From an uncultured Gemmatimonadaceae bacterium (lineage in GTDB: Bacteria; Gemmatimonadota; Gemmatimonadetes; Gemmatimonadales; Gemmatimonadaceae): a stretch of 64,000 nucleotides of DNA. The stretch spans positions 31,474 through 95,473 of the forward strand of contig CAWAGQ010000015.1 in NCBI GenBank assembly GCA_963781585.1, written 5' to 3'. Within the stretch, counting starts at the first letter, position 1. Each line of letters starts with the position of its first letter. Shown piece after piece: positions 1 through 64,000 of the stretch. A program made the translations under genes and the position numbers. Below the pieces are notes generated by a model. That model worked only from the letters and a program-made list of their open reading frames with translations, was not told where the DNA came from and did not search any database.

Positions 1-88
1 CGGGAGTTGCCGCCTCGATCGTGCCGGATGACGGAATCGCGGGTGAGTTCGCGTCGACGGAAGGAGTCACGGATGCGCCGGCTCTGGC

Positions 89-131
89 GGTAAGCGTTTG
101 CAACGTTACCGGGGCGTGACCGGGGTGTCAA
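89..131 (-). promoter_or_regulatory. Leftward sigma70-type promoter (TTGACA-N17-TAACGT) overlapped by LacI-like operator-type sequences
   Basis: Minus strand TTGACA at 131-126, 17-nt spacer, TAACGT at 108-103. GGTAAGCGTTTGCAACGTTACC (89-110) resembles LacI-family AAGCGTT/AACGTT cores and lies upstream of the sugar isomerase. Confidence 0.6.
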
Positions 132-206
132 CGCGACTCCCGGCGGACTTCCGCTCGTCCTTGCGCGCGCGCTACTGTGTAGACGAAACCCGTGTCCGAG
201 GTGCGC

Positions 207-1712
207 ATGGCCCTGCATCAACTGGTCTCCAACGCCGGCGGCAAGGCGTCGCCGTCCCGCCTCCCCTCGCCGGCGCCGGCCCGGCCGCCCGCGGTCGCGG
301 TGCGGCGCGCGATCGCGCTGATCGTGGGGAACCGCGGCTTCTTTCCCGGTCATCTGGTGCGGGACGGTCGGACCGACATGCTTCGCGTGCTCGCCGAGGA
401 GGGGCTCGACGTGGTCGCGCTCGGCGAACAGGACTCGCGTTACGGCGCGGTGGAGAGCCGCGACGAGGCGAAGGCGTGCGCGGCGCTCCTTCGCGAGCAC
501 CGCGATCGCATCGGCGGGATTCTCGTGACACTGCCCAACTTCGGCGACGAACGGGCGATCGCCGAGACGATCAGGCTGGCCGGCCTCGACGTCCCGGTCC
601 TGATCCACGCCACCGGGGATACCGCCGCCCGCATGACCATCGCCGATCGCCGCGACTCGTTCTGCGGAAAGATGTCGGTGTGCAACGTGCTCACGCAGTA
701 CGGCATCCCGTTCTCGCTCACCTCGCGGCACACGGTGGCGCCTGACGACGAACGGTTTCGGGGCGACCTGCGGCGATTCATGGCCGTGTGCCGGGTGGTG
801 AACGGTCTGCGCACGGCGCGTATCGGCGCGATCGGCGCGCGTCCGGCGGCGTTCAAGACGGTGCGCTACAGCGAGAAGATTCTCGAGGGCGCCGGGATCG
901 CAGTGGAGACCGTCGACCTCTCCGAGATCCTCGGCCGGATTCAGCGGCTGGCGGACGACGATCCCGCAACCACCGCCAAACTCGACGCGATGCGCGCCTA
1001 CGTCTCCACCGACGGCATTCCCGCGAGCGCGCTCACCAAGATGGCCAAACTCGGCGTGGTGCTCGACGGCTGGATGGCCGAAGCCGACGTCACGGTGACC
1101 GCCGTCCAGTGCTGGACCGCCATCGAGGAGTACTTCGGGGTGGTGCCCTGCACCCTCATGAGCATGATGAGCGACGAACTGGCGCCCAGTGCCTGCGAGG
1201 TGGACGTGTGCGGCACGCTCAGCATGTACGCGCTGGCACTCGCCTCCGAGACCCCCAGCGCGCTGCTCGACTGGAACAACAACTACGGCGACGATCCCGA
1301 CAAGGCGGTCTGCTTCCACTGCAGCAACCTGCCGAAACACTTCTTTGCCGATGTCCGCATGGACTACCAGGAGATCATCGCCGGCACGGTGGGACGGGAG
1401 AACACCTACGGCACCTGCGTGGGCCGGGTCCGCGCGTCGCCGATGAGTTTCGCCCGATTCTCCACCGATGACCGCACCGGCCGGATCCGCGGCTACGTGG
1501 GCGAGGGGCGATTCACCGACGATCCCCTGGAGACGTTCGGCGGTGCCGGCGTGGTGGAGATCGCTGCGCTGCAGTCGCTCCTTCGCTTCATCTGCACGAA
1601 CGGCTTCGAGCACCACGTGGCCGCGAATCTGTCGTCGGTGGCCGACGTGGTGCACGAAGCCACCACGCGGTACCTCGGGTGGGACGTGCATCGGCATCCG
1701 TCGCCGGCATGA
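207..1712 (+). CDS. L-fucose/L-arabinose isomerase family protein
   Basis: Motifs LPNFGDE, RRDSFCGKMS, AVQCW, CEVD, FHCSN, GFEHH. ATGA overlap with ribulokinase. Start at 207 (ATG) or 192 (GTG). Confidence 0.85.
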   Translation: MALHQLVSNAGGKASPSRLPSPAPARPPAVAVRRAIALIVGNRGFFPGHLVRDGRTDMLRVLAEEGLDVVALGEQDSRYGAVESRDEAKACAALLREHRDRIGGILVTLPNFGDERAIAETIRLAGLDVPVLIHATGDTAARMTIADRRDSFCGKMSVCNVLTQYGIPFSLTSRHTVAPDDERFRGDLRRFMAVCRVVNGLRTARIGAIGARPAAFKTVRYSEKILEGAGIAVETVDLSEILGRIQRLADDDPATTAKLDAMRAYVSTDGIPASALTKMAKLGVVLDGWMAEADVTVTAVQCWTAIEEYFGVVPCTLMSMMSDELAPSACEVDVCGTLSMYALALASETPSALLDWNNNYGDDPDKAVCFHCSNLPKHFFADVRMDYQEIIAGTVGRENTYGTCVGRVRASPMSFARFSTDDRTGRIRGYVGEGRFTDDPLETFGGAGVVEIAALQSLLRFICTNGFEHHVAANLSSVADVVHEATTRYLGWDVHRHPSPA

Positions 1713-3298
1713 CGATCGTCGCCGGCGTCGACTTCGGCACGCAGAGTGTGCGCGTGTCGATCGTCGAGCGGGAGACGGGCGTGATCGGGCACGGGGTCTC
1801 GGAGTATCCGGTCAACCGCAGTTCGTCGGATCCCGATTTCGCGACCCAGTCGCACCGCGCGCACATGGACGCGCTGGTGGACGCGATGACGATCGCCCTA
1901 GGTGAGGCGGGAGTGCAAGGCGGTGTGGTGCGGGCGCTGGCCCTCGACACCACCGGCTCGACGGTGATTCCGGTGGGTGAGGGGCTGGTGCCGCTCGACG
2001 ATTACTACCTCTGGTGCGATCATCGCGCGAAGAACGAAGCCGCGCGGATCACCGAGGTGGCGCATGAGGAACGGCTGCCGGCGATCGAGTGGTGCGGAGG
2101 CGTCTATTCGTCGGAGTGGGGGTTCGCCAAACTGCTCCACTGGCTGCGGCACAATCCGGCGAAGCGTGGGGCACTAGTCGCGGCGCTCGAGCACTGCGAC
2201 ATGGTGGCCGCGGTGCTGTGCGGGATCACCGATCCGGATGCCCTCCCCCGCAGCGTGTGCGCCATGGGGCACAAGTGGCTCTGGAGCGCCGAGCTGGGGG
2301 GCCTTCCGCCTAACGACTTTCTGCGCAGGGTGGACCCGCTGCTCAACGGCGCCGCCGCCTGGCTGCGCGGTCGCTACCGGACGTCGAATCATCTGGCCGG
2401 ACACCTCACGACGGACTGGGCGGCGAAGCTCGGTCTCGCCCCCGGGATTCCGATTCCGGTGGGCGCCTTCGACGCGCACTGGGACGCCGTCGGCGCCGGG
2501 ATCGCCGAGGGCGACGTGGTGAACGTGATCGGCAGCTCCACCTGCATCATGGCGATGGCGAGGCGGGCGGAATGCGTCCCGGGCGTGTGCGGGGTGGTGC
2601 GCGGCTCGATTCACCCGGAGTTCATTGGTGTGGAAGCGGGACTGTCGGGCTGCGGCTACGTGTTCGAGTCGATTGCCGGCCGGGCCGGCAGGCCGCTGGA
2701 GGCGATGACGCGCGAACTCGAGCCGTACCGTGCCGGCCAGACGGGACTCCTGCGCCTCGTCTGGGACAACGGCGATCGCACCGTGCTGGTGAACGCGAAC
2801 CTGGGCGGCGTGACGCTGGGATGGCACCTCAACCACACCGCCGTGGACGAGCTGTTCGCGGCGATCGAGGGGACCGCGTTCCACACGCGGATCGTCTTCG
2901 ACCGCATGGCGGAGCACGGCGTCCCGATTGCACGCGTCGTCCATGCGGGCGGCATACCGCAGAAGAACGAGACGCTGAATCGCGTTTACGCGAATGTCCT
3001 TGGCGTGCCGGTACTCATTCCCGAGCGGCCGATCACCAGCCTCGGGTCCGCCATCTTCGCGTTCATGGCGGCCGGAGCCTTCCCTTCTATAGAAGAGGCG
3101 CAGCGGGCGCTCTGTCCTCCCTACCGGATCGTGGCACCGGATGCCGCCGAGCACGAGCGATACGCCCCGCTGCTCGAGATGTACCGCTCGCTCTATTTTG
3201 CGTTGGGGAGTCCGCGATCCGAGCCGCTGGCGACAGGGAACGTGCTGCCGCTCCTCCGGACTATCGCCGCGGAGGCACGTCGCGTGCAGGGCGACTGA
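1709..3298 (+). CDS. araB: Ribulokinase (FGGY carbohydrate kinase)
   Basis: AGVDFGTQSVR N-terminus, DTTGST, WCDHRA, YSSEW, GAFDAH, WDNGDRT, IEGTAF, GGIPQKN motifs. Confidence 0.85.
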   Translation: MTIVAGVDFGTQSVRVSIVERETGVIGHGVSEYPVNRSSSDPDFATQSHRAHMDALVDAMTIALGEAGVQGGVVRALALDTTGSTVIPVGEGLVPLDDYYLWCDHRAKNEAARITEVAHEERLPAIEWCGGVYSSEWGFAKLLHWLRHNPAKRGALVAALEHCDMVAAVLCGITDPDALPRSVCAMGHKWLWSAELGGLPPNDFLRRVDPLLNGAAAWLRGRYRTSNHLAGHLTTDWAAKLGLAPGIPIPVGAFDAHWDAVGAGIAEGDVVNVIGSSTCIMAMARRAECVPGVCGVVRGSIHPEFIGVEAGLSGCGYVFESIAGRAGRPLEAMTRELEPYRAGQTGLLRLVWDNGDRTVLVNANLGGVTLGWHLNHTAVDELFAAIEGTAFHTRIVFDRMAEHGVPIARVVHAGGIPQKNETLNRVYANVLGVPVLIPERPITSLGSAIFAFMAAGAFPSIEEAQRALCPPYRIVAPDAAEHERYAPLLEMYRSLYFALGSPRSEPLATGNVLPLLRTIAAEARRVQGD

Positions 3299-3325
3299 TC
3301 CATTGCCGCCATCGCCGTCGTGCGC

Positions 3326-3598
3326 TCAGTACTCCGCGTACGCGTCGTCCTGATAGCAATAGAGCCATCGCTCACCCGGCTCCGATGAGCACGCGACCGG
3401 GTGCCCACTGACGCGCGAGTGCCGGCTGGCGTGGTGGTTGGGCGACTCGTCGCAGCAGAGGGTCGCCCCGCAGTCCTGGCAGGTGCGCAGGTGCACCCAC
3501 TCCGCGCCGATCTTCACGCACTCGTCGCACTGGTGCTTCTTCTCGTGCCTGACGGTCGCGATCGCGCCCAGGTGCGGGCACTCCGGATCTGAAATCAT
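3326..3598 (-). CDS. Small UBP-type zinc finger protein
   Basis: CPHL...CDEC...WVHLRTCQDCG...CCDESPNHHASRH...WLYCY pattern. Confidence 0.85.
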   Translation of the reverse strand: MISDPECPHLGAIATVRHEKKHQCDECVKIGAEWVHLRTCQDCGATLCCDESPNHHASRHSRVSGHPVACSSEPGERWLYCYQDDAYAEY

Positions 3599-4348
3599 CT
3601 AGTTCCCCGTCGGTCCAAATCGCTCGGTCCGGATCCGCGTTGCGTCGTGCCCGAGCTCGACAAGTCCGTTCGCCGCCGCCTCCACGAACGCGGTCGGACC
3701 GCAAATGTATGCCAGCGGCCGTTCCTCCGGAGGCCACGAGACATCACGCATCATATCCCGATCGATCCGTCGCCGGTATCCGGCCCACCGCTCCGGCCAC
3801 TCCCGCGTGAGTGTGAAGCGAATGTCCGCCTCATGGTGGGCAGCCAGACGAGCGAGCTCATCCCGATAAATGACCTGCGACAGCGATCGGGCCGAATAGA
3901 GCAGTCGCGCCGGAACCGTGCTTCGCACCGCCGCCCGGTGCCGCAGCATCGCGCGGAGCGGTACGATGCCGGAGCCGCCGGCCAGCAGGAGCAGCGGTCC
4001 GCCGAGCGGCTCGTGCCAGACGAAGTACCCACCGATCGGCCCGCGCAGCTCGAGCTCCCCACCCGGCTTGAGCACATCGAACAGATAGGGAGACACTTCT
4101 CCTTCCTCGAGGCGCTCCACGGTGAGCACGACCATCTCGTCCTCCGGCGCTGACGCGATCGAGTAGCTCCGCTCCGCCTGATATCCGTCCTCGGCCGTCA
4201 GGCGGACGTCCACATGCTGTCCCGCCAGGTGCCCGGGCCACTCCGGCATGTCGAGGACGAGGCTGCGCACGCGGCTGGTTTCATCGATCACATCGACGAC
4301 TTTCGCGACGTGCCAGTTCAATCGCCCTGGTAGCGCTGCTCCCGCCAC
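3599..4348 (-). CDS. Ferredoxin-NADP reductase-like FAD/NAD(P)H oxidoreductase
   Basis: RSYSIAS, GEVSPYL, RGPIG, AGGSGIVP, YICGP, C-terminal ERFG. GTG start at 4348 inferred. Confidence 0.9.
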   Translation of the reverse strand: MAGAALPGRLNWHVAKVVDVIDETSRVRSLVLDMPEWPGHLAGQHVDVRLTAEDGYQAERSYSIASAPEDEMVVLTVERLEEGEVSPYLFDVLKPGGELELRGPIGGYFVWHEPLGGPLLLLAGGSGIVPLRAMLRHRAAVRSTVPARLLYSARSLSQVIYRDELARLAAHHEADIRFTLTREWPERWAGYRRRIDRDMMRDVSWPPEERPLAYICGPTAFVEAAANGLVELGHDATRIRTERFGPTGN

Positions 4349-4926
4349 GGGTCTCCGTAGTTGTGGTAGCCGTTTACCTCCCAGAACCCGGGCGCGTCGT
4401 CCTCGCGCAGCTCGATGCCGCGCACCCATTTGGCGCTCTTCCAGAAATACAGGCGCGGGACGAGGAGCCGGGCAGGCCCTCCATGCTCGGGGTGCAGCGG
4501 CTGACCATCGTACTCGACCGCGATCCACGCCTTCCCGCCGCTGATCTCCGCGAGCGGGAGATTCGTGGTGTAGCCGCCGTCGCTCCAGGCGACGACAAAC
4601 CCGGCGTTCGCGTCAGGCACCGCCTGCGCCAGCAGCACATCGAGCGAGACCCCCGTCCACTGCGTGTCCAGCTTGGACCACTTGGTGACGCAGTGAATGT
4701 CGACGGTGAAGGACTCTCGAGGGAGCGCCATGAAATCGTCCCACGACCATGACCGCGGGTTCGCCACCGCGCCACGAATGGCAAAGCTCCACTTCTCGAG
4801 CGGCGTGCGCGGGGTAGGGCCCGCGGAAAGAACCGGAAAGTCGGTGGTGACGTACTGCCCCGGCGGTACGCGCGACGGATCGGCGGCCGTTCGTCTGCCG
4901 CGGAATCCGAAGGAGACGGGGGTCAT
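4318..4926 (-). CDS. Sulfite oxidase-like molybdopterin-binding oxidoreductase (no signal peptide)
   Basis: PPGQY, DIHCVTKWS (Mo-ligand Cys), YTTNLPL, EHGGPARL, YFWKSAKW, GFWE..GYH. Confidence 0.9.
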   Translation of the reverse strand: MTPVSFGFRGRRTAADPSRVPPGQYVTTDFPVLSAGPTPRTPLEKWSFAIRGAVANPRSWSWDDFMALPRESFTVDIHCVTKWSKLDTQWTGVSLDVLLAQAVPDANAGFVVAWSDGGYTTNLPLAEISGGKAWIAVEYDGQPLHPEHGGPARLLVPRLYFWKSAKWVRGIELREDDAPGFWEVNGYHNYGDPWREQRYQGD

Positions 4927-4936
4927 GGGGAGCTCC

Positions 4937-6565
4937 TCACTTGGACAGCGGCAGCACGCTGATCGGAAACGAGCCGGTGAGCACGTGCCCGTGTCGCTTG
5001 ACCTGGACCCAGATCGTGTACTCGCCGGGCTGCGGAAACGCGTACGGAAAATACAGGGTGTCGCTCATTGGTTCCGATGAGGGCATGACATGGGTCATGT
5101 CCATCGGCGCGCCCGGCGCCGCATGCATGAGCCGCGCCTGGGCCGCGAGCGAGATGGTCCCGATCGGGTGGAGGTGCACGAACACCTGGCCGTCATTCCT
5201 CACGACGGCGGCGTGCGCCGCCATACCCATGTAGGGCTCCAGCCCGGTCGCGTCGCCTGTCGGCGGCGAGACGGCGAACCGCAGGTCTGCCTCATCGTTC
5301 GCGTGCAGGGGGGCCTGCGGCCGCAGCCAGGTCATCGTGCTGCCGTCCGCCAGCGTGCTGCCGCGCGGGTCAGGACCGGTCGATCCCAATGCCCACGAAT
5401 CGTCGGGGTCCGGCGTCTGCTCCGGCGATCCGGGCACGGCACTGGTTGCTGGTTCAGGCAGATCGACCTCCGACGTCAGCGTTTCCGCGAAGCCGCTCGC
5501 GTGGAGGATATCGCCGAATGCCCAATAGCGACCTGGCGGAAGCGGCGGGAGCGTGACCGCGAACGTTACCGAATCCGCCGTCCTGGGGTGGATGTGTGCG
5601 AGCGCCGCGCGTCCGCCCGCCGCGATCAGATACAGGTGAACGAGCTTGCCGTGATCTTCGATCAGCTCGCTGGGCGGCCGCAGTCCGCGCGCCCGCAGCC
5701 AGACCTCATCGTTGCGATGGATCCACGCCGAGTCCTCGATCGACAGCAGCAGGCGCGACGCGCGCGGACCCGGATCGACGCGGGAGCTGGCCGTCATCGG
5801 GCGATACAGCGTGCGGGCGAAGGTCGCGTCGGCCGAACGCCACCACAGCGCGGACCCGGTCAGCGCCAGAGCGATCACGACCACCGCGCGTGCCATGGCG
5901 AAGCGGGCACGGCGCCGGCGCGGCAGATCGGGTTCTTCGCCGGGCGCGAGCACGCTCTCGCGCACCGCCGCCCCCACGATCGACACGACGCCTAACGCGA
6001 GAAAGAGGCCGGCCGCGATCAGCACGGCCGCAAGCGGCCGGCTGAACCCCAGCCGTCGCGACGCGACCGCCACCAGAGGTATCACCACCGAACCGGTCCC
6101 CTTCCCGCCGCGCACCCCCACGGTCACGCTATTGGAGCCGGCGCTCATCACCCACAGCCGGGTGCGATACCAGCCGGGACTGCCGGGGACCGGCGCCGCC
6201 ACGTCGGGCGGCGGCGCCCCACCGGTGGCGTCGAACTTGTTCGCGAACGCGGTGACCCGCTCCACCCCGGGCTCGTTCGCCCGCACATTCACGATTGCGA
6301 TGCCGGGCACCACCGCCGGCGTCTGGATGTGCACCAGCACATGGTACGGGCCCGCCGGCCCGTCGTACCACGCGTCGGGGCTGCCCACATGGGCCGAACA
6401 CACCAGCACTGTTGCGGTGAGCATGGCGACCCGCTTGACGAGCGCTGGAATGCCGCCGCGACGGACGTACGGCTCGTGCCGCGGTCCCGTCCCTGCGGGG
6501 TGCGCCACAGGCGCGGCCGGCGACGGCCAGGCCACGGACATCACCGCGACACGCACGCGTTTCAC
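4937..6565 (-). CDS. Exported two-TM His/Met-rich protein with predicted mature N-terminal His (PmoB-like topology); putative copper-binding subunit
   Basis: Signal-like AMLTATVLVCSA|HVGSP, a ~110-aa beta-rich domain, two hydrophobic helices, then two related domains (DHGKLVH...AHIHP and YMGMAAH...VHLHP). GTG at 6565 overlaps the upstream TGA; the start is uncertain. Confidence 0.7.
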   Translation of the reverse strand: MKRVRVAVMSVAWPSPAAPVAHPAGTGPRHEPYVRRGGIPALVKRVAMLTATVLVCSAHVGSPDAWYDGPAGPYHVLVHIQTPAVVPGIAIVNVRANEPGVERVTAFANKFDATGGAPPPDVAAPVPGSPGWYRTRLWVMSAGSNSVTVGVRGGKGTGSVVIPLVAVASRRLGFSRPLAAVLIAAGLFLALGVVSIVGAAVRESVLAPGEEPDLPRRRRARFAMARAVVVIALALTGSALWWRSADATFARTLYRPMTASSRVDPGPRASRLLLSIEDSAWIHRNDEVWLRARGLRPPSELIEDHGKLVHLYLIAAGGRAALAHIHPRTADSVTFAVTLPPLPPGRYWAFGDILHASGFAETLTSEVDLPEPATSAVPGSPEQTPDPDDSWALGSTGPDPRGSTLADGSTMTWLRPQAPLHANDEADLRFAVSPPTGDATGLEPYMGMAAHAAVVRNDGQVFVHLHPIGTISLAAQARLMHAAPGAPMDMTHVMPSSEPMSDTLYFPYAFPQPGEYTIWVQVKRHGHVLTGSFPISVLPLSK

Positions 6566-7731
6566 CGCTGCACCCGTCCCATGCCCGACCCGATCCACAA
6601 TCCCAGGCGCGACGTGACTACGGCTGTGACAATCGCGATCGCCAGCGTCCGCGCGAACGCGAGGGCGTTGGGCTCGGGCGTCCAGAACTGATACCGCCAG
6701 TCACCGAGCCGCACGTAGTAGTCCCAATGGTCCGCGCCGAAGACGAAATTGCGCGCGTGAGGCATGAGCAGGAACTCACCCCACCACCAATGCGCCGCGA
6801 GCATCAGGAGCACGAACGACACGCCGATCGTCACCGACAACACCCCGTCGCGCCCACGCAGCCGGCGCATCAGCAGATCGATCGCCAACGCCGGCACCAC
6901 CACCAGCAGCGGAAACGGGGGCGGCACCATGTGGGTGACCGGATTGTAGATCGGCGCCAGCTTGGGTGTGGCGGGAAAAAGCTGCAGCGTCCACATCATC
7001 ACGAGGACGATCGACATGTAGATCGTCGCCGTGGTCGTGGCCGGCCACCGCAGCCGCGATGGCCGGGAGGTGGCCGTGAGGATCAGCGGCATGCCGATCG
7101 CCGTGAGCCGGTAGAAGCGTCCGGCGTGCATGTCGTTCGGGAACGCCGCGTACTCCATCAGCACCGTCGCGTGCATGGTGAGCAGAATCCCCGCCGATGC
7201 CGCGTAGAGCATTCCGAGCCGTCGCTGGGTATCCGGTGTCGCCCGGTTCTGCCTGGCGAGGCACATCAGCATTGCGCCGATCTCGATGGCGATCATGCCC
7301 CAGGCGAGCACCATGTGTGGCGGGCTCATGATCTTCACGTCCAGGCCGTACGCGTCGTGCCACCAGTTGTCGAGCGGCGCGGACGTGATCATCATCAGCG
7401 TCCCCCAGATGCATAACCAGGCGCCGAGCGGACCGCGGAACCCCCAGAAACGCACCCCCCGTGTGTGGGCCGCGGGATCGCCGAACGTCATCCGCAACAC
7501 GAGTGTCCCACACGTTGCGCCCGCCACGATCGCGGCCAACTGCTCGAGCAGGTGGGCGGGGGTCCAGAATGTGTCGCGCCCGATGGTGCGGTGCCACGAA
7601 ATGTCCCAGATCAGCCCCACCACGATCGACACCGACGCGAACAGCACCGCGTAAAGGGGCCACATCCGCTCCGTGACCTGAGCTCGTGCGGCGCTCCGGA
7701 CCACTGGGGTCGCTTCGATGATCGTGCTCAC
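6562..7731 (-). CDS. Polytopic membrane protein, PmoC/AmoC-like N-half plus PmoA/AmoA-like C-half (candidate divergent CuMMO core)
   Basis: D43-x3-H47-x12-H60 (WDISWHRTIGRDTFWTPAHLLE) and D121-x3-H125-x13-H139 (DNWWHDAYGLDVKIMSPPH); RLRWPAT and FPLLVVVPALAID segments; many TM helices. Confidence 0.65.
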   Translation of the reverse strand: MSTIIEATPVVRSAARAQVTERMWPLYAVLFASVSIVVGLIWDISWHRTIGRDTFWTPAHLLEQLAAIVAGATCGTLVLRMTFGDPAAHTRGVRFWGFRGPLGAWLCIWGTLMMITSAPLDNWWHDAYGLDVKIMSPPHMVLAWGMIAIEIGAMLMCLARQNRATPDTQRRLGMLYAASAGILLTMHATVLMEYAAFPNDMHAGRFYRLTAIGMPLILTATSRPSRLRWPATTTATIYMSIVLVMMWTLQLFPATPKLAPIYNPVTHMVPPPFPLLVVVPALAIDLLMRRLRGRDGVLSVTIGVSFVLLMLAAHWWWGEFLLMPHARNFVFGADHWDYYVRLGDWRYQFWTPEPNALAFARTLAIAIVTAVVTSRLGLWIGSGMGRVQR

Positions 7732-10148
7732 CTGGGGACCGATTCCTGGGAATGCACTCCTGCGAGAGGCGGGGCCGCGGCATCAACTGCCACGTGGAAA
7801 TCCCGGCCCACCCATTCCGCGCTGTCGCGCCATTGGAATGTGAAGTCTACCACGCGCGCCTGTGACGACGGAGCTACGCCGAGCTCGAAGGCGTGCAGAC
7901 CAAGGCCGGTATCGTCGGTCTCACCATCGGACGGACTCTGCCAGCCATTCACACCCCAGTGGATGCGCGCAGCACGGGGCACCGCCACCACGAGCGACGA
8001 CCCGCGCTCGATCCGGCCAATGGGCGCATGAAGGCACCAGATGGCGCGCCGGGCATCCGGCCGCCGGCCGCCGTAACGCCGCCACACCGCCGCCGGCCGG
8101 TCGAACGGATATCCCAGGTGACGCGAGATCATCAGCTTCAGAAACTCCGCGTGCGCCCACACCAAGGGCATGGCCGCTCCGGTGGGCCGGCCCGGGAAGA
8201 GCCGCAGTGCCGGCAGGGCATCCGTGTCCCACACCTGCTCCGGCATCATGCCGCCCGGTCCCACCATTGCCGCCATCACTTTCAGATAGGACGAGGGATC
8301 GTTACCCGCGGCCAGCTCGTAGTGCCCGCGCTCGCCCGTCAGCAGCGGCCAGGCACGTCCCCGGCCACTCCCATCGAACGGACGGCCGTCGCGATGCTCG
8401 CCATATCCGTCGCCATTGTAGCGATGCCACGCGGGCCCACTCGGCGTCTCCACCTTGAGCAGGGCGTCGGCCACCTTCAGGCTGCCGCGAACGCACGGAT
8501 CGTCCGGCGCCCGCAGACCGAAACGCACGAGCTGCAGGAAATCCAGGCTGACCTGCTCGTCGGCCGGCACGCCGGACATCTGTCGCCGATTCTTGATCTC
8601 GAGCATGCCCTCCAGCGACGCGCGGTCGTGCAGCACCTCCGGGGGCGCCACTCGCACGTAGTAGCTTTCCACGCCAACACGCCTGGCGAGTGGCGTGTCC
8701 TGCGCCGCCATCCACGACTCGGCGCGCGAATTCCAGAAATCGGCCAGCGCGAGGGCGAGCCGCTTCGCCGGCGCGTGCACGAACTCCGCACCCGCAACCA
8801 GTGCCGCGATACACACCGCCAGCGTGAACGGATTGATCCCCGCGTTCTCTTCCCACCGGTCCTGGTCGCTCGATGGTCCCGTGGTCGCGAGGAACGACAG
8901 GGCACGAGCGATCATGTCGTGCACCACGATGCCCTGCAGAGCATCGCGCTCCGCGAGCGCGGCAGCGAGCAGCACCGGGAACGCGACCTCGTCCAGCTGC
9001 AGACCTTCCCAGTATGGAGTCCCGCCAAGCCACTGGTTCTGGTTCCAGCTTCCGTCCTGCCTCTGGGTGGCGATCAGGTAGCGGAGGGTGTTGCGTGCCT
9101 CCTTCTCGGCGCCTAACGCGAGAAAGGCGCTCGCGCACTGCACCAGGTCGCGCGGCCACACCAGGTGATAGCCGCCGCGATCGTCCCGGCTGTTGCCCCA
9201 CGGTACGCTCAGGCTCGCGACCATCGCGCCGGGATACGTCTTGTCGCAGTGCGCGCGCAGCACCATGGTGGAGAGATGGAACTGCTCGGCGAACTCGTCT
9301 GCCTCATCGGGTCGGAGCAGGGTGCGTCGTTCGCGGCGCGCATGCCACTGGCGCCACATCTCGATCTGGCGCTCGAGGATGGAATCGAACGGCTGCATCA
9401 GAGTCGAAACAGCCAGCGTGGCAGCCGAGTGCATGCTGCTCCCGAAACCGAGCCCCAGGACCGACACGCGGGGCAGCGCCCCGATCATGGCGACGTTCCC
9501 GGGACCGGCGCTGGCGTACTGCCACGTGAGGGCGCCGTTGCGATGAAAATCCTGCCAGCCGTCGCTCTCGCCCACATACCCGGCGCTGGCGGCGCCCAGC
9601 GCGTCCTGCTGGGCCTCGTCCACGGCCGCCAGCGCGAGCCCGAAAGGTCCCTGCTCCGCCGCCAGCACACGGCGCGTTCCATAGCGCGCGATGACCGCCG
9701 TGTTCTCACGGCCACTGGTGCCGAGTCGGGGAGCGATGAGCACGTAGGGCCGAAGGTCGTCGTCGCCGGTAAGGCGCACGTCGATCACCAGCGCGTCCCG
9801 GTCGGGATCCGGCGTAATCCTCAGTGCGAGGGCGAAGCGCTCGTGCGTGTGGACGATCTCGACGGCGGGTGTCCCCGGGCCGAGCAGCCGCAATCGGTAG
9901 TTCTCGAGGCGTTTGACCTCGACCCAGAACCCACGTCCGTCGCCAACGATGAACCCGAGGTCGCGAATCTGCGCCAGGTCCACTCTCGGATAGTATACCT
10001 CGTTGATGATTCCGAAGCCGAGCGTGAACCAGACGCGCGACCGGCCCAGCGCGCAGCCGACAACGTCCTTGGCGCTGCTGCACCAGGTGGGCGCGATACC
10101 CGGACTGCCTGGGGCCTCGCCTCGTGGCTCTTCTCCGGAATCATGCAT
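7728..10148 (-). CDS. Glucoamylase / glucodextranase (GH15)
   Basis: APGSPG..PTW.S.AKD N-terminus, ASLSVPWG, GYHLVWPRD, QLDE, QDRWEE, RYNGDGYGE, WPLLTGERG, MPEQVW, PLVWAHAEF. Confidence 0.92.
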   Translation of the reverse strand: MHDSGEEPRGEAPGSPGIAPTWCSSAKDVVGCALGRSRVWFTLGFGIINEVYYPRVDLAQIRDLGFIVGDGRGFWVEVKRLENYRLRLLGPGTPAVEIVHTHERFALALRITPDPDRDALVIDVRLTGDDDLRPYVLIAPRLGTSGRENTAVIARYGTRRVLAAEQGPFGLALAAVDEAQQDALGAASAGYVGESDGWQDFHRNGALTWQYASAGPGNVAMIGALPRVSVLGLGFGSSMHSAATLAVSTLMQPFDSILERQIEMWRQWHARRERRTLLRPDEADEFAEQFHLSTMVLRAHCDKTYPGAMVASLSVPWGNSRDDRGGYHLVWPRDLVQCASAFLALGAEKEARNTLRYLIATQRQDGSWNQNQWLGGTPYWEGLQLDEVAFPVLLAAALAERDALQGIVVHDMIARALSFLATTGPSSDQDRWEENAGINPFTLAVCIAALVAGAEFVHAPAKRLALALADFWNSRAESWMAAQDTPLARRVGVESYYVRVAPPEVLHDRASLEGMLEIKNRRQMSGVPADEQVSLDFLQLVRFGLRAPDDPCVRGSLKVADALLKVETPSGPAWHRYNGDGYGEHRDGRPFDGSGRGRAWPLLTGERGHYELAAGNDPSSYLKVMAAMVGPGGMMPEQVWDTDALPALRLFPGRPTGAAMPLVWAHAEFLKLMISRHLGYPFDRPAAVWRRYGGRRPDARRAIWCLHAPIGRIERGSSLVVAVPRAARIHWGVNGWQSPSDGETDDTGLGLHAFELGVAPSSQARVVDFTFQWRDSAEWVGRDFHVAVDAAAPPLAGVHSQESVPR

Positions 10149-10223
10149 GTCGCGTTCTCGTCGTTATGGAATCCGATGATGATGGCGACGCGCCCGACTT
10201 CGGGCCACATTCACGATAGTAAC

Positions 10224-11207
10224 ATGCGGCGCTGCCGTGTCTTGAAGCCTCGAAGCACGACGGGTTCCACACTCTGGGGCGCCGCCCTGGCGATCGGTCT
10301 GGCGCTGGTGCCCATCAGGGCCCGGGCGCAGGGCCCCACAAGCACCCTCACCGGGGTGGTGCGCGACACCTCCGGTCTTCCCCTTGCCCAGGCGGTCGTC
10401 GCGCTCGATCCCGGCGGAGCCATTCGCGCCACACGCGCCGATGCCCAGGGACGATTTCGATTCGAGCGCGTGCCGCGCGGCCCGCATGAGCTGCGCACCA
10501 CATGGATCGGCTATCGTCCGGAAGACCGGTTCATCGACGTCAACGAAGCAGTGGTGCAACTCGAGATCGTGCTCGTGCCGGTGCCCTATCAACTCGATAC
10601 CATGGAGATCGTGGCGCGACGCACGGGCATCCAGGGCACGGTCATTTCACACACGCCTTTCCGGCCGCTCCCCAGCGCATCCGTCGAGGCCATGGGTACA
10701 CGATTCAAGACCGGGAGCGGGGCAGACGGACGGTTCGATCTTCCGGAGCTCGGAGAAGGCGCGTACGCCATCGAGGCCCGGCACGACGGGTTCAAGACTC
10801 GTGTGATCTCGGCCGCCGTCGCGCGCGAAGGGGCGACCGAGGTCGCGCTAATCCTCGATTCGTTGAACACGAAAGCCGCGCGCATCGCCGAGCATCTGAT
10901 GCGCGACATGGAGCATCGCGTGCATTGGCGAAGTACCAGCACGTCGGCCATCGTCGGCCGGCAGGAGCTGGCCGCCAAGGGCGACCAGTCGCTCGACGTG
11001 GCGCTGCGGTACGCGCCATCGGTTCTGGTGAAGGGGCTCTACGGGGAGTACGTAGACGTCTGCGGCATATTCGTCGACGGGCGTCGCGAGATCATCCGCC
11101 GTCTCAAGGACTTCAAAGCGGACGAGGTGATCATGGTGGAGGTGTATCGGGAGAGAATGTGCAGGCGCCGGCTCAGCGTGACGGTCTTCATCTGGCTGAA
11201 GCATTGA
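10224..11207 (+). CDS. Secreted protein with two carboxypeptidase-regulatory-like domains and a C-terminal plug-like domain (copy 1)
   Basis: Signal ending ARAQ, LTGVVRDTSGLPLAQAVV, ADAQGRFRF, second domain with ADGRFDL, C-terminal FVDG...VEVY...VFIWLKH. Confidence 0.75.
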   Translation: MRRCRVLKPRSTTGSTLWGAALAIGLALVPIRARAQGPTSTLTGVVRDTSGLPLAQAVVALDPGGAIRATRADAQGRFRFERVPRGPHELRTTWIGYRPEDRFIDVNEAVVQLEIVLVPVPYQLDTMEIVARRTGIQGTVISHTPFRPLPSASVEAMGTRFKTGSGADGRFDLPELGEGAYAIEARHDGFKTRVISAAVAREGATEVALILDSLNTKAARIAEHLMRDMEHRVHWRSTSTSAIVGRQELAAKGDQSLDVALRYAPSVLVKGLYGEYVDVCGIFVDGRREIIRRLKDFKADEVIMVEVYRERMCRRRLSVTVFIWLKH

Positions 11208-12238
11208 TGTCTTGTTGCCATTCCGGTCTCACGGGGCGTTGGGCTGGAGCCCTCTCGAGGCACTTCGGCATCGTCGTGACCGCGGCGCTGATCCTGCATC
11301 ACGTCCCGGCCCGGGCGCAGGGAGCCACCAGCACGCTCACCGGCGTGGTGCGCGACACGTCCGGTCTTCCCCTTGCCCAGGCGGTCGTCGCACTCGATCC
11401 CGGTGGAGATATCCGCGCGACCCGCGCCGACTCGGCCGGTCGGTTCCGATTCGAACGAGTGCGCCGCGGCGCCCACGAGCTGCGCACCACATGGCTTGGC
11501 TACCGGCCCGAGGACCGGCTCATCGACATCACCGAAGCGGTCGTGCAACTGGAGATCGTTCTTGTCCCGCTCCCCTACCAGCTCGACACGATGGAGATTC
11601 GCGCCCGGCGCAGCGGCATCGAGGGAACAGTCATTGCCCACGCCACCTTTCGACCGCTTGCCGGCGCCGACGCCGAAGCGCTCGGCACCAGGTTCCGGAC
11701 GCGCACCACCACCGACGGTCGCTTCACGCTGCCGCAGCTCGGCGAGGGGGCGTACGCGATCGAGGCGCGGCATGACGGATTCAAGACGCGTGTGATCTCG
11801 GCGGCGGTTGCGCGCGAAGGCGCCACGGAAGTTGCGTTGAGTCTCGATTCGCTGCACACCAAGGCCGAGAAGATCGCCGAACATCTCATGCGCGACATGG
11901 AGTCGCGCATTCACTGGCGCAGCATGGCCAATTCGGCGATCGTCGGCCGGCAGGAGCTCGCGGCAAAGCGCGATCAATCGTTGGAGACGGCCCTGCGCTA
12001 CGCTCCGTCAGTGCTCGTCAAGGGATTGATGACGGGGACGCTGAACGTGTGCAATATTGTGGTGGATGGTCGCCCGGACATCATCCGGCGTCTCGGCGAC
12101 TTTCGCGCGGACGAGGTGTCGATGGTCGAAGTGTACGGCGTGCGCGTCTGTTCGGGTCGCTCCATGGGCGGCATGCCGGTCATCGTCGACCATCCGGGTC
12201 GGCCAGGCGTGAACGTGTTCATCTGGCTGAAGCACTGA
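11207..12238 (+). CDS. Tandem paralogue of the preceding secreted protein (copy 2)
   Basis: TGATG stop/start overlap at 11205-11209; colinear and highly similar to copy 1, same VFIWLKH terminus. Confidence 0.78.
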   Translation: MSCCHSGLTGRWAGALSRHFGIVVTAALILHHVPARAQGATSTLTGVVRDTSGLPLAQAVVALDPGGDIRATRADSAGRFRFERVRRGAHELRTTWLGYRPEDRLIDITEAVVQLEIVLVPLPYQLDTMEIRARRSGIEGTVIAHATFRPLAGADAEALGTRFRTRTTTDGRFTLPQLGEGAYAIEARHDGFKTRVISAAVAREGATEVALSLDSLHTKAEKIAEHLMRDMESRIHWRSMANSAIVGRQELAAKRDQSLETALRYAPSVLVKGLMTGTLNVCNIVVDGRPDIIRRLGDFRADEVSMVEVYGVRVCSGRSMGGMPVIVDHPGRPGVNVFIWLKH

Positions 12239-12262
12239 CCCATCCCGATGGGACAAATCCGG

Positions 12263-13129
12263 CTAAAAACGTCGGATCGCTGACGGTCCGGTCCGGCTCT
12301 CGCCTTCTCCCGAGCGAATTCGCCTGGAGAAATCCTCCGCGGCCCCGATCGCGCGCGCCCGATCACTCACGTAGGCCCGCCGCCTCAGCTCGGGAAAAGC
12401 CAGGCTGGTGTCCAGCAGGCCGATGTCGTACGCCAGTGCGTCGGCGAACCCCGGCAGGATGAAACGGTAGCTGAACGGGACGCGTCCCGGAACGAGATCA
12501 TTGACGTGTCGCACAATCGTCGTGGTGCAATTCCGCGTGAGCGTGTTGTAGAACTCGGGCCGGCTGCGCAAGGCGTTCGCTCGCTTCAGCATCGAGACGA
12601 ACAGCGCGCGCCCTCGCTCGGCGGTGGTGTGCACGCGATACAGAAAGACGCTGTCCGGACGGAAGTTCGTGCGTACTCGCAGAATGTCGCGCTCATCGGC
12701 CACCACGTACATCAGCTCGTACTGGCGGAACAGTCCACTGAGCGCATTGTACTCCTCGCCAGCCTCCTTGCGGGCCTCGACCGAGATGCCGACGTACTCG
12801 GAGTCGGCGAAGCCGAAGCTGACGAACGTATGGGCGACCGCGCGTTCGCCGGTGAACGGCACGACCACGTACCACACCGAGCTCAGCCGGGAGAGGTCGA
12901 ACGTGCGTTCCTCCCAGCGAGCAACGGCATCGTCGGACGATCGATAGTCGAAATTCCGTACGTTGCGCACAACGACCGTGTCACCCCGAAACGTGGCATC
13001 CGGCAGCCTTGCTTCGTCGACCTTCCAGTTCCGGGCATTCGACGGATGCCTCGTGGCGAGCCATCCCGCACCCGCCAGCACCGATGCGCCGACGATGGCC
13101 AGCGCGATGCGCCATGGTCTGATCCTCAC
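12263..13129 (-). CDS. DUF4105 / Lnb N-terminal-like domain protein
   Basis: N-terminal TM anchor, VRNVRNFDY, AHTFVSFGF, ISVEARKE, QYEL.YV.ADERD, FYNTLTRNCTT. GTG start inferred. Confidence 0.85.
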   Translation of the reverse strand: MRIRPWRIALAIVGASVLAGAGWLATRHPSNARNWKVDEARLPDATFRGDTVVVRNVRNFDYRSSDDAVARWEERTFDLSRLSSVWYVVVPFTGERAVAHTFVSFGFADSEYVGISVEARKEAGEEYNALSGLFRQYELMYVVADERDILRVRTNFRPDSVFLYRVHTTAERGRALFVSMLKRANALRSRPEFYNTLTRNCTTTIVRHVNDLVPGRVPFSYRFILPGFADALAYDIGLLDTSLAFPELRRRAYVSDRARAIGAAEDFSRRIRSGEGESRTGPSAIRRF

Positions 13130-13325
13130 TGGCGGAAGGTACGCCGGCACGGGCGCGGCCAGCAACCAGGCGGTCGGCGCCCCTTGGAGAATTGGCGAGA
13201 CGGTTGACACGCAGACGCGAGCCGGCAACAGTTGCGCCCTGATGCAGCCTGGCCATCCGCCGCTTGATGGTTCGACAGGGCGGAGGAGCGACGCGACAAC
13301 CTGATGTCTCCTTGGGGGGGTGCCG

Positions 13326-13766
13326 ATGAAGGGGCTCGTGCTCGCACACCCACGTTTTGTGCTCGCCGCATCGGCCGCCGGACTCTGGGTGGTGGCCAGC
13401 GGGATGGTCATGGCGGCGACATTCGGATACCGCGAGATGCGCGTCGCGTTCGACGCCGTGGGACTGCCGATCCCGCAGGGCGCGGCGCCGCTGATCGTTC
13501 ATACGATCGTCCGGCTCCTGCTGGGCGCGTCGGTCGTCGGACTCTACGCGATCATTTCACAGCTCCTGTCGCCCACGCCGTCCCTCCTGATCGCCGCGGC
13601 GTTCGCCTGGCTGCTTTCGATGGTGCTTCCTTACGCCGTGATCGCAGAATGGGGACTGTTCCCCTGGTCGCTCGCAGCCAAGCTGTGGCTGTGGAGCGCG
13701 GCGGAATTGTTGATCGCCGGAGTAATTGGCAGACAGTTGTACCGGATTCCGCGCGCACCCTCCTGA
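13326..13766 (+). CDS. Small multi-pass membrane protein, unknown function
   Basis: About four hydrophobic helices, plausible codon usage. Confidence 0.65.
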   Translation: MKGLVLAHPRFVLAASAAGLWVVASGMVMAATFGYREMRVAFDAVGLPIPQGAAPLIVHTIVRLLLGASVVGLYAIISQLLSPTPSLLIAAAFAWLLSMVLPYAVIAEWGLFPWSLAAKLWLWSAAELLIAGVIGRQLYRIPRAPS

Positions 13767-13838
13767 GAGACAGGCACGCAGCTGTGCTTCGCGTCGCGGC
13801 AACCCTCCCGACACGTCAGTCGGACTAATAGCGGGAAG

Positions 13839-13859
13839 AGGCCACAGGCCATAGGCCAG
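13839..13859 (+). repeat. Heptamer tandem repeat AGGCCAC/AGGCCAT/AGGCCAG x3
   Basis: Directly visible in the intergenic sequence. Confidence 0.7.
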
Positions 13860-13935
13860 GATGGAAGTCCTCGTTCGTGATGCTCCTGGCTACCGACGCT
13901 GGACACCAGCCTCCCCTCTCACCACCTCCTGCTCC

Positions 13936-15045
13936 GTGTCCCGACTTCCCTCCGTATTCGTGGCTGCAGCGGTGCTGTGCGCCACCCCGTGCGATGTTCG
14001 TGCTCAGGGGTCGGCGTACGCGACCCTTGGCGCCAGAATCGCCGCATCGTCCCCTCCCTTCACGCACGTCAGTGGGGTGGTGGAACTCTCCGGCAATCGC
14101 ATTCTCGTTGCCGACGACAAGGAGAACCGGCTCTCGCTTCTCGACCTGCGCACCGGCGCGACACGCAACATCGGGCGGACGGGTTCAGGCCCCGGGGAGT
14201 TCCGACTCATTGGCGAGCTGTTGCCCAGACCGGCGGGAGCCGCGTACCTCACGGACTTCGTTCAACGCCGCCTCCTTCCCATCACCGACGACGCCACGTT
14301 CACGAACACGATCCGCTTCCCGGGATCCATCCTCGTGCATGGGATCGATGGTCGGGGACGCATCTATGGTGAAACGTTCCTGCCGCGGGTTGGCACCGCG
14401 CCTGACGATTCAATGCTGATCGTGCGCTGGGATCCGGCGGTCCCGCACTTCGACACCCTCACGAAGTACGACGCGGCTGTTTCGCAGATGATCGTCCGGC
14501 CGGGCGGCACGTATCACGTCTTCCATCCGAAGGATGCCTGGGTGGCGACGTCGGAAGGCGACATCGCCGTCGTGAACGCCGCCACGTATCAGGTCAGCTG
14601 GCCTGTCGGCGCGCGTGGCACCACGCCCGTCTCGGTTCCGTGGCAGCCGCTTCCGGTCACCGATGCGGACAGGAAGGCGTACCTCGCCGCGCAGGCGTCA
14701 CAGCGCACCACGGTGCTCGGGAATCCGGGAGCGGGCGCCGCGTCGGCACCGCGCCCGGAAATCCACTACGACTTCCCGGCCTTCCTTCCCGCATTTCCGG
14801 AGGATGCGCTGCGTATCGCTCCGGGCGACCGGATCTGGGTGGAGCGGTCGCGGCCGGCGAGCGACACGCTGTCTCGATTCGACGTCCTCGATGCGGCCGA
14901 CGGGCACTTGATTGGCCGCGTCGCGTTGCCGCCGCGCACACGGCTGGTGGGCTTCGGCAAACAGAGCGTCTTCCTGGTCGAGAAGGACCAGGACGACCTC
15001 GAATACGTGCGACAGTTCGTGATGCCGCCATTGAGCAGCCGCTGA
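13936..15045 (+). CDS. Secreted 6-bladed beta-propeller (NHL-like) protein
   Basis: Signal ending VRAQ, IGRTGSGPGEFR motif, C-terminal G.IWV...FDV...G..IGRV.LP pattern. Confidence 0.75.
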   Translation: MSRLPSVFVAAAVLCATPCDVRAQGSAYATLGARIAASSPPFTHVSGVVELSGNRILVADDKENRLSLLDLRTGATRNIGRTGSGPGEFRLIGELLPRPAGAAYLTDFVQRRLLPITDDATFTNTIRFPGSILVHGIDGRGRIYGETFLPRVGTAPDDSMLIVRWDPAVPHFDTLTKYDAAVSQMIVRPGGTYHVFHPKDAWVATSEGDIAVVNAATYQVSWPVGARGTTPVSVPWQPLPVTDADRKAYLAAQASQRTTVLGNPGAGAASAPRPEIHYDFPAFLPAFPEDALRIAPGDRIWVERSRPASDTLSRFDVLDAADGHLIGRVALPPRTRLVGFGKQSVFLVEKDQDDLEYVRQFVMPPLSSR

Positions 15046-15104
15046 TCGCTCTCCGCTTCGCCGGGGAGCGACTTCGGCGCGCCGCGGTGCGGCGTGCGGC
15101 CGTG

Positions 15105-17216
15105 TCAGGACTTCTTCGGTGCGAGCTTGATCGATCCCTGCGCCTCCCGTGCGCGCAGCACCGCCATCACGTCGCCCAGCGGCAGCGGCGTGAACTCGCC
15201 CGAGAGAAAGTCCCGGATCTGCAATACCGAGAGGTGTTTGCCGAGCAGGATGCTGAACTCCGCGTTGAACTCGTCAGGCAGCGAAGGGCCTCCAGCTCCG
15301 CGGCCTCCTCTCCCTCCGCCTCCACCACCTCCTCCTCCCCCTCCCCGACCCCCGCGTCCTCCCGCGTTAGGCACCTGCTCCACGACAAGGTTCGCCGCCT
15401 CCCGTTCCTCGGTCGTCATCGCCGGCTCCGGTGCCGGCACCCCGCGCTGCACGGCCTGGAGCTGGTAGGCGGCCTTCGCCTCGCTCAACAGACCAACGGC
15501 GCGCTGATCGATCAGCGGCTCGAACGCCGCCGTCCGCTTGTTCCCCTCATCGACATTGGTCCACAGCACGCTCGCTGACCGCACGACCGCCTTCTCGATG
15601 CGTGCCTGATGCTGGATGGCCACGCGTGCTTCCTTGTACGCCCGCAGGAGTGACGCCGCATCGGTCGCGTCGGCCATGTAGCCCAGCCCCTTGGTGTGCG
15701 ACTCACCCATCCGCGAGAGCCCGCGGCCCAGGTTCTCGTTCACCACCCGCGCGGCCATCTCGTCGGTTCCGGTGGACAGTACGGCGAGGGCGCCAAGTCC
15801 CACTGCCGCCGCGCGCTTGTACTGGGTGGGGTCCTGCTTGTCGGGGGTGTCCTCCGACGAGTGATACCACATGTCGGGCCAGGTAATGAACATGACCGCC
15901 GGAATGCCGTGCTGCATATAGGTCACGTGGTCGCTCGACCCGTAGTGCTTGTCGATCCTGATGTAGAAGGCGTCCTTGCTGCCGCGCGGTGATTCCACGG
16001 GCTCCGTGGGCGCGTACCCACCCCGGCGGTACCGCACCCGTTCGCGCGAGATATCGGCGATGTATTCCATCACGCTCTGGGCGATGTCGTTCAGGTATGA
16101 CGGGAACGTGTCGGGAGTGCGTTGCAGTACCCAGTAGCTTCGGCTGTCGCCGACCCGTATCGCCTCCATGTCGAAGTTGAGCGTACCGATGATGTTTTTC
16201 GCCTTCTGTGGGTGCGCGTTGAGAAAAGCGTTCGTCCCGGAGATCTCGGGCACCCACTGGAAGTTGATCGTTCGCCCGGGGCGGGGCAGCTTCCCCTCGG
16301 CGATCAGCTTGAGATAGGCCCGTCCGATCTCGAGCGTCAGGGCACACCCCGAGTTGTCGTCGTTGGCCCCCTGCTTAATCACCCCCTCGTAGAGGTGCCC
16401 GCTGAGGGCCACTTCCTGCGTCGTGCTCCCGTCACCCGGGATCTCGGCGTGGACGTACTCCGCCTTGTTAGGCACCTCGACACTCTTCGTGATGGACCGG
16501 ATAGTGATGTGGTCGCCGCGGAGGAGCTGCGCCTCGAGCTCGTGGTGTACTTCCGGCGTGACCGACCAGGCGACGGTCCCGGGTTGCGCGTTCACCGTGG
16601 ACGAGACGATCTGGTTCGGGAAGTCGATCGCGCGCTGATAGCCGATGGCGCTGATCCCGAGGACGCCGATGGCGCCGCGTTGCACCGCCTGCTGGTAGGT
16701 GGCGTTGGTGGACCCTGACGACAGGACGAACTTCCCCTTCACGTCCTTCCCGTCGAAGTCCTGCGCCCGCCCCGGTCCGACATCCACCAGGTCAGCCGAG
16801 AGGTCGCCGTTGGCGTTGAGCGAGGCGAGGGCAAGTGCGAGGTCGTGGATGTCGAACAGCTTCACGCTCTTGGGCGCGGTCATCCACAGCTCGCCCTGGG
16901 TGGGCTGCCAGGCCGTGCCGCCCGACTGAAACACTTCTATGGATACGTTGCTGAAGCCGTACTGCTTCGCGAAGTCGGCCATCACGCGGCTCTCGCGATA
17001 TGGTCCCGAGTACTCCTCCGGCAGCCGCACGCGCTGGTACGGCACGAGTTCGAGCACCTGGTGCATCGCGCGTTCGCCCGACACCTCGTTGATGATGGCG
17101 GTCATCTGCTCCTGCGTGAGGAGTGTGCGGTCCTCGCGTTCCTGCGCGGCGAGGGACGCAGAGGCAGCGGGTGCGGCCAGAACGACCACGGTCAGCGCGA
17201 GTGCGGTGCGTGTCAT
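15105..17216 (-). CDS. M28 family metallopeptidase with PA domain, secreted
   Basis: SGHLYE, GANDDNSG, WVPEISG, NFDME, GSSDH, YHSSEDTPD; signal peptide MTRTALALTVVVLAAP; Gly-rich tract near the C-terminus. Confidence 0.88.
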   Translation of the reverse strand: MTRTALALTVVVLAAPAASASLAAQEREDRTLLTQEQMTAIINEVSGERAMHQVLELVPYQRVRLPEEYSGPYRESRVMADFAKQYGFSNVSIEVFQSGGTAWQPTQGELWMTAPKSVKLFDIHDLALALASLNANGDLSADLVDVGPGRAQDFDGKDVKGKFVLSSGSTNATYQQAVQRGAIGVLGISAIGYQRAIDFPNQIVSSTVNAQPGTVAWSVTPEVHHELEAQLLRGDHITIRSITKSVEVPNKAEYVHAEIPGDGSTTQEVALSGHLYEGVIKQGANDDNSGCALTLEIGRAYLKLIAEGKLPRPGRTINFQWVPEISGTNAFLNAHPQKAKNIIGTLNFDMEAIRVGDSRSYWVLQRTPDTFPSYLNDIAQSVMEYIADISRERVRYRRGGYAPTEPVESPRGSKDAFYIRIDKHYGSSDHVTYMQHGIPAVMFITWPDMWYHSSEDTPDKQDPTQYKRAAAVGLGALAVLSTGTDEMAARVVNENLGRGLSRMGESHTKGLGYMADATDAASLLRAYKEARVAIQHQARIEKAVVRSASVLWTNVDEGNKRTAAFEPLIDQRAVGLLSEAKAAYQLQAVQRGVPAPEPAMTTEEREAANLVVEQVPNAGGRGGRGGGGGGGGGGGRGGRGAGGPSLPDEFNAEFSILLGKHLSVLQIRDFLSGEFTPLPLGDVMAVLRAREAQGSIKLAPKKS

Positions 17217-17946
17217 GAGCGGCGACGTGGGGGGGGCGGCGTGCGACGGAGGGCTACGCGAGAGTATACGCCCCGACGACGGCCGGTGCGAGCATGTGAC
17301 CCGCGAGCGGCGCGGGGCTCGACCACCGCCTGCCAACCGGCGCGGCCGGCCTGGCGACCGCCCGCGCTCCGTCAGTCTGCTCGCATCACCGTGGTCGGAT
17401 CCATACGCGATGCGCGGCGCCCGGGAATCGGGCTCGCCAGCACGGTCCAGGTCACCCAGGCTGCTCACGCGCGCGTTCGCGCGCGGTTTCGGCGTCGGGG
17501 CCGCCTCCGAGCGCACCCGTCACTGCCGGGGTGGTCCGCACCACCGGCCGAGACCGCGTCACGGTATCCACCTGTCGTCCGCCCGCTTGTCCCTTCCCGC
17601 TGCCCTGTCGAGGCATTCCGGACCTCGCCGGCGGGGAGAGGAGACGTCGCCACGCCGGCTTCACTCGAAGATGGCCCGGCCGATGAATGGCGTCGCCAGG
17701 CCCGCCGCCCTTAGGTTGACCGGCAGCGAGCAACCTGGCGCGCGAAGTCGCGGTCGAGGCCATCCCGCCTCGAGCGGGGGCCGGCTTCTCGTCAGGCGCT
17801 GCGCCGCCCCTTCGGGCACGGGAGGCGCACGACAAAGCGGTCCACCGGACCCCGTTGACGTGCGCCCCCGTGCCCGAAGGCGCTTCAACCCGGGTCTCGT
17901 CAGGCGCCAGCCGGCGCGGCAAGTCCCCTTTCCCGAGGTCCGTCAC

Positions 17947-18099
17947 ATGCTCCTGACCATCGCAATCATTCTGCTGTTTCTATGGATGCTGGGTATGGTC
18001 TCGTCCTACACGTTTGGCGGCTTCCTCCATATCCTGCTCATCCTGGCCATCATCGTGGTGCTGGTCCGCATCATCAGCGGCCGCCGACCGGTGCTCTGA
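17947..18099 (+). CDS. lmo0937-family small membrane protein (50 aa)
   Basis: MLLTIAIILLFLWMLGMVSSYTFGGFLHILLILAIIVVLVRIISGRR matches the family pattern; GAGG upstream. Confidence 0.85.
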   Translation: MLLTIAIILLFLWMLGMVSSYTFGGFLHILLILAIIVVLVRIISGRRPVL

Positions 18100-18385
18100 C
18101 GCACCCGGTTGGCTTCCCGCCGACCGGGCGCAATGCGCATTCGGCCGCTCATCCACCAGTGGATGGGCGGCCGAATGCGTTTTGCGCCGATACTGGCTAC
18201 GGATGCGTCCGCGGTCGGACCACCTCCGCGATCAGTGCCTGCTGCCAACAGTCCACCGCGGTGGCGACTGTGCATTGGCCCACGGAGAGATGGCGTTAGG
18301 CAGCGGTCGGGGTCGCCAGGGATGTGGAACGCCGCGAGTCGGTCCTGGTACGACCACCCACTCCATACCGAGGCGGCATACCCCG

Positions 18386-18850
18386 ATGATTCCCGACACC
18401 GCACCTCCGCTCCCACCGCGTCCCTTCTCGCGGTTTGCCCAGCGTATCGCCAACACGGCCGGCCGGCCCGCGGCCTTCGTCGTCGCCGTGGCGGGCCTGG
18501 TCGTCTGGGCCGTGTTCGGACCGGTGTTCCGGTTCAGCGATACCTGGCAGCTGTTGATCAATACCATGACCACCATCATCACCTTCCTGATGGTGTTCCT
18601 CATCCAGAATACGCAGAATCGCGACAGCCTGAGCATTCACATCAAGCTCGACGAGTTGATCCGCACCCATCGGGCAGCCCGCAACGCGCTGATGATGCTC
18701 GAGCAACTCGATGACGACGATCTGCAGCGGATGCGGAACCAGCTGGAGGGCGTTGCCCGGGATGGTCCCGCGGCGGAGATACCGACGGCGCGGCATCCGC
18801 GTCGCCGCCGCGGCGCGCGCCGCCGTCCACGCCCGGGGCGCACCGGATAG
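18386..18850 (+). CDS. Low-affinity iron permease (Fet4-like) family protein
   Basis: FSDTWQLLINTMTTIITFLMVFLIQNTQNRD...IKLDELI signature. Confidence 0.9.
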   Translation: MIPDTAPPLPPRPFSRFAQRIANTAGRPAAFVVAVAGLVVWAVFGPVFRFSDTWQLLINTMTTIITFLMVFLIQNTQNRDSLSIHIKLDELIRTHRAARNALMMLEQLDDDDLQRMRNQLEGVARDGPAAEIPTARHPRRRRGARRRPRPGRTG

Positions 18851-19031
18851 GCGTCTCGTGCACCGGTGTCGATTGTCGAGGAACGGACGGACGTCGGGGC
18901 TGTTGGCGCACCGCCGGCGCACTGTAAGGCGACGGGCGACTTGACGGGCAAGGGACGGCGAAGACATTCGTCGTCGGCAACGCGCGATTCCTCCCGTTCG
19001 GGAACGCGGCAGCATGGGCCGGAGATCCTCC

Positions 19032-19829
19032 ATGACCAGGCAGGAGCAGAAAGCGCTCGACTTCCGCGCCCTCCACATCGGCGCGCCGTTCGTTATTCCC
19101 AACCCGTGGGACGCGGGCTCTGCCCGAGTGTTCGCCGCACTGGGCTTCAAGGCGCTGGCCACCACGAGTTCGGGATTCGCGTTCACGCTCGGGCGCAGAG
19201 ACGGTAGCGTCACCCTGGATGAGATGGTAGAACACGCGCGGGCGCTCGATCGGGCCACCAAACTGCCGGTATCGGTCGACCTGGAGAACGGCTACGGTCC
19301 GCTGCCGGAGGACGCCGCGAATGCGATCGTACGGATCGCCGGAGCCGGCGCGGTCGGCGGATCCATTGAAGACTACGACCGCGACGGCGACTTCCTGTAT
19401 GACTTGGGGCTCGCCACCGAGCGGGTCGCCGCGGCGGCGCGCGCCGCGCACGGCCTCGCGTTTCCGTTCACGCTGACGGCGCGTGCTGAGAACCTCATCC
19501 GTGGCAATCCCGATCTCGGGGATACCATCGCGCGTCTCCAGGCGTTCGAGGCGGCCGGGGCCGATGTCCTGTACGCCCCGGGACTGCGGACGATCGACGA
19601 GATACGTGCAGTGTGCCGAGCGCTGTCCAGACCGGTGAACGTGCTGGCGCGATCCGATCTTCCGGTCGCAGCGATCTTCGAGGCCGGCGCCCAGCGCGTC
19701 AGCGTGGGCGGTGCTCTCACCTGGGTTGCGGTCAAGGCGATGGCCGATGCCGCCACCGCGATCCGTGATGGCGGAGATCTTTCCCCGCTGGCCGCCCGTG
19801 TTCCGCTGGACGCGTGGTTCGGGCGCTGA
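19032..19829 (+). CDS. Isocitrate lyase / PEP mutase family protein
   Basis: PNPWDAGSAR, ALATTSSG, SVDLENGYG, SIED, TARAE, AGADVLYAPG. Confidence 0.9.
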   Translation: MTRQEQKALDFRALHIGAPFVIPNPWDAGSARVFAALGFKALATTSSGFAFTLGRRDGSVTLDEMVEHARALDRATKLPVSVDLENGYGPLPEDAANAIVRIAGAGAVGGSIEDYDRDGDFLYDLGLATERVAAAARAAHGLAFPFTLTARAENLIRGNPDLGDTIARLQAFEAAGADVLYAPGLRTIDEIRAVCRALSRPVNVLARSDLPVAAIFEAGAQRVSVGGALTWVAVKAMADAATAIRDGGDLSPLAARVPLDAWFGR

Positions 19830-20111
19830 GCGGTCTGGACGCGGAGCCGATTCGACGGCGGCGAGGTTGTCACGCAGGACGTTGGCATGGAGCTGCGCCC
19901 TGCGACGTCGCTAGCGCATCCGGGGCGCGCTCCGCCGCTCGTGGTTGGACTGCAGCCTCTGCAGCACGAGGGCGGCCTCAGGCGCAACGGAAGAGTTGGT
20001 CAGGAGACGCGCGGGGCACATTGCGTTTTGTGCTCCTTCAGCCTATCAAGGATCCCCTTCGTTACGGCGTTCACTGCGAACGTGACCACGCATCGCCTCG
20101 GAGAACAAGTC

Positions 20112-20990
20112 ATGACCAGCGCGCCACTCAAGACCCCGCCGACCGGAACGGCGGCGATCAGCGATCACGACACGCACCAGGTCGAGCGCGCGAACGCCAC
20201 GGGACGCGTGCCGGTGGTGTTCGTCCATGGACTCTGGCTGCTGCCGAGCAGCTGGGACCGATGGGCCACGCTGTTCGATGACGCGGGGTACGCCGCGCTC
20301 ACCCCCGGATGGCCGGACGATCCCGAGACGGTCGGAGCGGCGAAGGCGCATCCCGAGGTCTTCGCGCACAAGACCGTTGGGCAGGTCGCCACGCATCTGG
20401 AAGGGATCATTCGCGCGCTCGACCGGAAGCCCGCGATCATCGGCCACTCGTTTGGCGGGTTACTCGTTCAGATCCTCGCCGGGCGCGGACTGGCGCACGC
20501 CACGGTCGCGATCGATCCCGCGCCGTTTCGCGGGGTGCTCCCCCTGCCCTATTCGGCGCTCCGTTCGGCGTGGCCCGTGCTGCACAATCCGGCGAACGTG
20601 CACCGCGCGGTGCCGCTCACCTTCGAGCAATTCCGCTTCGGATTCGCCAACGCGGTGAGCGAGGAGGAGGCCAAATCGCTCTACGAGACCTTTGCGGTAC
20701 CCGCGTCAGGCACTCCAATCTTCGAAGCGGCCACCGCGAACATCAATCCGTGGACCGAGGTGAAGGTCGATACCATGAACCCGGCGCGCGGGCCGATGCT
20801 GATCATCTCAGGCGACAAGGATCACACGGTGCCCTGGGCGATCGCGAACGCATCGTACAAGAAGCAGAAGCGCAATCCCGGGGTCACCGAGGTGGTCAAG
20901 ATGAAGAACCGCGGGCACGCGCTGACCATCGACAGCGGATGGCGCGAGGTGGCCGATACCGCGCTCGCGTTCGTCAGGCGGTTCGGCTGA
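20112..20990 (+). CDS. Alpha/beta hydrolase
   Basis: VVFVHGLW, GHSFGG nucleophile elbow, GDKDHTVP, RGH. Confidence 0.9.
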   Translation: MTSAPLKTPPTGTAAISDHDTHQVERANATGRVPVVFVHGLWLLPSSWDRWATLFDDAGYAALTPGWPDDPETVGAAKAHPEVFAHKTVGQVATHLEGIIRALDRKPAIIGHSFGGLLVQILAGRGLAHATVAIDPAPFRGVLPLPYSALRSAWPVLHNPANVHRAVPLTFEQFRFGFANAVSEEEAKSLYETFAVPASGTPIFEAATANINPWTEVKVDTMNPARGPMLIISGDKDHTVPWAIANASYKKQKRNPGVTEVVKMKNRGHALTIDSGWREVADTALAFVRRFG

Positions 20991-21077
20991 AGAACCCGCG
21001 CCGGCGGTACGGAACCGATTGCGACCCGTACCCGTGTCGTGGACTCACCACGACGCGCGCCGGCTCCCGCCTCGGCC

Positions 21078-21791
21078 TCACTCCCGCGCCGCCGATCCCC
21101 CCGGCCGCTGGCCGTAGTACGCCTCAGGGCCGTGCTTCCGCCGGAAGTGCCGCGCCAGGAGCGCCGGGGCGATCATCCCGGCGCCTGCCTCGAGGGTCAG
21201 CGTGCGATACGCCATCGTCGCCACCTCCTCCAGCATCGACGCGCACTCCACCGCGTCGCCCACCGACCGCCCCCAGCAGAAACTCGCGTGACCGGCCACC
21301 AGCACGGCCGGCATCTCGAGTGGATCGAGTTCTGCGAACCGGCGCACGATCGCGCGCCCGGTGTTCGCCTCGTACTCCCGTTCGATCTGGTCGTCGTCCA
21401 GCGGGTCGGTGACCGGGACCGGTCCGTTGAAGTAGTCGGCATGGGTGGTCCCGAGACACGGGATCTCGCGGCGCGCCTGCGCCCAGGCGGTGGCGTACGG
21501 GGAATGGGTGTGCACCACGCCGCCGATCGCCGGCCAGGCGCAGTACAGCTGAAGGTGCGTCGCCAGATCGGATGACGGGCGGAACTTCCCCTCCACCACC
21601 TGTCCCTGCAGGTCGGTGATCACCATGTTCCGCAGCGTCAGGCTCTCGTAAGGCACCCCGCTCGGCTTGATCGCAACCAGCTGACTGTCGCGATCGATCG
21701 CGCTGGCGTTGCCGAACGTGTAGTGCGCCAGGTCCCGGCGCTGGAGCTCGGCGTTGGCTTCGAGCACCTGCTCGCGGAGCGCGCGCGTCAT
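21078..21791 (-). CDS. araD: L-ribulose-5-phosphate 4-epimerase
   Basis: TFGNAS, IKPSGV, PSSD..TH, VVHTHS, GTTHADYF, RHF.RKHG..AYYGQ. Confidence 0.95.
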   Translation of the reverse strand: MTRALREQVLEANAELQRRDLAHYTFGNASAIDRDSQLVAIKPSGVPYESLTLRNMVITDLQGQVVEGKFRPSSDLATHLQLYCAWPAIGGVVHTHSPYATAWAQARREIPCLGTTHADYFNGPVPVTDPLDDDQIEREYEANTGRAIVRRFAELDPLEMPAVLVAGHASFCWGRSVGDAVECASMLEEVATMAYRTLTLEAGAGMIAPALLARHFRRKHGPEAYYGQRPGGSAARE

Positions 21792-23611
21792 GCGATGCCC
21801 GCCCGTTCCTTCGCCTTCCCGATGATCGCCGCCATCACATCGCGGTACTTCGTGAACGTGTCGTCCACCACCTGCAGCGTGGGGATTGCGTTAGGCGAGA
21901 GGTTGAGCGTCTCGGCGTTGAACCGGCCGAACCCGGATTCGTGCACCCCGCTGCTGCCGCGCCCGGGCGCCGGGCTGCTGAGGTGCTGGAAGAAGCGCGC
22001 GTACTTCCGCCAGATGGCGCCCCCACCGGCGTGATACATCGGGATGAACCCGTACAGCGCGTCGTACGGCATCTCCCCGACGCACACCACCTTGGGGTAC
22101 CTGGTCCGCAGGTTCGTCACCAGCCGCTTCGTCCCCTCGTGCATGTCGCCGGTGGTGCTGTTCACGTGCCCGCCCACGATGTCGAGGAAGTACGCGTCCA
22201 CGCCGTAGCGGTCGATAGTGTCCGCGATGCGCCCTTCCATCCAGGTGCGCCACGAATCGGCGCCGAGGTTCATGTAGGTGAGCCAACCGTCCTGATGTCG
22301 GTCGTTGTTCCAGTCCACCCAGTTCAGGTTGTAGATGTCACCGTCGATCTTGTGCGTCGCGCCGCTCTCGATGCGCGGCCAGCTGGCGAGTTTCCGGTTG
22401 GCCGCGTTGGTCCCGAACATCGGCATCATCCGGAAACCGAGCTTCTGCCCTTCGCTGATCAATCGGCGGAATCCCGCTTCGCCGCCCATCCGGTCCGACG
22501 CCCGGTATTCCGGATAGTCCCAGTAGTAGCGCCCGTCCCAGGCCGAGATGAACGCCAACACCCGATCGGCCGGAATCTGCGTCGCCATCCAGCGGAGGAT
22601 CTCCAGCATCCGGGCATAGTCGTTGAACATGAAGCCCGTGTAGTGCATCCCGTGCAGCGTGGTGACCATCGCAATCTGCCGCATCCAGGCCGGCACGTCG
22701 TCGCGCTCGTCCCACTCGCGCAGCCCGTGCGCCCGCTCCAGGTGCTCGATGTGCGGCGCCAGCGCCGCCTCCATCGACGGCGCGCGGCCAAGGCGCCAGC
22801 GTGGAACCTCGACTCGCATGTCGTTGCGCCATCCGTCGTGCTCGTACACAGCCTCGACGCGATAGGCGCTCTCTCCCGGCTGAAAGTGGAATCGCTTCGG
22901 TCGCACCCGGTCGTCGAGCGACGAAATGAAGAACACGTCCTGCGCGCCCGGCGCCTGGACCATCGCCAGCGGGGTCGCCATGCCGGCCGCGGAACCCGGG
23001 CCGTGCAGATCGCCGGCGCCGAACGTGTAGCCGCCGAGCATTTCCCCATCGCGCGGGTCGAAGAAGTTGCCACCGCCGAGCGAGAGCTGTCCACGCGGCA
23101 CGTCGCGGATGATCGTCGTGACGGTCTTGACCGGGCGCCGCATCTCCACCACCGCATCCCACTCCACCGTGGACCCGTTTCGCCGAAAGGTGGCGGTGAG
23201 TTTCCCCGGTGCCTTCTCCTGTCCGCCCGCCCACACGAAACCGTCGCACGTCAGGCGCATTTCGTCGCCTGTCACCGCGGCGGTCATCGCATCACGGTCG
23301 AGGCTGTAGGTATTCTCATCGGTGAAAACGAGGAAGCCGAAGCGCAGGTCGGCAAATGCCACCGACGGTTCGGGATTGTCGAAGCTGAACTTCATGTACG
23401 CGCGACCTCGCGGCGGCACGAACACGTCGCTCGTGGACGTGAGCGGGAAGATGTCGCCCGGCGCATGGCGCAACGCGGCGCCAGGTGCGACCAGTGCGGG
23501 TCCCGCCCGCTCGGCGTCGTGCAGCACTCCCTCGGCGTCCGGGATCAGGCTTCCGGCGCCAACGGCCCCCACGACCTTGATCCAGTCGCGGCGCGAGATC
23601 GACTCATCCAT
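21788..23611 (-). CDS. Tat-exported uncharacterised (beta/alpha)8 glycoside hydrolase-like protein
   Basis: SRRDWIK twin-arginine signal; WDGRYYWDYP, MGGEAGF, YGVDAYFLD and VGEMPYD motifs; ATGA overlap with araD. Confidence 0.7.
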   Translation of the reverse strand: MDESISRRDWIKVVGAVGAGSLIPDAEGVLHDAERAGPALVAPGAALRHAPGDIFPLTSTSDVFVPPRGRAYMKFSFDNPEPSVAFADLRFGFLVFTDENTYSLDRDAMTAAVTGDEMRLTCDGFVWAGGQEKAPGKLTATFRRNGSTVEWDAVVEMRRPVKTVTTIIRDVPRGQLSLGGGNFFDPRDGEMLGGYTFGAGDLHGPGSAAGMATPLAMVQAPGAQDVFFISSLDDRVRPKRFHFQPGESAYRVEAVYEHDGWRNDMRVEVPRWRLGRAPSMEAALAPHIEHLERAHGLREWDERDDVPAWMRQIAMVTTLHGMHYTGFMFNDYARMLEILRWMATQIPADRVLAFISAWDGRYYWDYPEYRASDRMGGEAGFRRLISEGQKLGFRMMPMFGTNAANRKLASWPRIESGATHKIDGDIYNLNWVDWNNDRHQDGWLTYMNLGADSWRTWMEGRIADTIDRYGVDAYFLDIVGGHVNSTTGDMHEGTKRLVTNLRTRYPKVVCVGEMPYDALYGFIPMYHAGGGAIWRKYARFFQHLSSPAPGRGSSGVHESGFGRFNAETLNLSPNAIPTLQVVDDTFTKYRDVMAAIIGKAKERAGIA

Positions 23612-23750
23612 ACGCTCGTCCCCTCCGTCCCCATGGAACGTGGCCGGCGACGCACCTGGGCACCGCGGGCGCATTGCGGTCCGGCGACGCCTCGATAATG
23701 TAGGGGCGACCGCCTCTCCGCGAGGCCGGCACGACCATCCTCCAGAGCCG

Positions 23751-24938
23751 ATGCGCAGGCACCTCACCCCGGCGGCCCTTCTATTATGTATCCTCGGAAC
23801 CGCCGGATGCGCCGGCGGTTCCCGCGATCAGGGCTCATCCTCGACTGGCCGCAGCGCGGATCGCACGATGACGAACCATCCGTCGGTCGCCTCCGCGCCG
23901 TTCGGCGTCCTGCCGAGCGGCGATTCCGTTTCGATCTATACGATCACCAACCGGCACGGCCTGGAGGTGCGCGCCATGCCGTTCGGCGCCGAGATCGTCT
24001 CCATCCGCACTCCCGACCGGAACGGCGCATTCGCCGACATTACCCTCGGCTTCGATTCGCTGGCGGGCTATGAGGAGAACGCGCCGTACTTCGGGGCGCT
24101 GGTAGGGCGCTACGCCAATCGCATCGCACGGGGACGCTTCACGCTCGATGGCACGACCTACCGGCTGGCCACCAACAACGGGGTGAATGCGTTGCACGGC
24201 GGTGTGCGCGGATTCAACAAGGTGCTCTGGCAGGCGACTCCATTCGAGCACGACAGCTCCGCCGGCGTGGAGCTGCGCTACACCAGTCCGGACGGTGAGG
24301 AGGGCTATCCGGGCACGCTGCAGGTGCTGGTGACTTACACGCTCGGCGACGATGATCGGCTCGAGGTGGACTATCACGCGACGACCGACAAGGCGACGCC
24401 GGTGAATCTCTCGCAGCACAGCTATTTCAATCTGGCGGGAGAAGGGTCGGGCGACGTACTCGGCCAGGTGCTGACGATAGACGCGGACCGGTTCATTCCG
24501 GTGGATTCGACGTTGATCCCGATCGGGGAGCTCAAGGCGGTCCGGGGTACCGCATTCGATTTTCGCACGCCGACGCCGATCGGGGCCCGGATCGAGGCGG
24601 CCGACATGCAGCTTGCGGATGGTCATGGTTATGACCACACCTTCGTGCTCAACCGGAGCGACACGGGGCTGGTGCATGCGGCCCACGTCCTCGACCCGAC
24701 CTCGGGGCGCACGCTCGACGTCTGGACCACCGAGCCGGGAGTGCAGTTCTACACGGGTAACTTTCTCGATGGGACGGTGATCGGGAAGAACGGACACGCC
24801 TACGTGCGGCGGGGCGGCTTCTGTCTCGAGACCCAGCACTTCCCGGATTCGCCTAACGAGCCGAGGTTCCCGTCGACGATTCTGCGTCCAGGCCAGGAAT
24901 TCCGGTCGAAGACGGTATTCGGATTTGGCAGGCAGTAG
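23751..24938 (+). CDS. galM: Aldose 1-epimerase (mutarotase), lipoprotein-type signal
   Basis: GRYANRI, LHGG, EEGYPG, NLSQHSYFNL, GYDH, QFYTGN, CLETQHFPDSPN; LGTAGC lipobox-like signal. Confidence 0.93.
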   Translation: MRRHLTPAALLLCILGTAGCAGGSRDQGSSSTGRSADRTMTNHPSVASAPFGVLPSGDSVSIYTITNRHGLEVRAMPFGAEIVSIRTPDRNGAFADITLGFDSLAGYEENAPYFGALVGRYANRIARGRFTLDGTTYRLATNNGVNALHGGVRGFNKVLWQATPFEHDSSAGVELRYTSPDGEEGYPGTLQVLVTYTLGDDDRLEVDYHATTDKATPVNLSQHSYFNLAGEGSGDVLGQVLTIDADRFIPVDSTLIPIGELKAVRGTAFDFRTPTPIGARIEAADMQLADGHGYDHTFVLNRSDTGLVHAAHVLDPTSGRTLDVWTTEPGVQFYTGNFLDGTVIGKNGHAYVRRGGFCLETQHFPDSPNEPRFPSTILRPGQEFRSKTVFGFGRQ

Positions 24939-24944
24939 ATGGAA

Positions 24945-24981
24945 TCAGCCGTCAGCGAAACCAGCTGTCAGCGATCAGCAT
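24945..24981 (+). repeat. Degenerate heptamer repeats (TCAGCCG/TCAGCGA/CCAGCTG)
   Basis: Five YCAGCNN units in the galM-nitrilase gap. Confidence 0.6.
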
Positions 24982-25000
24982 TTCCCGACCCTTTCAACCC

Positions 25001-25954
25001 ATGCTTCCCGATTCAATCGTCCGTGCTGCCGTCGTGCAGCCCACCGGAATGCCATTCGACGCGCCGGGCGCGGTGCGCCGCGTGGGTGAGCTCACCGCGG
25101 CGGCCGCGCGCGATGGCGCGCAGCTCGCGCTCTTCCCGGAGGCGTTCGTGGGCGGATACCCCTGGGGGTTGGTCTTCGGCACCAGCATCGGCCGGCGCAC
25201 GGCGGAGGGCCGGCGCACCTGGGAGCGGTACTGGGCGAGTGCGATCGAGGTGCCGGGCGCCGAGACCGCGCAGCTCGGCGAGGCGGCGCGCGAGCATGGT
25301 CTGCACCTGGCTGTCGGCGTCATCGAACGCGATTCCACGTTCTCGCACGGCACGCTTTTCTGCACGCTCCTCTACTTCGGGCCCGACGGCGCTCTGGCGG
25401 GCAAGCATCGCAAACTCAAACCCACTGCCGCCGAGCGACTGATCTGGGGTGAGGGCGATGGCAGTACGCTCACGGTGCTCGACACCCCGCTCGGCAGAGT
25501 TGGTGGGCTGATCTGCTGGGAGAACTACATGCCCTTGGCGCGGATGGCCATGTACGCCAAGGGCGTGCAGATCTACCTCGCGCCCACGGCCGATGCGCGC
25601 GAGCGCTGGCAGGCGACGCTGCGCCATATTGCGCTGGAGGGGCGCTGCTTCGTGCTGGGGTGCAATCAGGTGGTGCGGAAGAGCGATTTCCCGAAGGACC
25701 TGGAGGTCGCGCCGGAACTTGATGCCTGGCCCGACCCGCTCTGCCGCGGCGGGAGCGCCATCTACTCGCCCCAGGGCGACTGCCTTGCCGGTCCGCTGTG
25801 GGATGAGGAGGGCGTCCTGATCGCGGATCTCGATATCGGCGAGGTGGCGCGCGGTAAATTCGATTTCGACGTCACCGGGCACTATGCCCGGCCCGACGTG
25901 TTTCAGCTACAGGTGAATGAAAGCGCGAAGGAGCCGGTAATCAGGAGTCAGTGA
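25001..25954 (+). CDS. Nitrilase (carbon-nitrogen hydrolase)
   Basis: FPEAFVGGYP (Glu), KHRKLKPT (Lys), LICWENYMP (Cys), GHYARPDVF. Confidence 0.93.
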   Translation: MLPDSIVRAAVVQPTGMPFDAPGAVRRVGELTAAAARDGAQLALFPEAFVGGYPWGLVFGTSIGRRTAEGRRTWERYWASAIEVPGAETAQLGEAAREHGLHLAVGVIERDSTFSHGTLFCTLLYFGPDGALAGKHRKLKPTAAERLIWGEGDGSTLTVLDTPLGRVGGLICWENYMPLARMAMYAKGVQIYLAPTADARERWQATLRHIALEGRCFVLGCNQVVRKSDFPKDLEVAPELDAWPDPLCRGGSAIYSPQGDCLAGPLWDEEGVLIADLDIGEVARGKFDFDVTGHYARPDVFQLQVNESAKEPVIRSQ

Positions 25955-25982
25955 CCAGCTTTCAGCCGTCAGCAACCAGTTC
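25941..25982 (+). repeat. Six consecutive degenerate heptamers YCAGNNN
   Basis: tcaggag tcagtga ccagctt tcagccg tcagcaa ccagttc; overlaps the nitrilase stop. Confidence 0.7.
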
Positions 25983-26018
25983 AGGCATTCAACAGCCAGC
26001 AACCTGCGACATACATCC

Positions 26019-27782
26019 ATGTCTCGCCGCCTCGTTTTCGTCCTGATCCTCGCTCTCCTTCCCCTCGAGCCGCTCGCGGCCCAGCCGGCCCGCACCTTCA
26101 CGCACGCCGATACGCTGCGCGGGTCGTTCGATACTCCCGGCCGTGTGTGGTGGGACGTCGCGTTCTACGACCTTCACGTCGCGATCCATCCGGCCGACAG
26201 CAGCATCCGCGGCTACAACGCCATCAGCTACCGCGTGCTGCAGCCCGCCCGCCAGATGCAGATCGACCTGATGGTGCCGCTGGAGGTGGACAGCATGATC
26301 CAGGACGGCCACGCGGTCGCCTTTCGTCGCGACGGGAACGCCTTCTTCGCCACCCTCGCCGCGCCGCAGCGAACGGGCGACCGGAACACCATCATCGTCT
26401 ACTATCACGGCCAACCGCAGGTCGCGAAGCGGCCGCCGTGGGATGGAGGATTCACCTGGACCACCGACAGCCTCGGTCATCCCTGGGTGGTGACGACCGA
26501 TCAGGGCTTGGGCGCAAGCGTCTGGTGGCCGAACAAGGACACTCAGGCGGACGAACCCGACAGCCAGCGCGTCGCGCTCACAGTTCCCGATCCGATGATC
26601 GACGTCTCCAACGGACGCCTCCGGAGCACCGTGCATAACGCGGATGGCACTACAACCTATGAGTGGTTCGTGGTGAATCCCATCAACAACTACGCGATCG
26701 CTGTCAACGCCGGCACCTACGACCACTTCTCACAGGTCTACAAGGGCGAAAGCGGGCCGCTTACGCTCGACTTCTGGCCGCTCACGTACCACGCCGAGGC
26801 GGCGCGACGCCAGTTCGAGCAGGCGCAGTCGATGCTGCAGTGCTTCGAGCACTGGTTCGGCCCGTATCCCTGGTACGAGGACGGATACAAGCTGATCGAG
26901 GTGCCCCACAACGGGATGGAGCACCAGAGCGCGGTGGCCTACGGGAACGGCTACGCCAACGGGTATCGGGGCCGCGACGTCTCGTTCACCGGCCTCGGGA
27001 TGAAGTTCGACTTCATCATCGTGCACGAGAGCGCCCACGAGTGGTTCGGCAACAACATCACCACCAGGGACATCGCCGACATGTGGGTGCACGAGAGTTT
27101 CGCCAATTACGCCGAGAACCTCTATACCGAGTGCCTGTTCGGGAAGGAGGCGGGCGCGCAGTACGTCATCGGCTCACGGCGCAACATCCGGAACGACCGC
27201 CCAATCATCGGCACCTACGGCGTGAACGCCGAAGGGTCGGGCGACATGTACTACAAGGGCGGCAACATGCTCCACACCATCCGCCAGATCGTGGACGACG
27301 ACGAGAAGTGGCGCGGGATCCTGCGGGGGCTGAACAAGACGTTCTGGCACCAGACCGTGATGGGGAGCCAGATCGAGCAGTACATCTCGCAGCAGGCGGG
27401 CATCGATCTGTCGAAGGTCTTCGATCAGTATCTGCGCACGCCCAACGTTCCGGTGTTCGAGTATCGGGTGCAGAGGCCAGAGGCCACAGGCCAGAGGCCA
27501 GAGGCCATCGCAGATCGGCCACAGGCCACAGCTCCGAGGCCACAGTTCATACCCGGTGGTCCACAGGCTACTCTCGCCTACCGGTGGAGCGGCGTGATCG
27601 ACGGTTTCGACATGCCGCTCAAGGTCACCGTCTCGGATTCCGGGTTCGCAGTGATCCATCCGACCGAGACGTGGCAGTCGATGTCGGTGCATCTCACCAA
27701 CCCGGACGACTTCAAGGTCGATCCCAGCTTTTTCGTGACGGTGCGCAGGGTCGAGGGCGGCGAACGGGACTCGAGGCCATGA
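26019..27782 (+). CDS. M1 family aminopeptidase, secreted, with an in-frame repeat-derived insertion
   Basis: GMEHQ, HESAHEWFGN...WVHESFA (HEXXH-18-E), YYKGG; signal peptide; low-complexity insert at 27471-27570. Confidence 0.92.
   Translation: MSRRLVFVLILALLPLEPLAAQPARTFTHADTLRGSFDTPGRVWWDVAFYDLHVAIHPADSSIRGYNAISYRVLQPARQMQIDLMVPLEVDSMIQDGHAVAFRRDGNAFFATLAAPQRTGDRNTIIVYYHGQPQVAKRPPWDGGFTWTTDSLGHPWVVTTDQGLGASVWWPNKDTQADEPDSQRVALTVPDPMIDVSNGRLRSTVHNADGTTTYEWFVVNPINNYAIAVNAGTYDHFSQVYKGESGPLTLDFWPLTYHAEAARRQFEQAQSMLQCFEHWFGPYPWYEDGYKLIEVPHNGMEHQSAVAYGNGYANGYRGRDVSFTGLGMKFDFIIVHESAHEWFGNNITTRDIADMWVHESFANYAENLYTECLFGKEAGAQYVIGSRRNIRNDRPIIGTYGVNAEGSGDMYYKGGNMLHTIRQIVDDDEKWRGILRGLNKTFWHQTVMGSQIEQYISQQAGIDLSKVFDQYLRTPNVPVFEYRVQRPEATGQRPEAIADRPQATAPRPQFIPGGPQATLAYRWSGVIDGFDMPLKVTVSDSGFAVIHPTETWQSMSVHLTNPDDFKVDPSFFVTVRRVEGGERDSRP
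27474..27570 (+). repeat. AGGCCA(G/C/T) heptamer array inside the aminopeptidase CDS
   Basis: Five consecutive units at 27474-27508, then degenerate copies; encodes QRPEATGQRPEAIADRPQATAPRPQ... Confidence 0.8.
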
Positions 27783-27813
27783 GCCGCGTCCACCGCGCAC
27801 CACCGGTACGGCC

Positions 27814-29475
27814 ATGAACCGTCGCCGGTTTCTGGAGCAGTCTGCCGCGTTAGGTGGCCTCGCGGTCCTCGGCGCGGCGGCGCCAGCCTCCATCCCCCTC
27901 GTGCGATCCGCCCGCCGGTCCCGGCGCGCCATGCTCGCCGATTCGCACATCGAGATCCTCCTCGACGAGCCCATCGGCACCATCGCCCCGGAGCTCTACG
28001 GACACTTCACCGAACATCTGGGCGGCGTGATCTACGACGGCCTCTGGGTAGGAGAGGATTCACGGGTCCCGAACGTCGGCGGAATCCGGAAGGCCCTCGT
28101 GGACGCCCTGCGTGTGATCCATCCCTCGGTAATCCGCTGGCCCGGCGGGTGCTTCGCCGACTCCTACGACTGGCGCGACGGGGTCGGACCCCGCGACAAT
28201 CGTCCCACGCGCGTCAACTTCTGGTCCGACGATCCCCACCTCAAGACGCTCGGCAACGTCCCGCAGAAGTACGAGCCCAACCGGTTCGGCACCAACGAAT
28301 TCGCGCGCTTCTGCAGCCAGGTGAGCGCGCAGCCCTACTTCGGCGCAAACGTGCGCACCCAGCCGGCCGGCGTGTTTCACGAGTGGGTGGAGTATTGCAA
28401 TGCGCCCGCCGGGAGCACCACGCTCGCCAGGCTGCGTGAGGCGGGCGGCGAGCGCGATCCGCTCGGCGTACGCTACTGGGGGATCGGCAACGAGTCGTGG
28501 GGGTGCGGCGGCAACTTCACGCCCGAGGAGTACGCGGAGAACTTCCGGCGCTATGCCACCTGGTCGGTCCCGGAGTTCGGCGTGCAGCTGGCCTTCGTGG
28601 GATCAGGGCCGAACGGGGGCGATTACGACTGGACCCGCCGAGCCTTTCGCGCGCTCGCCGAGCGCAACGACCTGGGGCGACTGTGGGGATGGGCGCTGCA
28701 CCACTACTGCAGCGCCCCCGGCGGTGAGGCCGTCGCCTACAGCGACACCGACTGGTACGAGCTCCTGGCGAGCGCCAACCGGATCGAGTCGCTGATCACG
28801 GGTCACTGGCAGGTGATGCGCGAGTCGGACCGGCAGCATCGCGTGAAGCTGGTGGTGGACGAGTGGGGGGCGTGGCACAAGATGACCACCAATGTCGACC
28901 CCACGCATCTCTTCGGGCAGCAGTCCACGGTGCGGGACGCGCTGGTGGCGGGGCTCACCCTCGACATCTTCAACCGCCATGCCGACAAGGTGGCGATGGC
29001 GAACATCGCCCAGCTCGTCAACTGCATCCAGTCGCTGTTCCTGGCGCACGAGGACAAGTTCGTGGTCACGCCGACGTATCACGTGTTCGGGATGTACACG
29101 CCGCACCACGGAGGACAGTCGCTGCGGACCCTCGTGTCGGCGCCGGTCATCTCATGGACCGACACCCAGCGTCGGCCGCAACAGTTCTGGGGACTCGCCG
29201 GCTCAGCGTCGCTTCGCGAGAACGTCGTGACGCTCACGGTCACCAACCCGCACCTGAGCGAAGCGCGCGACGTGGAGATCGTGGTGCGCGGAGGGACCGC
29301 TCGTTCGGTGCAGGCCACGGTTCTGACCAATGCCGATGTGCGCGCTCACAACACGTTCGACCAGCCGCGCGCGGTGCAGCCGCGACAGGCGGACGTTCAG
29401 GCGGCGGCGGGCGCGATGGTGTACCACGCTCCCGCGGCATCGGTCAGCCGGTTGGATATCGCGCTCGGCGCCTGA
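27814..29475 (+). CDS. abfA: Alpha-L-arabinofuranosidase (GH51), Tat signal
   Basis: NRRRFL signal, YGHFTEHLG, RWPGGCFAD.Y.W, FGTNEF, WGIGNESWG, VDEWG, ANIAQLVN. Confidence 0.93.
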   Translation: MNRRRFLEQSAALGGLAVLGAAAPASIPLVRSARRSRRAMLADSHIEILLDEPIGTIAPELYGHFTEHLGGVIYDGLWVGEDSRVPNVGGIRKALVDALRVIHPSVIRWPGGCFADSYDWRDGVGPRDNRPTRVNFWSDDPHLKTLGNVPQKYEPNRFGTNEFARFCSQVSAQPYFGANVRTQPAGVFHEWVEYCNAPAGSTTLARLREAGGERDPLGVRYWGIGNESWGCGGNFTPEEYAENFRRYATWSVPEFGVQLAFVGSGPNGGDYDWTRRAFRALAERNDLGRLWGWALHHYCSAPGGEAVAYSDTDWYELLASANRIESLITGHWQVMRESDRQHRVKLVVDEWGAWHKMTTNVDPTHLFGQQSTVRDALVAGLTLDIFNRHADKVAMANIAQLVNCIQSLFLAHEDKFVVTPTYHVFGMYTPHHGGQSLRTLVSAPVISWTDTQRRPQQFWGLAGSASLRENVVTLTVTNPHLSEARDVEIVVRGGTARSVQATVLTNADVRAHNTFDQPRAVQPRQADVQAAAGAMVYHAPAASVSRLDIALGA

Positions 29476-31481
29476 ATCCGTCGCGCCGCCTGACGTGACG
29501 CTGTGTCCGGCGGCATGTAGAGTGGCTGGACGACGGGCCAGCCGAGAATGGGGGTCAACACCGTGGGGTCGATCTTCCGTTCGCCCACCGGGAAACTGAA
29601 GCCATGAGGAAGTGGGTGTAACGCGGGCTTGGCAACCCTGGCCGCACGTGCCAGCCGGTCCGGTCCGGCGGATTCACGTTCGGACGTGCCCCGCTGACGC
29701 GTTCGAACAGCTGCGCCGTCCCTTAGCACCGGGGGCTTCGCGGGGATCACCCATTCGATTCGTTTCACCAGGCTGTCGTACACGGTGAGAAGCGTGTCTG
29801 CGATCGAGGTCGCTCCGTGGCGCACCTGCAATCGAATCGGTCGTTCGCGCACGACCCCGCATACTCGGAACCGCCCTTCCGGATCCACCGAAACCATCTG
29901 ACCCGCGCCGAGGACCCCCAGGTTCCCGGTTGCGGTTTCGGTCGCCCAATCGATCCGGACGTTGCCCTTGTAGTCGGCCTGCCACGTCGCCCACACCTCG
30001 GCATCGGCAACAGGACGGTGGTCGGAGGTGGTTAGTCGCCCAACGACAATCGATGAACGCTCAGGCAGCTTTTGGCCCTTGCATGAGTGCCGCAGACTCT
30101 CGATCAGAGGAGAGAGGCGGATGGTCACGTCTGTCTGTGGCGCGCGACGCAGGTCGATGCTCCGCGAAGCTGTCCGCGCTGGCGCATATTCGACGAGAGC
30201 GGTGTCCACGGCGTCGATCACATAGTGGCCGGGGACCACAGGCCACAGGGAGAATGCGCCGTCGGCGTCGGAGGTGACCGTGTCGGCGGTACCCAGGAGA
30301 AAGATCATCACGTTGTCCATGGGCCGGCCGGTGCCCTTCTCCGACACGTGTCCGGTCACACGACTGGTCGGGGCTGCCCAGTGTGCGCTGTCGGGCCACG
30401 CGGCGCTCATCACTTCTCCTCCTTTCTCCCGGATTTCGACCACCTGGAGGTCAAGCCGCTCGGTGCGTCGCGTGTCTTCTCGGACGTCAACCCGGGTCGC
30501 GGATCGAATCGCGGGTGGGAGCGGGCTCATGACCGGAATGCGCATCACCCACTGCTCGATGAACACCACCCCGTTAGGCATGGAGTGGAACCTCAGCGCG
30601 CCACCGGCTCCGGCGCGTTGCGCCGCTCTCTCCAGACCGGTGAACTGGAACTCGAGGGTGCGAAGGGCCGGCACCTTGGCGTCGAGCCACAACACGCCCG
30701 CGACATCGACAAGCGAATCGCGCCCGGGGATCGGGTCGAAGGCGAGGCCCACCTGATCCGGATGCGCGCTGTTGGCGCGCTGGAATCCGAGACAGTGCGT
30801 CGACGCAAACGTCGGGTCCAGCAGGACGTCGGCGTCAGGAGCGCTATACGATCGCTCGGTCGAGTCCTCCTGCATATACCCTTTGGCCACGAACTCCGAT
30901 GGCGGCGCCGACGCAAGAAATGGTCTGGTGGTACGACCAGACTGGAATCGCACCACCTGACTGCGAACAAGATCGTCGCCGGGGTGCATCGTGCGCTCGT
31001 AGACCAGCATGGTGGCGATCGCCGGCTTCGACTCGCGCGCCACCACGGCGGCCAGTAACCCGGCGCGTGCCTGATCCCATAGCTCCACAGCCGCATCCCG
31101 CGACGCGGACCCGGGACAGAGTTTCTCTCCAGATACCTTCACCGCGCTCAGAAGCGGCGGCAGTCGTTCCATGCTGATTTCGAATCCCCGGCCATCCGGT
31201 GTAGTCGGGATGTCGAGCTCATGCGGACGAAAGCCAATGCGAACAACCCGCAGCCGTCTCGCGGAGGCGGTCACGACGATGGTGAATCGCCCGGTCGCGT
31301 CCGCAATCGTCCGCGCGGTGACGTCTCCCGCTGCGTCGAGGGACGAAACAACGGCGCCCGGAACGGGCAGCTGGCTCACGCTGTCCCGCACAACACCGGG
31401 CAGTTGCTGCGCACCAGCGGAGCGGATCGCTCCTGCGAGAGCGAACCCGAGGAAGGCACGGCAATGACCTGAACCCCACAT
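29397..31481 (-). CDS. Secreted carboxypeptidase-regulatory-like domain protein; C-terminal ~110 aa possibly spurious read-through
   Basis: Signal ending AGAQ, GVVRDS...VPGAVV, YSAPDADVLL...FASTHC motif, second Ig-like domain; the tail overlaps the convergent GH51 gene. Confidence 0.75.
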   Translation of the reverse strand: MWGSGHCRAFLGFALAGAIRSAGAQQLPGVVRDSVSQLPVPGAVVSSLDAAGDVTARTIADATGRFTIVVTASARRLRVVRIGFRPHELDIPTTPDGRGFEISMERLPPLLSAVKVSGEKLCPGSASRDAAVELWDQARAGLLAAVVARESKPAIATMLVYERTMHPGDDLVRSQVVRFQSGRTTRPFLASAPPSEFVAKGYMQEDSTERSYSAPDADVLLDPTFASTHCLGFQRANSAHPDQVGLAFDPIPGRDSLVDVAGVLWLDAKVPALRTLEFQFTGLERAAQRAGAGGALRFHSMPNGVVFIEQWVMRIPVMSPLPPAIRSATRVDVREDTRRTERLDLQVVEIREKGGEVMSAAWPDSAHWAAPTSRVTGHVSEKGTGRPMDNVMIFLLGTADTVTSDADGAFSLWPVVPGHYVIDAVDTALVEYAPARTASRSIDLRRAPQTDVTIRLSPLIESLRHSCKGQKLPERSSIVVGRLTTSDHRPVADAEVWATWQADYKGNVRIDWATETATGNLGVLGAGQMVSVDPEGRFRVCGVVRERPIRLQVRHGATSIADTLLTVYDSLVKRIEWVIPAKPPVLRDGAAVRTRQRGTSERESAGPDRLARAARVAKPALHPLPHGFSFPVGERKIDPTVLTPILGWPVVQPLYMPPDTASRQAARRIQAPSAISNRLTDAAGAWYTIAPAAA

Positions 31482-31689
31482 CGGCAGCTATCCTTTGGGT
31501 TCGGCTGCATGAATACGCCCCCCGCCCCGCCCTGTCCATGTTGTCCGGAGAAAATTCTGTGACCGCCAGGATGCAACGCGCACTCATCACCCGCCCCCGT
31601 CGCTCCACGGCGCAACGTTCAGTGGGCCGGGCCGACGTGCGGACCGAACGCCAGCGCCTAACGTGACTCCGAGTCCCGCATTGCGGACC

Positions 31690-34095
31690 TCAAGACCCCT
31701 TCCGTCCGCCACGCGGCGCCGTGAACCGCGCGACATCGAGATTCGCCTCACGCAGCAGCGCGGCAAAGCGTGGACTCTGTCGCACCGGGTCGTACGCGGG
31801 ATCGAGCAAAATGACAAACGATATCCACAGCGGTCCCGTCGATCGTGCGGTCCGCTCTATTGCGCTGAGCGCACCCGCGTTGTCTCCGAGCGCCAGGAGA
31901 ACCGAGGCCTTCTCCATGTCGGCATACCACGGGCGCGGGGTGCTCGCGTCCACGGCGCGGACCATCCGATTCGCAGTCGTCGTGTCTCCCAGCTTGGCGT
32001 ACACGTATGGCGCCAGCGACATTCCTCCCGACTGGACGAGTGCAGGCAGGAATCGTCGCGCGTCATCGTTTCTCCCCAGGCCGAGATAAATCTGGGCACC
32101 CATGTCCGCCATCGCGAGCAGCGTCGAATCGAGCGTGAACGCCCGCTCGATCTCGGTCATCGCGGAATCAACCCGGCCGCTGTGGAAGTAGGCGGCCGCC
32201 GTCCAGGCGGAGACCAGCGGCGACACGGGCTCGACCCTCCCCGCCCGTGCGAGCAGGGCGAGCGCCTCGTTGAACTCGCCGCGCACGACCAGGTTGCGCG
32301 CCCAGGTGTGGAGGGCCTCGAAGTTCTTGGCCTCGAGTGCCAGCGCGCTCCGGAATTCCCCGTCTGACGCCTCCCACTGGCCGGCATCCGCGTAGGTTTG
32401 GCCGAGCGCGGTGTGGGCATCGGCCAGCTCGGGGTCGAGCGCGAGCGCCAATTTGGCCTCGCTGATGACGCGGGCCTCCAGTTCCGCGGGTGCGATTCCG
32501 AGGAAATACGGTTCGAACGTGAGCGCCATCGCCAACGCCGCGTGCGCTCGCGCGAAATTCGGGTCGAGCGCAATCGCGCGCTCGAAGTTCTGCACGCTCA
32601 GCAGCACCCCGGCGCCACGCCGCTTCAGCAGCTCCTGCCCCACGAGGTAGAGGTCGAGCGCCTCGGGATTCGTCGTCCCCGCCGCGGATCCGGCCTGCCG
32701 CGTTCGCGCGAATCGCCCCGGAAAGCGCGCCCGGAGCGTATCGCCCAACGTCCGTACGAGATCGTCGGTAAGCGAGCCAAAGTCCTTGCGGCTTCGGCTG
32801 AACCTCCCGCTCCAGAGTTCCCCGCGGGTCACCGAGTCATTGAGCTGTGCATGGATGACCACCTGTCCGACGTCCTCGCGCAGCGTGCCCGTCACCAGAA
32901 TCCGCACGCCGAGCTCCCGTTCAATCGCCTGCGGATCGAGATCGCTCCGCCCCTTGTATCGGTAGGCCGCGTTGCGGCCGATGATCTCGATCCCCGGGTC
33001 CTTCCCCACCGCGGTGAGGATCTCGTCGCTGATCCCGTCGCTCAGGTAGTCCAGTGCGGTGTCGCGGGCCAGGTTGAGGAAGGGGACCGCCCCCAGCGTG
33101 ATCGGCTGTGGCACAGGACGAAGCGCAAGCCAGGCCGCGATCGCCACCGCGACGGCCGCGACTCCGACACCGGCCACTACCAGCTTTCGCGGTCGTCGAC
33201 GCGCCCACACCACCGGCTGCGTGGTGACGTTCTCGAGGGCGTCCAGCACGTCGGCCGCACTCCGGGGACGCCGCTCGGGCTCCTTCTCCAGGCACTGAAA
33301 CACCAGCTCCGCCAAACCCGGTGGCGCATCGTCCCTCGCGAGCGGGGCTGGGCTCCGTGCCAGTTGCGCCATCAGCGTCTCCGCCATCGAGAGGCCGGCA
33401 AACGGCCCGCGGCCCGCGAGCATCTCGTACATCACCAACCCGGCCGCGTAGATGTCGATGCGATGATCGACGTCGCCCCCCGTACCGAACTGCTCAGGCG
33501 CCATGTACGCGGGCGTCCCGATTCCCGCTCCCGCCTGCGTGAGCGTCTCGGACTCTCCGGGTGCGCGCGCCTCGCCGAGCGCCTTGGCGATGCCGAAGTC
33601 GGTGACCGCGGCGGTGCGCCCTGACAGCAGCACGTTCCCGGGCTTGATGTCGCGATGGACGATGCCGCTCGCATGCGCGCACGCGAGCGCCTCGAGCACG
33701 TCGCGCCAGATGGCCACGGCATCCTTCACCGGCAGCGCGCCATCCCGGGCGATCCGGGTACGCAGCGATTCGCCGGCCACGAAAGGCATCGTGTAGTAGA
33801 GCAGCCCTCCACCCGCATTCGCTGCCAGCACCGGGACGATGTGCGGGTGCTGGAGTTGTGCGGCGAGCTGGATCTCGCGCTGGAAGCGCTGGATGCCGAG
33901 CCCCAGCGACATCTCCTGTGGCAACACCTTCACGACGACCTTCCGATGCAGCGTCACCTCATCGGCGAGAAAGACGCGGCTCATGCCGCCGCCGGTCAGT
34001 TCGCGTTCGATGACGTACCCCGCGCCAAGCGCGACTTGCAGCCCCTCCTGGAGGCCTTTGTCTCCGCGTTCGCCGGGCACACCCAGGTCCGCCAT
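31690..34095 (-). CDS. Hanks-type Ser/Thr kinase with TM helix, TolB-like domain and TPR repeats
   Basis: GGGMSRVF, VVKVL, HRDIKPGN, DFGIAK, GTPAYMAPEQ, D.YAAG; TM segment; VPFLNL...YLSDGISDEI; TPR-like AIALDP repeats. Confidence 0.93.
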   Translation of the reverse strand: MADLGVPGERGDKGLQEGLQVALGAGYVIERELTGGGMSRVFLADEVTLHRKVVVKVLPQEMSLGLGIQRFQREIQLAAQLQHPHIVPVLAANAGGGLLYYTMPFVAGESLRTRIARDGALPVKDAVAIWRDVLEALACAHASGIVHRDIKPGNVLLSGRTAAVTDFGIAKALGEARAPGESETLTQAGAGIGTPAYMAPEQFGTGGDVDHRIDIYAAGLVMYEMLAGRGPFAGLSMAETLMAQLARSPAPLARDDAPPGLAELVFQCLEKEPERRPRSAADVLDALENVTTQPVVWARRRPRKLVVAGVGVAAVAVAIAAWLALRPVPQPITLGAVPFLNLARDTALDYLSDGISDEILTAVGKDPGIEIIGRNAAYRYKGRSDLDPQAIERELGVRILVTGTLREDVGQVVIHAQLNDSVTRGELWSGRFSRSRKDFGSLTDDLVRTLGDTLRARFPGRFARTRQAGSAAGTTNPEALDLYLVGQELLKRRGAGVLLSVQNFERAIALDPNFARAHAALAMALTFEPYFLGIAPAELEARVISEAKLALALDPELADAHTALGQTYADAGQWEASDGEFRSALALEAKNFEALHTWARNLVVRGEFNEALALLARAGRVEPVSPLVSAWTAAAYFHSGRVDSAMTEIERAFTLDSTLLAMADMGAQIYLGLGRNDDARRFLPALVQSGGMSLAPYVYAKLGDTTTANRMVRAVDASTPRPWYADMEKASVLLALGDNAGALSAIERTARSTGPLWISFVILLDPAYDPVRQSPRFAALLREANLDVARFTAPRGGRKGS

Positions 34096-34102
34096 GGCGC
34101 GC

Positions 34103-34804
34103 TCAGCCTCGGCCCTTCGGCTCCACTCTCACCAGTTTGAGCGAGCCGTCCTGGAGCAGCCCCACATTCGGCGCATACCGCTTCACCTCCCGCTGCCGGG
34201 GCTCGAGCGGGCTCGTCTCCTCGGTCCGCAGGACGTTGGCGTAGGTACCGGCCGGCGTCTTGAGGGTGTCGGTCAGGCGCACGATGCGGGCCCGGTCCAT
34301 CGCCATTCCCGGCGCGATCTCCTGATAGTACCGGCCGCCGATCAGCGGCAGCCCGGGCATCATGAGCCCGAACCGTGCGCCGTTCGCGCCCGCCTGCCAG
34401 CTCCCCTCGTGACTCGTGATCTTGCCATTCCTGTACATGTCCACGTCTTCGCCGAAGTAGAACACGCTGTTGGTGCGCCGGCTGATGGCGAAGAAGTTGC
34501 GCGATACTTCCACCAGCTGACCGGCATTGGTCTCGCGTTCCTCCACCACCCGCGTCTCCACGCCCGCCACGACCTTCGTCTGGGCGAGCACCGTGATCAC
34601 CAGCCGCTCCGATCCATTCTCCAGTGTCAACCGGTAGCCGGGTTCGAGGACAACGTACGGATTACGACCGGTGGACGTGAGCTCCCCGGGACTCACCGGG
34701 AAGCGATCGGTCCATTCCCCGTCGTTCTGGGCAGCCGGGCCTGCGCCGGGCAATAGCGTTAGGCAGGCGCATGCCGCTGCCGCCCCCGCACGATGTCTCT
34801 TCAT
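34103..34804 (-). CDS. Secreted hypothetical protein
   Basis: Signal peptide, NPYVVLEPG, VFYFGEDVD...GSWQAG, KRYAPNVGL. Confidence 0.75.
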   Translation of the reverse strand: MKRHRAGAAAACACLTLLPGAGPAAQNDGEWTDRFPVSPGELTSTGRNPYVVLEPGYRLTLENGSERLVITVLAQTKVVAGVETRVVEERETNAGQLVEVSRNFFAISRRTNSVFYFGEDVDMYRNGKITSHEGSWQAGANGARFGLMMPGLPLIGGRYYQEIAPGMAMDRARIVRLTDTLKTPAGTYANVLRTEETSPLEPRQREVKRYAPNVGLLQDGSLKLVRVEPKGRG

Positions 34805-34976
34805 GAGTCACCTCCGTGACGCAGGAACTTGTCGCGCCGATCCGCATGCCGCGAGGGTCGAACCGGACCGTGACGCCCTCGCACCGATGGCGCGCACCGC
34901 TTGGGGCGTCACGCGGGTCACGGTCACGGTGTCGAACCAATGGCACGCACCTCGTGGCGTCACCCGCCGGAGTTCG

Positions 34977-35537
34977 TCATCGACGACTCGCCGGGCGTGC
35001 GCGATCCGACCGCACCCGGCGCCGGCTGGCCGGTCCCTTGCGCCTGGCGCGCTTCCGTTTCCGGGGAGCGGGCTCCAGCATCGTCCCGCGACACTTCGGC
35101 GAGCCGCATCGGCACGCGAACTGTTGCTCCACTTCCTGGTCGTCGGGATCGTCGCGCGTGAGGTGGTAATCGTACGCCAGTTCCTCACCGGCAGCGATGT
35201 CCCGCGTGGCCTCGAGGTAGACGTGCCCCTTCTGAATGACCGCTTCGCAGTTCGGGTCGCACGAGTGGTTGATGAACCGGGCCTCGTTCCCCCCGACTCC
35301 GGCGTCGATCACCGTGCGCTTGTCGACCACGAACAACACCACGTGCGGATGATCGCCGTCCTCCTCGTAGCGGCTGTCCGCCTCATCGTGGCTGACACGC
35401 TCTCCCTTGTACTCGATGATGCGCGCGCCTTTGCGGATGGGTCTCGTGGCAAAGGCACCGGTCCCCTGGATGGGCGAGTTGCGGAGCTCGAACGGGAGCT
35501 GCCGCGGCGTTCGTGTGGTTTCTGCCCTGGTTCGCAT
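34977..35537 (-). CDS. SET-domain protein (putative lysine methyltransferase) with post-SET motif
   Basis: SPIQGTGAFA, IEYKGE, ARFINHSCDPNC, GEELAYDY, CRCGSPKCRG; basic C-terminal tail. Confidence 0.92.
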   Translation of the reverse strand: MRTRAETTRTPRQLPFELRNSPIQGTGAFATRPIRKGARIIEYKGERVSHDEADSRYEEDGDHPHVVLFVVDKRTVIDAGVGGNEARFINHSCDPNCEAVIQKGHVYLEATRDIAAGEELAYDYHLTRDDPDDQEVEQQFACRCGSPKCRGTMLEPAPRKRKRARRKGPASRRRVRSDRARPASRR

Positions 35538-35661
35538 GGATGATGGAAAGGTCGCGGCATGGATGTTGTCGCGGAACAGCGCCGACCGGCGTCGTCACGG
35601 ATGATAGAGAGACCCGCGGAAGATACTACGGCGCCCGGAGGTAGTCGCGGGCTCTCACGCG

Positions 35662-36330
35662 TCAGCCGCGCACCGGAGCGCCCGCGGGAATGGCACCCGA
35701 TCGCTCTTCGTCCAGCTCCTCCGCCGCCTCGTGCGTCGAGCGGTAGCAGAGCCGGATCCAGAGGAGCCAGAGCGATGCGTTGACCGTCAGCCCGATCACC
35801 GGCTTCACCAGGGCGATGAGCGTCGCCGCCGTGTACACGAGCGGACCCGCGATATACGCCTTGCGGATGCGCGTCACGGTGGCCTGCTCCACCTCGGGAT
35901 GCAGAAGCCCGCCGCGCACGATGCTCGCGAACAACACGCTCCAGGTCAGGCTGATGACGATGAACGTTCCGCAGTAGAACGTGACCGCCGCGATGGCCGC
36001 GCCAGTCGCCAGATGCTCCGCCAGCACGGCCGTGGGAAAGGGCACGAAGGTCACCATCAGCAGCAGAAAGCCGTTGGCGAACAGGAAGGGGTAGCCCACC
36101 CCACGCACGAGCCGCATGAGCTCGTGGTGATTCACCCACATGATCAGGATGACGAAGAAACTCAGCAGGAACGCGAGATAAGAGGGCCAGAGCGCCACGA
36201 GTCCGGCCCAGAGCGCCGCGGCGCCCCCGGTACCGGCATGGGGGACCTTGATCTCGAGGATGAGCAGCGTGATGGCGATCGCGAACACGCCGTCACTGAA
36301 TGCTTCTGCCCGTTCGGTTCCTTCAGCCAT
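35662..36330 (-). CDS. TMEM175 family potassium channel
   Basis: RAEAFSDGVFAIAITLLIL signature, SFFVI..MWVNHH, FVPFPT. Confidence 0.92.
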   Translation of the reverse strand: MAEGTERAEAFSDGVFAIAITLLILEIKVPHAGTGGAAALWAGLVALWPSYLAFLLSFFVILIMWVNHHELMRLVRGVGYPFLFANGFLLLMVTFVPFPTAVLAEHLATGAAIAAVTFYCGTFIVISLTWSVLFASIVRGGLLHPEVEQATVTRIRKAYIAGPLVYTAATLIALVKPVIGLTVNASLWLLWIRLCYRSTHEAAEELDEERSGAIPAGAPVRG

Positions 36331-36341
36331 GGAATGCGCGA

Positions 36342-36430
36342 CCAGTTGTCAGTTATCGGATTCGGCGATCTGCGGTCAGCGTTCGGGAAAAGCGAGCGGC
36401 GATCAGCCGGCAGACACCAGCTGTCAGTGA
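36342..36430 (+). repeat. Degenerate heptamer repeats (CCAGTTG/TCAGTTA/TCGGCGA/CCAGCTG/TCAGTGA)
   Basis: Intergenic; same YC(A/G)G-N3 periodicity as the other arrays. Confidence 0.5.
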
Positions 36431-36462
36431 CGAGCGTTCAGACCCGACCTCCGCACTTCCGG

Positions 36463-36834
36463 TCACCGACCTCCCGCTTTCCGACGTCCCCGGTACTCGC
36501 CCACGAGCCGGCGGGGCGCGCTCCGCAACCAGGCCTGTTCGAACACCTCGCGCAGCGCCTTCGGCGAAACCCGGTTGAGACGAATCAGAACCGTTGGGTA
36601 GCCCCGGTAGTGATCGGTGTTGAAGAACGTCTCCGGGTCCGCCTGCATGCGGAAATCGCGCTCGTCGAACCCGCACTTCACTACCAGCGTCTCTCCATCT
36701 TCCCGGAGTCGCGAGAGGAACTTTCCCTTGACCCTGAACGCCGCGGTGCCATACGAGACGCCCTCCTCTACGCCGGGAAACTCGAGCGCGATTCGGCGGA
36801 CAGTGTCGAAGTTGACCTTTCGGCTGGGCGCCAT
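36463..36834 (-). CDS. MmcQ/YjbR family DNA-binding protein
   Basis: VRRIALEFPGVEE..SYGT.AFRV.GK, PETFF.TDHY.GYP.VL, AWL..AP. Confidence 0.88.
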   Translation of the reverse strand: MAPSRKVNFDTVRRIALEFPGVEEGVSYGTAAFRVKGKFLSRLREDGETLVVKCGFDERDFRMQADPETFFNTDHYRGYPTVLIRLNRVSPKALREVFEQAWLRSAPRRLVGEYRGRRKAGGR

Positions 36835-37120
36835 GATGGTGTACGCGGTGCGGGCCCCGGTGCCCCCAACGGTACACTCAACCACCGTCCATGGCCAAGG
36901 TCGTGACTCGGGCACGGACCGCCACAGCCTGTCCTATACGATGTCAGGAAGAGTGGTCGGGAACAGTTGTGCGCTCGTTCGGCCGGCGCGCAAGCCCCGC
37001 GGCGGTCGAACGCCGGCGAGCAGCGCGCTGGCCACTGCAACGCGCCTCGGCGGGCGCCGGCATCGCCCAGGTGCGGGGCGGCACGTACCGCATGAGACTG
37101 CCCCTCCTTTGGCCTTTGGT

Positions 37121-40100
37121 CTACGGCCTCTGTCCCCCCAACGCCTTGTAGACCGCCACCAGCGCCGTCGCGGCGTCGGTGCGGCCTTGCACAAGCTGGC
37201 TCTGGGCCTGGAGCAGCGTCCGCTGAGAATCGAGGACCTGCAGCAGGTCGGTGAGTCCCGCGTCGAACCGCTGCCTCGCGAGTTCCAGGGCCCGCGTGCT
37301 GGCGCGCACGGCTTCGCTCAGAATCGCGAGGCGCGCGTGCGCACGGTCGTAGGACACGAGCGCCGTCTCGGTCTCCTCGACCGCGCGGAGCACGGTGCCG
37401 TTGTATTGCGACCGCGCTTCGTCGCTCTGCGCCTGTGCTTCTTCGGCGCGGGTCCGCACACGCCCCAGATCGAGCAACGGCCACGACATCCGCACGCCGA
37501 GCTGGAAGCGCGTGGTGCCCGCATTACCTAACGAGTCGAACGCGGTCGCGGCGTAGCCGAGTCCGCCGTCGATCGAGATCCGGGGCAGGTACTCCGACTG
37601 CGCGGCATCCACCAGCAGTCCCTCGGCGGCGGCCGCGCGCTCGGCACCAAGGACATCCGGGCGCCGGCGGACCAGCTCCTGCGGCGTTCCCACGTTCAGC
37701 GAGTCCGGGAGAGCCGGAAGGTCGCCCGGAACAAGCAGCGCCCTCGGCAATGCGTCGGGCGTACGTCCGACGAGCGTGGCGAGACGATTCTGAGTCGCCG
37801 AGATCCGTTTCTCGATGTCGGGGACCGCCGACAGCGTGAGCTGCAGCTCCGCCTTCGCCCGTTCGGTATCGAACGCAGTGCCGCGACCAGCCGACAGCCG
37901 ATCTTCGGTGAGGGCGACGGTGCGTCGCTCGTTCTCAGCGTTGCCGAGGGCCACCGTCAACTGCTGCTGCGCTCCCCGGAGCTCGAAGTAGGTGCGCGCG
38001 ACTTCGGCCGCCATGCTCACCTGCACGTCGTCCAGGGCGTGTTGCGCCGATTCGACGAACGCGCCCTGCGCCCGGACGTTCCGGCGCACCCGGCCAAAGA
38101 TGTCCACCTCCCACGAAGCGTCGAATCCCGCGTCCCAGACGTCCTGTCTCGGGAAGCGATTGCTGAATCCCGGGAACGTGGCGCTCGACAGCTGCTGCCG
38201 CGTTGCCCCGGTGCTGGCGGTGATCGTCGGCGCCAGGTCGAACATCGCCAACCGACGCGCGACCCGGGAATCCGTGAGGCGCGCCTCGGCGACATGGACG
38301 TCGGTGTTCGCCCGCTGCGCTTCGTCGATCAGGTTGGCGAGCGTGGTGTCGCCGAGTTCGCTCAACAACGACCGGGACGGCGACGCAGGAGCATAGTGCG
38401 TGGAGCGCATCAGCTCCGGTGTCGTCGCCACAATCGCTCGCGCCGCGCTGGCGCCACCAGCGGCTTCAGGTGCCCCCTGACCGGCTACCACGGTCGACCC
38501 GGAGTCCGCCGCCGCCGCCCTGGTCTCCGAGGACCCGGTGTGATACGCCGGGGCAACCGCAACCGCCGAGGGTTGGTACGCCGGCGTGCCGACACAGGCG
38601 GTCACGCTCGCGGCCAGCGCCGCCGCCGCCGCTACGCGCCGCGCCCGTAGTCCGCGGATCAGCACGTAGAAGAAGGGCGTGAAGAAGAGACCGAAGAAGG
38701 TCACCCCCAGCATCCCCGAAAACACCACCACTCCCATCACCCGCCGCATCTCGGCGCCGGCACCGCTCGCAAGCACCAGCGGCACAACGCCCATGATGAA
38801 CGCGAACGACGTCATGAGGATCGGCCGCATCCGGATCCGCGCTGCCTCGAGCGCCGCTTCCCACCGGTCGCGCCCCTGACGCTCCAGGTCGCGCGCGAAC
38901 TCGACGATCAGGATGGCGTTCTTGCAGGCCAGCCCCATCAGCACCAGCAGACCGATCTGCGTGAACACGTTGTTGTCTCCCCGCGTGATCCAGACCCCGG
39001 CGATGGCCGAGACCAGACAGAGCGGGACGATGAGAATGATCCCCAGCGGGAGCGTGAAGCTCTCGTACAACGCCGCCAGGACCAGGAACACCAGCAACAC
39101 GCACAGCGGGAAGACGATCACCGCGGTATTCCCGGCCAGCTTCTGCTGATAGGTGAGCTCGGTCCACTCGTAGCCGATGCCGTTAGGCACCGTCTCGCGA
39201 GCCAGGCGTTCGATCGTAGCCACCGCTTCGCCCGAACTGACGCCCGGTGCCGGGCTGCCATTGATGTCGGCGGCCGGATAGCCGTTGTAGTGCGTCACCT
39301 GGTCGGGGCCGTGCGATTGCCCCACCCGCAGCACCGACCCGAGCGGCACCATGTCGCCGTGGGCATTCCGCACCTGGAGCTGGGTGATGTTGTCGGCGGT
39401 CGCGCGGAACGGCGCGTCGGCCTGGGCGATCACCTGATACGTGCGGCCGAAGCGGTTGAAGTCGTTCACGTACGCCGAGCCCAGATAGATCTGGAGCGTC
39501 TGGAACACATCGGCCAGCGCGATGCCCTGCTGCATCACCTTCGTGCGATCGACGTCGGCGAACAGCTGCGGGACGTTGACCTGAAAGCTCGAGTACACAC
39601 CGGCCAGTTGCGGCGTCTGGTACGCGCGGCCCACCAGCGCCTGCGCGGTGGCGTACAGCGCGGAATCGCCCAGACCGGCCCGGTCCTCCAGTTCGAGCTT
39701 GAACCCACCCACCGCGCCCAGGCCGTTCACCGCCGGCGGCGGAAAGACGCCGACGAACGCGTCCTGGATGGACGCGAACTTCATGTTGAGCGCCTGCACG
39801 ATTGCGTCGCTGCTCAGCGCCTTCCCCTTGCGCTCGTCGAACGGATCGAGCGTGATGAACACGACGCCCGCGTTCGGCTTGTTGGCGAAGGCGTTGATCG
39901 ACAGGCCTGGGAACTGCACTGCCGCTTCCACGCCCGGCTGCTCGAGCGCGATCGTCGCCATCCGCCGCAGGACGGCGTCGGTGCGATCCAGCGACGCGGC
40001 ATCGGGGAGCTGCGCGACCGCCACCACGTACTGCTTGTCCTGGCTGGGCACGAAGCCCGGCGGAACGCGCAGCAACCCCACGACCCCGAGTGCGACCAGT

Positions 40101-41764
40101 GCGCCGTACAGGCCAAGGGGAATCGCGGTGCGGCGCACGATGCGACCCACCGCGTTCCGATACCGACCTGACGCGGCCGTGAACGCGCGGTTGAACGGAC
40201 GAAAGAGCCAGCCGAACAGGCGGTCGATCGCCCGCGTCGGCGCGTCGGCCGGCGCACCACGCTCGCGCAGGAGCACCGCCGCCAGCGCCGGAGAGAGCGT
40301 GAGCGAGTTGAACGCCGAGATCAGCGTGGAGAAGGCGATGGTCAGCGCAAACTGGCGGTAGAACTGCCCCGACAGGCCGCTGATGAACGCCACCGGGACA
40401 AACACCGCGCACAGCACGAGCGCGATGGCGATGATGGGCCCGCTCACTTCCTCCATCGCCTTGTGACTCGCGTCGACGGGACTCAGCCCTTCCTCGATGT
40501 GCCGCTCGACGTTCTCCACCACCACGATCGCGTCGTCGACCACGATGCCGATCGCCAGCACCAGGCCGAACAGCGACAGCGTGTTGATCGAGAACCCGGA
40601 GGCCAGCATCACCGCGAAGGTGCCCACGATCGAAACCGGGACCGCCGCCAGCGGGATGATCGACGCCCGCCAGGTCTGGAGGAACAGCACCACCACGATC
40701 ACCACCATCAGGGTGGCCGCCAGCAGCGTCCGGATCACTTCCTGGATGGAATCGCGCACGAAACGGGTCGGGTCGTATACCGCCGACCAGTCGACGCCTT
40801 CCGGGAAGCGCGTCTTGAGTTCGTCCATCGTGGCCCGCACGTCGTGCGACAGCGCGAGTGCGTTCGAGCCCGGTGCCTGGAATACCACGATCGCGGCGGC
40901 CGGCTTGTTGTCGAGCAGCGCGCGGAGCCCGAAGTCCCCGGCGCCCAGTTCCACGCGTGCTACGTCGCGCAGACGCGTGATCTCGCCATTCGCGCCGGTC
41001 TTGACGATGATGTCTCCGAACTCCTTCTCGTCGGCCAGCCGGCCGTGGGCGTTCACCGTGAGCTGGTAAGCCACCGGAGTCGGCATCGGCTGGCCTCCCA
41101 CCACCCCGGCCGCGACCTGCAGGTTCTGTCCGCGGATCGCCTGGACCACATCGGTGGCCGAGAGTCCGCGGGCCGCCACCCGGTTGGGGTCGAGCCACAC
41201 CCGCATCGCGTAGTCGCCGGCGCCGAAGACGATCACCTGCCCCGCCCCGGGAATGCGCGCCAGTTCGTTCTTCACCTGGAGGAGCGCGTAGTTGCGCAGG
41301 TACACCGGGTCGTAGCGGCCGTCGGGCGAGACGAGGTGCACGACCATGGTGATGTCGGGCGACCGCTTCTCGGTCACGACGCCCAGCGCGCGCACTTCGG
41401 CCGGCAGCCGCGGCAGCGCCTGGTTGACGCGATTCTGGACTTCCACCTGCGCCAGATCGACGTCAGTCCCGATTTCGAAGGTGACGCTGAGATTGAGGAC
41501 GCCGTCGGCGGTGGCCGACGACGACATGTACAGCATGTGATCCACGCCGTTGATGGCTTCCTCGATCGGCGTCCCGACGGTCTGCGCGACCACGGTGGGG
41601 TTCGCGCCCGGGTAGATGGCGCGGACCGCGACGGTGGGCGGGGTGACTTCCGGGTATTCGCTGACGGGAAGCGAGACGATGGCAATCAGGCCGGCGGCGA
41701 GCACGATCAGCGACAGCACCACCGCGAAGATCGGCCGGTCGATGAAGAAGCGGGAAAAGCGCAC
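37121..41764 (-). CDS. HAE1 RND efflux permease (MexF/AcrB-like) fused in frame to an OprM/NodT-type outer-membrane factor
   Basis: FFIDRPIFA, GIVVDDAIVVVENVER, KNAILIVEFA, RMRPILMTS in the first ~1040 aa; then RARRVAAAAALAASVTAC and OMF motifs ASWEVDIFGRVRR, P.EL.RRRPDV, YKALGG. Confidence 0.9.
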   Translation of the reverse strand: MRFSRFFIDRPIFAVVLSLIVLAAGLIAIVSLPVSEYPEVTPPTVAVRAIYPGANPTVVAQTVGTPIEEAINGVDHMLYMSSSATADGVLNLSVTFEIGTDVDLAQVEVQNRVNQALPRLPAEVRALGVVTEKRSPDITMVVHLVSPDGRYDPVYLRNYALLQVKNELARIPGAGQVIVFGAGDYAMRVWLDPNRVAARGLSATDVVQAIRGQNLQVAAGVVGGQPMPTPVAYQLTVNAHGRLADEKEFGDIIVKTGANGEITRLRDVARVELGAGDFGLRALLDNKPAAAIVVFQAPGSNALALSHDVRATMDELKTRFPEGVDWSAVYDPTRFVRDSIQEVIRTLLAATLMVVIVVVLFLQTWRASIIPLAAVPVSIVGTFAVMLASGFSINTLSLFGLVLAIGIVVDDAIVVVENVERHIEEGLSPVDASHKAMEEVSGPIIAIALVLCAVFVPVAFISGLSGQFYRQFALTIAFSTLISAFNSLTLSPALAAVLLRERGAPADAPTRAIDRLFGWLFRPFNRAFTAASGRYRNAVGRIVRRTAIPLGLYGALVALGVVGLLRVPPGFVPSQDKQYVVAVAQLPDAASLDRTDAVLRRMATIALEQPGVEAAVQFPGLSINAFANKPNAGVVFITLDPFDERKGKALSSDAIVQALNMKFASIQDAFVGVFPPPAVNGLGAVGGFKLELEDRAGLGDSALYATAQALVGRAYQTPQLAGVYSSFQVNVPQLFADVDRTKVMQQGIALADVFQTLQIYLGSAYVNDFNRFGRTYQVIAQADAPFRATADNITQLQVRNAHGDMVPLGSVLRVGQSHGPDQVTHYNGYPAADINGSPAPGVSSGEAVATIERLARETVPNGIGYEWTELTYQQKLAGNTAVIVFPLCVLLVFLVLAALYESFTLPLGIILIVPLCLVSAIAGVWITRGDNNVFTQIGLLVLMGLACKNAILIVEFARDLERQGRDRWEAALEAARIRMRPILMTSFAFIMGVVPLVLASGAGAEMRRVMGVVVFSGMLGVTFFGLFFTPFFYVLIRGLRARRVAAAAALAASVTACVGTPAYQPSAVAVAPAYHTGSSETRAAAADSGSTVVAGQGAPEAAGGASAARAIVATTPELMRSTHYAPASPSRSLLSELGDTTLANLIDEAQRANTDVHVAEARLTDSRVARRLAMFDLAPTITASTGATRQQLSSATFPGFSNRFPRQDVWDAGFDASWEVDIFGRVRRNVRAQGAFVESAQHALDDVQVSMAAEVARTYFELRGAQQQLTVALGNAENERRTVALTEDRLSAGRGTAFDTERAKAELQLTLSAVPDIEKRISATQNRLATLVGRTPDALPRALLVPGDLPALPDSLNVGTPQELVRRRPDVLGAERAAAAEGLLVDAAQSEYLPRISIDGGLGYAATAFDSLGNAGTTRFQLGVRMSWPLLDLGRVRTRAEEAQAQSDEARSQYNGTVLRAVEETETALVSYDRAHARLAILSEAVRASTRALELARQRFDAGLTDLLQVLDSQRTLLQAQSQLVQGRTDAATALVAVYKALGGQRP

Positions 41765-41794
41765 GGGAGTCTGATCCGGTGAAAAGACGGGCGC

Positions 41795-43048
41795 CTAACG
41801 CCCGGAAGGAAGGAGGGCGACGGTGTTGTCGGACATCGACGCGCGTGAGGCGACGACTTTCATCCCGGGACGCACGCGCTGCAGTCCCTTGACGACGATG
41901 TCCTCGCCGGCCTGGAGCCCGCTTCTGACGACGCGCAGTCCGTCGACGGTCGGGCCAAGTTCCACGGCGCGATACTCGACCGAGCTGTCCGGCTTGAGGA
42001 CGAGCACGAACTTGCGGTCCTGGTCGGTGCCGACCGCGCGGTCGTCGATCAGCGTAGCGGCGTACTGCGTCCCGGCGACCAGCTTGACGCGCGCGAACAG
42101 ACCGGGCGCGAACAGGCGATCGGGGTTTCGCAGCACGGCGCGGACGCGGATCGTGCCCGCCGTCCCGTCGACGCGGTTGTCGAGGAAGTCGATCCGCCCC
42201 TCGTGAGGGAAGCCGGTCTCGTTCGCCAGGCCGATCGAAACGGGGAGTGTACGCGCCCTGGCAGCCGCCGCCTGCTTGCCCGAGACCGACTTGAGGAACT
42301 TGAGATACGCCAGCTCGTCTGCGTCGAAGTAGACGTAGATCGGGTCGAGCGACACGATCGTGGTGAGCAGGGTCGCGGACGGGGGGCCGGCCTGCACCAG
42401 GTTGCCCGGGGTGACTTCCGCCCGGCCCACACGGCCCGAAATCGGCGCGCGGACGGTCGTCCACTCGAGGTTCAGCCGCGCCGTCTTGAGCGCCGCTTCG
42501 GCTTCCGTTACCGCGGCGCTGGTCTCGGCGCGACCGCTCGTCCGCGCATCGAATTCCTCCTTGGAAATCGCCTGCGTGCGCAGCAGTTCCTCGGCGCGCT
42601 GCAGTTGCGAGGCAGCGAGCTCCTCGCGTGTCCGGGCCTGCGCCAGGTCGGCTTCGGCGCGCTCGACCTCGGCCTCGTAGGGCCGCGGATCGATGACGAA
42701 CAGGACGGCGCCCTGCCGCACCGTCGCGCCCTCGCTGAACGCGACGCGCTGGACGGAGCCGGAAACACGCGGGCGCACCTCGACGGAGTTGACCGCCTCG
42801 AACCGGCCGGTAAACTCATCCCAGTCGGCAACCGCGCGACCGATCGCCTGGGCGACGGTCACCTGGGGCGGCGGTGGGGGCGGCGGCGGCGCGTGGCAGG
42901 ATGCCAGAAACAGTAGCGCTGCGGCCGCGATGAGCGTATGAAGGATGAAGCTCGTGCTGCCACGCGGCAGCGGAGCGGGGATGGCCACCGCGGCACGGGC
43001 GGACGCCGCGGGGCGGCGGAATCGGATTGGAACAGTGGGTAGCGTCAT
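41795..43048 (-). CDS. RND periplasmic adaptor (membrane fusion protein, MexE/AcrA-like)
   Basis: LASC lipobox, VEVRPRVSG, LFVIDPRPY, VRAPISGRVG, IDFLDN.VD..AGTI, PGLFARV. Confidence 0.93.
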   Translation of the reverse strand: MTLPTVPIRFRRPAASARAAVAIPAPLPRGSTSFILHTLIAAAALLFLASCHAPPPPPPPPQVTVAQAIGRAVADWDEFTGRFEAVNSVEVRPRVSGSVQRVAFSEGATVRQGAVLFVIDPRPYEAEVERAEADLAQARTREELAASQLQRAEELLRTQAISKEEFDARTSGRAETSAAVTEAEAALKTARLNLEWTTVRAPISGRVGRAEVTPGNLVQAGPPSATLLTTIVSLDPIYVYFDADELAYLKFLKSVSGKQAAAARARTLPVSIGLANETGFPHEGRIDFLDNRVDGTAGTIRVRAVLRNPDRLFAPGLFARVKLVAGTQYAATLIDDRAVGTDQDRKFVLVLKPDSSVEYRAVELGPTVDGLRVVRSGLQAGEDIVVKGLQRVRPGMKVVASRASMSDNTVALLPSGR

Positions 43049-43050
43049 GA

Positions 43051-43110
43051 GGTACCGGTCGGTAACATTGAGTTGCGGGCATGTTACCGATCGGTACCAC
43101 CGGATGTCAA
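43051..43110 (-). promoter_or_regulatory. Efflux operon promoter (TTGACA-N18-TAACAT) with two TetR-type operators TACCG-NN-CGGTA
   Basis: Palindromes at 43053-43064 and 43085-43096 (the latter perfect); together an 18-bp inverted repeat with one mismatch (43051-68 / 43081-98). -35 at 43110-43105, -10 at 43086-43081. Confidence 0.82.
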
Positions 43111-43143
43111 GTCACGATTTTCTGTCGAGAGCGGCGTAACGAA

Positions 43144-43764
43144 ATGACTCGATCCCAGCAGTTGCCTCCCCGGGAGCGTCTGCTCAAGGCGGCGGACGAG
43201 TTGTTTCATCGATACGGCATCCGCGGGGTCGGGGTCGAAGCGATCGCCGAAGCCGCCAGCACGAACAAGATGACGCTGTACCGTCACTTCGCATCGAAAG
43301 ACGAGCTGGTCGCGGAGTGGATCCGCGGTATCGTGGCCGGCAAGGAAGCGATGTGGGAGGAGATCGCCGCGAATCATCCCGGCGATCCGCAGGGCCAGCT
43401 GGTGGAATGGAGCGAACGGGTGGCGCGCAAGCTGGCGCAGCTGGACGAGCGGGGCTCGACGCTCATGCTGTCGCTGGCCGAGCTTCCGGAGAAGGATCAT
43501 CCGGCCCGGAAGATCATCGAGTCGCACAAGATGCGCGAGCACAAGCGGATTCTCCGCCTCTGCCGCCAGGCGGGCTTCCCCGAACCCGAACTCCGCGCCG
43601 ATCAGTTCTTCTTCCTGCTCGAGGGCGCGCACTCGTGCATGCAGTGCATCGGTCTCAAGCGGGTGGGCGAGCAGCTGGTGCGGACCGTGCAGCGATGGAT
43701 CGTCGCCGCCGGCACGCCGGGATCCAGCGCCCCGCTGGCACCGACCGCCACCGACGATCGTTAG
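43144..43764 (+). CDS. TetR/AcrR family transcriptional regulator
   Basis: RERLLKAADELF..YGIRGVGVEAIA..A...KMTLYRHFASKDELV HTH; divergent from the efflux operon. Confidence 0.93.
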   Translation: MTRSQQLPPRERLLKAADELFHRYGIRGVGVEAIAEAASTNKMTLYRHFASKDELVAEWIRGIVAGKEAMWEEIAANHPGDPQGQLVEWSERVARKLAQLDERGSTLMLSLAELPEKDHPARKIIESHKMREHKRILRLCRQAGFPEPELRADQFFFLLEGAHSCMQCIGLKRVGEQLVRTVQRWIVAAGTPGSSAPLAPTATDDR

Positions 43765-43792
43765 GCCGAGGGGCGCGGACCGCGACTGGCAG

Positions 43793-43827
43793 TCAGCTGT
43801 CCGCTGTCGGCAGTCAGTGATCAGTGG
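43793..43827 (+). repeat. Five consecutive degenerate heptamers
   Basis: tcagctg tccgctg tcggcag tcagtga tcagtgg. Confidence 0.65.
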
Positions 43828-43886
43828 TGAGTGTCAATGGCCAGGCATGACCTGGGACCCCCGGCCTCTGACCTATGGCCGCTGCA

Positions 43887-44435
43887 TTACGCGTACCCCC
43901 GCTGCGCCGACGCCTGTGGACCGAACTCCCAGGCGTACTTGGCGAACACTTCGCTGAATCGGCTCCGCGAGTGAGGTGACGTACGCTTTCCGGCCAGCCG
44001 CTTCTCCAGATTCGCCAGGCAGAGTTCCCAGTGCGAGGCGTTCCGCGCCGACTTCGTGACATCGTCGAACGTGTGCGTGAAGATCAGCTCGGTGCTATCC
44101 GCCTGTGGCGCGAGCTCGAAGCGCAGCAGCTCGCCGCGATATGCCACCTCGACCACGCGCGGCGGATCGAAGGTCAATATCTCCGTGCGTTCCCGGAGCA
44201 CGTTTTCCGGGACCCACTGCGCGAGTTCGGCGCAATCCGTGATGGCGGGCCAGATCCTGCTCGGATCATGCGGCAGCAACCGCACGAATCGCAGCGTCTG
44301 CCGATCGCCCTGGCGATGCAGCGTCGTCGCGGTGTAGATCGCCAACGCAATCCGGATTTCCTTCTGCGACGCCCGCACCCCGTCAACGGCATGGTTCCGG
44401 AGCGCCGTGAGGGCGTGTCTGTTCTGAGTCGTCAT
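43887..44435 (-). CDS. SRPBCC / AHSA1-like domain protein
   Basis: LRFVRLLPH.P.RIW.AITD..LAQW, DPPRV, LRFEL, LIFTH, WELCL..L. Confidence 0.8.
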   Translation of the reverse strand: MTTQNRHALTALRNHAVDGVRASQKEIRIALAIYTATTLHRQGDRQTLRFVRLLPHDPSRIWPAITDCAELAQWVPENVLRERTEILTFDPPRVVEVAYRGELLRFELAPQADSTELIFTHTFDDVTKSARNASHWELCLANLEKRLAGKRTSPHSRSRFSEVFAKYAWEFGPQASAQRGYA

Positions 44436-44544
44436 CGCTTCATCCTCTTGTCTGCCCGTATCCATTCATGAGCGGGGCACCCCCAGCCCTCTCTATCTTG
44501 TCGAACCAGATCCTCGAAGATCGACGTGGCCGGCGTTGCATCGG

Positions 44545-44760
44545 TTTCGCTCGCTGACGCCATGTAGCGCGCTCATCCGTACCCCGCCGGCACGCATGCC
44601 GCGATTCGGTGTGAGGATGACTTTGGCCCACCCTTCGGCGCCATGGACGTATCCATCGAGCGCCGCTCCGGTTTCCACAGCGCGGACGGTCGTCGCACCA
44701 ACAGCAATCACCCAGGAGCCCTTGCTCACCCGGCACGAACTCACCTGCTCGACGATGGTG
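44545..44760 (-). pseudogene. queA: Degenerate internal fragment of queA (SAM:tRNA ribosyltransferase-isomerase)
   Basis: VIAVGATTVRAVET...G.V...EGWAKVILTP.RG resembles the QueA VIAVGTTVVRALE region; there is no N-terminal part. Confidence 0.6.
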
Positions 44761-44763
44761 TCA

Positions 44764-44835
44764 TCAGCGGTCGGCGAGGCGCCTTCAGCGGTCGGCGAGG
44801 CGCCTTCAGCGGTCGGCGAGGCGCCTTCAGCGGTC
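44764..44835 (+). repeat. Perfect 21-bp tandem repeat TCAGCGGTCGGCGAGGCGCCT x3 plus a partial copy
   Basis: Units at 44764, 44785 and 44806, partial at 44827. Confidence 0.95.
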
Positions 44836-45127
44836 AGCGATCGCCCTGAGGCCGCTTGGCTCCAACCACCGATGGCACGTCCCTGATCGCCCCGAACGAC
44901 TTCGTCTGTGATATTTCCTCCACGTACGCCGAAGACACGCCCACATACCTCTGGCCGTCGTACACCCAGGTCGACCAGTAACCGGAATCGGCGCTGGTGT
45001 GTCCATAGCAGTCGATCACCGGATAGCCGTTCAGCATCCTGGTCCGAATCACGATCACCGTGCCGCCGCGCGCAGCGCATGGCAGGGATGCCACCATCAA
45101 CAGCAGGACGCGAAGGCCGCGTCTCAT
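44834..45127 (-). CDS. Small secreted hypothetical protein (possibly truncated)
   Basis: MRRGLRVLLLMVASLPCAA signal-like start just after the GNAT stop; ends at the tandem repeat. Confidence 0.5.
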   Translation of the reverse strand: MRRGLRVLLLMVASLPCAARGGTVIVIRTRMLNGYPVIDCYGHTSADSGYWSTWVYDGQRYVGVSSAYVEEISQTKSFGAIRDVPSVVGAKRPQGDR

Positions 45128-45140
45128 CGTCGCGCGCCGC

Positions 45141-45662
45141 TCATGTCGTCCAGGCGGTTCTGCGCTCGAGCAGGTCATCGCGGACCGCGAACCCGTGGCG
45201 CTCGTAGAGCGTCCGGCTGCGCGGTGTCGGCCACAGCAGCACCGCGTCCACGCCGCGCTGCTCGCAGTTTTCGAGAACCGCCTCGAGAAGCGCCGTCCCC
45301 ACTCCCTGCCCGCGTGCCTCGGGAGTAACGAACAGGCTCGACACGTACCCGTGCCACTCCGACTCGTCAACTGGATTCGGGAGCTTCTCGATCATCTGAA
45401 GCCACGCAGTGCCGCAGACCGCGCCCGCGCGCTCAGCGACCCAGGCGTACCAGGCACCGGTCCCCGCGCGAGCTCCGTCGTCTCGTTCCGCGTCGTCGAG
45501 TCGCGCCGACATCCATGCGGTGCAGCGAGCCACGAACTCCGTCTCATCTTCGGCCAGCCCAGCCATCTCGCGCCGGAAAACCAGGCGAAGCCGCGCGAGC
45601 GACGCGGCGTCGCCGGCGGTGGCGCGCCGAATCCGGATCCCACCGGCGGGACCATCGCGCAC
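45141..45662 (-). CDS. GNAT family N-acetyltransferase
   Basis: IRRATAGD, LFVTPEARGQGVG..LL, LYERHGF. Confidence 0.9.
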   Translation of the reverse strand: MRDGPAGGIRIRRATAGDAASLARLRLVFRREMAGLAEDETEFVARCTAWMSARLDDAERDDGARAGTGAWYAWVAERAGAVCGTAWLQMIEKLPNPVDESEWHGYVSSLFVTPEARGQGVGTALLEAVLENCEQRGVDAVLLWPTPRSRTLYERHGFAVRDDLLERRTAWTT

Positions 45663-45665
45663 CGG

Positions 45666-47498
45666 CTATCGACCGCCCTTCCCTGTCACCGGGTCCACGT
45701 GCAACACCGCCATCATCCCCGCACCGAGGTGCTCGGCGATGTGGCAGTGGAGCATCCACGCCCCGGGGTTCGACGCGTCGATGAGCAGATCGACCGTGGA
45801 CCCGACCGGGATGATGGCGGTGTCCTTCCAGACCAGATTCTTCGTCGCGATGCCGTCCCGCGAGACGACCAGCATCCGCTGGCCGTGCAAATGGATCGGA
45901 TGCTGCATCGGATGGAACGACTTCGGGTCGTTGAAAATCCGGAGCTTGACCACCGACCCCTGCGGCACGTGCCAGTCGATGTCCATGTTCTCCCTGCCCG
46001 TGTCGTCGTCGCGCAGGATCCAGCGCACCTGCCTGCTGGTGGACAGCCAGTTCATGAGCGGCATTCCGTCCACCCATTCCACCGGCGCGAAGTACGCGGT
46101 GTCGATGGTCATGAACTGGACGGTGGCGAGCGGGAGACCGGTCGTCTGTACGGTGAGGGTGATTCGCTTGTCGGGCGCCTTGTCGAAGCACGGACGGTAG
46201 CGGTCCACGTCGCGGGTGACCGCCTCGTTATGCCGCAGCGCGGCGAACTGCTGCGCGTAGTCGGGTGACGCCGGCGTGGGGTTCACGGTGATGATGCCCA
46301 GGGTATCCACCTCGGGCTCGATCTCGCCCTTGTAGTGATTGATCGCCTGCACCGCGTTCACCAGCGCGTACTGTCCGGCGCGGGGGAACCGGACCTCCAC
46401 GACGTAGCGTTCGGCCGGCGCCAGCACGACGCTGGACACCCGCTCTTCGCGCTCGAACCGGCTCACATCCGACGCCACCACCTTCATCGGTGCGCCGCCG
46501 AACGAGACGTTCCAGGTGCGCGAGCTCGACACGTTGGTGAGATGGAATCGCACCACTTCGCCGGCCTTCGCGCTGAGCGTGTAGCGTGTCTCCCCGTTTA
46601 CCAGGAGCACGTTGCCCACTCGCCCCATCAGCACGTAGTCCGGGCCCTCCAGACCGAACGGGATGAGCGAGTCGCCGTGAACGAGCAGGTCGTCGAGCAC
46701 GAGGGCCTGCTCGCGGTTGGCGGGCGAGTAGTAGTCGGGGTCCGGCGAGTCGACCAGCATGTTGCCGAACAGCCCCATCGCCTGCTCGATGTCCTCGCGC
46801 ACGTGCGGGTGGTACCAGTAGATGCCGGCGTCGGGGAAGTGAACGGTGTAGACGTAGTCCCCGCCGGGCTCCACCGCCTTCTGCGTGAGGTCGGGGACGC
46901 CGTCGCTCCGGTTGTCCAGTCGGATGCCGTGCCAGTGGACGGTACTCGGCAGGTCGATCCGGTTGTGGAACCGCACCGTGATGGTCGCGTTCTGCCTGAC
47001 GCGGATGAGCGGGCCCGGCACCTGGCCGTTGAAGCCATACATCACGAACGTGTGGCCGCGGATCGTGCGCCTGACGAGCATCGCGGTGAGGTCGAGCGTG
47101 TCGCCGTCGTGCATCTGCGCCATCTGTGACGGCTTCACCATCGGGAGCACCGCCGCATCGGTGCCGGCGCCCGGGAGAAATGGGGTCACCGGTGGCGTGA
47201 GTCCCATCAGGCCCGGGATCATCGGCATGCCCGCGGGCATCGGGATCGGCATCGGTATCGCCATGCCGCCGCGCTGCATCCCCGGCATGTCCATGGAGTC
47301 GGGAACGGCTTCCTTCTTCTTCGACGAATCCGCGCCCATCCCGGGCATACCGGGCATACCGGGCATCGTCGGTGGCGGTTTCGGCGGCGGCTTGACCTGA
47401 GCCAGGGCCACAGACCACGGCGCGCTCACGACCGCCGCCACGATCGCCGCGTGGCGCAACCTGCACGCAATGTCGCCGGGCCGGCTCACCGGGATCAC
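45666..47498 (-). CDS. Three-domain multicopper oxidase with a Met-rich N-terminal region
   Basis: HWHG, YWYHPH, HPIHLHG, HCHIAEHLGAGM; signal ending ALAQ; MPG repeats; GTG start overlapping the upstream TGA. Confidence 0.93.
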   Translation of the reverse strand: MIPVSRPGDIACRLRHAAIVAAVVSAPWSVALAQVKPPPKPPPTMPGMPGMPGMGADSSKKKEAVPDSMDMPGMQRGGMAIPMPIPMPAGMPMIPGLMGLTPPVTPFLPGAGTDAAVLPMVKPSQMAQMHDGDTLDLTAMLVRRTIRGHTFVMYGFNGQVPGPLIRVRQNATITVRFHNRIDLPSTVHWHGIRLDNRSDGVPDLTQKAVEPGGDYVYTVHFPDAGIYWYHPHVREDIEQAMGLFGNMLVDSPDPDYYSPANREQALVLDDLLVHGDSLIPFGLEGPDYVLMGRVGNVLLVNGETRYTLSAKAGEVVRFHLTNVSSSRTWNVSFGGAPMKVVASDVSRFEREERVSSVVLAPAERYVVEVRFPRAGQYALVNAVQAINHYKGEIEPEVDTLGIITVNPTPASPDYAQQFAALRHNEAVTRDVDRYRPCFDKAPDKRITLTVQTTGLPLATVQFMTIDTAYFAPVEWVDGMPLMNWLSTSRQVRWILRDDDTGRENMDIDWHVPQGSVVKLRIFNDPKSFHPMQHPIHLHGQRMLVVSRDGIATKNLVWKDTAIIPVGSTVDLLIDASNPGAWMLHCHIAEHLGAGMMAVLHVDPVTGKGGR

Positions 47499-48049
47499 GG
47501 TGGAATTCCGCGGAAAAGCGGGTGGGTGAGGAATGACTGGATCCAACCGCTGGGCGAGATGCCGTGGAGCACCGTCGGCCCCACGTGCGCGGATGGTGAC
47601 GCCGAGGGTTCCGCAGCGATCACGAGGATGAACTTGTTCATCTCGGCGCGTCCCACGGTGGTGGTCCCGTTCGCGACCGCGCCGAGTCGATGCCACTGTT
47701 TCAGGTCGGTAGAGACCTCCCAGGCGACGTACGAGGAAAACGCCCCCAGCCTCCCGGCGTCAGGCAGACCAGACGCGGTGACCTGCACGTCGTAGCTGGC
47801 GCGGCCATCGGCGGTGACCGCGATTCCGAACGGCGACTCCGCGAAGACGAGACGTGCGCTCCCCTTTGCCGTCGGCGCCTGTGGTGTGGAGAGGAGGATG
47901 ATGTCGAAGAAAGGCCCGGCCGCGCCAGTCACCACAAGGCACGCGCCGGCACCGAGCGTCGCCGTGAGTCGCTGCAGCCACGTTAGGCGCTGGCGGGCAC
48001 GCCGGCGGCTGGCGAGGAGGGTCGTGGCTGTCGTCCTCCTGGTGATCAC
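47495..48049 (-). CDS. Exported hypothetical protein (C-terminus reminiscent of the RskA extracytoplasmic domain)
   Basis: Signal-like helix, YVAW, LGAV, FILVIAAEP...GPTVL; GTGA overlaps at both ends. Confidence 0.65.
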   Translation of the reverse strand: MITRRTTATTLLASRRRARQRLTWLQRLTATLGAGACLVVTGAAGPFFDIILLSTPQAPTAKGSARLVFAESPFGIAVTADGRASYDVQVTASGLPDAGRLGAFSSYVAWEVSTDLKQWHRLGAVANGTTTVGRAEMNKFILVIAAEPSASPSAHVGPTVLHGISPSGWIQSFLTHPLFRGIPP

Positions 48050-49449
48050 CGGCGCCCGGATCCCTGGTCCGCCTTTGTCTTGAAGACCTTCTCCGGCCCG
48101 TGGTCCCAGTCCTGGACGCTGGAGATGTTCGGCATGTTGTAGTCGTGTCCGTTCCAGCCGTTGAATCCGTCCATGTGGAAGAGCCAGAGGCCGCTCCGCA
48201 TGTCGGACAGCACCACCAGGCCATCGTAATTGCGAACATCCACGCCGAACGCGCCCTGTTCCACGCTGGTGGTGCTCTGCCAGCCGACTTCCGGCGAGCC
48301 GCCGAAGCCGTGCTCGTGCTCGCACTCGCAGGTGAAGTAGTAGCCGTCGGTCTTCGGGTGCTTTGGATCCTTGAGGTCGAAGACCTGGAGCCCGTCCTCA
48401 TAGGCGGAGACGAAGACGTACGGCCAGCGGACCTCGTGATTGTGCGACAAGTCGTGCCAGTCGGCGGTCCACGCGCTGATCGGGAGGTCGATGTTCTGGG
48501 TCTTCCCCTGCTGGCCGGGCTCGAGGTCCCAGACGCGGAGCGGCGTGTACTGGTATTCCGTCTCGGTCACCGCATAACGACCGTCGGGCGACGGGGTGAA
48601 GGTGTGCGCAATGTCCATCCCCAGGCCGGTGATGGTGAACATCTGCTTCGGCGTCTCCGGATGGGTGACATCCCACACCGAGTATCCGCCAAGGCCTGCA
48701 CCGTAGAACTTGTCCTGCTGCGTGGCCGGGTCATAGCCGACATAAAAGTCGTGGTAGCCGCCGGCGCCGATCTGCTTGAAAGGGGTGGGATTGGGGATCT
48801 CGCCGATCAGCCAGGTGCTGGAGTCGGCGCCGCTGACGACGCGGTCGAGATCGTAGATCAGCGCGACCGGCTTGTTGACGGTGGCGAAGTAGAGCGCGCG
48901 GCCATCCGAGTGTTTGTAGGCGAACGTGTTGTGGAATCCACCGGGCGATTGCGGGTAGCGGATACGGGCGACCACTTTGACCTTCGAAGTGTCAGGCAAT
49001 CCGGTGACGTCGAAGATGACCGCGCCCAGATCCGCGTCGGGGCTGCCCTGGAAGAACTGGTACGACTGGGCGTAGTAGTAGCGACCGCCGATCTTGAAGT
49101 ACTTGCCGTCCATGGCGCCGATCCCGCGGTGCAGCTCGGGATTCTCGATCGTCCAGTCGTAGATCTTGCGCGGGTTCGCCGGATCGCGGATGTCGTAGAT
49201 CTGCGCGTCGAGGTTGACGAAGCCCGAGATGTACACGTAAGGCCGGCCGGGGTCCTGCTCCATCTCGATGTCGGCGGCCTTCCAGGCGCCGGGGTGGCTG
49301 ACGACATGGCCGAGCATTTTGATCTTCGTGCTGCCGCCATGCTTCTTGTCCATCTGGGGGACGGGCGCACCTTCGTCCTGGGCGCGCACCAGGGTGGCTG
49401 GGGCAAGGGCGGGCATGAGGGCGAGCGAGAGGACCAGGGATTTGCGCAT
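48046..49449 (-). CDS. Secreted LVIVD-repeat beta-propeller with conserved blade histidines
   Basis: IYDIRDPANP, IFDVTGLPD, VWDVTHPETP, LQVFDLKDPKHP; GFHNT, GYHDF, IAHTF, SHNHEV; GGAG RBS. Confidence 0.82.
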   Translation of the reverse strand: MRKSLVLSLALMPALAPATLVRAQDEGAPVPQMDKKHGGSTKIKMLGHVVSHPGAWKAADIEMEQDPGRPYVYISGFVNLDAQIYDIRDPANPRKIYDWTIENPELHRGIGAMDGKYFKIGGRYYYAQSYQFFQGSPDADLGAVIFDVTGLPDTSKVKVVARIRYPQSPGGFHNTFAYKHSDGRALYFATVNKPVALIYDLDRVVSGADSSTWLIGEIPNPTPFKQIGAGGYHDFYVGYDPATQQDKFYGAGLGGYSVWDVTHPETPKQMFTITGLGMDIAHTFTPSPDGRYAVTETEYQYTPLRVWDLEPGQQGKTQNIDLPISAWTADWHDLSHNHEVRWPYVFVSAYEDGLQVFDLKDPKHPKTDGYYFTCECEHEHGFGGSPEVGWQSTTSVEQGAFGVDVRNYDGLVVLSDMRSGLWLFHMDGFNGWNGHDYNMPNISSVQDWDHGPEKVFKTKADQGSGRR

Positions 49450-49503
49450 GGAGGGTCTCCAGGAGTGACGCGGACTCGGAGGCCGTGCGGGGGCCGGAGC
49501 CGT

Positions 49504-49518
49504 TACATCTATATAGAT
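49504..49518. promoter_or_regulatory. AT-rich palindrome ATCTATATAGAT, candidate operator
   Basis: Perfect 12-bp palindrome at 49507-49518 in the divergent intergenic region upstream of the LVIVD-MCO operon. Confidence 0.55.
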
Positions 49519-49744
49519 AGACTGGGAAGCGCTGGGCGGCTCGTGGCGGGGAGTATGCGGGGTGACGGTGGTACCGGCAAGGCGGGCGGTGACGGGGCGA
49601 GCGTGCGCAGGCTGTGTCGACGGGGCTGGTACGGTGCAATGGAGGCGGCGCGGCATGGCCCGTCGCGCCCTGGCCGTTCTGGCTGACCCCGCTTCGCCGT
49701 GCTATGATTTTGCGCCGTCGATTTCGACTGGGCAGGTACACTTC

Positions 49745-51057
49745 ATGTCGCGTTCCACCGCCATCACCTGGCTCGCGTCGTCGTGCATGGGGCTCGCCGC
49801 GTGCAGTGCCATCGCCGCCATCGCGGGCGCTCCGAAGATCACCTCCGTCACCGTGACTGCTCCCGCCGGCCTCCTGGTCGGCGACTCGGCCGTGGCAACT
49901 GCCGACGCGCTCGGCGACGATCACAAGACACACAACGGGCGGCCACGAACTTGGCGCAGCAGCGACCCCGCTGCCCTCTCCATAGACCAGAACGGGAACA
50001 TCAAAGCGCTCATCGGCGGCCGGACTGTTACCATCACCGCCGAAGTAGATGGAACGAAGGGATCGGCGACGGTGGGAATCGCGAACGACCACAACCAGTT
50101 CGGCTACGCGCTCGCGGACCAGCCGACCGCGGCAGGATCCTACGTTCCCGACGCGGCCAATCGCTTCAGCTCGAGTGGCGGCACGATCGAAGTCACGCAT
50201 ACCGCCACCGGAGTCTATTCGGTGCGTTTCGCCGGGCTGGGTCGGGCTCCAGGGCAACGCGACAACGTCCAAGTCTCCCCGTACAACGCGACCTCACCAA
50301 CCTACTGCAAGATCGACCTCTGGGATGCGAGCGGAGCCGATCTGCGGGTACCCGTGGTCTGCTTTGCATTGCCCGATGGTACGCCCGCGGATAGTCGATT
50401 CACGATTCTCGCGTTAGGCGCATGGGCCTTCGGCAGGACGGCCCCGCTGGGCTTCGCCCTGGTCGACGGCGACACCGGTGCCTTCCGCCTGGACACGTTG
50501 GCCACGGCTCGAAACTCGACCGGCAGCAACGTGGACGGCGGGCGAAGCTCGGAAGGGCAGTACGGACTCCAGTTCACGGGGCTCGAGACCTCGTGGACGG
50601 CCGCGCCCGCGGCGGTCGAGGTGTCCAGCGTGGGAACGGGACTGCGGCGCTGCCGACTTACCGCCTACGACGTCCCGCACGCGGCTCTTGGCATCACCTG
50701 CACCAGACTTGCCGGCGGCCTGGGCGATGCACCGTTCAGCGTGCTGTGGTTGCAACACGGACGGCCATCGATGCGCTTCGGCTTCGCGTGGGCCTACAAT
50801 TCGCGCGCCACCACGGCCTATGACACCTATCCCGATTTCCTGATCAACTCGCCTGGCGGATCGGTGAAGTCGCGCAAAACAGCGACGGGCAATACCACAT
50901 CGTCTTCTCCGGACTCGCCCGTCCCGCAGGAGCCACCGAGACCGTCCTGCTGCAGACCCTGTTCCAGCAGTCCGGCGACCGGATCTGCGACCTCATGTCG
51001 TGGGGCGACACGGGCGCGAGCGACGCCGGCAATCGCTTCGAGGTGTCGGCGCCGTAG
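49745..51057 (+). pseudogene. Frameshifted lipoprotein with an Ig-like domain and three internal repeats
   Basis: LAAC lipobox, WRSSDP...IDQNG Ig motif; repeats FG(Y/F)A...G.Y...F.GL. Adding one G at ~50889 restores GQYHIVFSGL and gives TAG at 51055-51057. Confidence 0.75.
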
Positions 51058-51410
51058 CTCTTCTCCGAAGCGATTCCGCCGCCTTCAGTGGTTCGGTTTC
51101 TCGAACTGTGGAATCAGTAGGCTGGTGCCAAGATTCATCGGATCTCACGGACTCGTGGCTGGAACGCCTCGGGCTCGGCGATTCGACATCGTGCCGGTCG
51201 GTCGAGTAGTGCTGCGTCCGCGACGCGGCTTGTGTAACGCCGGCGTGTAACGCTTGCCGCCCGCGTCACGTTGCGGTCGCACACCCGGATGTGACCTGAT
51301 ATCGTAAGTACGCGGATCATATGCAGTTCCTGTCAGCCAACCGAGTGGCCTCGGGTTTGAATGGCGGGAGTGTCAATTCCCGTATCTGACCCCCATTCGG
51401 AGATCGACTC

Positions 51411-53303
51411 ATGCGACGACCACCCGCTCGTTGGATATTCGCTCTCGCCATCGTCGCCTCGCCGCCGCTCGACGCGCAGTCCGCGCCCAGGGCCGCGCTG
51501 GGAAAACTCGTCCCCGTGAGTGACATCCGCCCCGACTGGCTTGATGACGCCGTCGAGTCGCCAAACGGACGTTTTTACCTGCTCTCGAGCTATTCATCGA
51601 ACGATTCAGGCTTCCTGCGATACGATCGGGTGAAGCGATCGTGGGGGTACCTCGGTCGGGGAAACGCGGGGCAGAATCCGCGATGGTCCTCGAACGGCCG
51701 GTTCGTGGCGTACATCCGTCAGGCGGAAGAATCCCGCGACCGCCACGTGTGGGTCCTTCCGATGGATACGGCGACCGGCTTGCCCAGCGGACCGGCGCGC
51801 CGGGTGAGCACGCGTTCGGGGATCGGGCCGGTCGCATGGTCCCCTGACGGCCGTCGCATTGCGTTCATCGCGCGGGACTCCGGGCGGAGTTCAGTGGTCG
51901 CCGTGCCGTTCAACGGTGGCGACGAACAAGTGCTATTCGAGGCTTCGGGAGTCCTCAACACCGTTGTCTGGTCGCCCGACGGACGCTTCATATTCGTCAA
52001 CCACGGCGGGCCGAACCAGATTGCGCGTACGCTGCGGGTTTCGCTCGACGACAGGCGTGCGGTCGAGCTGGGCAACGCGAAAGCGCCGATCATCGACATC
52101 TCGCCTGATGGCAAGTGGCTCGCGCAATTCGTGTGGTCTCGCCCCGTTCTGCACTTGCTGTCGACCGACGGTAAGTCAGCGCGGACCGTCGACTTGCATC
52201 GGACCCTCACGAGGCTGACTCCTTCCGGATGGAGTCATACGAATCCGAACGAGATGGTCGCGCTCGACCACATCGTGCCGAGCGGCATTCAGCGCGTCAC
52301 GGTCGCCGACGGACGCATCCGCACGGTCGTGGCATTCGACTCCGTGGGACTGGGTGGTACCGCGCAGTCTCCCGACGAGCGCCAGCTCGCGTACATCCGT
52401 CTTCGCGCTGGCATGACCCAACTCGTGGTGTCCGACACGAGCGGCGGGAACGTGCGTGTTCTGGTGGATGGCGCCCACGGTGGCACGCTCTGGTTGCCCA
52501 CGGGTCAGCACATAGCGTACTCTACGGACGAGAACGACCTTCGCGTCGTCGAGGTGGCATCGAGGAAGTCGCGTGAGCTGATACCGGCCGAACCGGAGCA
52601 ATGCGTCATGCGCGCGCCGAACTGCGACGGCCGATTGTCCTGGGTCGCCTGGCGATCCGACGCCCGCGCGCTTCGGTACTTCGAGCGCCGCGCCACGAGG
52701 GACGGCCACGCGATCGAGCTGCACGAGGTGGATCTCGATGGCCGCCATCGCGTCATCACGACGACCGTCTCGGGCATGCCGTCATTCATCGCGGGGAACG
52801 ACACGCTGTTCCTCGTCACGCAGCCTAACGCTGTTCAGCTGGTGAACGCGCGCACGGGCGCTGACCGCGTCATCTACTCCGGTGCCGCACGCGTGGCCGA
52901 GCACATCGACGCCCACGGTCAGTGGATTCTCCTCGTCGCGGAGAGCGGTGGCCACGGAACGCTGCTCGTCGAACAGCCCCTCGTCGTGTCGCTCACGACC
53001 GGCGAGTCGAAACAATACCCCTACTCGCTCGGCGGCGAGGTGTCGCACGGCACCTTCCTCCCCGACGGCCGCAACTTCATGTTGACTGCATGCGTGACGT
53101 GCCGCGACCCGACCTACACCGAGAAATGGGATCTCATTCTCACTCCAATGAACGGCGATCCGCCGCGCATCCTGACCGGTAGTGAGTCGACGTTCAAAGA
53201 CTTCTGGCCAATTGCCGTGACCAAGGACGGGCGCACGGCGTTCATCGACGCTGAACAGTCGTACAACACACGAATCGTCACGATCGCCCTGCCCAAGTTC
53301 TAA
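51411..53303 (+). CDS. Secreted TolB/PD40-like beta-propeller protein
   Basis: Signal ending LDAQ; repeated WSPDG/SPDG/WSSNG motifs. Confidence 0.85.
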   Translation: MRRPPARWIFALAIVASPPLDAQSAPRAALGKLVPVSDIRPDWLDDAVESPNGRFYLLSSYSSNDSGFLRYDRVKRSWGYLGRGNAGQNPRWSSNGRFVAYIRQAEESRDRHVWVLPMDTATGLPSGPARRVSTRSGIGPVAWSPDGRRIAFIARDSGRSSVVAVPFNGGDEQVLFEASGVLNTVVWSPDGRFIFVNHGGPNQIARTLRVSLDDRRAVELGNAKAPIIDISPDGKWLAQFVWSRPVLHLLSTDGKSARTVDLHRTLTRLTPSGWSHTNPNEMVALDHIVPSGIQRVTVADGRIRTVVAFDSVGLGGTAQSPDERQLAYIRLRAGMTQLVVSDTSGGNVRVLVDGAHGGTLWLPTGQHIAYSTDENDLRVVEVASRKSRELIPAEPEQCVMRAPNCDGRLSWVAWRSDARALRYFERRATRDGHAIELHEVDLDGRHRVITTTVSGMPSFIAGNDTLFLVTQPNAVQLVNARTGADRVIYSGAARVAEHIDAHGQWILLVAESGGHGTLLVEQPLVVSLTTGESKQYPYSLGGEVSHGTFLPDGRNFMLTACVTCRDPTYTEKWDLILTPMNGDPPRILTGSESTFKDFWPIAVTKDGRTAFIDAEQSYNTRIVTIALPKF

Positions 53304-53645
53304 GTGGCCAAGCAACGCGTTCTCATCGTCGACGACGACGAAGCGATCCGCACTTCGACGGCCGAGTCGCTGGCGCGGCACGACCGCGAGGTGCGGACGG
53401 CGGAGAGCGCGATGACCGCGTTGGCCGGGCTCGATCGCTGGCGTCCGGACGTCGTCCTGAGCGACGTCCGGATGCCGGGCATCGACGGCCTCGAGCTGCT
53501 ACAGCTCCTGACCGAGCGCGTCCCCGACGCGGACGTGATCATGATGACCGCGTTCGACGACATGCCGACGATCGTCTCGGCGATGCGGGCCGGCGCCGTG
53601 GAATTCCTCGTGAAGCCGCTCGATCTCGGCGAGCTGCGGCGGACC
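53304..53645 (+). pseudogene. Truncated NtrC-type response regulator (receiver domain only)
   Basis: RVLIVDDD, DVVLSDVRMPGIDG, MMTAF, GAVEFLVKPLD; similarity ends abruptly near 53645. Confidence 0.75.
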
Positions 53646-53646
53646 C

Positions 53647-53775
53647 CTCGACGGCACGGGTCTGGGCCTCAAGATCGCGCGACGGATCGTGTCGAACCAT
53701 CGCGGCGAGCTTCACGTGGCGAGTGCGCTCGGGCACGGGACCACCGTGCGGGTAACGCTCCCGGCGCGCGCGTAA
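53647..53775 (+). pseudogene. C-terminal fragment of a sensor histidine kinase (HATPase G2 box)
   Basis: Alternative frame reads LDGTGLGLKIARRIVSNHRGELHVASALGHGTTVRVTLPARA-TAA (53773-53775). Confidence 0.8.
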
Positions 53776-53777
53776 CG

Positions 53778-53900
53778 TTACGGGTCGGGGACGGCGACGA
53801 TCGTCCCGGCCGTCATCCCTTCGGCTTCCGCCCGGAAGGTCACTACCACGCGATGGCAGAGCACCGGCTCCGCCATCGCACTCGCGTCGGGGGACGGGCG
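53778..53900 (-). pseudogene. C-terminal fragment of a MoxR AAA+ ATPase
   Basis: MAEPVLCHRVVVTFRAEAEGMT resembles the MoxR lid motif PVLRHR....AEAEG. Confidence 0.6.
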
Positions 53901-54195
53901 CAAAAAGGCGGTGCCCTCAATGGAGATTGGCGCTCCTGAAACAGGATTCTGATCCTTGCGAATCGTCCTGACGCCCCGGGACAAGATCTCCGAACCCGGT
54001 ATTTGGACACGAGGGTCACCGCCCAACTCCAGAATGGCACAGACTCGCTTGGCCGTCAAGCGTGAATTGCGATGCCGAGACCGGCAACACGTGTCCGGAT
54101 CGAGCTGCGGGCTGGTGCTGCGGCGCCGGATACCTGGCCTTTGCAAGCGATGGAAGGTGAACGGCTTTGGCAACGGCGCCTTGAAGCTGAGTGAT

Positions 54196-54540
54196 TCAGG
54201 GTCCCTGCACGATCGCGGCTATGGTTCGGCCTAGGAAGGTGAATACAGCCTGGAAGCGGCCCTTCGCCTTCGTCCGTGCGCCTTCGCGCGGGACGCCCTG
54301 GCCCCGCGCGACCACGTAGATCCGGCCCGTACCATCATCGACCTCGTATGCGCCGGTACCCAGCACGCCGGCACTCTGCGTGACCGTTCCCTCCACCTCG
54401 ACCGTGCGGCCGTCAAAGTCCTGCGGCCGGTCCAGAAGGTCGCGAATCGGCACGATGTGCGCGCACGCGCTGAGCCCGAGGAGGGCCAACCCAACCAGGG
54501 CGATACGGCTGCTGCGTGGAAAGTGTGCTTTGGATCCCAT
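54196..54540 (-). CDS. Small OB-fold lipoprotein
   Basis: LGLSAC lipobox, FDGRTVEVEGTV, YEVDDGTGRIYV; GGAG RBS. Confidence 0.8.
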   Translation of the reverse strand: MGSKAHFPRSSRIALVGLALLGLSACAHIVPIRDLLDRPQDFDGRTVEVEGTVTQSAGVLGTGAYEVDDGTGRIYVVARGQGVPREGARTKAKGRFQAVFTFLGRTIAAIVQGP

Positions 54541-54647
54541 GGTCTCCTCCGCCGGAAGGTCGTCTCGTCGGTTTGGTTGATAAGCATTGTCTCGCGTCAC
54601 CGCTCCCCCTCCCCACAAGTAATTGGCTTGCTGGGCAACTACCCGGC

Positions 54648-55796
54648 TCAGTCTGCGGCGTTCGGCAGAGCTGGCTCGTGTGAATCGGCACGCACCATCC
54701 GCGCCTTCTGCGCGATGATGCCCGCCAGCCGAGCTGCATCGCGTCCCACGCCGTGCACCATCACCGACGACCCCGCATACAGGAACAGCAGGCCGAGGAA
54801 GTAAAGACCGGGCACATGTGGAACGACACCGGCATCGTGCCGGGGCTCGAGCGGTCCATGCACGTCGATGTCGATCCAGGAGAAGCCGGCATCGAGCCCG
54901 GTGCACCAGATGACGTTCCGTACGTCGAGGACGCGCCCGTCGGAGAGGATCGGCTTCCCGCCCTCGACACCTGCAATCCTCGGTGCCAGGCGCACGCCCG
55001 CGCTGACCAGGTCCACGCGCTTCGTGCGCACCCTCGGACCGCCGACGCTGAGCATCTTCGTCCGGATCCGCCGGCCGATTGGGGTCCGTATCGTGAGCAC
55101 CCGGTGAAAGACGACGCGGAAGATGATGGGTACAAGGACGCGGGAGAGCACGCCCTCGATCCGGAAGGGGACCTGTCCCACGTCGCGCCCGGCCAGACAC
55201 GTCGTATGGGTTGGCACGACGTCGAGTGCGATCTCGGCGCCGGAATTGCCGGCGCCAACGACCAGCACGTCGCCTTCCTGCAACTGCGACGGGTTGCGAT
55301 ACTCGAACGACGTCAGTTGGATGATGTCCGGAGACAACTCGGACGCGAACGATGGAACGCGCGGCTGCTGAAACCCCGACATCGCGACAACGACTTGTCG
55401 CGCCTCGAAGCGCCGGTCCCCCGCCTCGATCAGGAAGCGACCGTCATCCTTCACCGCGAGACGGTCGACCCGAACGCCGGTCTCCACCGGGAGGTTGAAT
55501 CGCTTCGCGTACACCTCCAGGTACTGAGCCATCTCGTCCTTGGTCGGGAACGAGAATCCGGCGGCAGGGAAGGGCATGCCCGGCAACCCATCGTACTTCG
55601 CCGGTGTGAACAGCCGCAGCGAGTCCCAGCGCTCGCGCCAGGAATCTCCGATGCGCTCGTGCGCGTCGAGGATGACGCAGGGCACATTTCGGCGACGGAG
55701 CTCGTAGCCCATCGCCAGTCCGGCCTGACCGCCACCGATAACGATGACATCGTGAGCCGAAGGGTCCACTGCCCACAGATACGAGATGGGGCCCAT
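54648..55796 (-). CDS. Flavin-containing monooxygenase (FMO/ArsO-like)
   Basis: IGGGQAGL, GDSW..RWDSLRLFTP, VVGAGNSGAEIA, VIWCTG, GLYFLG. Start at 55796 or 55769. Confidence 0.9.
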   Translation of the reverse strand: MGPISYLWAVDPSAHDVIVIGGGQAGLAMGYELRRRNVPCVILDAHERIGDSWRERWDSLRLFTPAKYDGLPGMPFPAAGFSFPTKDEMAQYLEVYAKRFNLPVETGVRVDRLAVKDDGRFLIEAGDRRFEARQVVVAMSGFQQPRVPSFASELSPDIIQLTSFEYRNPSQLQEGDVLVVGAGNSGAEIALDVVPTHTTCLAGRDVGQVPFRIEGVLSRVLVPIIFRVVFHRVLTIRTPIGRRIRTKMLSVGGPRVRTKRVDLVSAGVRLAPRIAGVEGGKPILSDGRVLDVRNVIWCTGLDAGFSWIDIDVHGPLEPRHDAGVVPHVPGLYFLGLLFLYAGSSVMVHGVGRDAARLAGIIAQKARMVRADSHEPALPNAAD

Positions 55797-56013
55797 TGAT
55801 GCAATTGGGAAAGGTGCCCGCGACGAGCACCGACCCAGCATCTTGCTCCCGCCCAGGCTCGGGGTAGTTTTCCGAGGTGCGGCGCGCAGGGCGCCTCCCG
55901 TCCGCGGACAGGACCGAGTCCACCTGATCATCGCCTGAAGTAACGGCTGGGTTCTTCCGAACCTCCTGTCGCCCGACGCCAGCGGACCCCGGGCATCTTC
56001 AAGGAGGCTCGTC

Positions 56014-57288
56014 ATGCCCGTCCGCCGCCTGCCCGTCCGACCGGACCTGGACCAGCTCAGGCACCAGGCCAGGGACCTGCTCCGCGCCATTCACGCCGGC
56101 GAAATCGCCGCGATCGCGGAATTGAGAGAGTATCACCCCGATCCGATCGACCCCGCTCACGCGAAGCTCGCCGACGCGCAGCTCGTGCTCGCACGGAGCT
56201 ACCAGGGATCGAGCTGGACACGGGTCGTCCAGGCAGTGGAGCTGGCGACTGCAATCTGGAACGACGATCTCGCCGCGGTCCGTGAGCTCGTCATGAGCAA
56301 TCCGACGCTCATCCACCAGGACGTCCTCATCCGGACCGACAGCAACTGGGGGCGTCCGATGACCTTTGCGGCCAATCTCGGACGCGATGGCATCATTCGG
56401 CTGCTGCATGCTCTCGGGGCGACCGATCTGGAAGCGGCAGCCGGTCGCGCGGCCCTCCAGGGAAAAGTCGACACCGCACGGATGCTGTACGAGATGGCCG
56501 GCCGGCCCGCGATTCCCGACGGAGCGCTGGGCGGACCGGCGTATACGTTGAGCGCCGAAGGCACGGCACTGCTGTTCACCCTGGGCGCGACGGTGCGGGA
56601 TGGCAACGGCAATCGTCGCGCGCCCGTCGATGTGGTGCTTCAAACGGACGGGCGGAATCCCGCGGCCAAACATGCGATCCTGGAGATGTACGCGCGCCAT
56701 GGTCTCGAGCTTCCCGACACGCCGACGATGGCGCTGCACCGCGGCCGCATCGACTTGCTCGAACAGCACCTGCAGCGTGATCCGGATCTGCTGCGCCGGA
56801 CGTTTTCGCATCGCGAGATCTATCCCGCCGAAATGGGATGCGGCGATCCGCTTGACGCGGTCACGGGCACGCCGCTCGGCGGCACGACGCTCCTGCACAT
56901 GTGCGTGGAATACGGCGAGATGGACATCGCGCGCTGGCTGCTGGACCACGGGATGGACGTCAATGCCCGGGCCGCCGTCGGACGCGCCGGATTCGGCGGA
57001 TACACCGCGCTGTTCAACACCGTCGTGTCGCTGCCGAACTTCTGGATGAACTACCGGAAGCGCGGGCCATTCGTGGCGCCGTTCACGGAGCTCCTCCTGG
57101 AGCGGGGCGCCGATCCCGGCGCGCGCGCATCCATCTGGAAGCGGCTCGGGCCCGGACACGACGATACGACGACGCGACACGACTATCGCGATGTCACCGC
57201 GCTCTCGTGGGGGCGCCGGTTCCATCAACCGATCTTCGTGAGCGAGCCGGCGATGCAGCTTATTGAAGGCGCCGGCGGCGGCGAATGA
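56014..57288 (+). CDS. Ankyrin-repeat protein
   Basis: LP.RPDLDQLR.QA..LL...AQLVLARSY...SW N-terminus; GTTLLH, LLDHGMDVNA, GYTALF, LLERGADP; AGGAGG RBS. Confidence 0.88.
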   Translation: MPVRRLPVRPDLDQLRHQARDLLRAIHAGEIAAIAELREYHPDPIDPAHAKLADAQLVLARSYQGSSWTRVVQAVELATAIWNDDLAAVRELVMSNPTLIHQDVLIRTDSNWGRPMTFAANLGRDGIIRLLHALGATDLEAAAGRAALQGKVDTARMLYEMAGRPAIPDGALGGPAYTLSAEGTALLFTLGATVRDGNGNRRAPVDVVLQTDGRNPAAKHAILEMYARHGLELPDTPTMALHRGRIDLLEQHLQRDPDLLRRTFSHREIYPAEMGCGDPLDAVTGTPLGGTTLLHMCVEYGEMDIARWLLDHGMDVNARAAVGRAGFGGYTALFNTVVSLPNFWMNYRKRGPFVAPFTELLLERGADPGARASIWKRLGPGHDDTTTRHDYRDVTALSWGRRFHQPIFVSEPAMQLIEGAGGGE

Positions 57289-57450
57289 CGCTGGCCGTTC
57301 GAGCGGCAGGGGTCGGTGTCCCCGGGACGCTGATGCGGCCGATGGTGGCGGCGTTTGCGGACCAGCTTCCAGACGAATGCCGCAGAACCTGCCGCTTTCA
57401 GCGGAACTCGGCGCGTCAGGCATCAGCGCGACTCTACGGAGGATGTCCCC

Positions 57451-57745
57451 ATGCTTCCACCTCTCGATCTGCACGACGCGGTCCTGACTGCGTGGCGAAC
57501 CAATAGTCGCGTCACAGACCACCTCATCGCGCACCTTCCTCCGGTCCTCTGGTCCGCGACCGTGCCCGGAGTCCGGAGCCGCACGATCAGGGCGGTCGCG
57601 GCCCATCTCCACAACTCGCGGTGCACCTGGATCAGGACCCTGGGCCATGAGCATGGGATCCTCGCCCCGATACGGGTTGATCACCGCACAGCCACGGCTC
57701 GAGAGCTCGGCAGGGCCCTGAAACGGAGCAGTCGCGGCATCGGTG
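57451..57745 (+). pseudogene. Truncated DinB-family gene
   Basis: RTIRAVAAHLHNSRCTW first His helix is present; the C-terminal H..HHRGQ helix is absent; reads through into the next gene. Confidence 0.6.
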
Positions 57746-57852
57746 TCCGACTGGGCAGGTTTCTACAGGCCGCCTTCGAGGAGACACACCTCTCGCTTGA
57801 GAGCAGCTTCCTGGGCGTCAGGCCGATCCGCATCACTCACTCGCTGCATCCC

Positions 57853-58134
57853 ATGCGCGCCAAGCCACCCATCACTCTCGGGGACGACACCCGCAGCAAG
57901 GCGGTCGCGTCCATCCGCCGCTATTCCGCCCACGAACTCGACCAGCAGATCGGCGACCTGAAGTCGGCCCTTCTGCTCGACTACATCCTCGCCGAGCTCG
58001 GGCCAACGATTTACAATCAAGCCATCGCCGACGCACGCAAGTTCTTCGAGGAGCGCACCGCGGACCTCAGCGCAGTCTGCTACCAGGCGGAGTTCCCCCT
58101 GTCGAGCAAGACCGGGCGTTCACGGCAAGGTTAG
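57853..58134 (+). CDS. DUF2164 family protein
   Basis: SIRRY...ELD..IGDL...LLLDYI..ELGP.IYNQAI.DA. Confidence 0.85.
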   Translation: MRAKPPITLGDDTRSKAVASIRRYSAHELDQQIGDLKSALLLDYILAELGPTIYNQAIADARKFFEERTADLSAVCYQAEFPLSSKTGRSRQG

Positions 58135-58167
58135 TCCGCTCCCGACGGAGCAGCAGCCTCTCCCACC

Positions 58168-58626
58168 ATGACCGCGCCAGCCGTGGAACTCCGTGACCTG
58201 CCCAGTGTGCCGGTGGCGGTCATTCGACGCGTTGTGCCCGCAACGGCGCTCGCGCGCGTCGTTCCGGAGTGCTGCGGGCTCGTGTGGAATGCGCTGCGCG
58301 CCCAGCAGGTCGAGCCCGGCCGTCACGTGGCCATCTATTGGAACGGGGACATTCGTCTGGAGGTCGGGGTCGAACTCGCGCAGCCGTTCGTCGAGCAGGG
58401 CGAACTGGTGCGATCCGCCACTCCCGCCGGACTGACCGCGTTCGCGACGCACGTCGGTCCGTATGACCAACTGGGGAGAACGCACGCGGCGATCCGCCGG
58501 TGGTGTGCAGCACGCGGTCACCGGCTGACGGGTCCGAACTGGGAGATCTACGGGCATTGGCGGCCTGAATGGAACGAGGATCCGTCGAAGATCCGCACCG
58601 GCGTGTTCTATCAGGTGGCCGACTAG
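58168..58626 (+). CDS. GyrI-like small-molecule-binding protein
   Basis: LEVGV, TPAG...HVGPYDQL...H.AI..W, GPNWEIY. Confidence 0.88.
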   Translation: MTAPAVELRDLPSVPVAVIRRVVPATALARVVPECCGLVWNALRAQQVEPGRHVAIYWNGDIRLEVGVELAQPFVEQGELVRSATPAGLTAFATHVGPYDQLGRTHAAIRRWCAARGHRLTGPNWEIYGHWRPEWNEDPSKIRTGVFYQVAD

Positions 58627-58645
58627 CCATCCGGCAGGCCGCCGC

Positions 58646-60232
58646 CTAGGGGCGATGAATCTGAATGCTCCCTCCGCTCAGCTGGGTGGTGGGCGACACG
58701 GTCGTCACATCGCCGGCCTGCGTGTCGTAGAGCACCGCGCCCGAGCGCTGCTCCCAGATTCTGATCCGGAGCATGCCGGGCGCCGGCGCGGCCGCGGACT
58801 CTGCCGGGGCGTGACTATCGGTCGCCGAGACGACGAAGGTGTAGTTGCCACGCCCATTCACGGTGCCCGATCCCATGAACCGCGCTTCAGTCCCGTCGAT
58901 CACGAGCCAGTCGAACGACGTCACCTTGAATGTCTCACCCTCTCCGTGCAGGTGGAAGTCGAGATTGCCCTGAGGAGCCGCCTTGTTCTTGTCGTACCGA
59001 ACCACGAAGCCGAATGTGGTCCGTTCGTTCGACGAATGGCTCGGCGTGGCCGCGCCGGATGTCAGATCGATCCAGCCGCCGCCGGTCACGGAGCCCGCGC
59101 TCCGGTCAACGACCACCACGGGCTGGTACGACTGCTCGGCGTGATTCGCCGGCATGTTGTCCTGCCCGACCGTGATGGTCACGCTGTAGAGTCCCGCGGT
59201 CCCGTACGAATGCTGCGAGGCGATCGTCCCGGGGGCCGCGTACGCGAGTGTGGTGGCGCTGCCGTCACCCCAGTCAATGACCGCGGTGTACGGCGCGCTT
59301 TCGGGAACATCCGCGTCCGTGAACGACGCGGACGCGGTGACCGACGCCCCGACCGCAACAGGATCCAACGGCGCCGACACCGGGCCGAGCACCGGTAATG
59401 CGTTAGGCGTCACGGTCAGCGCCTCGCTTGCGCTGGTGCTCGCGGCGAGCGCGACTCCTCCCACGCTGCCCCCCGCGAACGATGCCTGCACCAGGTGTGT
59501 CCCGGCGTCGAGCGCGGCGGGGTTGTAGGTGGGAAGGCCTGCAACGCCGCTTGCGTCGGTAATCGCCGAACCCGCGGCTGCGCCGTCGACCAGGAACGCG
59601 ACCGTCGCACCCGCCACGACCGGTCCACTGGATCCGCGGGTGAGGGCGGCGCGCAGTCCGACTGGCCCCGCATACCCGTAGACGATCGACGCAGGATCGG
59701 GGACCGCGAGGGTGAGGGTCGTCGCCGGGCTTGCCACGACGGTCAGGGCGGCATTGGCGGTGCCCGTGTCCGAGCTGCCGCAGGCGTTTCCAGCCCCGCC
59801 GGTACCGGTCACTTGCGCCGAAAAGATGAGCGTCGGTCCCCCGGGGGTGCCCGGGGAGGTGTTGACCGTCATGAGGGTCCAGCCACTCTGGCCCGCAACG
59901 CCGGTCAGCTCCGCGGGCGAGAACGAAGCGGTCGCACCGGCCGGCAGGCCGCCGGCGCTGAAGCTCACGGTGCAGCTGCCAACCAGGCTTCCGCTGAATA
60001 CGACTCGAAGCGAGTTGGTGGCGACAGTGCCGTAGGTCGCGCTGGCGCCGGCGCTCACCGGATTCGGCGTCTGCAGGCCGAATACGGCGATCGACTGGAT
60101 CCCGTTGCCGCCGGCGACCGACGCCGCGGTGACCGCGTCGACCTGATGCGGGGTGCGCGGTCCCGGCCCGGTAATGTCCTGGCACGCACCCAACGCGGCG
60201 ATGAGCGAAAGTGTGGCGAGAGGGGCTTTCAT
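58646..60232 (-). CDS. Secreted lipoprotein with Ig-like and PKD domains
   Basis: LGAC lipobox, IDWGDGS, H.Y.TAG.Y.VT.TV, VTGGGWI C-terminal domain. Confidence 0.82.
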   Translation of the reverse strand: MKAPLATLSLIAALGACQDITGPGPRTPHQVDAVTAASVAGGNGIQSIAVFGLQTPNPVSAGASATYGTVATNSLRVVFSGSLVGSCTVSFSAGGLPAGATASFSPAELTGVAGQSGWTLMTVNTSPGTPGGPTLIFSAQVTGTGGAGNACGSSDTGTANAALTVVASPATTLTLAVPDPASIVYGYAGPVGLRAALTRGSSGPVVAGATVAFLVDGAAAGSAITDASGVAGLPTYNPAALDAGTHLVQASFAGGSVGGVALAASTSASEALTVTPNALPVLGPVSAPLDPVAVGASVTASASFTDADVPESAPYTAVIDWGDGSATTLAYAAPGTIASQHSYGTAGLYSVTITVGQDNMPANHAEQSYQPVVVVDRSAGSVTGGGWIDLTSGAATPSHSSNERTTFGFVVRYDKNKAAPQGNLDFHLHGEGETFKVTSFDWLVIDGTEARFMGSGTVNGRGNYTFVVSATDSHAPAESAAAPAPGMLRIRIWEQRSGAVLYDTQAGDVTTVSPTTQLSGGSIQIHRP

Positions 60233-60580
60233 GGCACTGAATCTCCAGGTACTGGCTTGACCCGCCCCGGCGCCGATCACTTGCCACGACACCGATGCAG
60301 GTCGACGAGCTCGTACAGCGGCACGCGGCGCCGGGTGGCTCCGGCAGAGCGCCGTCTGCGTGGCTGACGCTCCTTCGGGTGTGCGGGCAATCGACCGGAG
60401 CGTGGCATCGGCGCATCGCGCAATTTCTTCCTCTTGCGCGGGCGCCCGGCCGCCCACCCGGGTGATGTCGTGCCGGAGCTACAACGGTGTGGAGTCCATC
60501 CCCATTCGTCAGGCGATGGCACTCGTTAGGTGGTCGGTCCCGGCCCTGGGGACGGCTGCGGGGAACCAGAGACTTCCGCC

Positions 60581-60619
60581 TTGCCCTAAACCATTCATGG
60601 ACATAGTTTGTCTATGTCC
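60581..60619 (+). promoter_or_regulatory. Promoter TTGCCC-N17-TAGTTT overlapped by the operator GGACATAG-N5-CTATGTCC
   Basis: Perfect 8-bp inverted repeat at 60599-60606 / 60612-60619, 22 bp upstream of the padR ATG. Confidence 0.75.
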
Positions 60620-60641
60620 TTGGACCTCCACTCACCTTGTG

Positions 60642-60971
60642 ATGTCACTCCGTCGCGATCTCCTCCCGGGCACGCTCGACATGCTGGTGCTCAGGACCCT
60701 GAGCGTGCAGCCGATGCACGGCTATGCCATTGCCCGCCACATCCAGCGTCTGTCCGGGGACGTCCTGCGCGTCGAGGAAGGCTCGCTCTATCCGGCCCTG
60801 CAGCGCATGCGACAGAAAGGGTGGGTCAAGGCCGAGTGGCGGCAGTCGCCGAATAACCAGCGGGCGCGGTACTACACCATCACGGCCGCAGGCCGGAAGC
60901 AACTCGGCGCGCAGGAATCGGGGTTCGACGAACTGGTGGCGGCGATTGCGCGGGTCATGCGCACGGCGTGA
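60642..60971 (+). CDS. PadR family transcriptional regulator (ADOP-associated)
   Basis: GTLDMLVL, MHGYAI, EEGSLYPAL, RARYY.IT..GR.QL. Confidence 0.93.
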   Translation: MSLRRDLLPGTLDMLVLRTLSVQPMHGYAIARHIQRLSGDVLRVEEGSLYPALQRMRQKGWVKAEWRQSPNNQRARYYTITAAGRKQLGAQESGFDELVAAIARVMRTA

Positions 60972-61025
60972 GCTGGAGAACAGGCAGTGGGCAGCGAGAA
61001 CCTGTACCGCCAGATGGGGACGCGG

Positions 61026-63710
61026 ATGATGAGAGAATGGCTCGTCAGGATCGCTGACTGGTTTCGCCGCGACCGGCTCGACGCCGAGCTGGGTGAGGAA
61101 CTCCGCTTTCACCGCCAGCAGCTCGAGCGGCAGGCGCGAGGCGAGGGCGACGACGAGGCGGTGAGTGCGGCGCGCCGGCAGCTGGGCAACGTCACCCTGA
61201 GCGTCGAGGATGCGCGCGAGCGCTGGTCGATTCCGTGGCTCGACCACCTGCAGCAGGACGTTCGCTACGCGCTGCGCGGGCTGCGGCGATCGCCCGGCTT
61301 CGCCTTCGGCGTGATTGCGGCCCTTTCCCTCGGCATCGGCGCCAACGCCGCCATGTTCGGGGTCGTCGACCGGCTGATGTTCCGGCCGTATCCCATGCTG
61401 CGCGATCCCTCGACGGTGAATCGCGTCTACCTGCAATGGAACGATCGCCAGGCGGTCCAAACGGCGATCTATACCGAGTACCGGCGGTATCTCGACCTGC
61501 AGACGTGGACAACGTCGTTTTCGAAGTTCGCCGCCTTCTTCCCCATGACGCGCGCGGTGGGGGTGGGCGAGGCGGCACGCGAGCGTGGCGTCGCGGCGGT
61601 GAGCGCGAGCTACTTCGACTTCTTCGATGCGAAGCCGGCGCTCGGCCGTTTCTTCACCGCGTCGGAGGACGTCACGCCGATGGGCGCCACGGTCGCGGTT
61701 CTGAGCTACGCATTCTGGCAGCGCGAGTTCGGCGGACGCGACGTTCTCCGGGAAACGCTCCAGATCGACAACCTTCCGTACACGATTATCGGCGTCGCGC
61801 CGGAGGGTTTTACCGGCATTACCGAAGGAAGCCCCCCTGCGCTCTTCTATCCGATCACTGCCTACGCGGGAAGTCGCGGCGGTAATGACGCGACCAGCTA
61901 CTACACCCGGTACAACTGGGGCTGGATGGAAATGGTTGTTCGGCGGAAGCCGGGCATCACTCCCGCGGCGGCATCCGCGGATCTGACGAACGCCTACATC
62001 AGGAGCTGGAACGCCGAGCGGGCGCTGTCGCCCGGCGTACCACCGGTGGACGTTGCCCATCCCCGCGCGATTGCCGGAGCGTTGAAGTCCGCCGCCGGGC
62101 CTGATCCGGAGCTGGAGGCGCGGACCGCCCTGTGGGTTTCCGGCGTCGCGCTGGTGGTGCTGCTCATCGCCTGCGCGAATGTCGCGAACCTGTTCCTGAG
62201 CCGGGCGCTCCGCCGCCGGCGCGAGGTCGCGTTGCGCGTGGCGCTCGGCGTCCCCCGCGGTCGGCTTGTCGCGCAGACCCTGACCGAAAGCCTGGTGCTC
62301 TCTGTCCTCGGCCTCGGCTTCGGGATGGTGGTTGCGCAGTGGGGCGGAAGCATCCTCAGCCACCTGTACCTCCCGGATGGATGGAGCTTCTCGCTCCTGA
62401 CGGACGTCCGCACGTTGCGCGTCGCGCTCGCGGCCGCGCTCGTGTCGGCGCTGCTCACGGGCATCGTGCCGGCAATACTCGCGACCCGGCCCGACCTGGC
62501 GAACTCGCTCAAGGCCGGCGCCCGCGAGGGCACGTACCAACGGTCGAAGACGCGGACAGCGCTGCTGGTGGCCCAGGGAGCGCTCTCGGTCGCGCTGCTC
62601 GTGGGCGCCGGCGTCTTCGTCCGGAGCCTCGACAAGGTGCGCGGCATACGGCTCGGCTACGACGTCGACCGGGTTCTCTTCGTGCACCAGTCGATGCGGG
62701 GCGTCTCGCTGAACCTGGATCAAACCGTCGCCCTGCGCCGTGCGCTGCTCGAGGCAGCGGTCGCCATCCCGGGCATCGCGCATGCGTCTGCCATGAACAG
62801 CGTGCCGTTCTGGAGCACGTCCTCCACCGACCTGTTCGTCAGCGGCATCGACTCGGTCGACCGACTCGGGCAGTTCACCTACCAGGCTGCGACGACCGAC
62901 TACTTCCCGACCATGGGGACCCGCATCCTGCGAGGTCGCGGCTTCTCGCAGGAGGATCGCGCCGGAGCGCCGCTGGTGGCCGTCGTCAGCGAGGGGATGG
63001 CGCGTGCGCTCTGGCCGGGGAGGGACGCCATCGGCCAATGCATGCGTGTCAACGCCGACACGATGCCCTGCACCACTGTCATCGGCATTGCGGAAGACGC
63101 CGTCCAGAGCAGCCTGACCGATACCCACCGGTATCGCTACTACATGCCGCTCGACCAGTATCGGCCCACGTCGGGATCCAACCTGATGCTGCGCACCTCG
63201 GGCGATCCGGCGACGTATGCGGAGCCGGTGCGGAAGGCGTTGCAGGCCTTGATGCCGGGAGAGGCATATGTGGTCGCCGAGCCATTGAGCTCCCTGATCG
63301 ATACGCGACGCCGCTCCTGGGAGATGGGGGCGACCATGTTCGTCGCGTTCGGCGGCCTCGCGCTCGTGGTGGCGGCGATCGGGCTCTATGCCGTCATCGG
63401 CTACAACGTAACACAGCGAATGCATGAGATCGGGGTGCGCATCGCCCTGGGCGCGCGCTCACCGGATATCGTGCGCCTCGTCGTTAGGCAGGGGATGGGA
63501 TTCGCGACCGCGGGCGTGGTCGCCGGTACCGGGCTGGCGCTCGCCGGAGCCCACTGGCTGCAGCCGTTGCTCTTCCAGCAATCCGCGCGGGATCCGGTCG
63601 TGTTCGCGGCGGTGGCGGTGATCCTCCTGCTGGTCGCCGGCATCGCAAGTACGGTGCCGGCGCTGCGGGCGACACGCGCCGATCCGAACCGCGCGCTGCG
63701 GACCGAATAG
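61026..63710 (+). CDS. ADOP-family duplicated MacB/FtsX ABC permease
   Basis: ELGEELRFH prefix, QDVRYALR.LRRSPGF, LLIACANVANL, REVALRVALG, second half with HEIGVRIALGA, PA.RA.R.DP..ALR.E. Confidence 0.93.
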   Translation: MMREWLVRIADWFRRDRLDAELGEELRFHRQQLERQARGEGDDEAVSAARRQLGNVTLSVEDARERWSIPWLDHLQQDVRYALRGLRRSPGFAFGVIAALSLGIGANAAMFGVVDRLMFRPYPMLRDPSTVNRVYLQWNDRQAVQTAIYTEYRRYLDLQTWTTSFSKFAAFFPMTRAVGVGEAARERGVAAVSASYFDFFDAKPALGRFFTASEDVTPMGATVAVLSYAFWQREFGGRDVLRETLQIDNLPYTIIGVAPEGFTGITEGSPPALFYPITAYAGSRGGNDATSYYTRYNWGWMEMVVRRKPGITPAAASADLTNAYIRSWNAERALSPGVPPVDVAHPRAIAGALKSAAGPDPELEARTALWVSGVALVVLLIACANVANLFLSRALRRRREVALRVALGVPRGRLVAQTLTESLVLSVLGLGFGMVVAQWGGSILSHLYLPDGWSFSLLTDVRTLRVALAAALVSALLTGIVPAILATRPDLANSLKAGAREGTYQRSKTRTALLVAQGALSVALLVGAGVFVRSLDKVRGIRLGYDVDRVLFVHQSMRGVSLNLDQTVALRRALLEAAVAIPGIAHASAMNSVPFWSTSSTDLFVSGIDSVDRLGQFTYQAATTDYFPTMGTRILRGRGFSQEDRAGAPLVAVVSEGMARALWPGRDAIGQCMRVNADTMPCTTVIGIAEDAVQSSLTDTHRYRYYMPLDQYRPTSGSNLMLRTSGDPATYAEPVRKALQALMPGEAYVVAEPLSSLIDTRRRSWEMGATMFVAFGGLALVVAAIGLYAVIGYNVTQRMHEIGVRIALGARSPDIVRLVVRQGMGFATAGVVAGTGLALAGAHWLQPLLFQQSARDPVVFAAVAVILLLVAGIASTVPALRATRADPNRALRTE

Positions 63711-64000
63711 GGCGGAGCGCAAAGGCGCGGAGGCCACGGCTGTCCTCTGCCTTGCGGCCGGCCGGCTTCCGGGATGCCCAGGGCCGGATGGACGGGGTCC
63801 GCGTTAGGCGGCAGTCGGCCATCGAGGTCACCGGGTACGGAGTCTGCTCGGTGTCCCGGTAGTGACCGGACTGGCACGCCCCCGGTTCGCAGCGGTAGCT
63901 TTGGCGCAGGCCGATTGGGCTGGAAACGGGCATTTCAGCGACGTCGCCTCGAGATACCCGGCCTGGACCGCGGGCCGATCTCACTACCGCTGCCGCCCTG

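Follow-up and report, generated by a model that had tools for sequence, protein, structure and literature searches.

Methane and ammonia monooxygenases hold a central place in the methane and nitrogen cycles. How these enzymes arose, what their B subunit does and what their copper sites contribute are questions under continuing debate. The B subunit of bacteria, PmoB or AmoB, has been described as two cupredoxin-like domains joined by two transmembrane (TM) helices (PMC13058606), and the PmoC ligands are given as Asp156, His160 and His173 for the CuC site and Asn227, His231 and His245 for CuD (PMC12576850). Among copper-handling proteins, YcnJ has been reported to consist of a CopC domain, a membrane domain and a YtkA domain, and YcnI to combine an N-terminal His, a conserved Trp and a membrane anchor (PMC8424229). 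The chaperone CrdA is described as lacking His and binding through a Met-rich loop (PMC9182242). N-terminal-His β-sandwich domains tethered to HupE/UreJ metal permeases have been termed 'anglerases' (PMC12537917).

Here we analyse a gene, P0001, and its upstream neighbour, P0002, in a 64,000-nucleotide stretch of DNA from an uncultured Gemmatimonadaceae bacterium (the window). P0001 is a positional and topological analogue of PmoB and not a detectable homologue of it. Together with P0002 it makes up a widespread two-gene module that is apparently undescribed.

Gene organization and N terminus of P0001

P0001 is a real gene, occupying positions 4937-6565 on the minus strand. With P0002 it belongs to a head-to-tail run of five minus-strand ORFs in the window, which has a G+C content of about 68%. 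The features discussed below are as follows, with residues numbered from the longest ORF of P0001, which starts at 6598.

7728-10148, minus strand: GH15 glucoamylase-like gene
6562..7731, minus strand: P0002, a polytopic membrane protein of 389 residues, with a PmoC-like core in the N-terminal four helices and a PmoA-like fold in residues 165-389
6562..6565, minus strand: GTGA start/stop overlap, GTG 6565-6563 of P0001 over TGA 6564-6562 of P0002
6392..6565, minus strand: presequence/signal peptide of P0001, with hydrophobic core MLTATVLV and cleavage motif CSA
6389..6391, minus strand: codon of His70, predicted mature residue 1, invariant in sets of 25 and 54 relatives
6041..6391, minus strand: domain 1 of the AlphaFold2 model, exported β-sandwich (residues 70-186) with a CrdA-, CBM56- and YtkA-like fold
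5957..6040, minus strand: modelled TM helix 1 (residues 187-214), packing on partner helix 3 in the complex model
5813..5926, minus strand: helix 2 (residues 225-262), a cytoplasmic Arg-rich start (RRRRAR) followed by TM helix 2
5459..5794, minus strand: domain 2, exported β-sandwich (residues 269-380) with His316, His321, His335 and His337; AHIHP at 5599-5585
5399..5458, minus strand: variable linker between domains 2 and 3, with lower model confidence
4952..5398, minus strand: domain 3, a repeat of domain 2 (residues 401-549) with Met459, His462, His475 and His477; VHLHP at 5179-5165; Met/His-enriched loop
4937..4939, minus strand: P0001 stop codon
4318-4926, minus strand: small molybdopterin oxidoreductase
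within 3599-4528, minus strand: FNR-like reductase

The first-pass annotation of the window had reported that P0001 overlaps the upstream stop codon, and the GTGA at 6565-6562 does combine a GTG in the P0001 frame with the TGA that ends P0002. This overlap is typical of the P0001 family, because 33 of the 44 relative pairs with a usable start codon overlap the partner stop by 4 nt (a usable start lies 14-45 codons before the mature His; by this rule none was found in the other 33 of the 77 pairs). The start of P0001 is less certain. GTG 6565 fits the family habit and gives an unusually long presequence of 58 codons, compared with about 20 in relatives; the distance from the partner stop to the His codon is 170 nt in this window and has a median of 56 nt in 77 relatives. 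ATG 6541 and ATG 6424 are alternative starts, and all three codons yield an identical mature protein. At the protein level the N-terminal extension is common to P0001 and its closest relative (82% identity). The Val just before the hydrophobic core was considered as a start and rejected, because its codon is GTC, which cannot serve as one.

His70 is preceded by ...MLTATVLVCSA. Ser68, Ala69 and His70 are invariant in an alignment of 25 close relatives, and His70 is also invariant in a 54-sequence alignment whose members are 31-64% identical to P0001. A strict sequence pattern picks out the His in 230 of 269 family proteins; the remaining 39, read by eye, comprise 19 N-terminally truncated proteins, 16 with the His in the same context, two with a shortened context and two without it (Tyr and Asp in its place). 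The standard context is thereby present in 246 of the 250 N-complete proteins. The median position of the His is 20, and the residue before it (-1) is Ala in 207 cases, Gly in 20 and Ser in 2. Residue -3 is small or neutral, and the ten residues preceding -3 are hydrophobic in 93% of cases. This is the sequence pattern of signal peptidase I cleavage, which is predicted to leave His as residue 1, as in PmoB, whose mature N terminus is a His exposed by signal cleavage. The expected conservation of the His is thus borne out, and its context fits the proposed cleavage at CSA|H (His codon 6391-6389).

Domain architecture of P0001

The AlphaFold2 model of P0001 (pLDDT 93.3, pTM 0.90; 118-row alignment) places a β-domain first, followed by two long helices and two further β-domains. 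This is the PmoB order of β-domain, two TM helices and β-domain, with one extra domain of the β type at the C terminus, so the PmoB-like topology claimed earlier is recovered with an addition. The exported β-domain, the two TM helices and the large exported region carrying AHIHP and VHLHP that had been described can likewise be seen in the model and the sequence. A Pfam scan of the three isolated domains returned nothing useful.

In the 54-sequence alignment the invariant residues of domain 1 are His70, which is its sole invariant His, Trp149 (6154-6152) and several Gly and Pro residues; Met151 (6148-6146) is near-invariant. Across the whole protein the invariant possible ligands are His70, Trp149, His321, His335, His337, Met459, His462, His475 and His477, and the His residues of AHIHP and VHLHP are invariant. 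Domains 2 and 3 align with each other in hhalign (probability 95.5%, E 1.6e-8) with their His residues in register, pairing His316 with Met457, His321 with His462, His335 with His475 and His337 with His477. By this alignment the two domains are an internal duplication. Each has its own triad of invariant His residues (H321/H335/H337 and H462/H475/H477), which the model positions on or next to a pair of adjacent β-strands. The Met/His-rich segments that had been noted correspond to a genuine loop in domain 3, but its enrichment is modest: Met and His make up 10.7% of the loop against 5.5% overall, approximately a twofold difference.

P0002 combines PmoC-like and PmoA-like features

P0002 has two candidate ligand sets, D43/H47/H60 and D121/H125/H139. 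For comparison, true pmoCAB operons were drawn from metagenomes by the A189 primer pattern, giving 31 PmoC, 47 PmoA and 34 PmoB candidates, with two triplets confirmed by Pfam. When the P0002 family is aligned with PmoC by hhalign (probability 54.6%, or 60.8% for the N-terminal half; E ~1e-4), D43, H47, R52-D53-T54 and H60 fall on the Asp/His/RDT/His columns of PmoC, and D121, H125 and H139 fall on its Asn/His/His columns, with Asp replacing Asn. Judged by these columns, P0002 keeps both PmoC copper ligand sets, CuC and CuD, at the spacing of the PmoC/AmoC family.

Outside the motifs the sequence evidence for PmoC-likeness is weak. The Pfam AmoC family (PF04896) matches P0002 with E 1e-3 (18.8 bits, cut-off 26.7 bits) and matches 2 of 24 family members, a PDB profile search with the P0002 alignment found nothing relevant at E <= 10, and the N-terminal half retrieves only generic four-helix bundles in a wide structure search. 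The C-terminal half (165-389) appears to have a PmoA-like fold by a structure search that lists the best chain of each PDB entry. The P0002 ligand sets appear to sit at helix ends beside short loops, as those of PmoC do, and not along a membrane-spanning path. Because P0002 joins a PmoC-like metal core to a PmoA-like fold, C-A followed by a B position is a fair description of the locus, and the C-A-B gene order claimed in the first-pass annotation stands in that form.

P0001 and P0002 are kept together and are predicted to interact

Matches to P0001 occur in 451 species genomes. A P0002 homologue immediately precedes the P0001 relative, in the same orientation, in 77 of the best 80 loci; the remaining three are cut off by a contig end. 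Among 301 Gemmatimonadota genomes the P0001 family occurs in 69 and the P0002 family in 70, with both in 67, P0001 alone in 2 and P0002 alone in 3 (the counts of both families include the unpublished genome G182 as one positive). Of the two P0001-only genomes, one has a partial gene at a contig end and the other a weak match to domains 2-3 only. By their printed coordinates the two genes are adjacent at all loci but one in this sample; the exception is a second copy in genome G034, where a 4.7 kb insert carries a GMC oxidoreductase and three other ORFs. Partner-only P0002 paralogues were found in three genomes, and in both loci that were read their ligand motifs are lost, one having Gln for His47 and QTG for RDT and the other lacking the first motif altogether, and the gene adjoins a β-propeller-like protein. 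Co-occurrence had been put forward as a check on the partnership, and by these gene orders P0002 is the obligate, adjacent and usually stop/start-overlapping partner of P0001.

Neighbourhood clustering of the 80 loci revealed no further conserved neighbour gene, whether for copper, redox or regulatory functions. A small TM protein is encoded downstream in 18 of the 80 loci (a member occurs in 21), a secreted protein to which Pfam gave no family is encoded upstream in 18, and 12-13 loci have a two-component system. In this window the pair is accompanied by GH15, molybdoenzyme and reductase genes, which occur at 0 of the 80 loci of relatives.

A 1:1 model of P0001 with the product of 6562-7731, the other proposed check, predicts an interface. 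The complex scores 0.80 (runs 0.83, 0.80 and 0.79) and the best of three controls 0.00; among solved complexes 116 of 157 attain this mark, and among mismatched pairs 2 of 215 do, counts that are only roughly valid because we used our own alignments. Contacts agree between runs at >= 80%, and the pLDDT of P0002 is >= 83. Confident contacts place TM helix 1 of P0001 on helix 3 of P0002 (residues 102-116), and domain 1 loops that include Trp149 and Met151 contact the P0002 loops 119-132 (with D121 and H125) and 255-264 as well as R52-D53. The interface residues placed with confidence do not include His70. Within the TM helices, conservation is higher at the interface than elsewhere (0.68 against 0.42). 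For domain 1 the corresponding values are 0.60 and 0.56, a difference that is not significant (permutation p 0.25). P0001 therefore probably binds P0002, as far as the model can indicate. Memory of pMMO structures could lie behind the pass of the model for the membrane chain P0002, and is made less likely by the absence of sequence likeness between P0001 and PmoB.

P0001 is not recognizably related to PmoB

No PF04744 match was obtained at E <= 0.1 for P0001 or for 54 relatives, whereas true PmoB proteins score E 1e-171 and 1e-190 with the same Pfam tool. In hhalign comparisons of the P0001 family with the 34 PmoB candidates, which were taken from beside pmoA and of which two are confirmed as PF04744, the full-length protein gives a probability of 2.8%, and domains 1, 2 and 3 give 0.2%, 5.7% and 2.6%, respectively. 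The 54-sequence alignment shows neither an H-x-H nor a second invariant His in domain 1, and P0001 thus has no CuB-type site (His33/His137/His139). PF04744 and PF02461 were not found in the window's own genome (93.5% complete), a weak blank as no control genome scored above the cut-off, and no canonical pmoA or pmoC was found there. The 0 PF04744 matches in 401 Gemmatimonadota genomes are a weak blank as well, with no positive control above the cut-off.

P0001 might still be a true PmoB orthologue that has diverged past recognition, making the pair a streamlined copper membrane monooxygenase of fused C-A plus B. Gene order, topology and the N-terminal His agree with such an origin, and the CuB histidines are reported not to be kept in every true PmoB (PMC13058606). 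Foldseek also lists PmoB (3rfr_A) and AmoB (9pxf_A), at ranks 40 and 42 with E 2.9e-5, but with TM scores of only 0.12-0.15 and below many generic tandem Ig/FnIII proteins. PmoB is not among the 50 matches listed by VIA-align, either when it re-examined the Foldseek matches or when it searched 48,161 representatives, a result that speaks neither for nor against likeness of fold. The profile comparisons do not exceed 5.7% for any domain and PF04744 is not matched, the duplicated domains 2 and 3 with their His triads have no PmoB counterpart, and archaeal AmoB and PmoB are described as nearly superimposable at ~20% similarity (PMC13058606), a closeness not seen for P0001. We consider a diverged PmoB orthologue very unlikely. 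Homology to PmoB is accordingly not supported, and the evidence sides with the caveat of the first-pass annotation, by which P0001 may be no true PmoB but an analogue or a copper-delivery subunit.

Copper is the most likely metal

Ligand types and weak sequence similarities point to copper as most likely the metal of P0001. In structure searches domain 1 resembles CrdA and CopC, although generic Ig-like and CBM domains score equally high. The YtkA-like family (PF13115) matches 6 of 54 members at E <= 0.1, the best at 4.6e-4 with 21.2 bits against a cut-off of 25.9, and the two matches with printed positions map to domain 1. CopC matches are found by Pfam in 4 of 54 members, all below the cut-off, and P0001 has neither a CopC (PF04234) profile match above it nor a Cu(II) site formed by His1 plus a second His. 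No match to DUF1775 (PF07987) was obtained at E <= 0.1 in P0001 or its 54 relatives; compared with the YcnI ligand set, the family has the His and the conserved Trp without a conserved Glu (54-sequence alignment). One full-length P0001 relative is naturally fused to a copper amine oxidase (1138 residues; six contigs, a single protein cluster), the one protein found in a search for longer, fused forms, in which so few finds are weak evidence. In the paralogous locus of G034 a plastocyanin-family (cupredoxin) gene lies directly downstream. A further lead to copper is the loss of the ligand motifs from P0002 paralogues that have no P0001 beside them, in the two loci read from three genomes.

That P0001 instead binds another metal (Ni, Zn or Fe), or serves only in structure or assembly with copper playing no part, is highly improbable in our assessment. 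N-terminal-His β-sandwiches can prefer Ni, as reported for DUF4198 (PMC12537917), and His triads bind Zn well. Against this, the ligand sets of P0002 are those given for the copper sites of pMMO (PMC12576850), P0001 has conserved Met and Trp beside its His residues in the 54-sequence alignment, and the amine oxidase fusion and cupredoxin neighbour point to copper, each as a single case.

Proposed role of the P0001-P0002 complex

The explanation that we favour, and to which we give an even chance, is that P0001 is a periplasm-facing, membrane-anchored metal-binding (most likely copper) subunit of a conserved two-subunit complex with P0002. A Sec-type signal peptide would direct export of P0001, and its cleavage would expose His1. 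In the model helix 3 of P0002 forms the packing surface for both membrane helices of P0001, and domain 1 docks on the periplasmic P0002 loops that bear the second ligand set. His1 would form an N-terminal copper site of the YcnI/CopC type, possibly with Trp149 and Met151, and the three domains would capture copper and either hold it at the PmoC-like sites or act there as a relay for copper or electrons. P0001 would in this way fill the part that PmoB has in methane and ammonia monooxygenases, built from different, copper-chaperone-like β-sandwich modules.

The main rival has the same first steps and differs only in the job given to P0002. The pair would oxidize no substrate and would instead acquire or chaperone copper in the manner of CopC/CopD or YcnI/YcnJ: His1 and the His-triad domains of P0001 would catch periplasmic copper and pass it to P0002, a permease or insertase that would import it or load it into periplasmic copper enzymes. 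We judge this to be a possible but somewhat doubtful alternative. The resemblance of domain 1 to CrdA and CopC, the weak YtkA matches and the relative fused to a copper amine oxidase speak for it, as do the echo of YcnJ and YcnI in the architecture (PMC8424229), the His-first β-sandwiches tethered to metal permeases described as anglerases (PMC12537917) and the lack of a conserved reductase or downstream metabolic gene nearby. P0002, however, is not CopD-like. It shares its two ligand sets and its RDT motif with the region of PmoC proposed to be catalytic, and it combines them with a PmoA-like fold, features for which a plain permease would have no obvious need. Its ligand sets appear to lie at helix ends by short loops rather than along a membrane-spanning path.

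Returning to the favoured two-subunit complex, we lean slightly towards a copper-dependent redox complex rather than a copper handler. A narrower version is unlikely in our view, namely that the pair is a minimal two-gene relative of the copper membrane monooxygenases, in which a fused C-A protein bearing both PmoC copper sites works with an independently recruited, chaperone-module B-like subunit to oxidize some small or hydrophobic substrate.

Distribution and significance

The P0001 family has at least 1098 matches in a 90%-clustered collection, and the 120 matches listed include no name or Pfam domain. At 50% identity there are at least 2143 clusters with E <= 1e-3 and 453 with E <= 1e-30. 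Nearly all genome records that carry a name belong to Gemmatimonadota; a few are from Acidobacteriota, Holophagales and Longimicrobiales. A protein atlas holds unnamed clusters of the family from Gemmatimonadota and Acidobacteriota. Of 201 Acidobacteriota genomes, 21 match (including the unpublished genome G426), approximately nine at full length and the rest in domains 2-3 only. A full-text literature search on Gemmatimonadetes copper membrane monooxygenases and PmoC-like or AmoC-like proteins found nothing on the P0001 family.

In this common, unnamed module a membrane protein with PmoC ligand sets and a PmoA-like fold has as its partner a periplasmic subunit of another, chaperone-like build. 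As a small and naturally simplified system, it could be used to test the role of the periplasmic copper subunit and the ancestral function of the enzyme class. If the pair is a minimal monooxygenase, it would provide a living picture of how pMMO/AMO was assembled from a copper-handling system and would imply substrate oxidation in widespread soil Gemmatimonadota and Acidobacteriota. If it only handles copper, it would still be a new copper-handling system in abundant soil bacteria.

Comparison with known systems

Like the anglerases (PMC12537917), P0001 has a predicted His-first β-sandwich at the membrane beside a metal-handling membrane protein, although its membrane partner is another protein; the likeness is drawn from the published description of the anglerases. 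The periplasmic copper chaperone CrdA (PDB 9ll2), a CopC/PcoC-like protein from Helicobacter pylori, is 11% identical to P0001 and differs from it in its Met-rich loop and lack of His (PMC9182242). With YcnI/YcnJ of Bacillus subtilis and with CopC/CopD, P0001 shares a membrane-tethered β-sandwich with a predicted first His and a conserved Trp, the pairing with a polytopic membrane protein, and weak YtkA and CopC likeness. It differs from them in having no DUF1775, CopC or CopD Pfam match above the cut-off and no counterpart of YcnI Glu50, and P0002 is PmoC/PmoA-like where these systems have CopD.

Relative to pMMO/AMO, P0002 is a single fused C/A-like protein without the first two PmoC helices. 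P0001 differs from PmoB/AmoB in the absence of sequence or profile similarity and of an H-x-H in domain 1, and in having three exported domains rather than two, the second and third being duplicates with His triads. It nevertheless shares with PmoB/AmoB the predicted cleavage before His, the succession of exported β-domain, two TM helices and exported β-domain, and a place in the genome directly after PmoC- and PmoA-like sequence, whose membrane product it is modelled to bind.

Genes flanking the pair

The genes on either side of the pair formed by the His-first, membrane-anchored protein and its PmoC/PmoA-like membrane partner lie on the same strand:

7728-10148, minus strand: GH15 glucoamylase-like gene (Glucodextran_N and Glyco_hydro_15)
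3599-4926, minus strand: small molybdopterin-binding oxidoreductase, then FNR-like FAD/NAD reductase

The GH15 stop codon and the GTG that initiates the PmoC/PmoA-like gene share a second GTGA (7728-7731), besides the one within the pair. The linkage is local to the window, because a GH15 gene adjoins the pair at none of the 80 related loci (the best 80 among 451 species genomes). Downstream, only 10 nt separate the stop of the His-first gene from the start of the molybdopterin-binding oxidoreductase, a 202-aa MsrP/sulfite-oxidase-like protein. Neither this protein nor the FNR-like reductase is kept beside the pair elsewhere (0/80 of the same loci).

Variant copies and architectures

Two Gemmatimonadota genomes encode paralogues of the membrane protein that lack the partner:

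L085 (genome G049), 3858-5000: partner-less PmoC/PmoA-like paralogue
L084 (genome G112), 3544-4647: partner-less PmoC/PmoA-like paralogue

Both have degenerate metal-ligand motifs, and each adjoins a divergently transcribed beta-propeller-like protein with a twin-arginine-like start.

In G034, a second copy of the pair has its two genes 4.7 kb apart (L083, G034:C2; 2374-10156 including the downstream ORF). The insert encodes a putative Tat-signal protein, a GMC oxidoreductase, an unassigned 331-aa protein and a C92-amidase-like protein, and the copy is directly followed by:

L083 (G034:C2), 9794-10156: plastocyanin/azurin-family ORF

P0395 (1138 aa) is a full-length relative of the His-first protein with a copper amine oxidase (PF02728, PF02727 and PF01179) joined at its C terminus. 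Its family part has a predicted signal peptide, AH|VGSPD, two TM helices and both His-triad domains, and the fusion is present on 6 contigs.

In many Acidobacteriota (G583, G515, G418, G565 and others) there are shorter relatives whose match is confined to domains 2-3 and which lack the N-terminal His domain. These may constitute a separate partner type.

Presequence

The His-first gene begins with an extended presequence:

6392-6565, minus strand: presequence

Some 38 codons, including those for VRRGG, are inserted ahead of the hydrophobic core in both the window genome and its 82% relative. By contrast, the signal peptides of other family members are about 20 residues long.

Follow-up and report, generated by a model that had tools for sequence, protein, structure and literature searches.

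Pump and channel are encoded by one open reading frame

In double-membrane bacteria, intrinsic drug efflux depends mainly on tripartite RND pumps, the parts of which are usually described as separate proteins that meet across the periplasm. In the 64,000-nt stretch of soil bacterium DNA analysed here (the window), an RND pump and an outer membrane channel are encoded as one protein. How could a single translation product supply two membranes? An earlier note on this DNA proposed that Lgt and LspA process an internal lipoprotein signal and so release the channel.

The fusion ORF (37121..41764, minus strand) is a single 1547-codon frame with a GTG start and a stop codon at 37121-37123. The claim of the earlier note that the ORF is uninterrupted was borne out by the ORF list and by translation, which was stop-free across all 1547 codons. 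The protein comprises, in order, a complete MexF/OqxB-like RND permease, RGLRARR-VAAAAALAASVTA-Cys1057, a disordered linker and a complete OprN-like NodT channel. Pfam, NCBIfam and translation thus all agreed with the anatomy first described: complete RND, internal lipoprotein-type signal and complete OMF. The frame is not one of the ORFs that arise by chance in high-GC DNA, because pump and channel each match their own family over its full length in the same frame.

The pump part (residues 1-1033; 38666..41764, minus strand) is MexF/OqxB-like. It scored 1430.6 bits with NCBIfam RND_permease_1 (NF000282; cut-off 1250), with residues 4-1037 corresponding to profile positions 1-1028 of 1029. Pfam ACR_tran (PF00873) covered residues 3-1037 (E=0), and residues 1-1038 aligned with the full-length solved RND chains 8yr0, 7wlv and 7cz9. 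The best named model was OqxB (1426.8 bits, below the cut-off of 2200); no MexF model was present among the best 25 of 27 matching families. The sequence contains ..GIVVDDAIVVVEN.. and ..GLACKNAILIVEFA.., which we take to be the TM4 and TM10 proton-relay motifs. Among 59 aligned fused proteins, the proton-relay Lys (K88 of A1) was invariant and the Asp pair (columns 419-420) nearly invariant. Judged by its sequence, the pump belongs to the HAE1 multidrug type rather than to the heavy-metal type; the literature searched gave no support to the earlier view that RND-OMF fusions are known best from CusA/CzcA types. The pump part is complete through TM12 and lacks the ~30-residue cytoplasmic tail found in split relatives. 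Stand-alone RND proteins have ~1030-1060 residues and a cytoplasmic end; the present chain runs 514 residues further without a stop.

The channel domain (residues 1135-1547; 37124..38362, minus strand) is OprN-like. It scored 274.1 bits with NCBIfam outer_NodT (TIGR01845; cut-off 210.05), with residues 1123-1544 corresponding to profile positions 40-459 of 460. Pfam OEP (PF02321) matched two stretches, up to residue 1543. The best solved match was OprN (5iuy/5azo; 236.7 bits, chain residues 36-441). An AlphaFold model of residues 861-1547 gave the channel four strands (E320-330, E347-360, E535-546 and E557-567, model numbering) and helices of 65-73 residues, with 10-residue block means of confidence mostly >90 (range 63-98). 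Four strands and long coiled helices are the alpha/beta-barrel protomer fold. A NodT precursor is translated separately and carries an N-terminal signal; here the signal is internal, and its own start codon and ribosome site are absent.

The junction carries an internal lipoprotein-type signal

Residues 1034-1056 (38597..38665, minus strand) consist of a basic n-region, VLI-RGLRARR, and a 13-residue h-region, VAAAAALAASVTA, which ends in the lipobox residues V-T-A. Cys1057 (lipobox position +1), the proposed lipidation site and new N-terminus after cleavage, is encoded by TGT at 38594..38596 (minus strand), as the earlier note had placed it. The sequence across the junction reads ...FFYVLIRGLRARRVAAAAALAASVTA-C-VGTPAYQPS. 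The lipobox pattern is [LVI][ASTVI][GAS]C, and RGLRARR, VAAAAALAAS and V-T-A-C together form the pattern of an Lgt/LspA substrate, which is also kept in fused homologues. The +2 residue is Val. The location of the signal differs from that in lipoprotein precursors: the Cys is residue 1057 of 1547, internal rather than N-terminal.

RND permeases have 12 TM helices and a cytoplasmic C-terminus. A hydrophobic segment that follows the permease must therefore run from inside to outside, which is the orientation of a signal peptide. In the AlphaFold model the junction was a helix continuing TM12 rather than a hairpin, with pLDDT below 50 (model residues 186-197). From the sequence we consider it probable that the junction forms a 13th membrane pass, inside to outside, and that Lgt and LspA cut there to free the channel.

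The junction Cys is invariant in aligned fused homologues

A length-restricted search recovered proteins of at least 850 aa that matched the channel part. PF00873 and PF02321 were both present in 70/70 of these homologues. Full-length homologues that keep the lipobox, which the earlier note had suggested looking for, were indeed found: a hydrophobic run followed by Cys occupied the junction in 69 of the 70 proteins examined (including that of the window). The junction Cys (column C197) was invariant in 59/59 aligned fused proteins, down to ~35% identity. In 68 fused homologues, position -1 was G in 57, A in 10 and S in 1; position -3 was L in 51; Asp at +2 was found in 0/68. In fused relatives at 50-63% identity, the P-x-F-Y motif and the Cys were separated by 23-26 residues. 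Three short proteins in the fused clusters (P0226, P0236 and P0237), considered as separate channels, were rejected; they are frameshifted N-terminal pump fragments. The homologues are annotated merely as "RND permease".

The fused form is rare. In an unbiased search, only 2 of the best 150 channel relatives had at least 1400 aa.

The fusion probably arose from overlapping genes

In 301 genomes of the phylum Gemmatimonadota, the 43 other orthologue-level matches had frames of 462-613 aa. Split orthologues (L011-L013, L023-L050 and others) had 46-63% channel identity to the window protein, sat at the same place in the operon and carried the same lipobox. Their pump ends in a cytoplasmic tail of ~30 residues and a stop codon, and in 27 of the 29 scored a GGAGG-like site precedes a channel ATG that overlaps the pump stop by 8 nt. 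Tail, stop codon, Shine-Dalgarno site and overlapping ATG are all missing from the window gene. A metagenome scan gave 23 loci, of which 21 were classified; the pump end was present in 11, and the genes were split in 11/11. A contig scan of genomes gave 19 loci and no true fusion; two fused-looking loci among them were rejected because neither contained a pump. Long frames around channel paralogues in G085 (1387 aa) and G294 (1147 aa) were likewise dismissed as chance high-GC ORFs, in which pump and channel do not share a frame.

The earlier note had counted it against its reading if close relatives were all split. This is true of the other family and order relatives, but not of the same-genus genome G001, in which the gene is fused. 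In the tree, the seven fused proteins of the family fall in three separate lineages interleaved with split ones, which suggests on phylogenetic grounds that fusion has been tolerated more than once. The comparison of sequences identifies the fusion as the derived state. Because the fused form is rare and every other orthologue sampled in the phylum is split, it could be merely tolerated and not advantageous.

Is the channel made from a start of its own? The earlier note saw neither a Met nor an obvious ribosome-binding site at the junction. We confirmed the absence of both Met and a purine-rich ribosome site there; however, the note had overlooked an in-frame GTG (Val1034, 38665-38663), the sole start-like codon in frame ahead of the h-region. 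If the fusion protein were a read-through by-product and the channel came from a nested gene, this GTG would lie exactly where the signal is expected to start; initiation there would produce M-LIRGLRARRVAAAAALAASVTA-C, a 24-residue lipoprotein signal of textbook form with canonical n-, h- and c-regions. However, the 16 nt upstream of it are pyrimidine-rich and contain no Shine-Dalgarno site, in contrast to the 27/29 split orthologues, and the codon reads GTC in G001, so that the internal start is not conserved. This comparison covers the window and G001; DNA of the fused relatives P0004-P0008 was not among the loci recovered. Moreover, the junction contained no Met in 51/68 fused homologues. 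Because there is no stop codon, ribosomes that finish the pump must enter the channel, and the fusion product is made in any case. Internal initiation as the source of the channel is therefore unlikely.

The channels of all split orthologues examined are lipobox proteins, and the C-x-x-P-x-Y motif that follows their Cys is kept in the fused proteins. These features, together with the invariance of the Cys down to ~35% identity, argue against another cleavage route, in which signal peptidase I or a periplasmic protease would make the cut, within or past the h-region or inside the linker, leaving the lipobox as a relic. The end of the h-region, A-S-V-T-A, does resemble an Ala-X-Ala type of site; nevertheless, we regard such a route as improbable.

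A low-complexity linker rich in Ala, Gly, Ser, Pro and Thr (residues 1058-1134; 38363..38593, minus strand) separates Cys1057 from the channel. It evolves fast and had pLDDT of 39-52; it measures 76 residues from Cys1057 to the conserved channel motif. An uncleaved chain, with this 78-residue disordered linker crossing the periplasm and a single-chain pump anchored in both membranes, is conceivable in that a linker of this length, stretched fully, could by our estimate span the periplasm in principle. However, the same segment is only 33-35 residues long in most fused homologues (median 34, n=62), and linkers of split Gemmatimonadota orthologues are as long or longer (median 53, range 41-113, n=23). 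The latter comparison identifies the long linker, at the sequence level, as a trait of the lineage and not of the fusion. A tether would also leave the invariant Cys, with G or A at -1, unexplained. We consider it quite unlikely.

The fused gene is under purifying selection

G001, which was assembled independently, has an identical junction layout with many synonymous differences. Between the window and G001, dS over codons 540-1547 was 0.41-0.50, and dN/dS was 0.044 for the pump, 0.047 for the junction, 0.078 for the channel and 0.34 for the linker. Across codons 1033-1057, which add Tyr1033 and Cys1057 to the junction, there were 8 synonymous differences and 1 non-synonymous difference. Linker indels of 2 and 5 codons were both in frame. 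These substitution patterns indicate that the junction is under purifying selection, and both halves strongly so.

The same data bear on whether the fusion is an assembly or sequencing error, or a dying gene with a recent inactivating deletion. The genome G000, a draft of 17 contigs, has an estimated contamination of 7.19%, and public reads across the junction were not obtained. The public-read search gave three soil or permafrost runs that contained only 0.05 of the words sampled; RNA runs were absent from those listed. Contigs from these runs belonged to other organisms and fell on conserved pump segments, with almost nothing over 38041-38573 and no piece bridging the junction. Against an artefact stand the junction shared with G001, the nearly equal junction length in fused relatives at 50-63% identity and the strong selection on both halves, which together make it extremely unlikely. 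On this comparative evidence, the fusion is genuine and selectively maintained.

The operon and the export machinery

A periplasmic adaptor gene (MFP, MexE/OqxA-like; 41795..43048, minus strand) lies upstream of the fusion gene. Its product scored 278.3 bits with RND_mfp TIGR01730 (cut-off 94.9) and 458.2 bits with the MexE model, short of the equivalog cut-off of 714. The adaptor has a lipobox of its own (..FLAS-C, Cys at about residue 51) with a proline run after it. A TetR-family regulator (43081..43764, plus strand; Pfam TetR_N, E=1.7e-15) is encoded divergently, and a promoter-like site was recognized by sequence at 43110..43081 (minus strand). Its position suggests that the regulator is likely a local repressor of the pump operon.

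The genome encodes lspA (95.9 bits) and lolA (61.5 bits), both over their cut-offs. A full-length lgt-like gene fell just short of its cut-off (101.4 bits; cut-off 118.9), a lolCE-like gene scored 350 bits, just under the curated cut-off, and lnt gave a weak match.

A proposed route from one chain to two membranes

We propose that the ancestor was a pair of overlapping genes fused by an in-frame deletion. The deletion would have taken the cytoplasmic tail of the pump, the stop codon, the ribosome-binding site and ATG of the channel, and part of the signal n-region. A lipoprotein signal without a start would have been left behind, with the C-terminal arginines of the pump doubling as its n-region. 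The pump would insert co-translationally, the 13-residue hydrophobic stretch would make the 13th pass from inside to outside and place V-T-A-C at the periplasmic face, and the channel moiety would follow through Sec. Lgt would then lipidate Cys1057 and LspA would cleave ahead of it. The signal stub would stay on the pump as a C-terminal helix, and the freed lipoprotein would travel by Lol to the outer membrane and form a trimer. Pump, channel and MexE-like adaptor could then assemble into an ordinary tripartite pump, with an obligate 1:1 ratio of pump to channel from a single ribosome pass.

Release by Lgt and LspA appears to fit the comparative data best, because the Cys is invariant, the junction is under selection, no internal start is conserved, and lspA, an lgt-like gene and lolA are encoded. 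We give a probability of about 0.6 to the whole reading: a start-less internal signal that forms a 13th helix and undergoes processing by Lgt and LspA, a pump that keeps this helix, a channel sorted by Lol, and several origins from coupled gene pairs. We found no precedent in the literature searched for Lgt and LspA acting on a lipobox that lies behind 12 TM helices, ~1050 residues into the chain. A 1:1 stoichiometry follows reasonably from the proposal; its gain over split relatives may be small, because these already couple both genes through the 8-nt overlap.

Implications and comparison with known systems

In the full-text literature searched (outside subscription journals, TCDB and InterPro), neither a natural RND-OMF fusion nor an internal-lipobox polyprotein was found described, and term look-up in PMC4827864 and PMC8277102 gave neither within the text it reached. 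If the proposal is true, the gene represents a polyprotein route to outer membrane protein biogenesis of which no description was found. If the chain is cleaved, Lgt and LspA can reach a lipobox that follows a polytopic protein and lies more than 1000 residues into the chain; their substrate rules would then be wider, and genome-wide lipoprotein predictors would overlook such cases. The label "RND permease" given by annotation pipelines leaves the channel uncounted. The gene is also a natural experiment in pump/channel stoichiometry and co-assembly, and its sequence appears to illustrate how a translationally coupled pair with an 8-nt overlap can collapse into one gene without loss of function.

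The closest known systems are MexEF-OprN of Pseudomonas aeruginosa and those of the OqxAB type, which have the same order of adaptor, pump and channel with a regulator adjoining. MexE is the best model for the adaptor, OqxB the best named model for the pump and OprN the best solved relative of the channel; however, no equivalog or exception cut-off was reached (MexE, 458 vs 714; OqxB, 1427 vs 2200). Pump and channel are separate genes in those systems and one gene here, and OqxAB borrows TolC as its channel. By analogy, proton-driven export of hydrophobic compounds is expected.

Hayashi and co-workers (J Bacteriol 2016) reportedly engineered AcrB-AcrA fusions in which a periplasmic partner was placed on the cytoplasmic C-terminus of the pump via an added membrane pass, and the pump worked. 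The window protein would likewise carry its partner behind an extra membrane pass; however, the AcrB-AcrA fusions were artificial, the partner was the adaptor, and no cleavage was intended. As in the window gene, a polytopic protein and an internal signal share one frame in FbcH. This cytochrome b/c1 polyprotein of Bradyrhizobium contains an internal signal peptide, cleavage of which frees the second subunit. In contrast to the route proposed here, FbcH has a conventional signal that signal peptidase I cleaves; neither product leaves the inner membrane, and neither lipidation nor Lol sorting is involved.

Pump and channel are encoded in one reading frame

The fusion ORF (37121..41764, minus strand; 1547 codons, GTG start) was translated without stops. 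Pfam placed ACR_tran at residues 3-1037 and OEP in two stretches as far as residue 1543. In NCBIfam, residues 4-1037 matched RND_permease_1 (1430.6 bits; cut-off 1250), and residues 1123-1544 matched outer_NodT (274.1 bits; cut-off 210.05). The best named model for the pump part was OqxB, at 1426.8 bits and under its cut-off of 2200. Solved RND chains 8yr0, 7wlv and 7cz9 aligned end to end with the pump part (1-1038), and the closest solved match of the channel part was OprN (5iuy/5azo; 236.7 bits). The junction reads FFYVLIRGLRARR-VAAAAALAASVTA-C1057-VGTPAYQPS, with the Cys1057 codon at 38596-38594 (minus strand) in the translated sequence. The earlier note had described a single stop-free frame joining an RND pump to an outer-membrane channel across this Cys codon; the description was accurate.

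Upstream lie a gene for a MexE-like adaptor with its own lipobox (41795..43048, minus strand; NCBIfam and N-terminal sequence) and a divergent TetR gene (43081..43764; Pfam). The adaptor lipobox, FLAS-C, is followed directly by eight prolines (C-H-A-PPPPPPPP-Q; residues ~51-63, 42860-42898, minus strand). The 30-nt gap from adaptor stop to pump start holds a GC-rich hairpin with a T-rich tail (41788-41804, minus strand); a simple scan scored this as terminator-like, and it could tune how much adaptor is made relative to pump. Downstream of the pump, a 222-aa ORF (35662-36330, minus strand) gave a Pfam match to TMEM175 potassium channels (PF06736, E=3.7e-28). The same genome (G000, in which the window lies on contig C15) carries another NodT-type channel gene (G000:C3:349582-350794; locus L008, ~1420-2719) with its halves in different frames: the N-terminal half in an ORF from 1420, open at the locus end, and the C-terminal half in an ORF at 2051..2719. 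This gene may be frameshifted or reflect an assembly error.

The fusion is conserved

The same fusion, 89% identical, was present in a genome of the same genus (G001). Over codons 540-1547, dS between the two was 0.41-0.50, and dN/dS was 0.044 for the compared pump part, 0.078 for the channel and 0.34 for the linker, which differed by indels of 2 and 5 codons. At the junction, dN/dS was 0.047 (25 codons; 8 synonymous changes, 1 non-synonymous). A search with the channel part as query was restricted to proteins of 850-2708 residues, outside which stand-alone channels (~480 aa) fall. PF00873 and PF02321 were both present in 70 of 70 matches, most of them 1500-1600 residues long, with Acidoferrales and Verrucomicrobia among the source names. 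The earlier note had called for full-length homologues that keep the lipobox: a junction hydrophobic run ending in Cys was found in 69 of 70 proteins (the window's own and 69 matches), the sole exception being P0071, which matches just 22% of the query. The Cys was an invariant column in an alignment of 59 fused proteins. Together, the G001 fusion, the low dN/dS, the 70 long homologues and the invariant Cys rule out both misassembly and gene decay.

Split relatives and origin of the fusion

Among 301 sampled genomes of the phylum, 60 gave a match at E ≤ 1e-45, and all 43 orthologue-level matches besides the window's genome lay in frames of 462-613 aa. Of 32 relatives' loci classified, that of G001 was fused and 31 were split; the pattern that the earlier note would have taken as refutation, split genes in all close relatives, was seen only outside the genus. 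The 31 split loci include L028 (genome G086, flagged unpublished), on which no conclusion rests. At 30 of them the pump gene sits immediately upstream of the channel gene, on the same strand; the stretch examined at the remaining locus, L043, contained no pump. In 27 of 29 scored split loci, the channel ATG and the pump stop overlapped by 8 nt (ATGnnTAA/TAG/TGA) behind a GGAGG-like site, an unusually rigid translational-coupling junction. Of the other two, one had a 1-nt overlap and one had no pump; 2 further loci were missed by the lipobox pattern and left out of this count. The arrangement spans two families of the order (L011-L013, L023-L050). The low-complexity segment from the lipobox Cys to the first conserved helix is long in the mature channels of Gemmatimonadota orthologues (41-113 residues; e.g. 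L023, L024, L033), against ~34 residues in fused homologues of other lineages.

Beyond the FYV-x-x-RG motif, the pumps of split loci continue into the cytoplasm for ~30 residues, a tail that the window's pump lacks. Because split relatives keep both the overlapping genes and this tail, the window's fused form is best explained by an in-frame deletion, which would have taken out the pump tail, stop, ribosome site, ATG and part of the n-region.

Such fusions are rare: of the 150 best channel relatives found in an unbiased search across 1.84 billion cluster representatives, 2 were at least 1400 aa. No fusion was found in 19 named GTDB loci, all split, or in metagenome loci (21 classified), where 11 of the 11 with the pump end present were split. 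A maximum-likelihood tree built from the channel part, with a quick tree in agreement, placed the proteins of the window and G001 in one fused clade with P0004 and P0005 (support 99/96). Two further fused lineages, P0006 and the P0007/P0008 pair, branched separately and alternated with split L011 and L012/L025/L026. Constraining the family's seven fused rows to a single group cost 49 log-likelihood units (AU p = 0.015), a test weakened because that group was named only after the tree was seen. The interleaved split genes retain the ancestral 8-nt overlap, so several independent fusions appear likelier than a single fusion that was later exactly undone in these lineages.

Predicted processing of the fusion protein

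The C-terminus of an RND permease lies in the cytoplasm, behind TM12. A basic stretch and hydrophobic segment that follow it can thus only span the membrane in the outward direction, with the lipobox on the periplasmic side; this geometry is that of a signal peptide. In 68 fused homologues, position -1 was G (57), A (10) or S (1), position -3 was L in 51, none had Asp at +2, and the median net charge of the n-part was +4. The genome encodes LspA and LolA, both over cut-off, as well as an Lgt-like and a LolCE-like protein; lnt gave a weak match only. An AlphaFold model was confident over the channel, not over the junction.

The channel might instead arise by internal initiation. However, the sole candidate start, GTG (Val1034), is not preceded by a ribosome site and reads GTC in G001, the junction lacks Met in 51 of 68 homologues, and the fusion chain is made in any case because no stop codon ends the pump. 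The uncut chain might also persist as a tether across the periplasm, and the window's 76-residue linker makes spanning geometrically conceivable; however, the linker is only ~34 residues long in most fused homologues (median 34, n=62). It measures 41-113 residues in split relatives (median 53, n=23), so that a long linker marks the lineage and not the fusion. Cleavage by another protease would leave the invariant Cys unexplained. The likeliest route is Lgt/LspA processing at Cys1057, as the earlier note proposed. This would free an ordinary lipoprotein channel while a short 13th helix stays on the pump, and the window's fusion is most likely a self-splitting polyprotein.

Comparison with known pumps

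Full-text literature searches turned up no account of an RND-OMF fusion in nature, and neither did term look-ups in a tripartite-pump review and an outer-membrane protein fusion survey. The earlier remark that such fusions are best known for CusA/CzcA types could not be traced. Databases already predict such proteins, e.g. under the source name 'HAE1 family protein/NodT family ... lipoprotein'; what is new is therefore the biology rather than the sequence entries. The window's gene is a real, conserved and rare variant of a MexEF-OprN-like pump.
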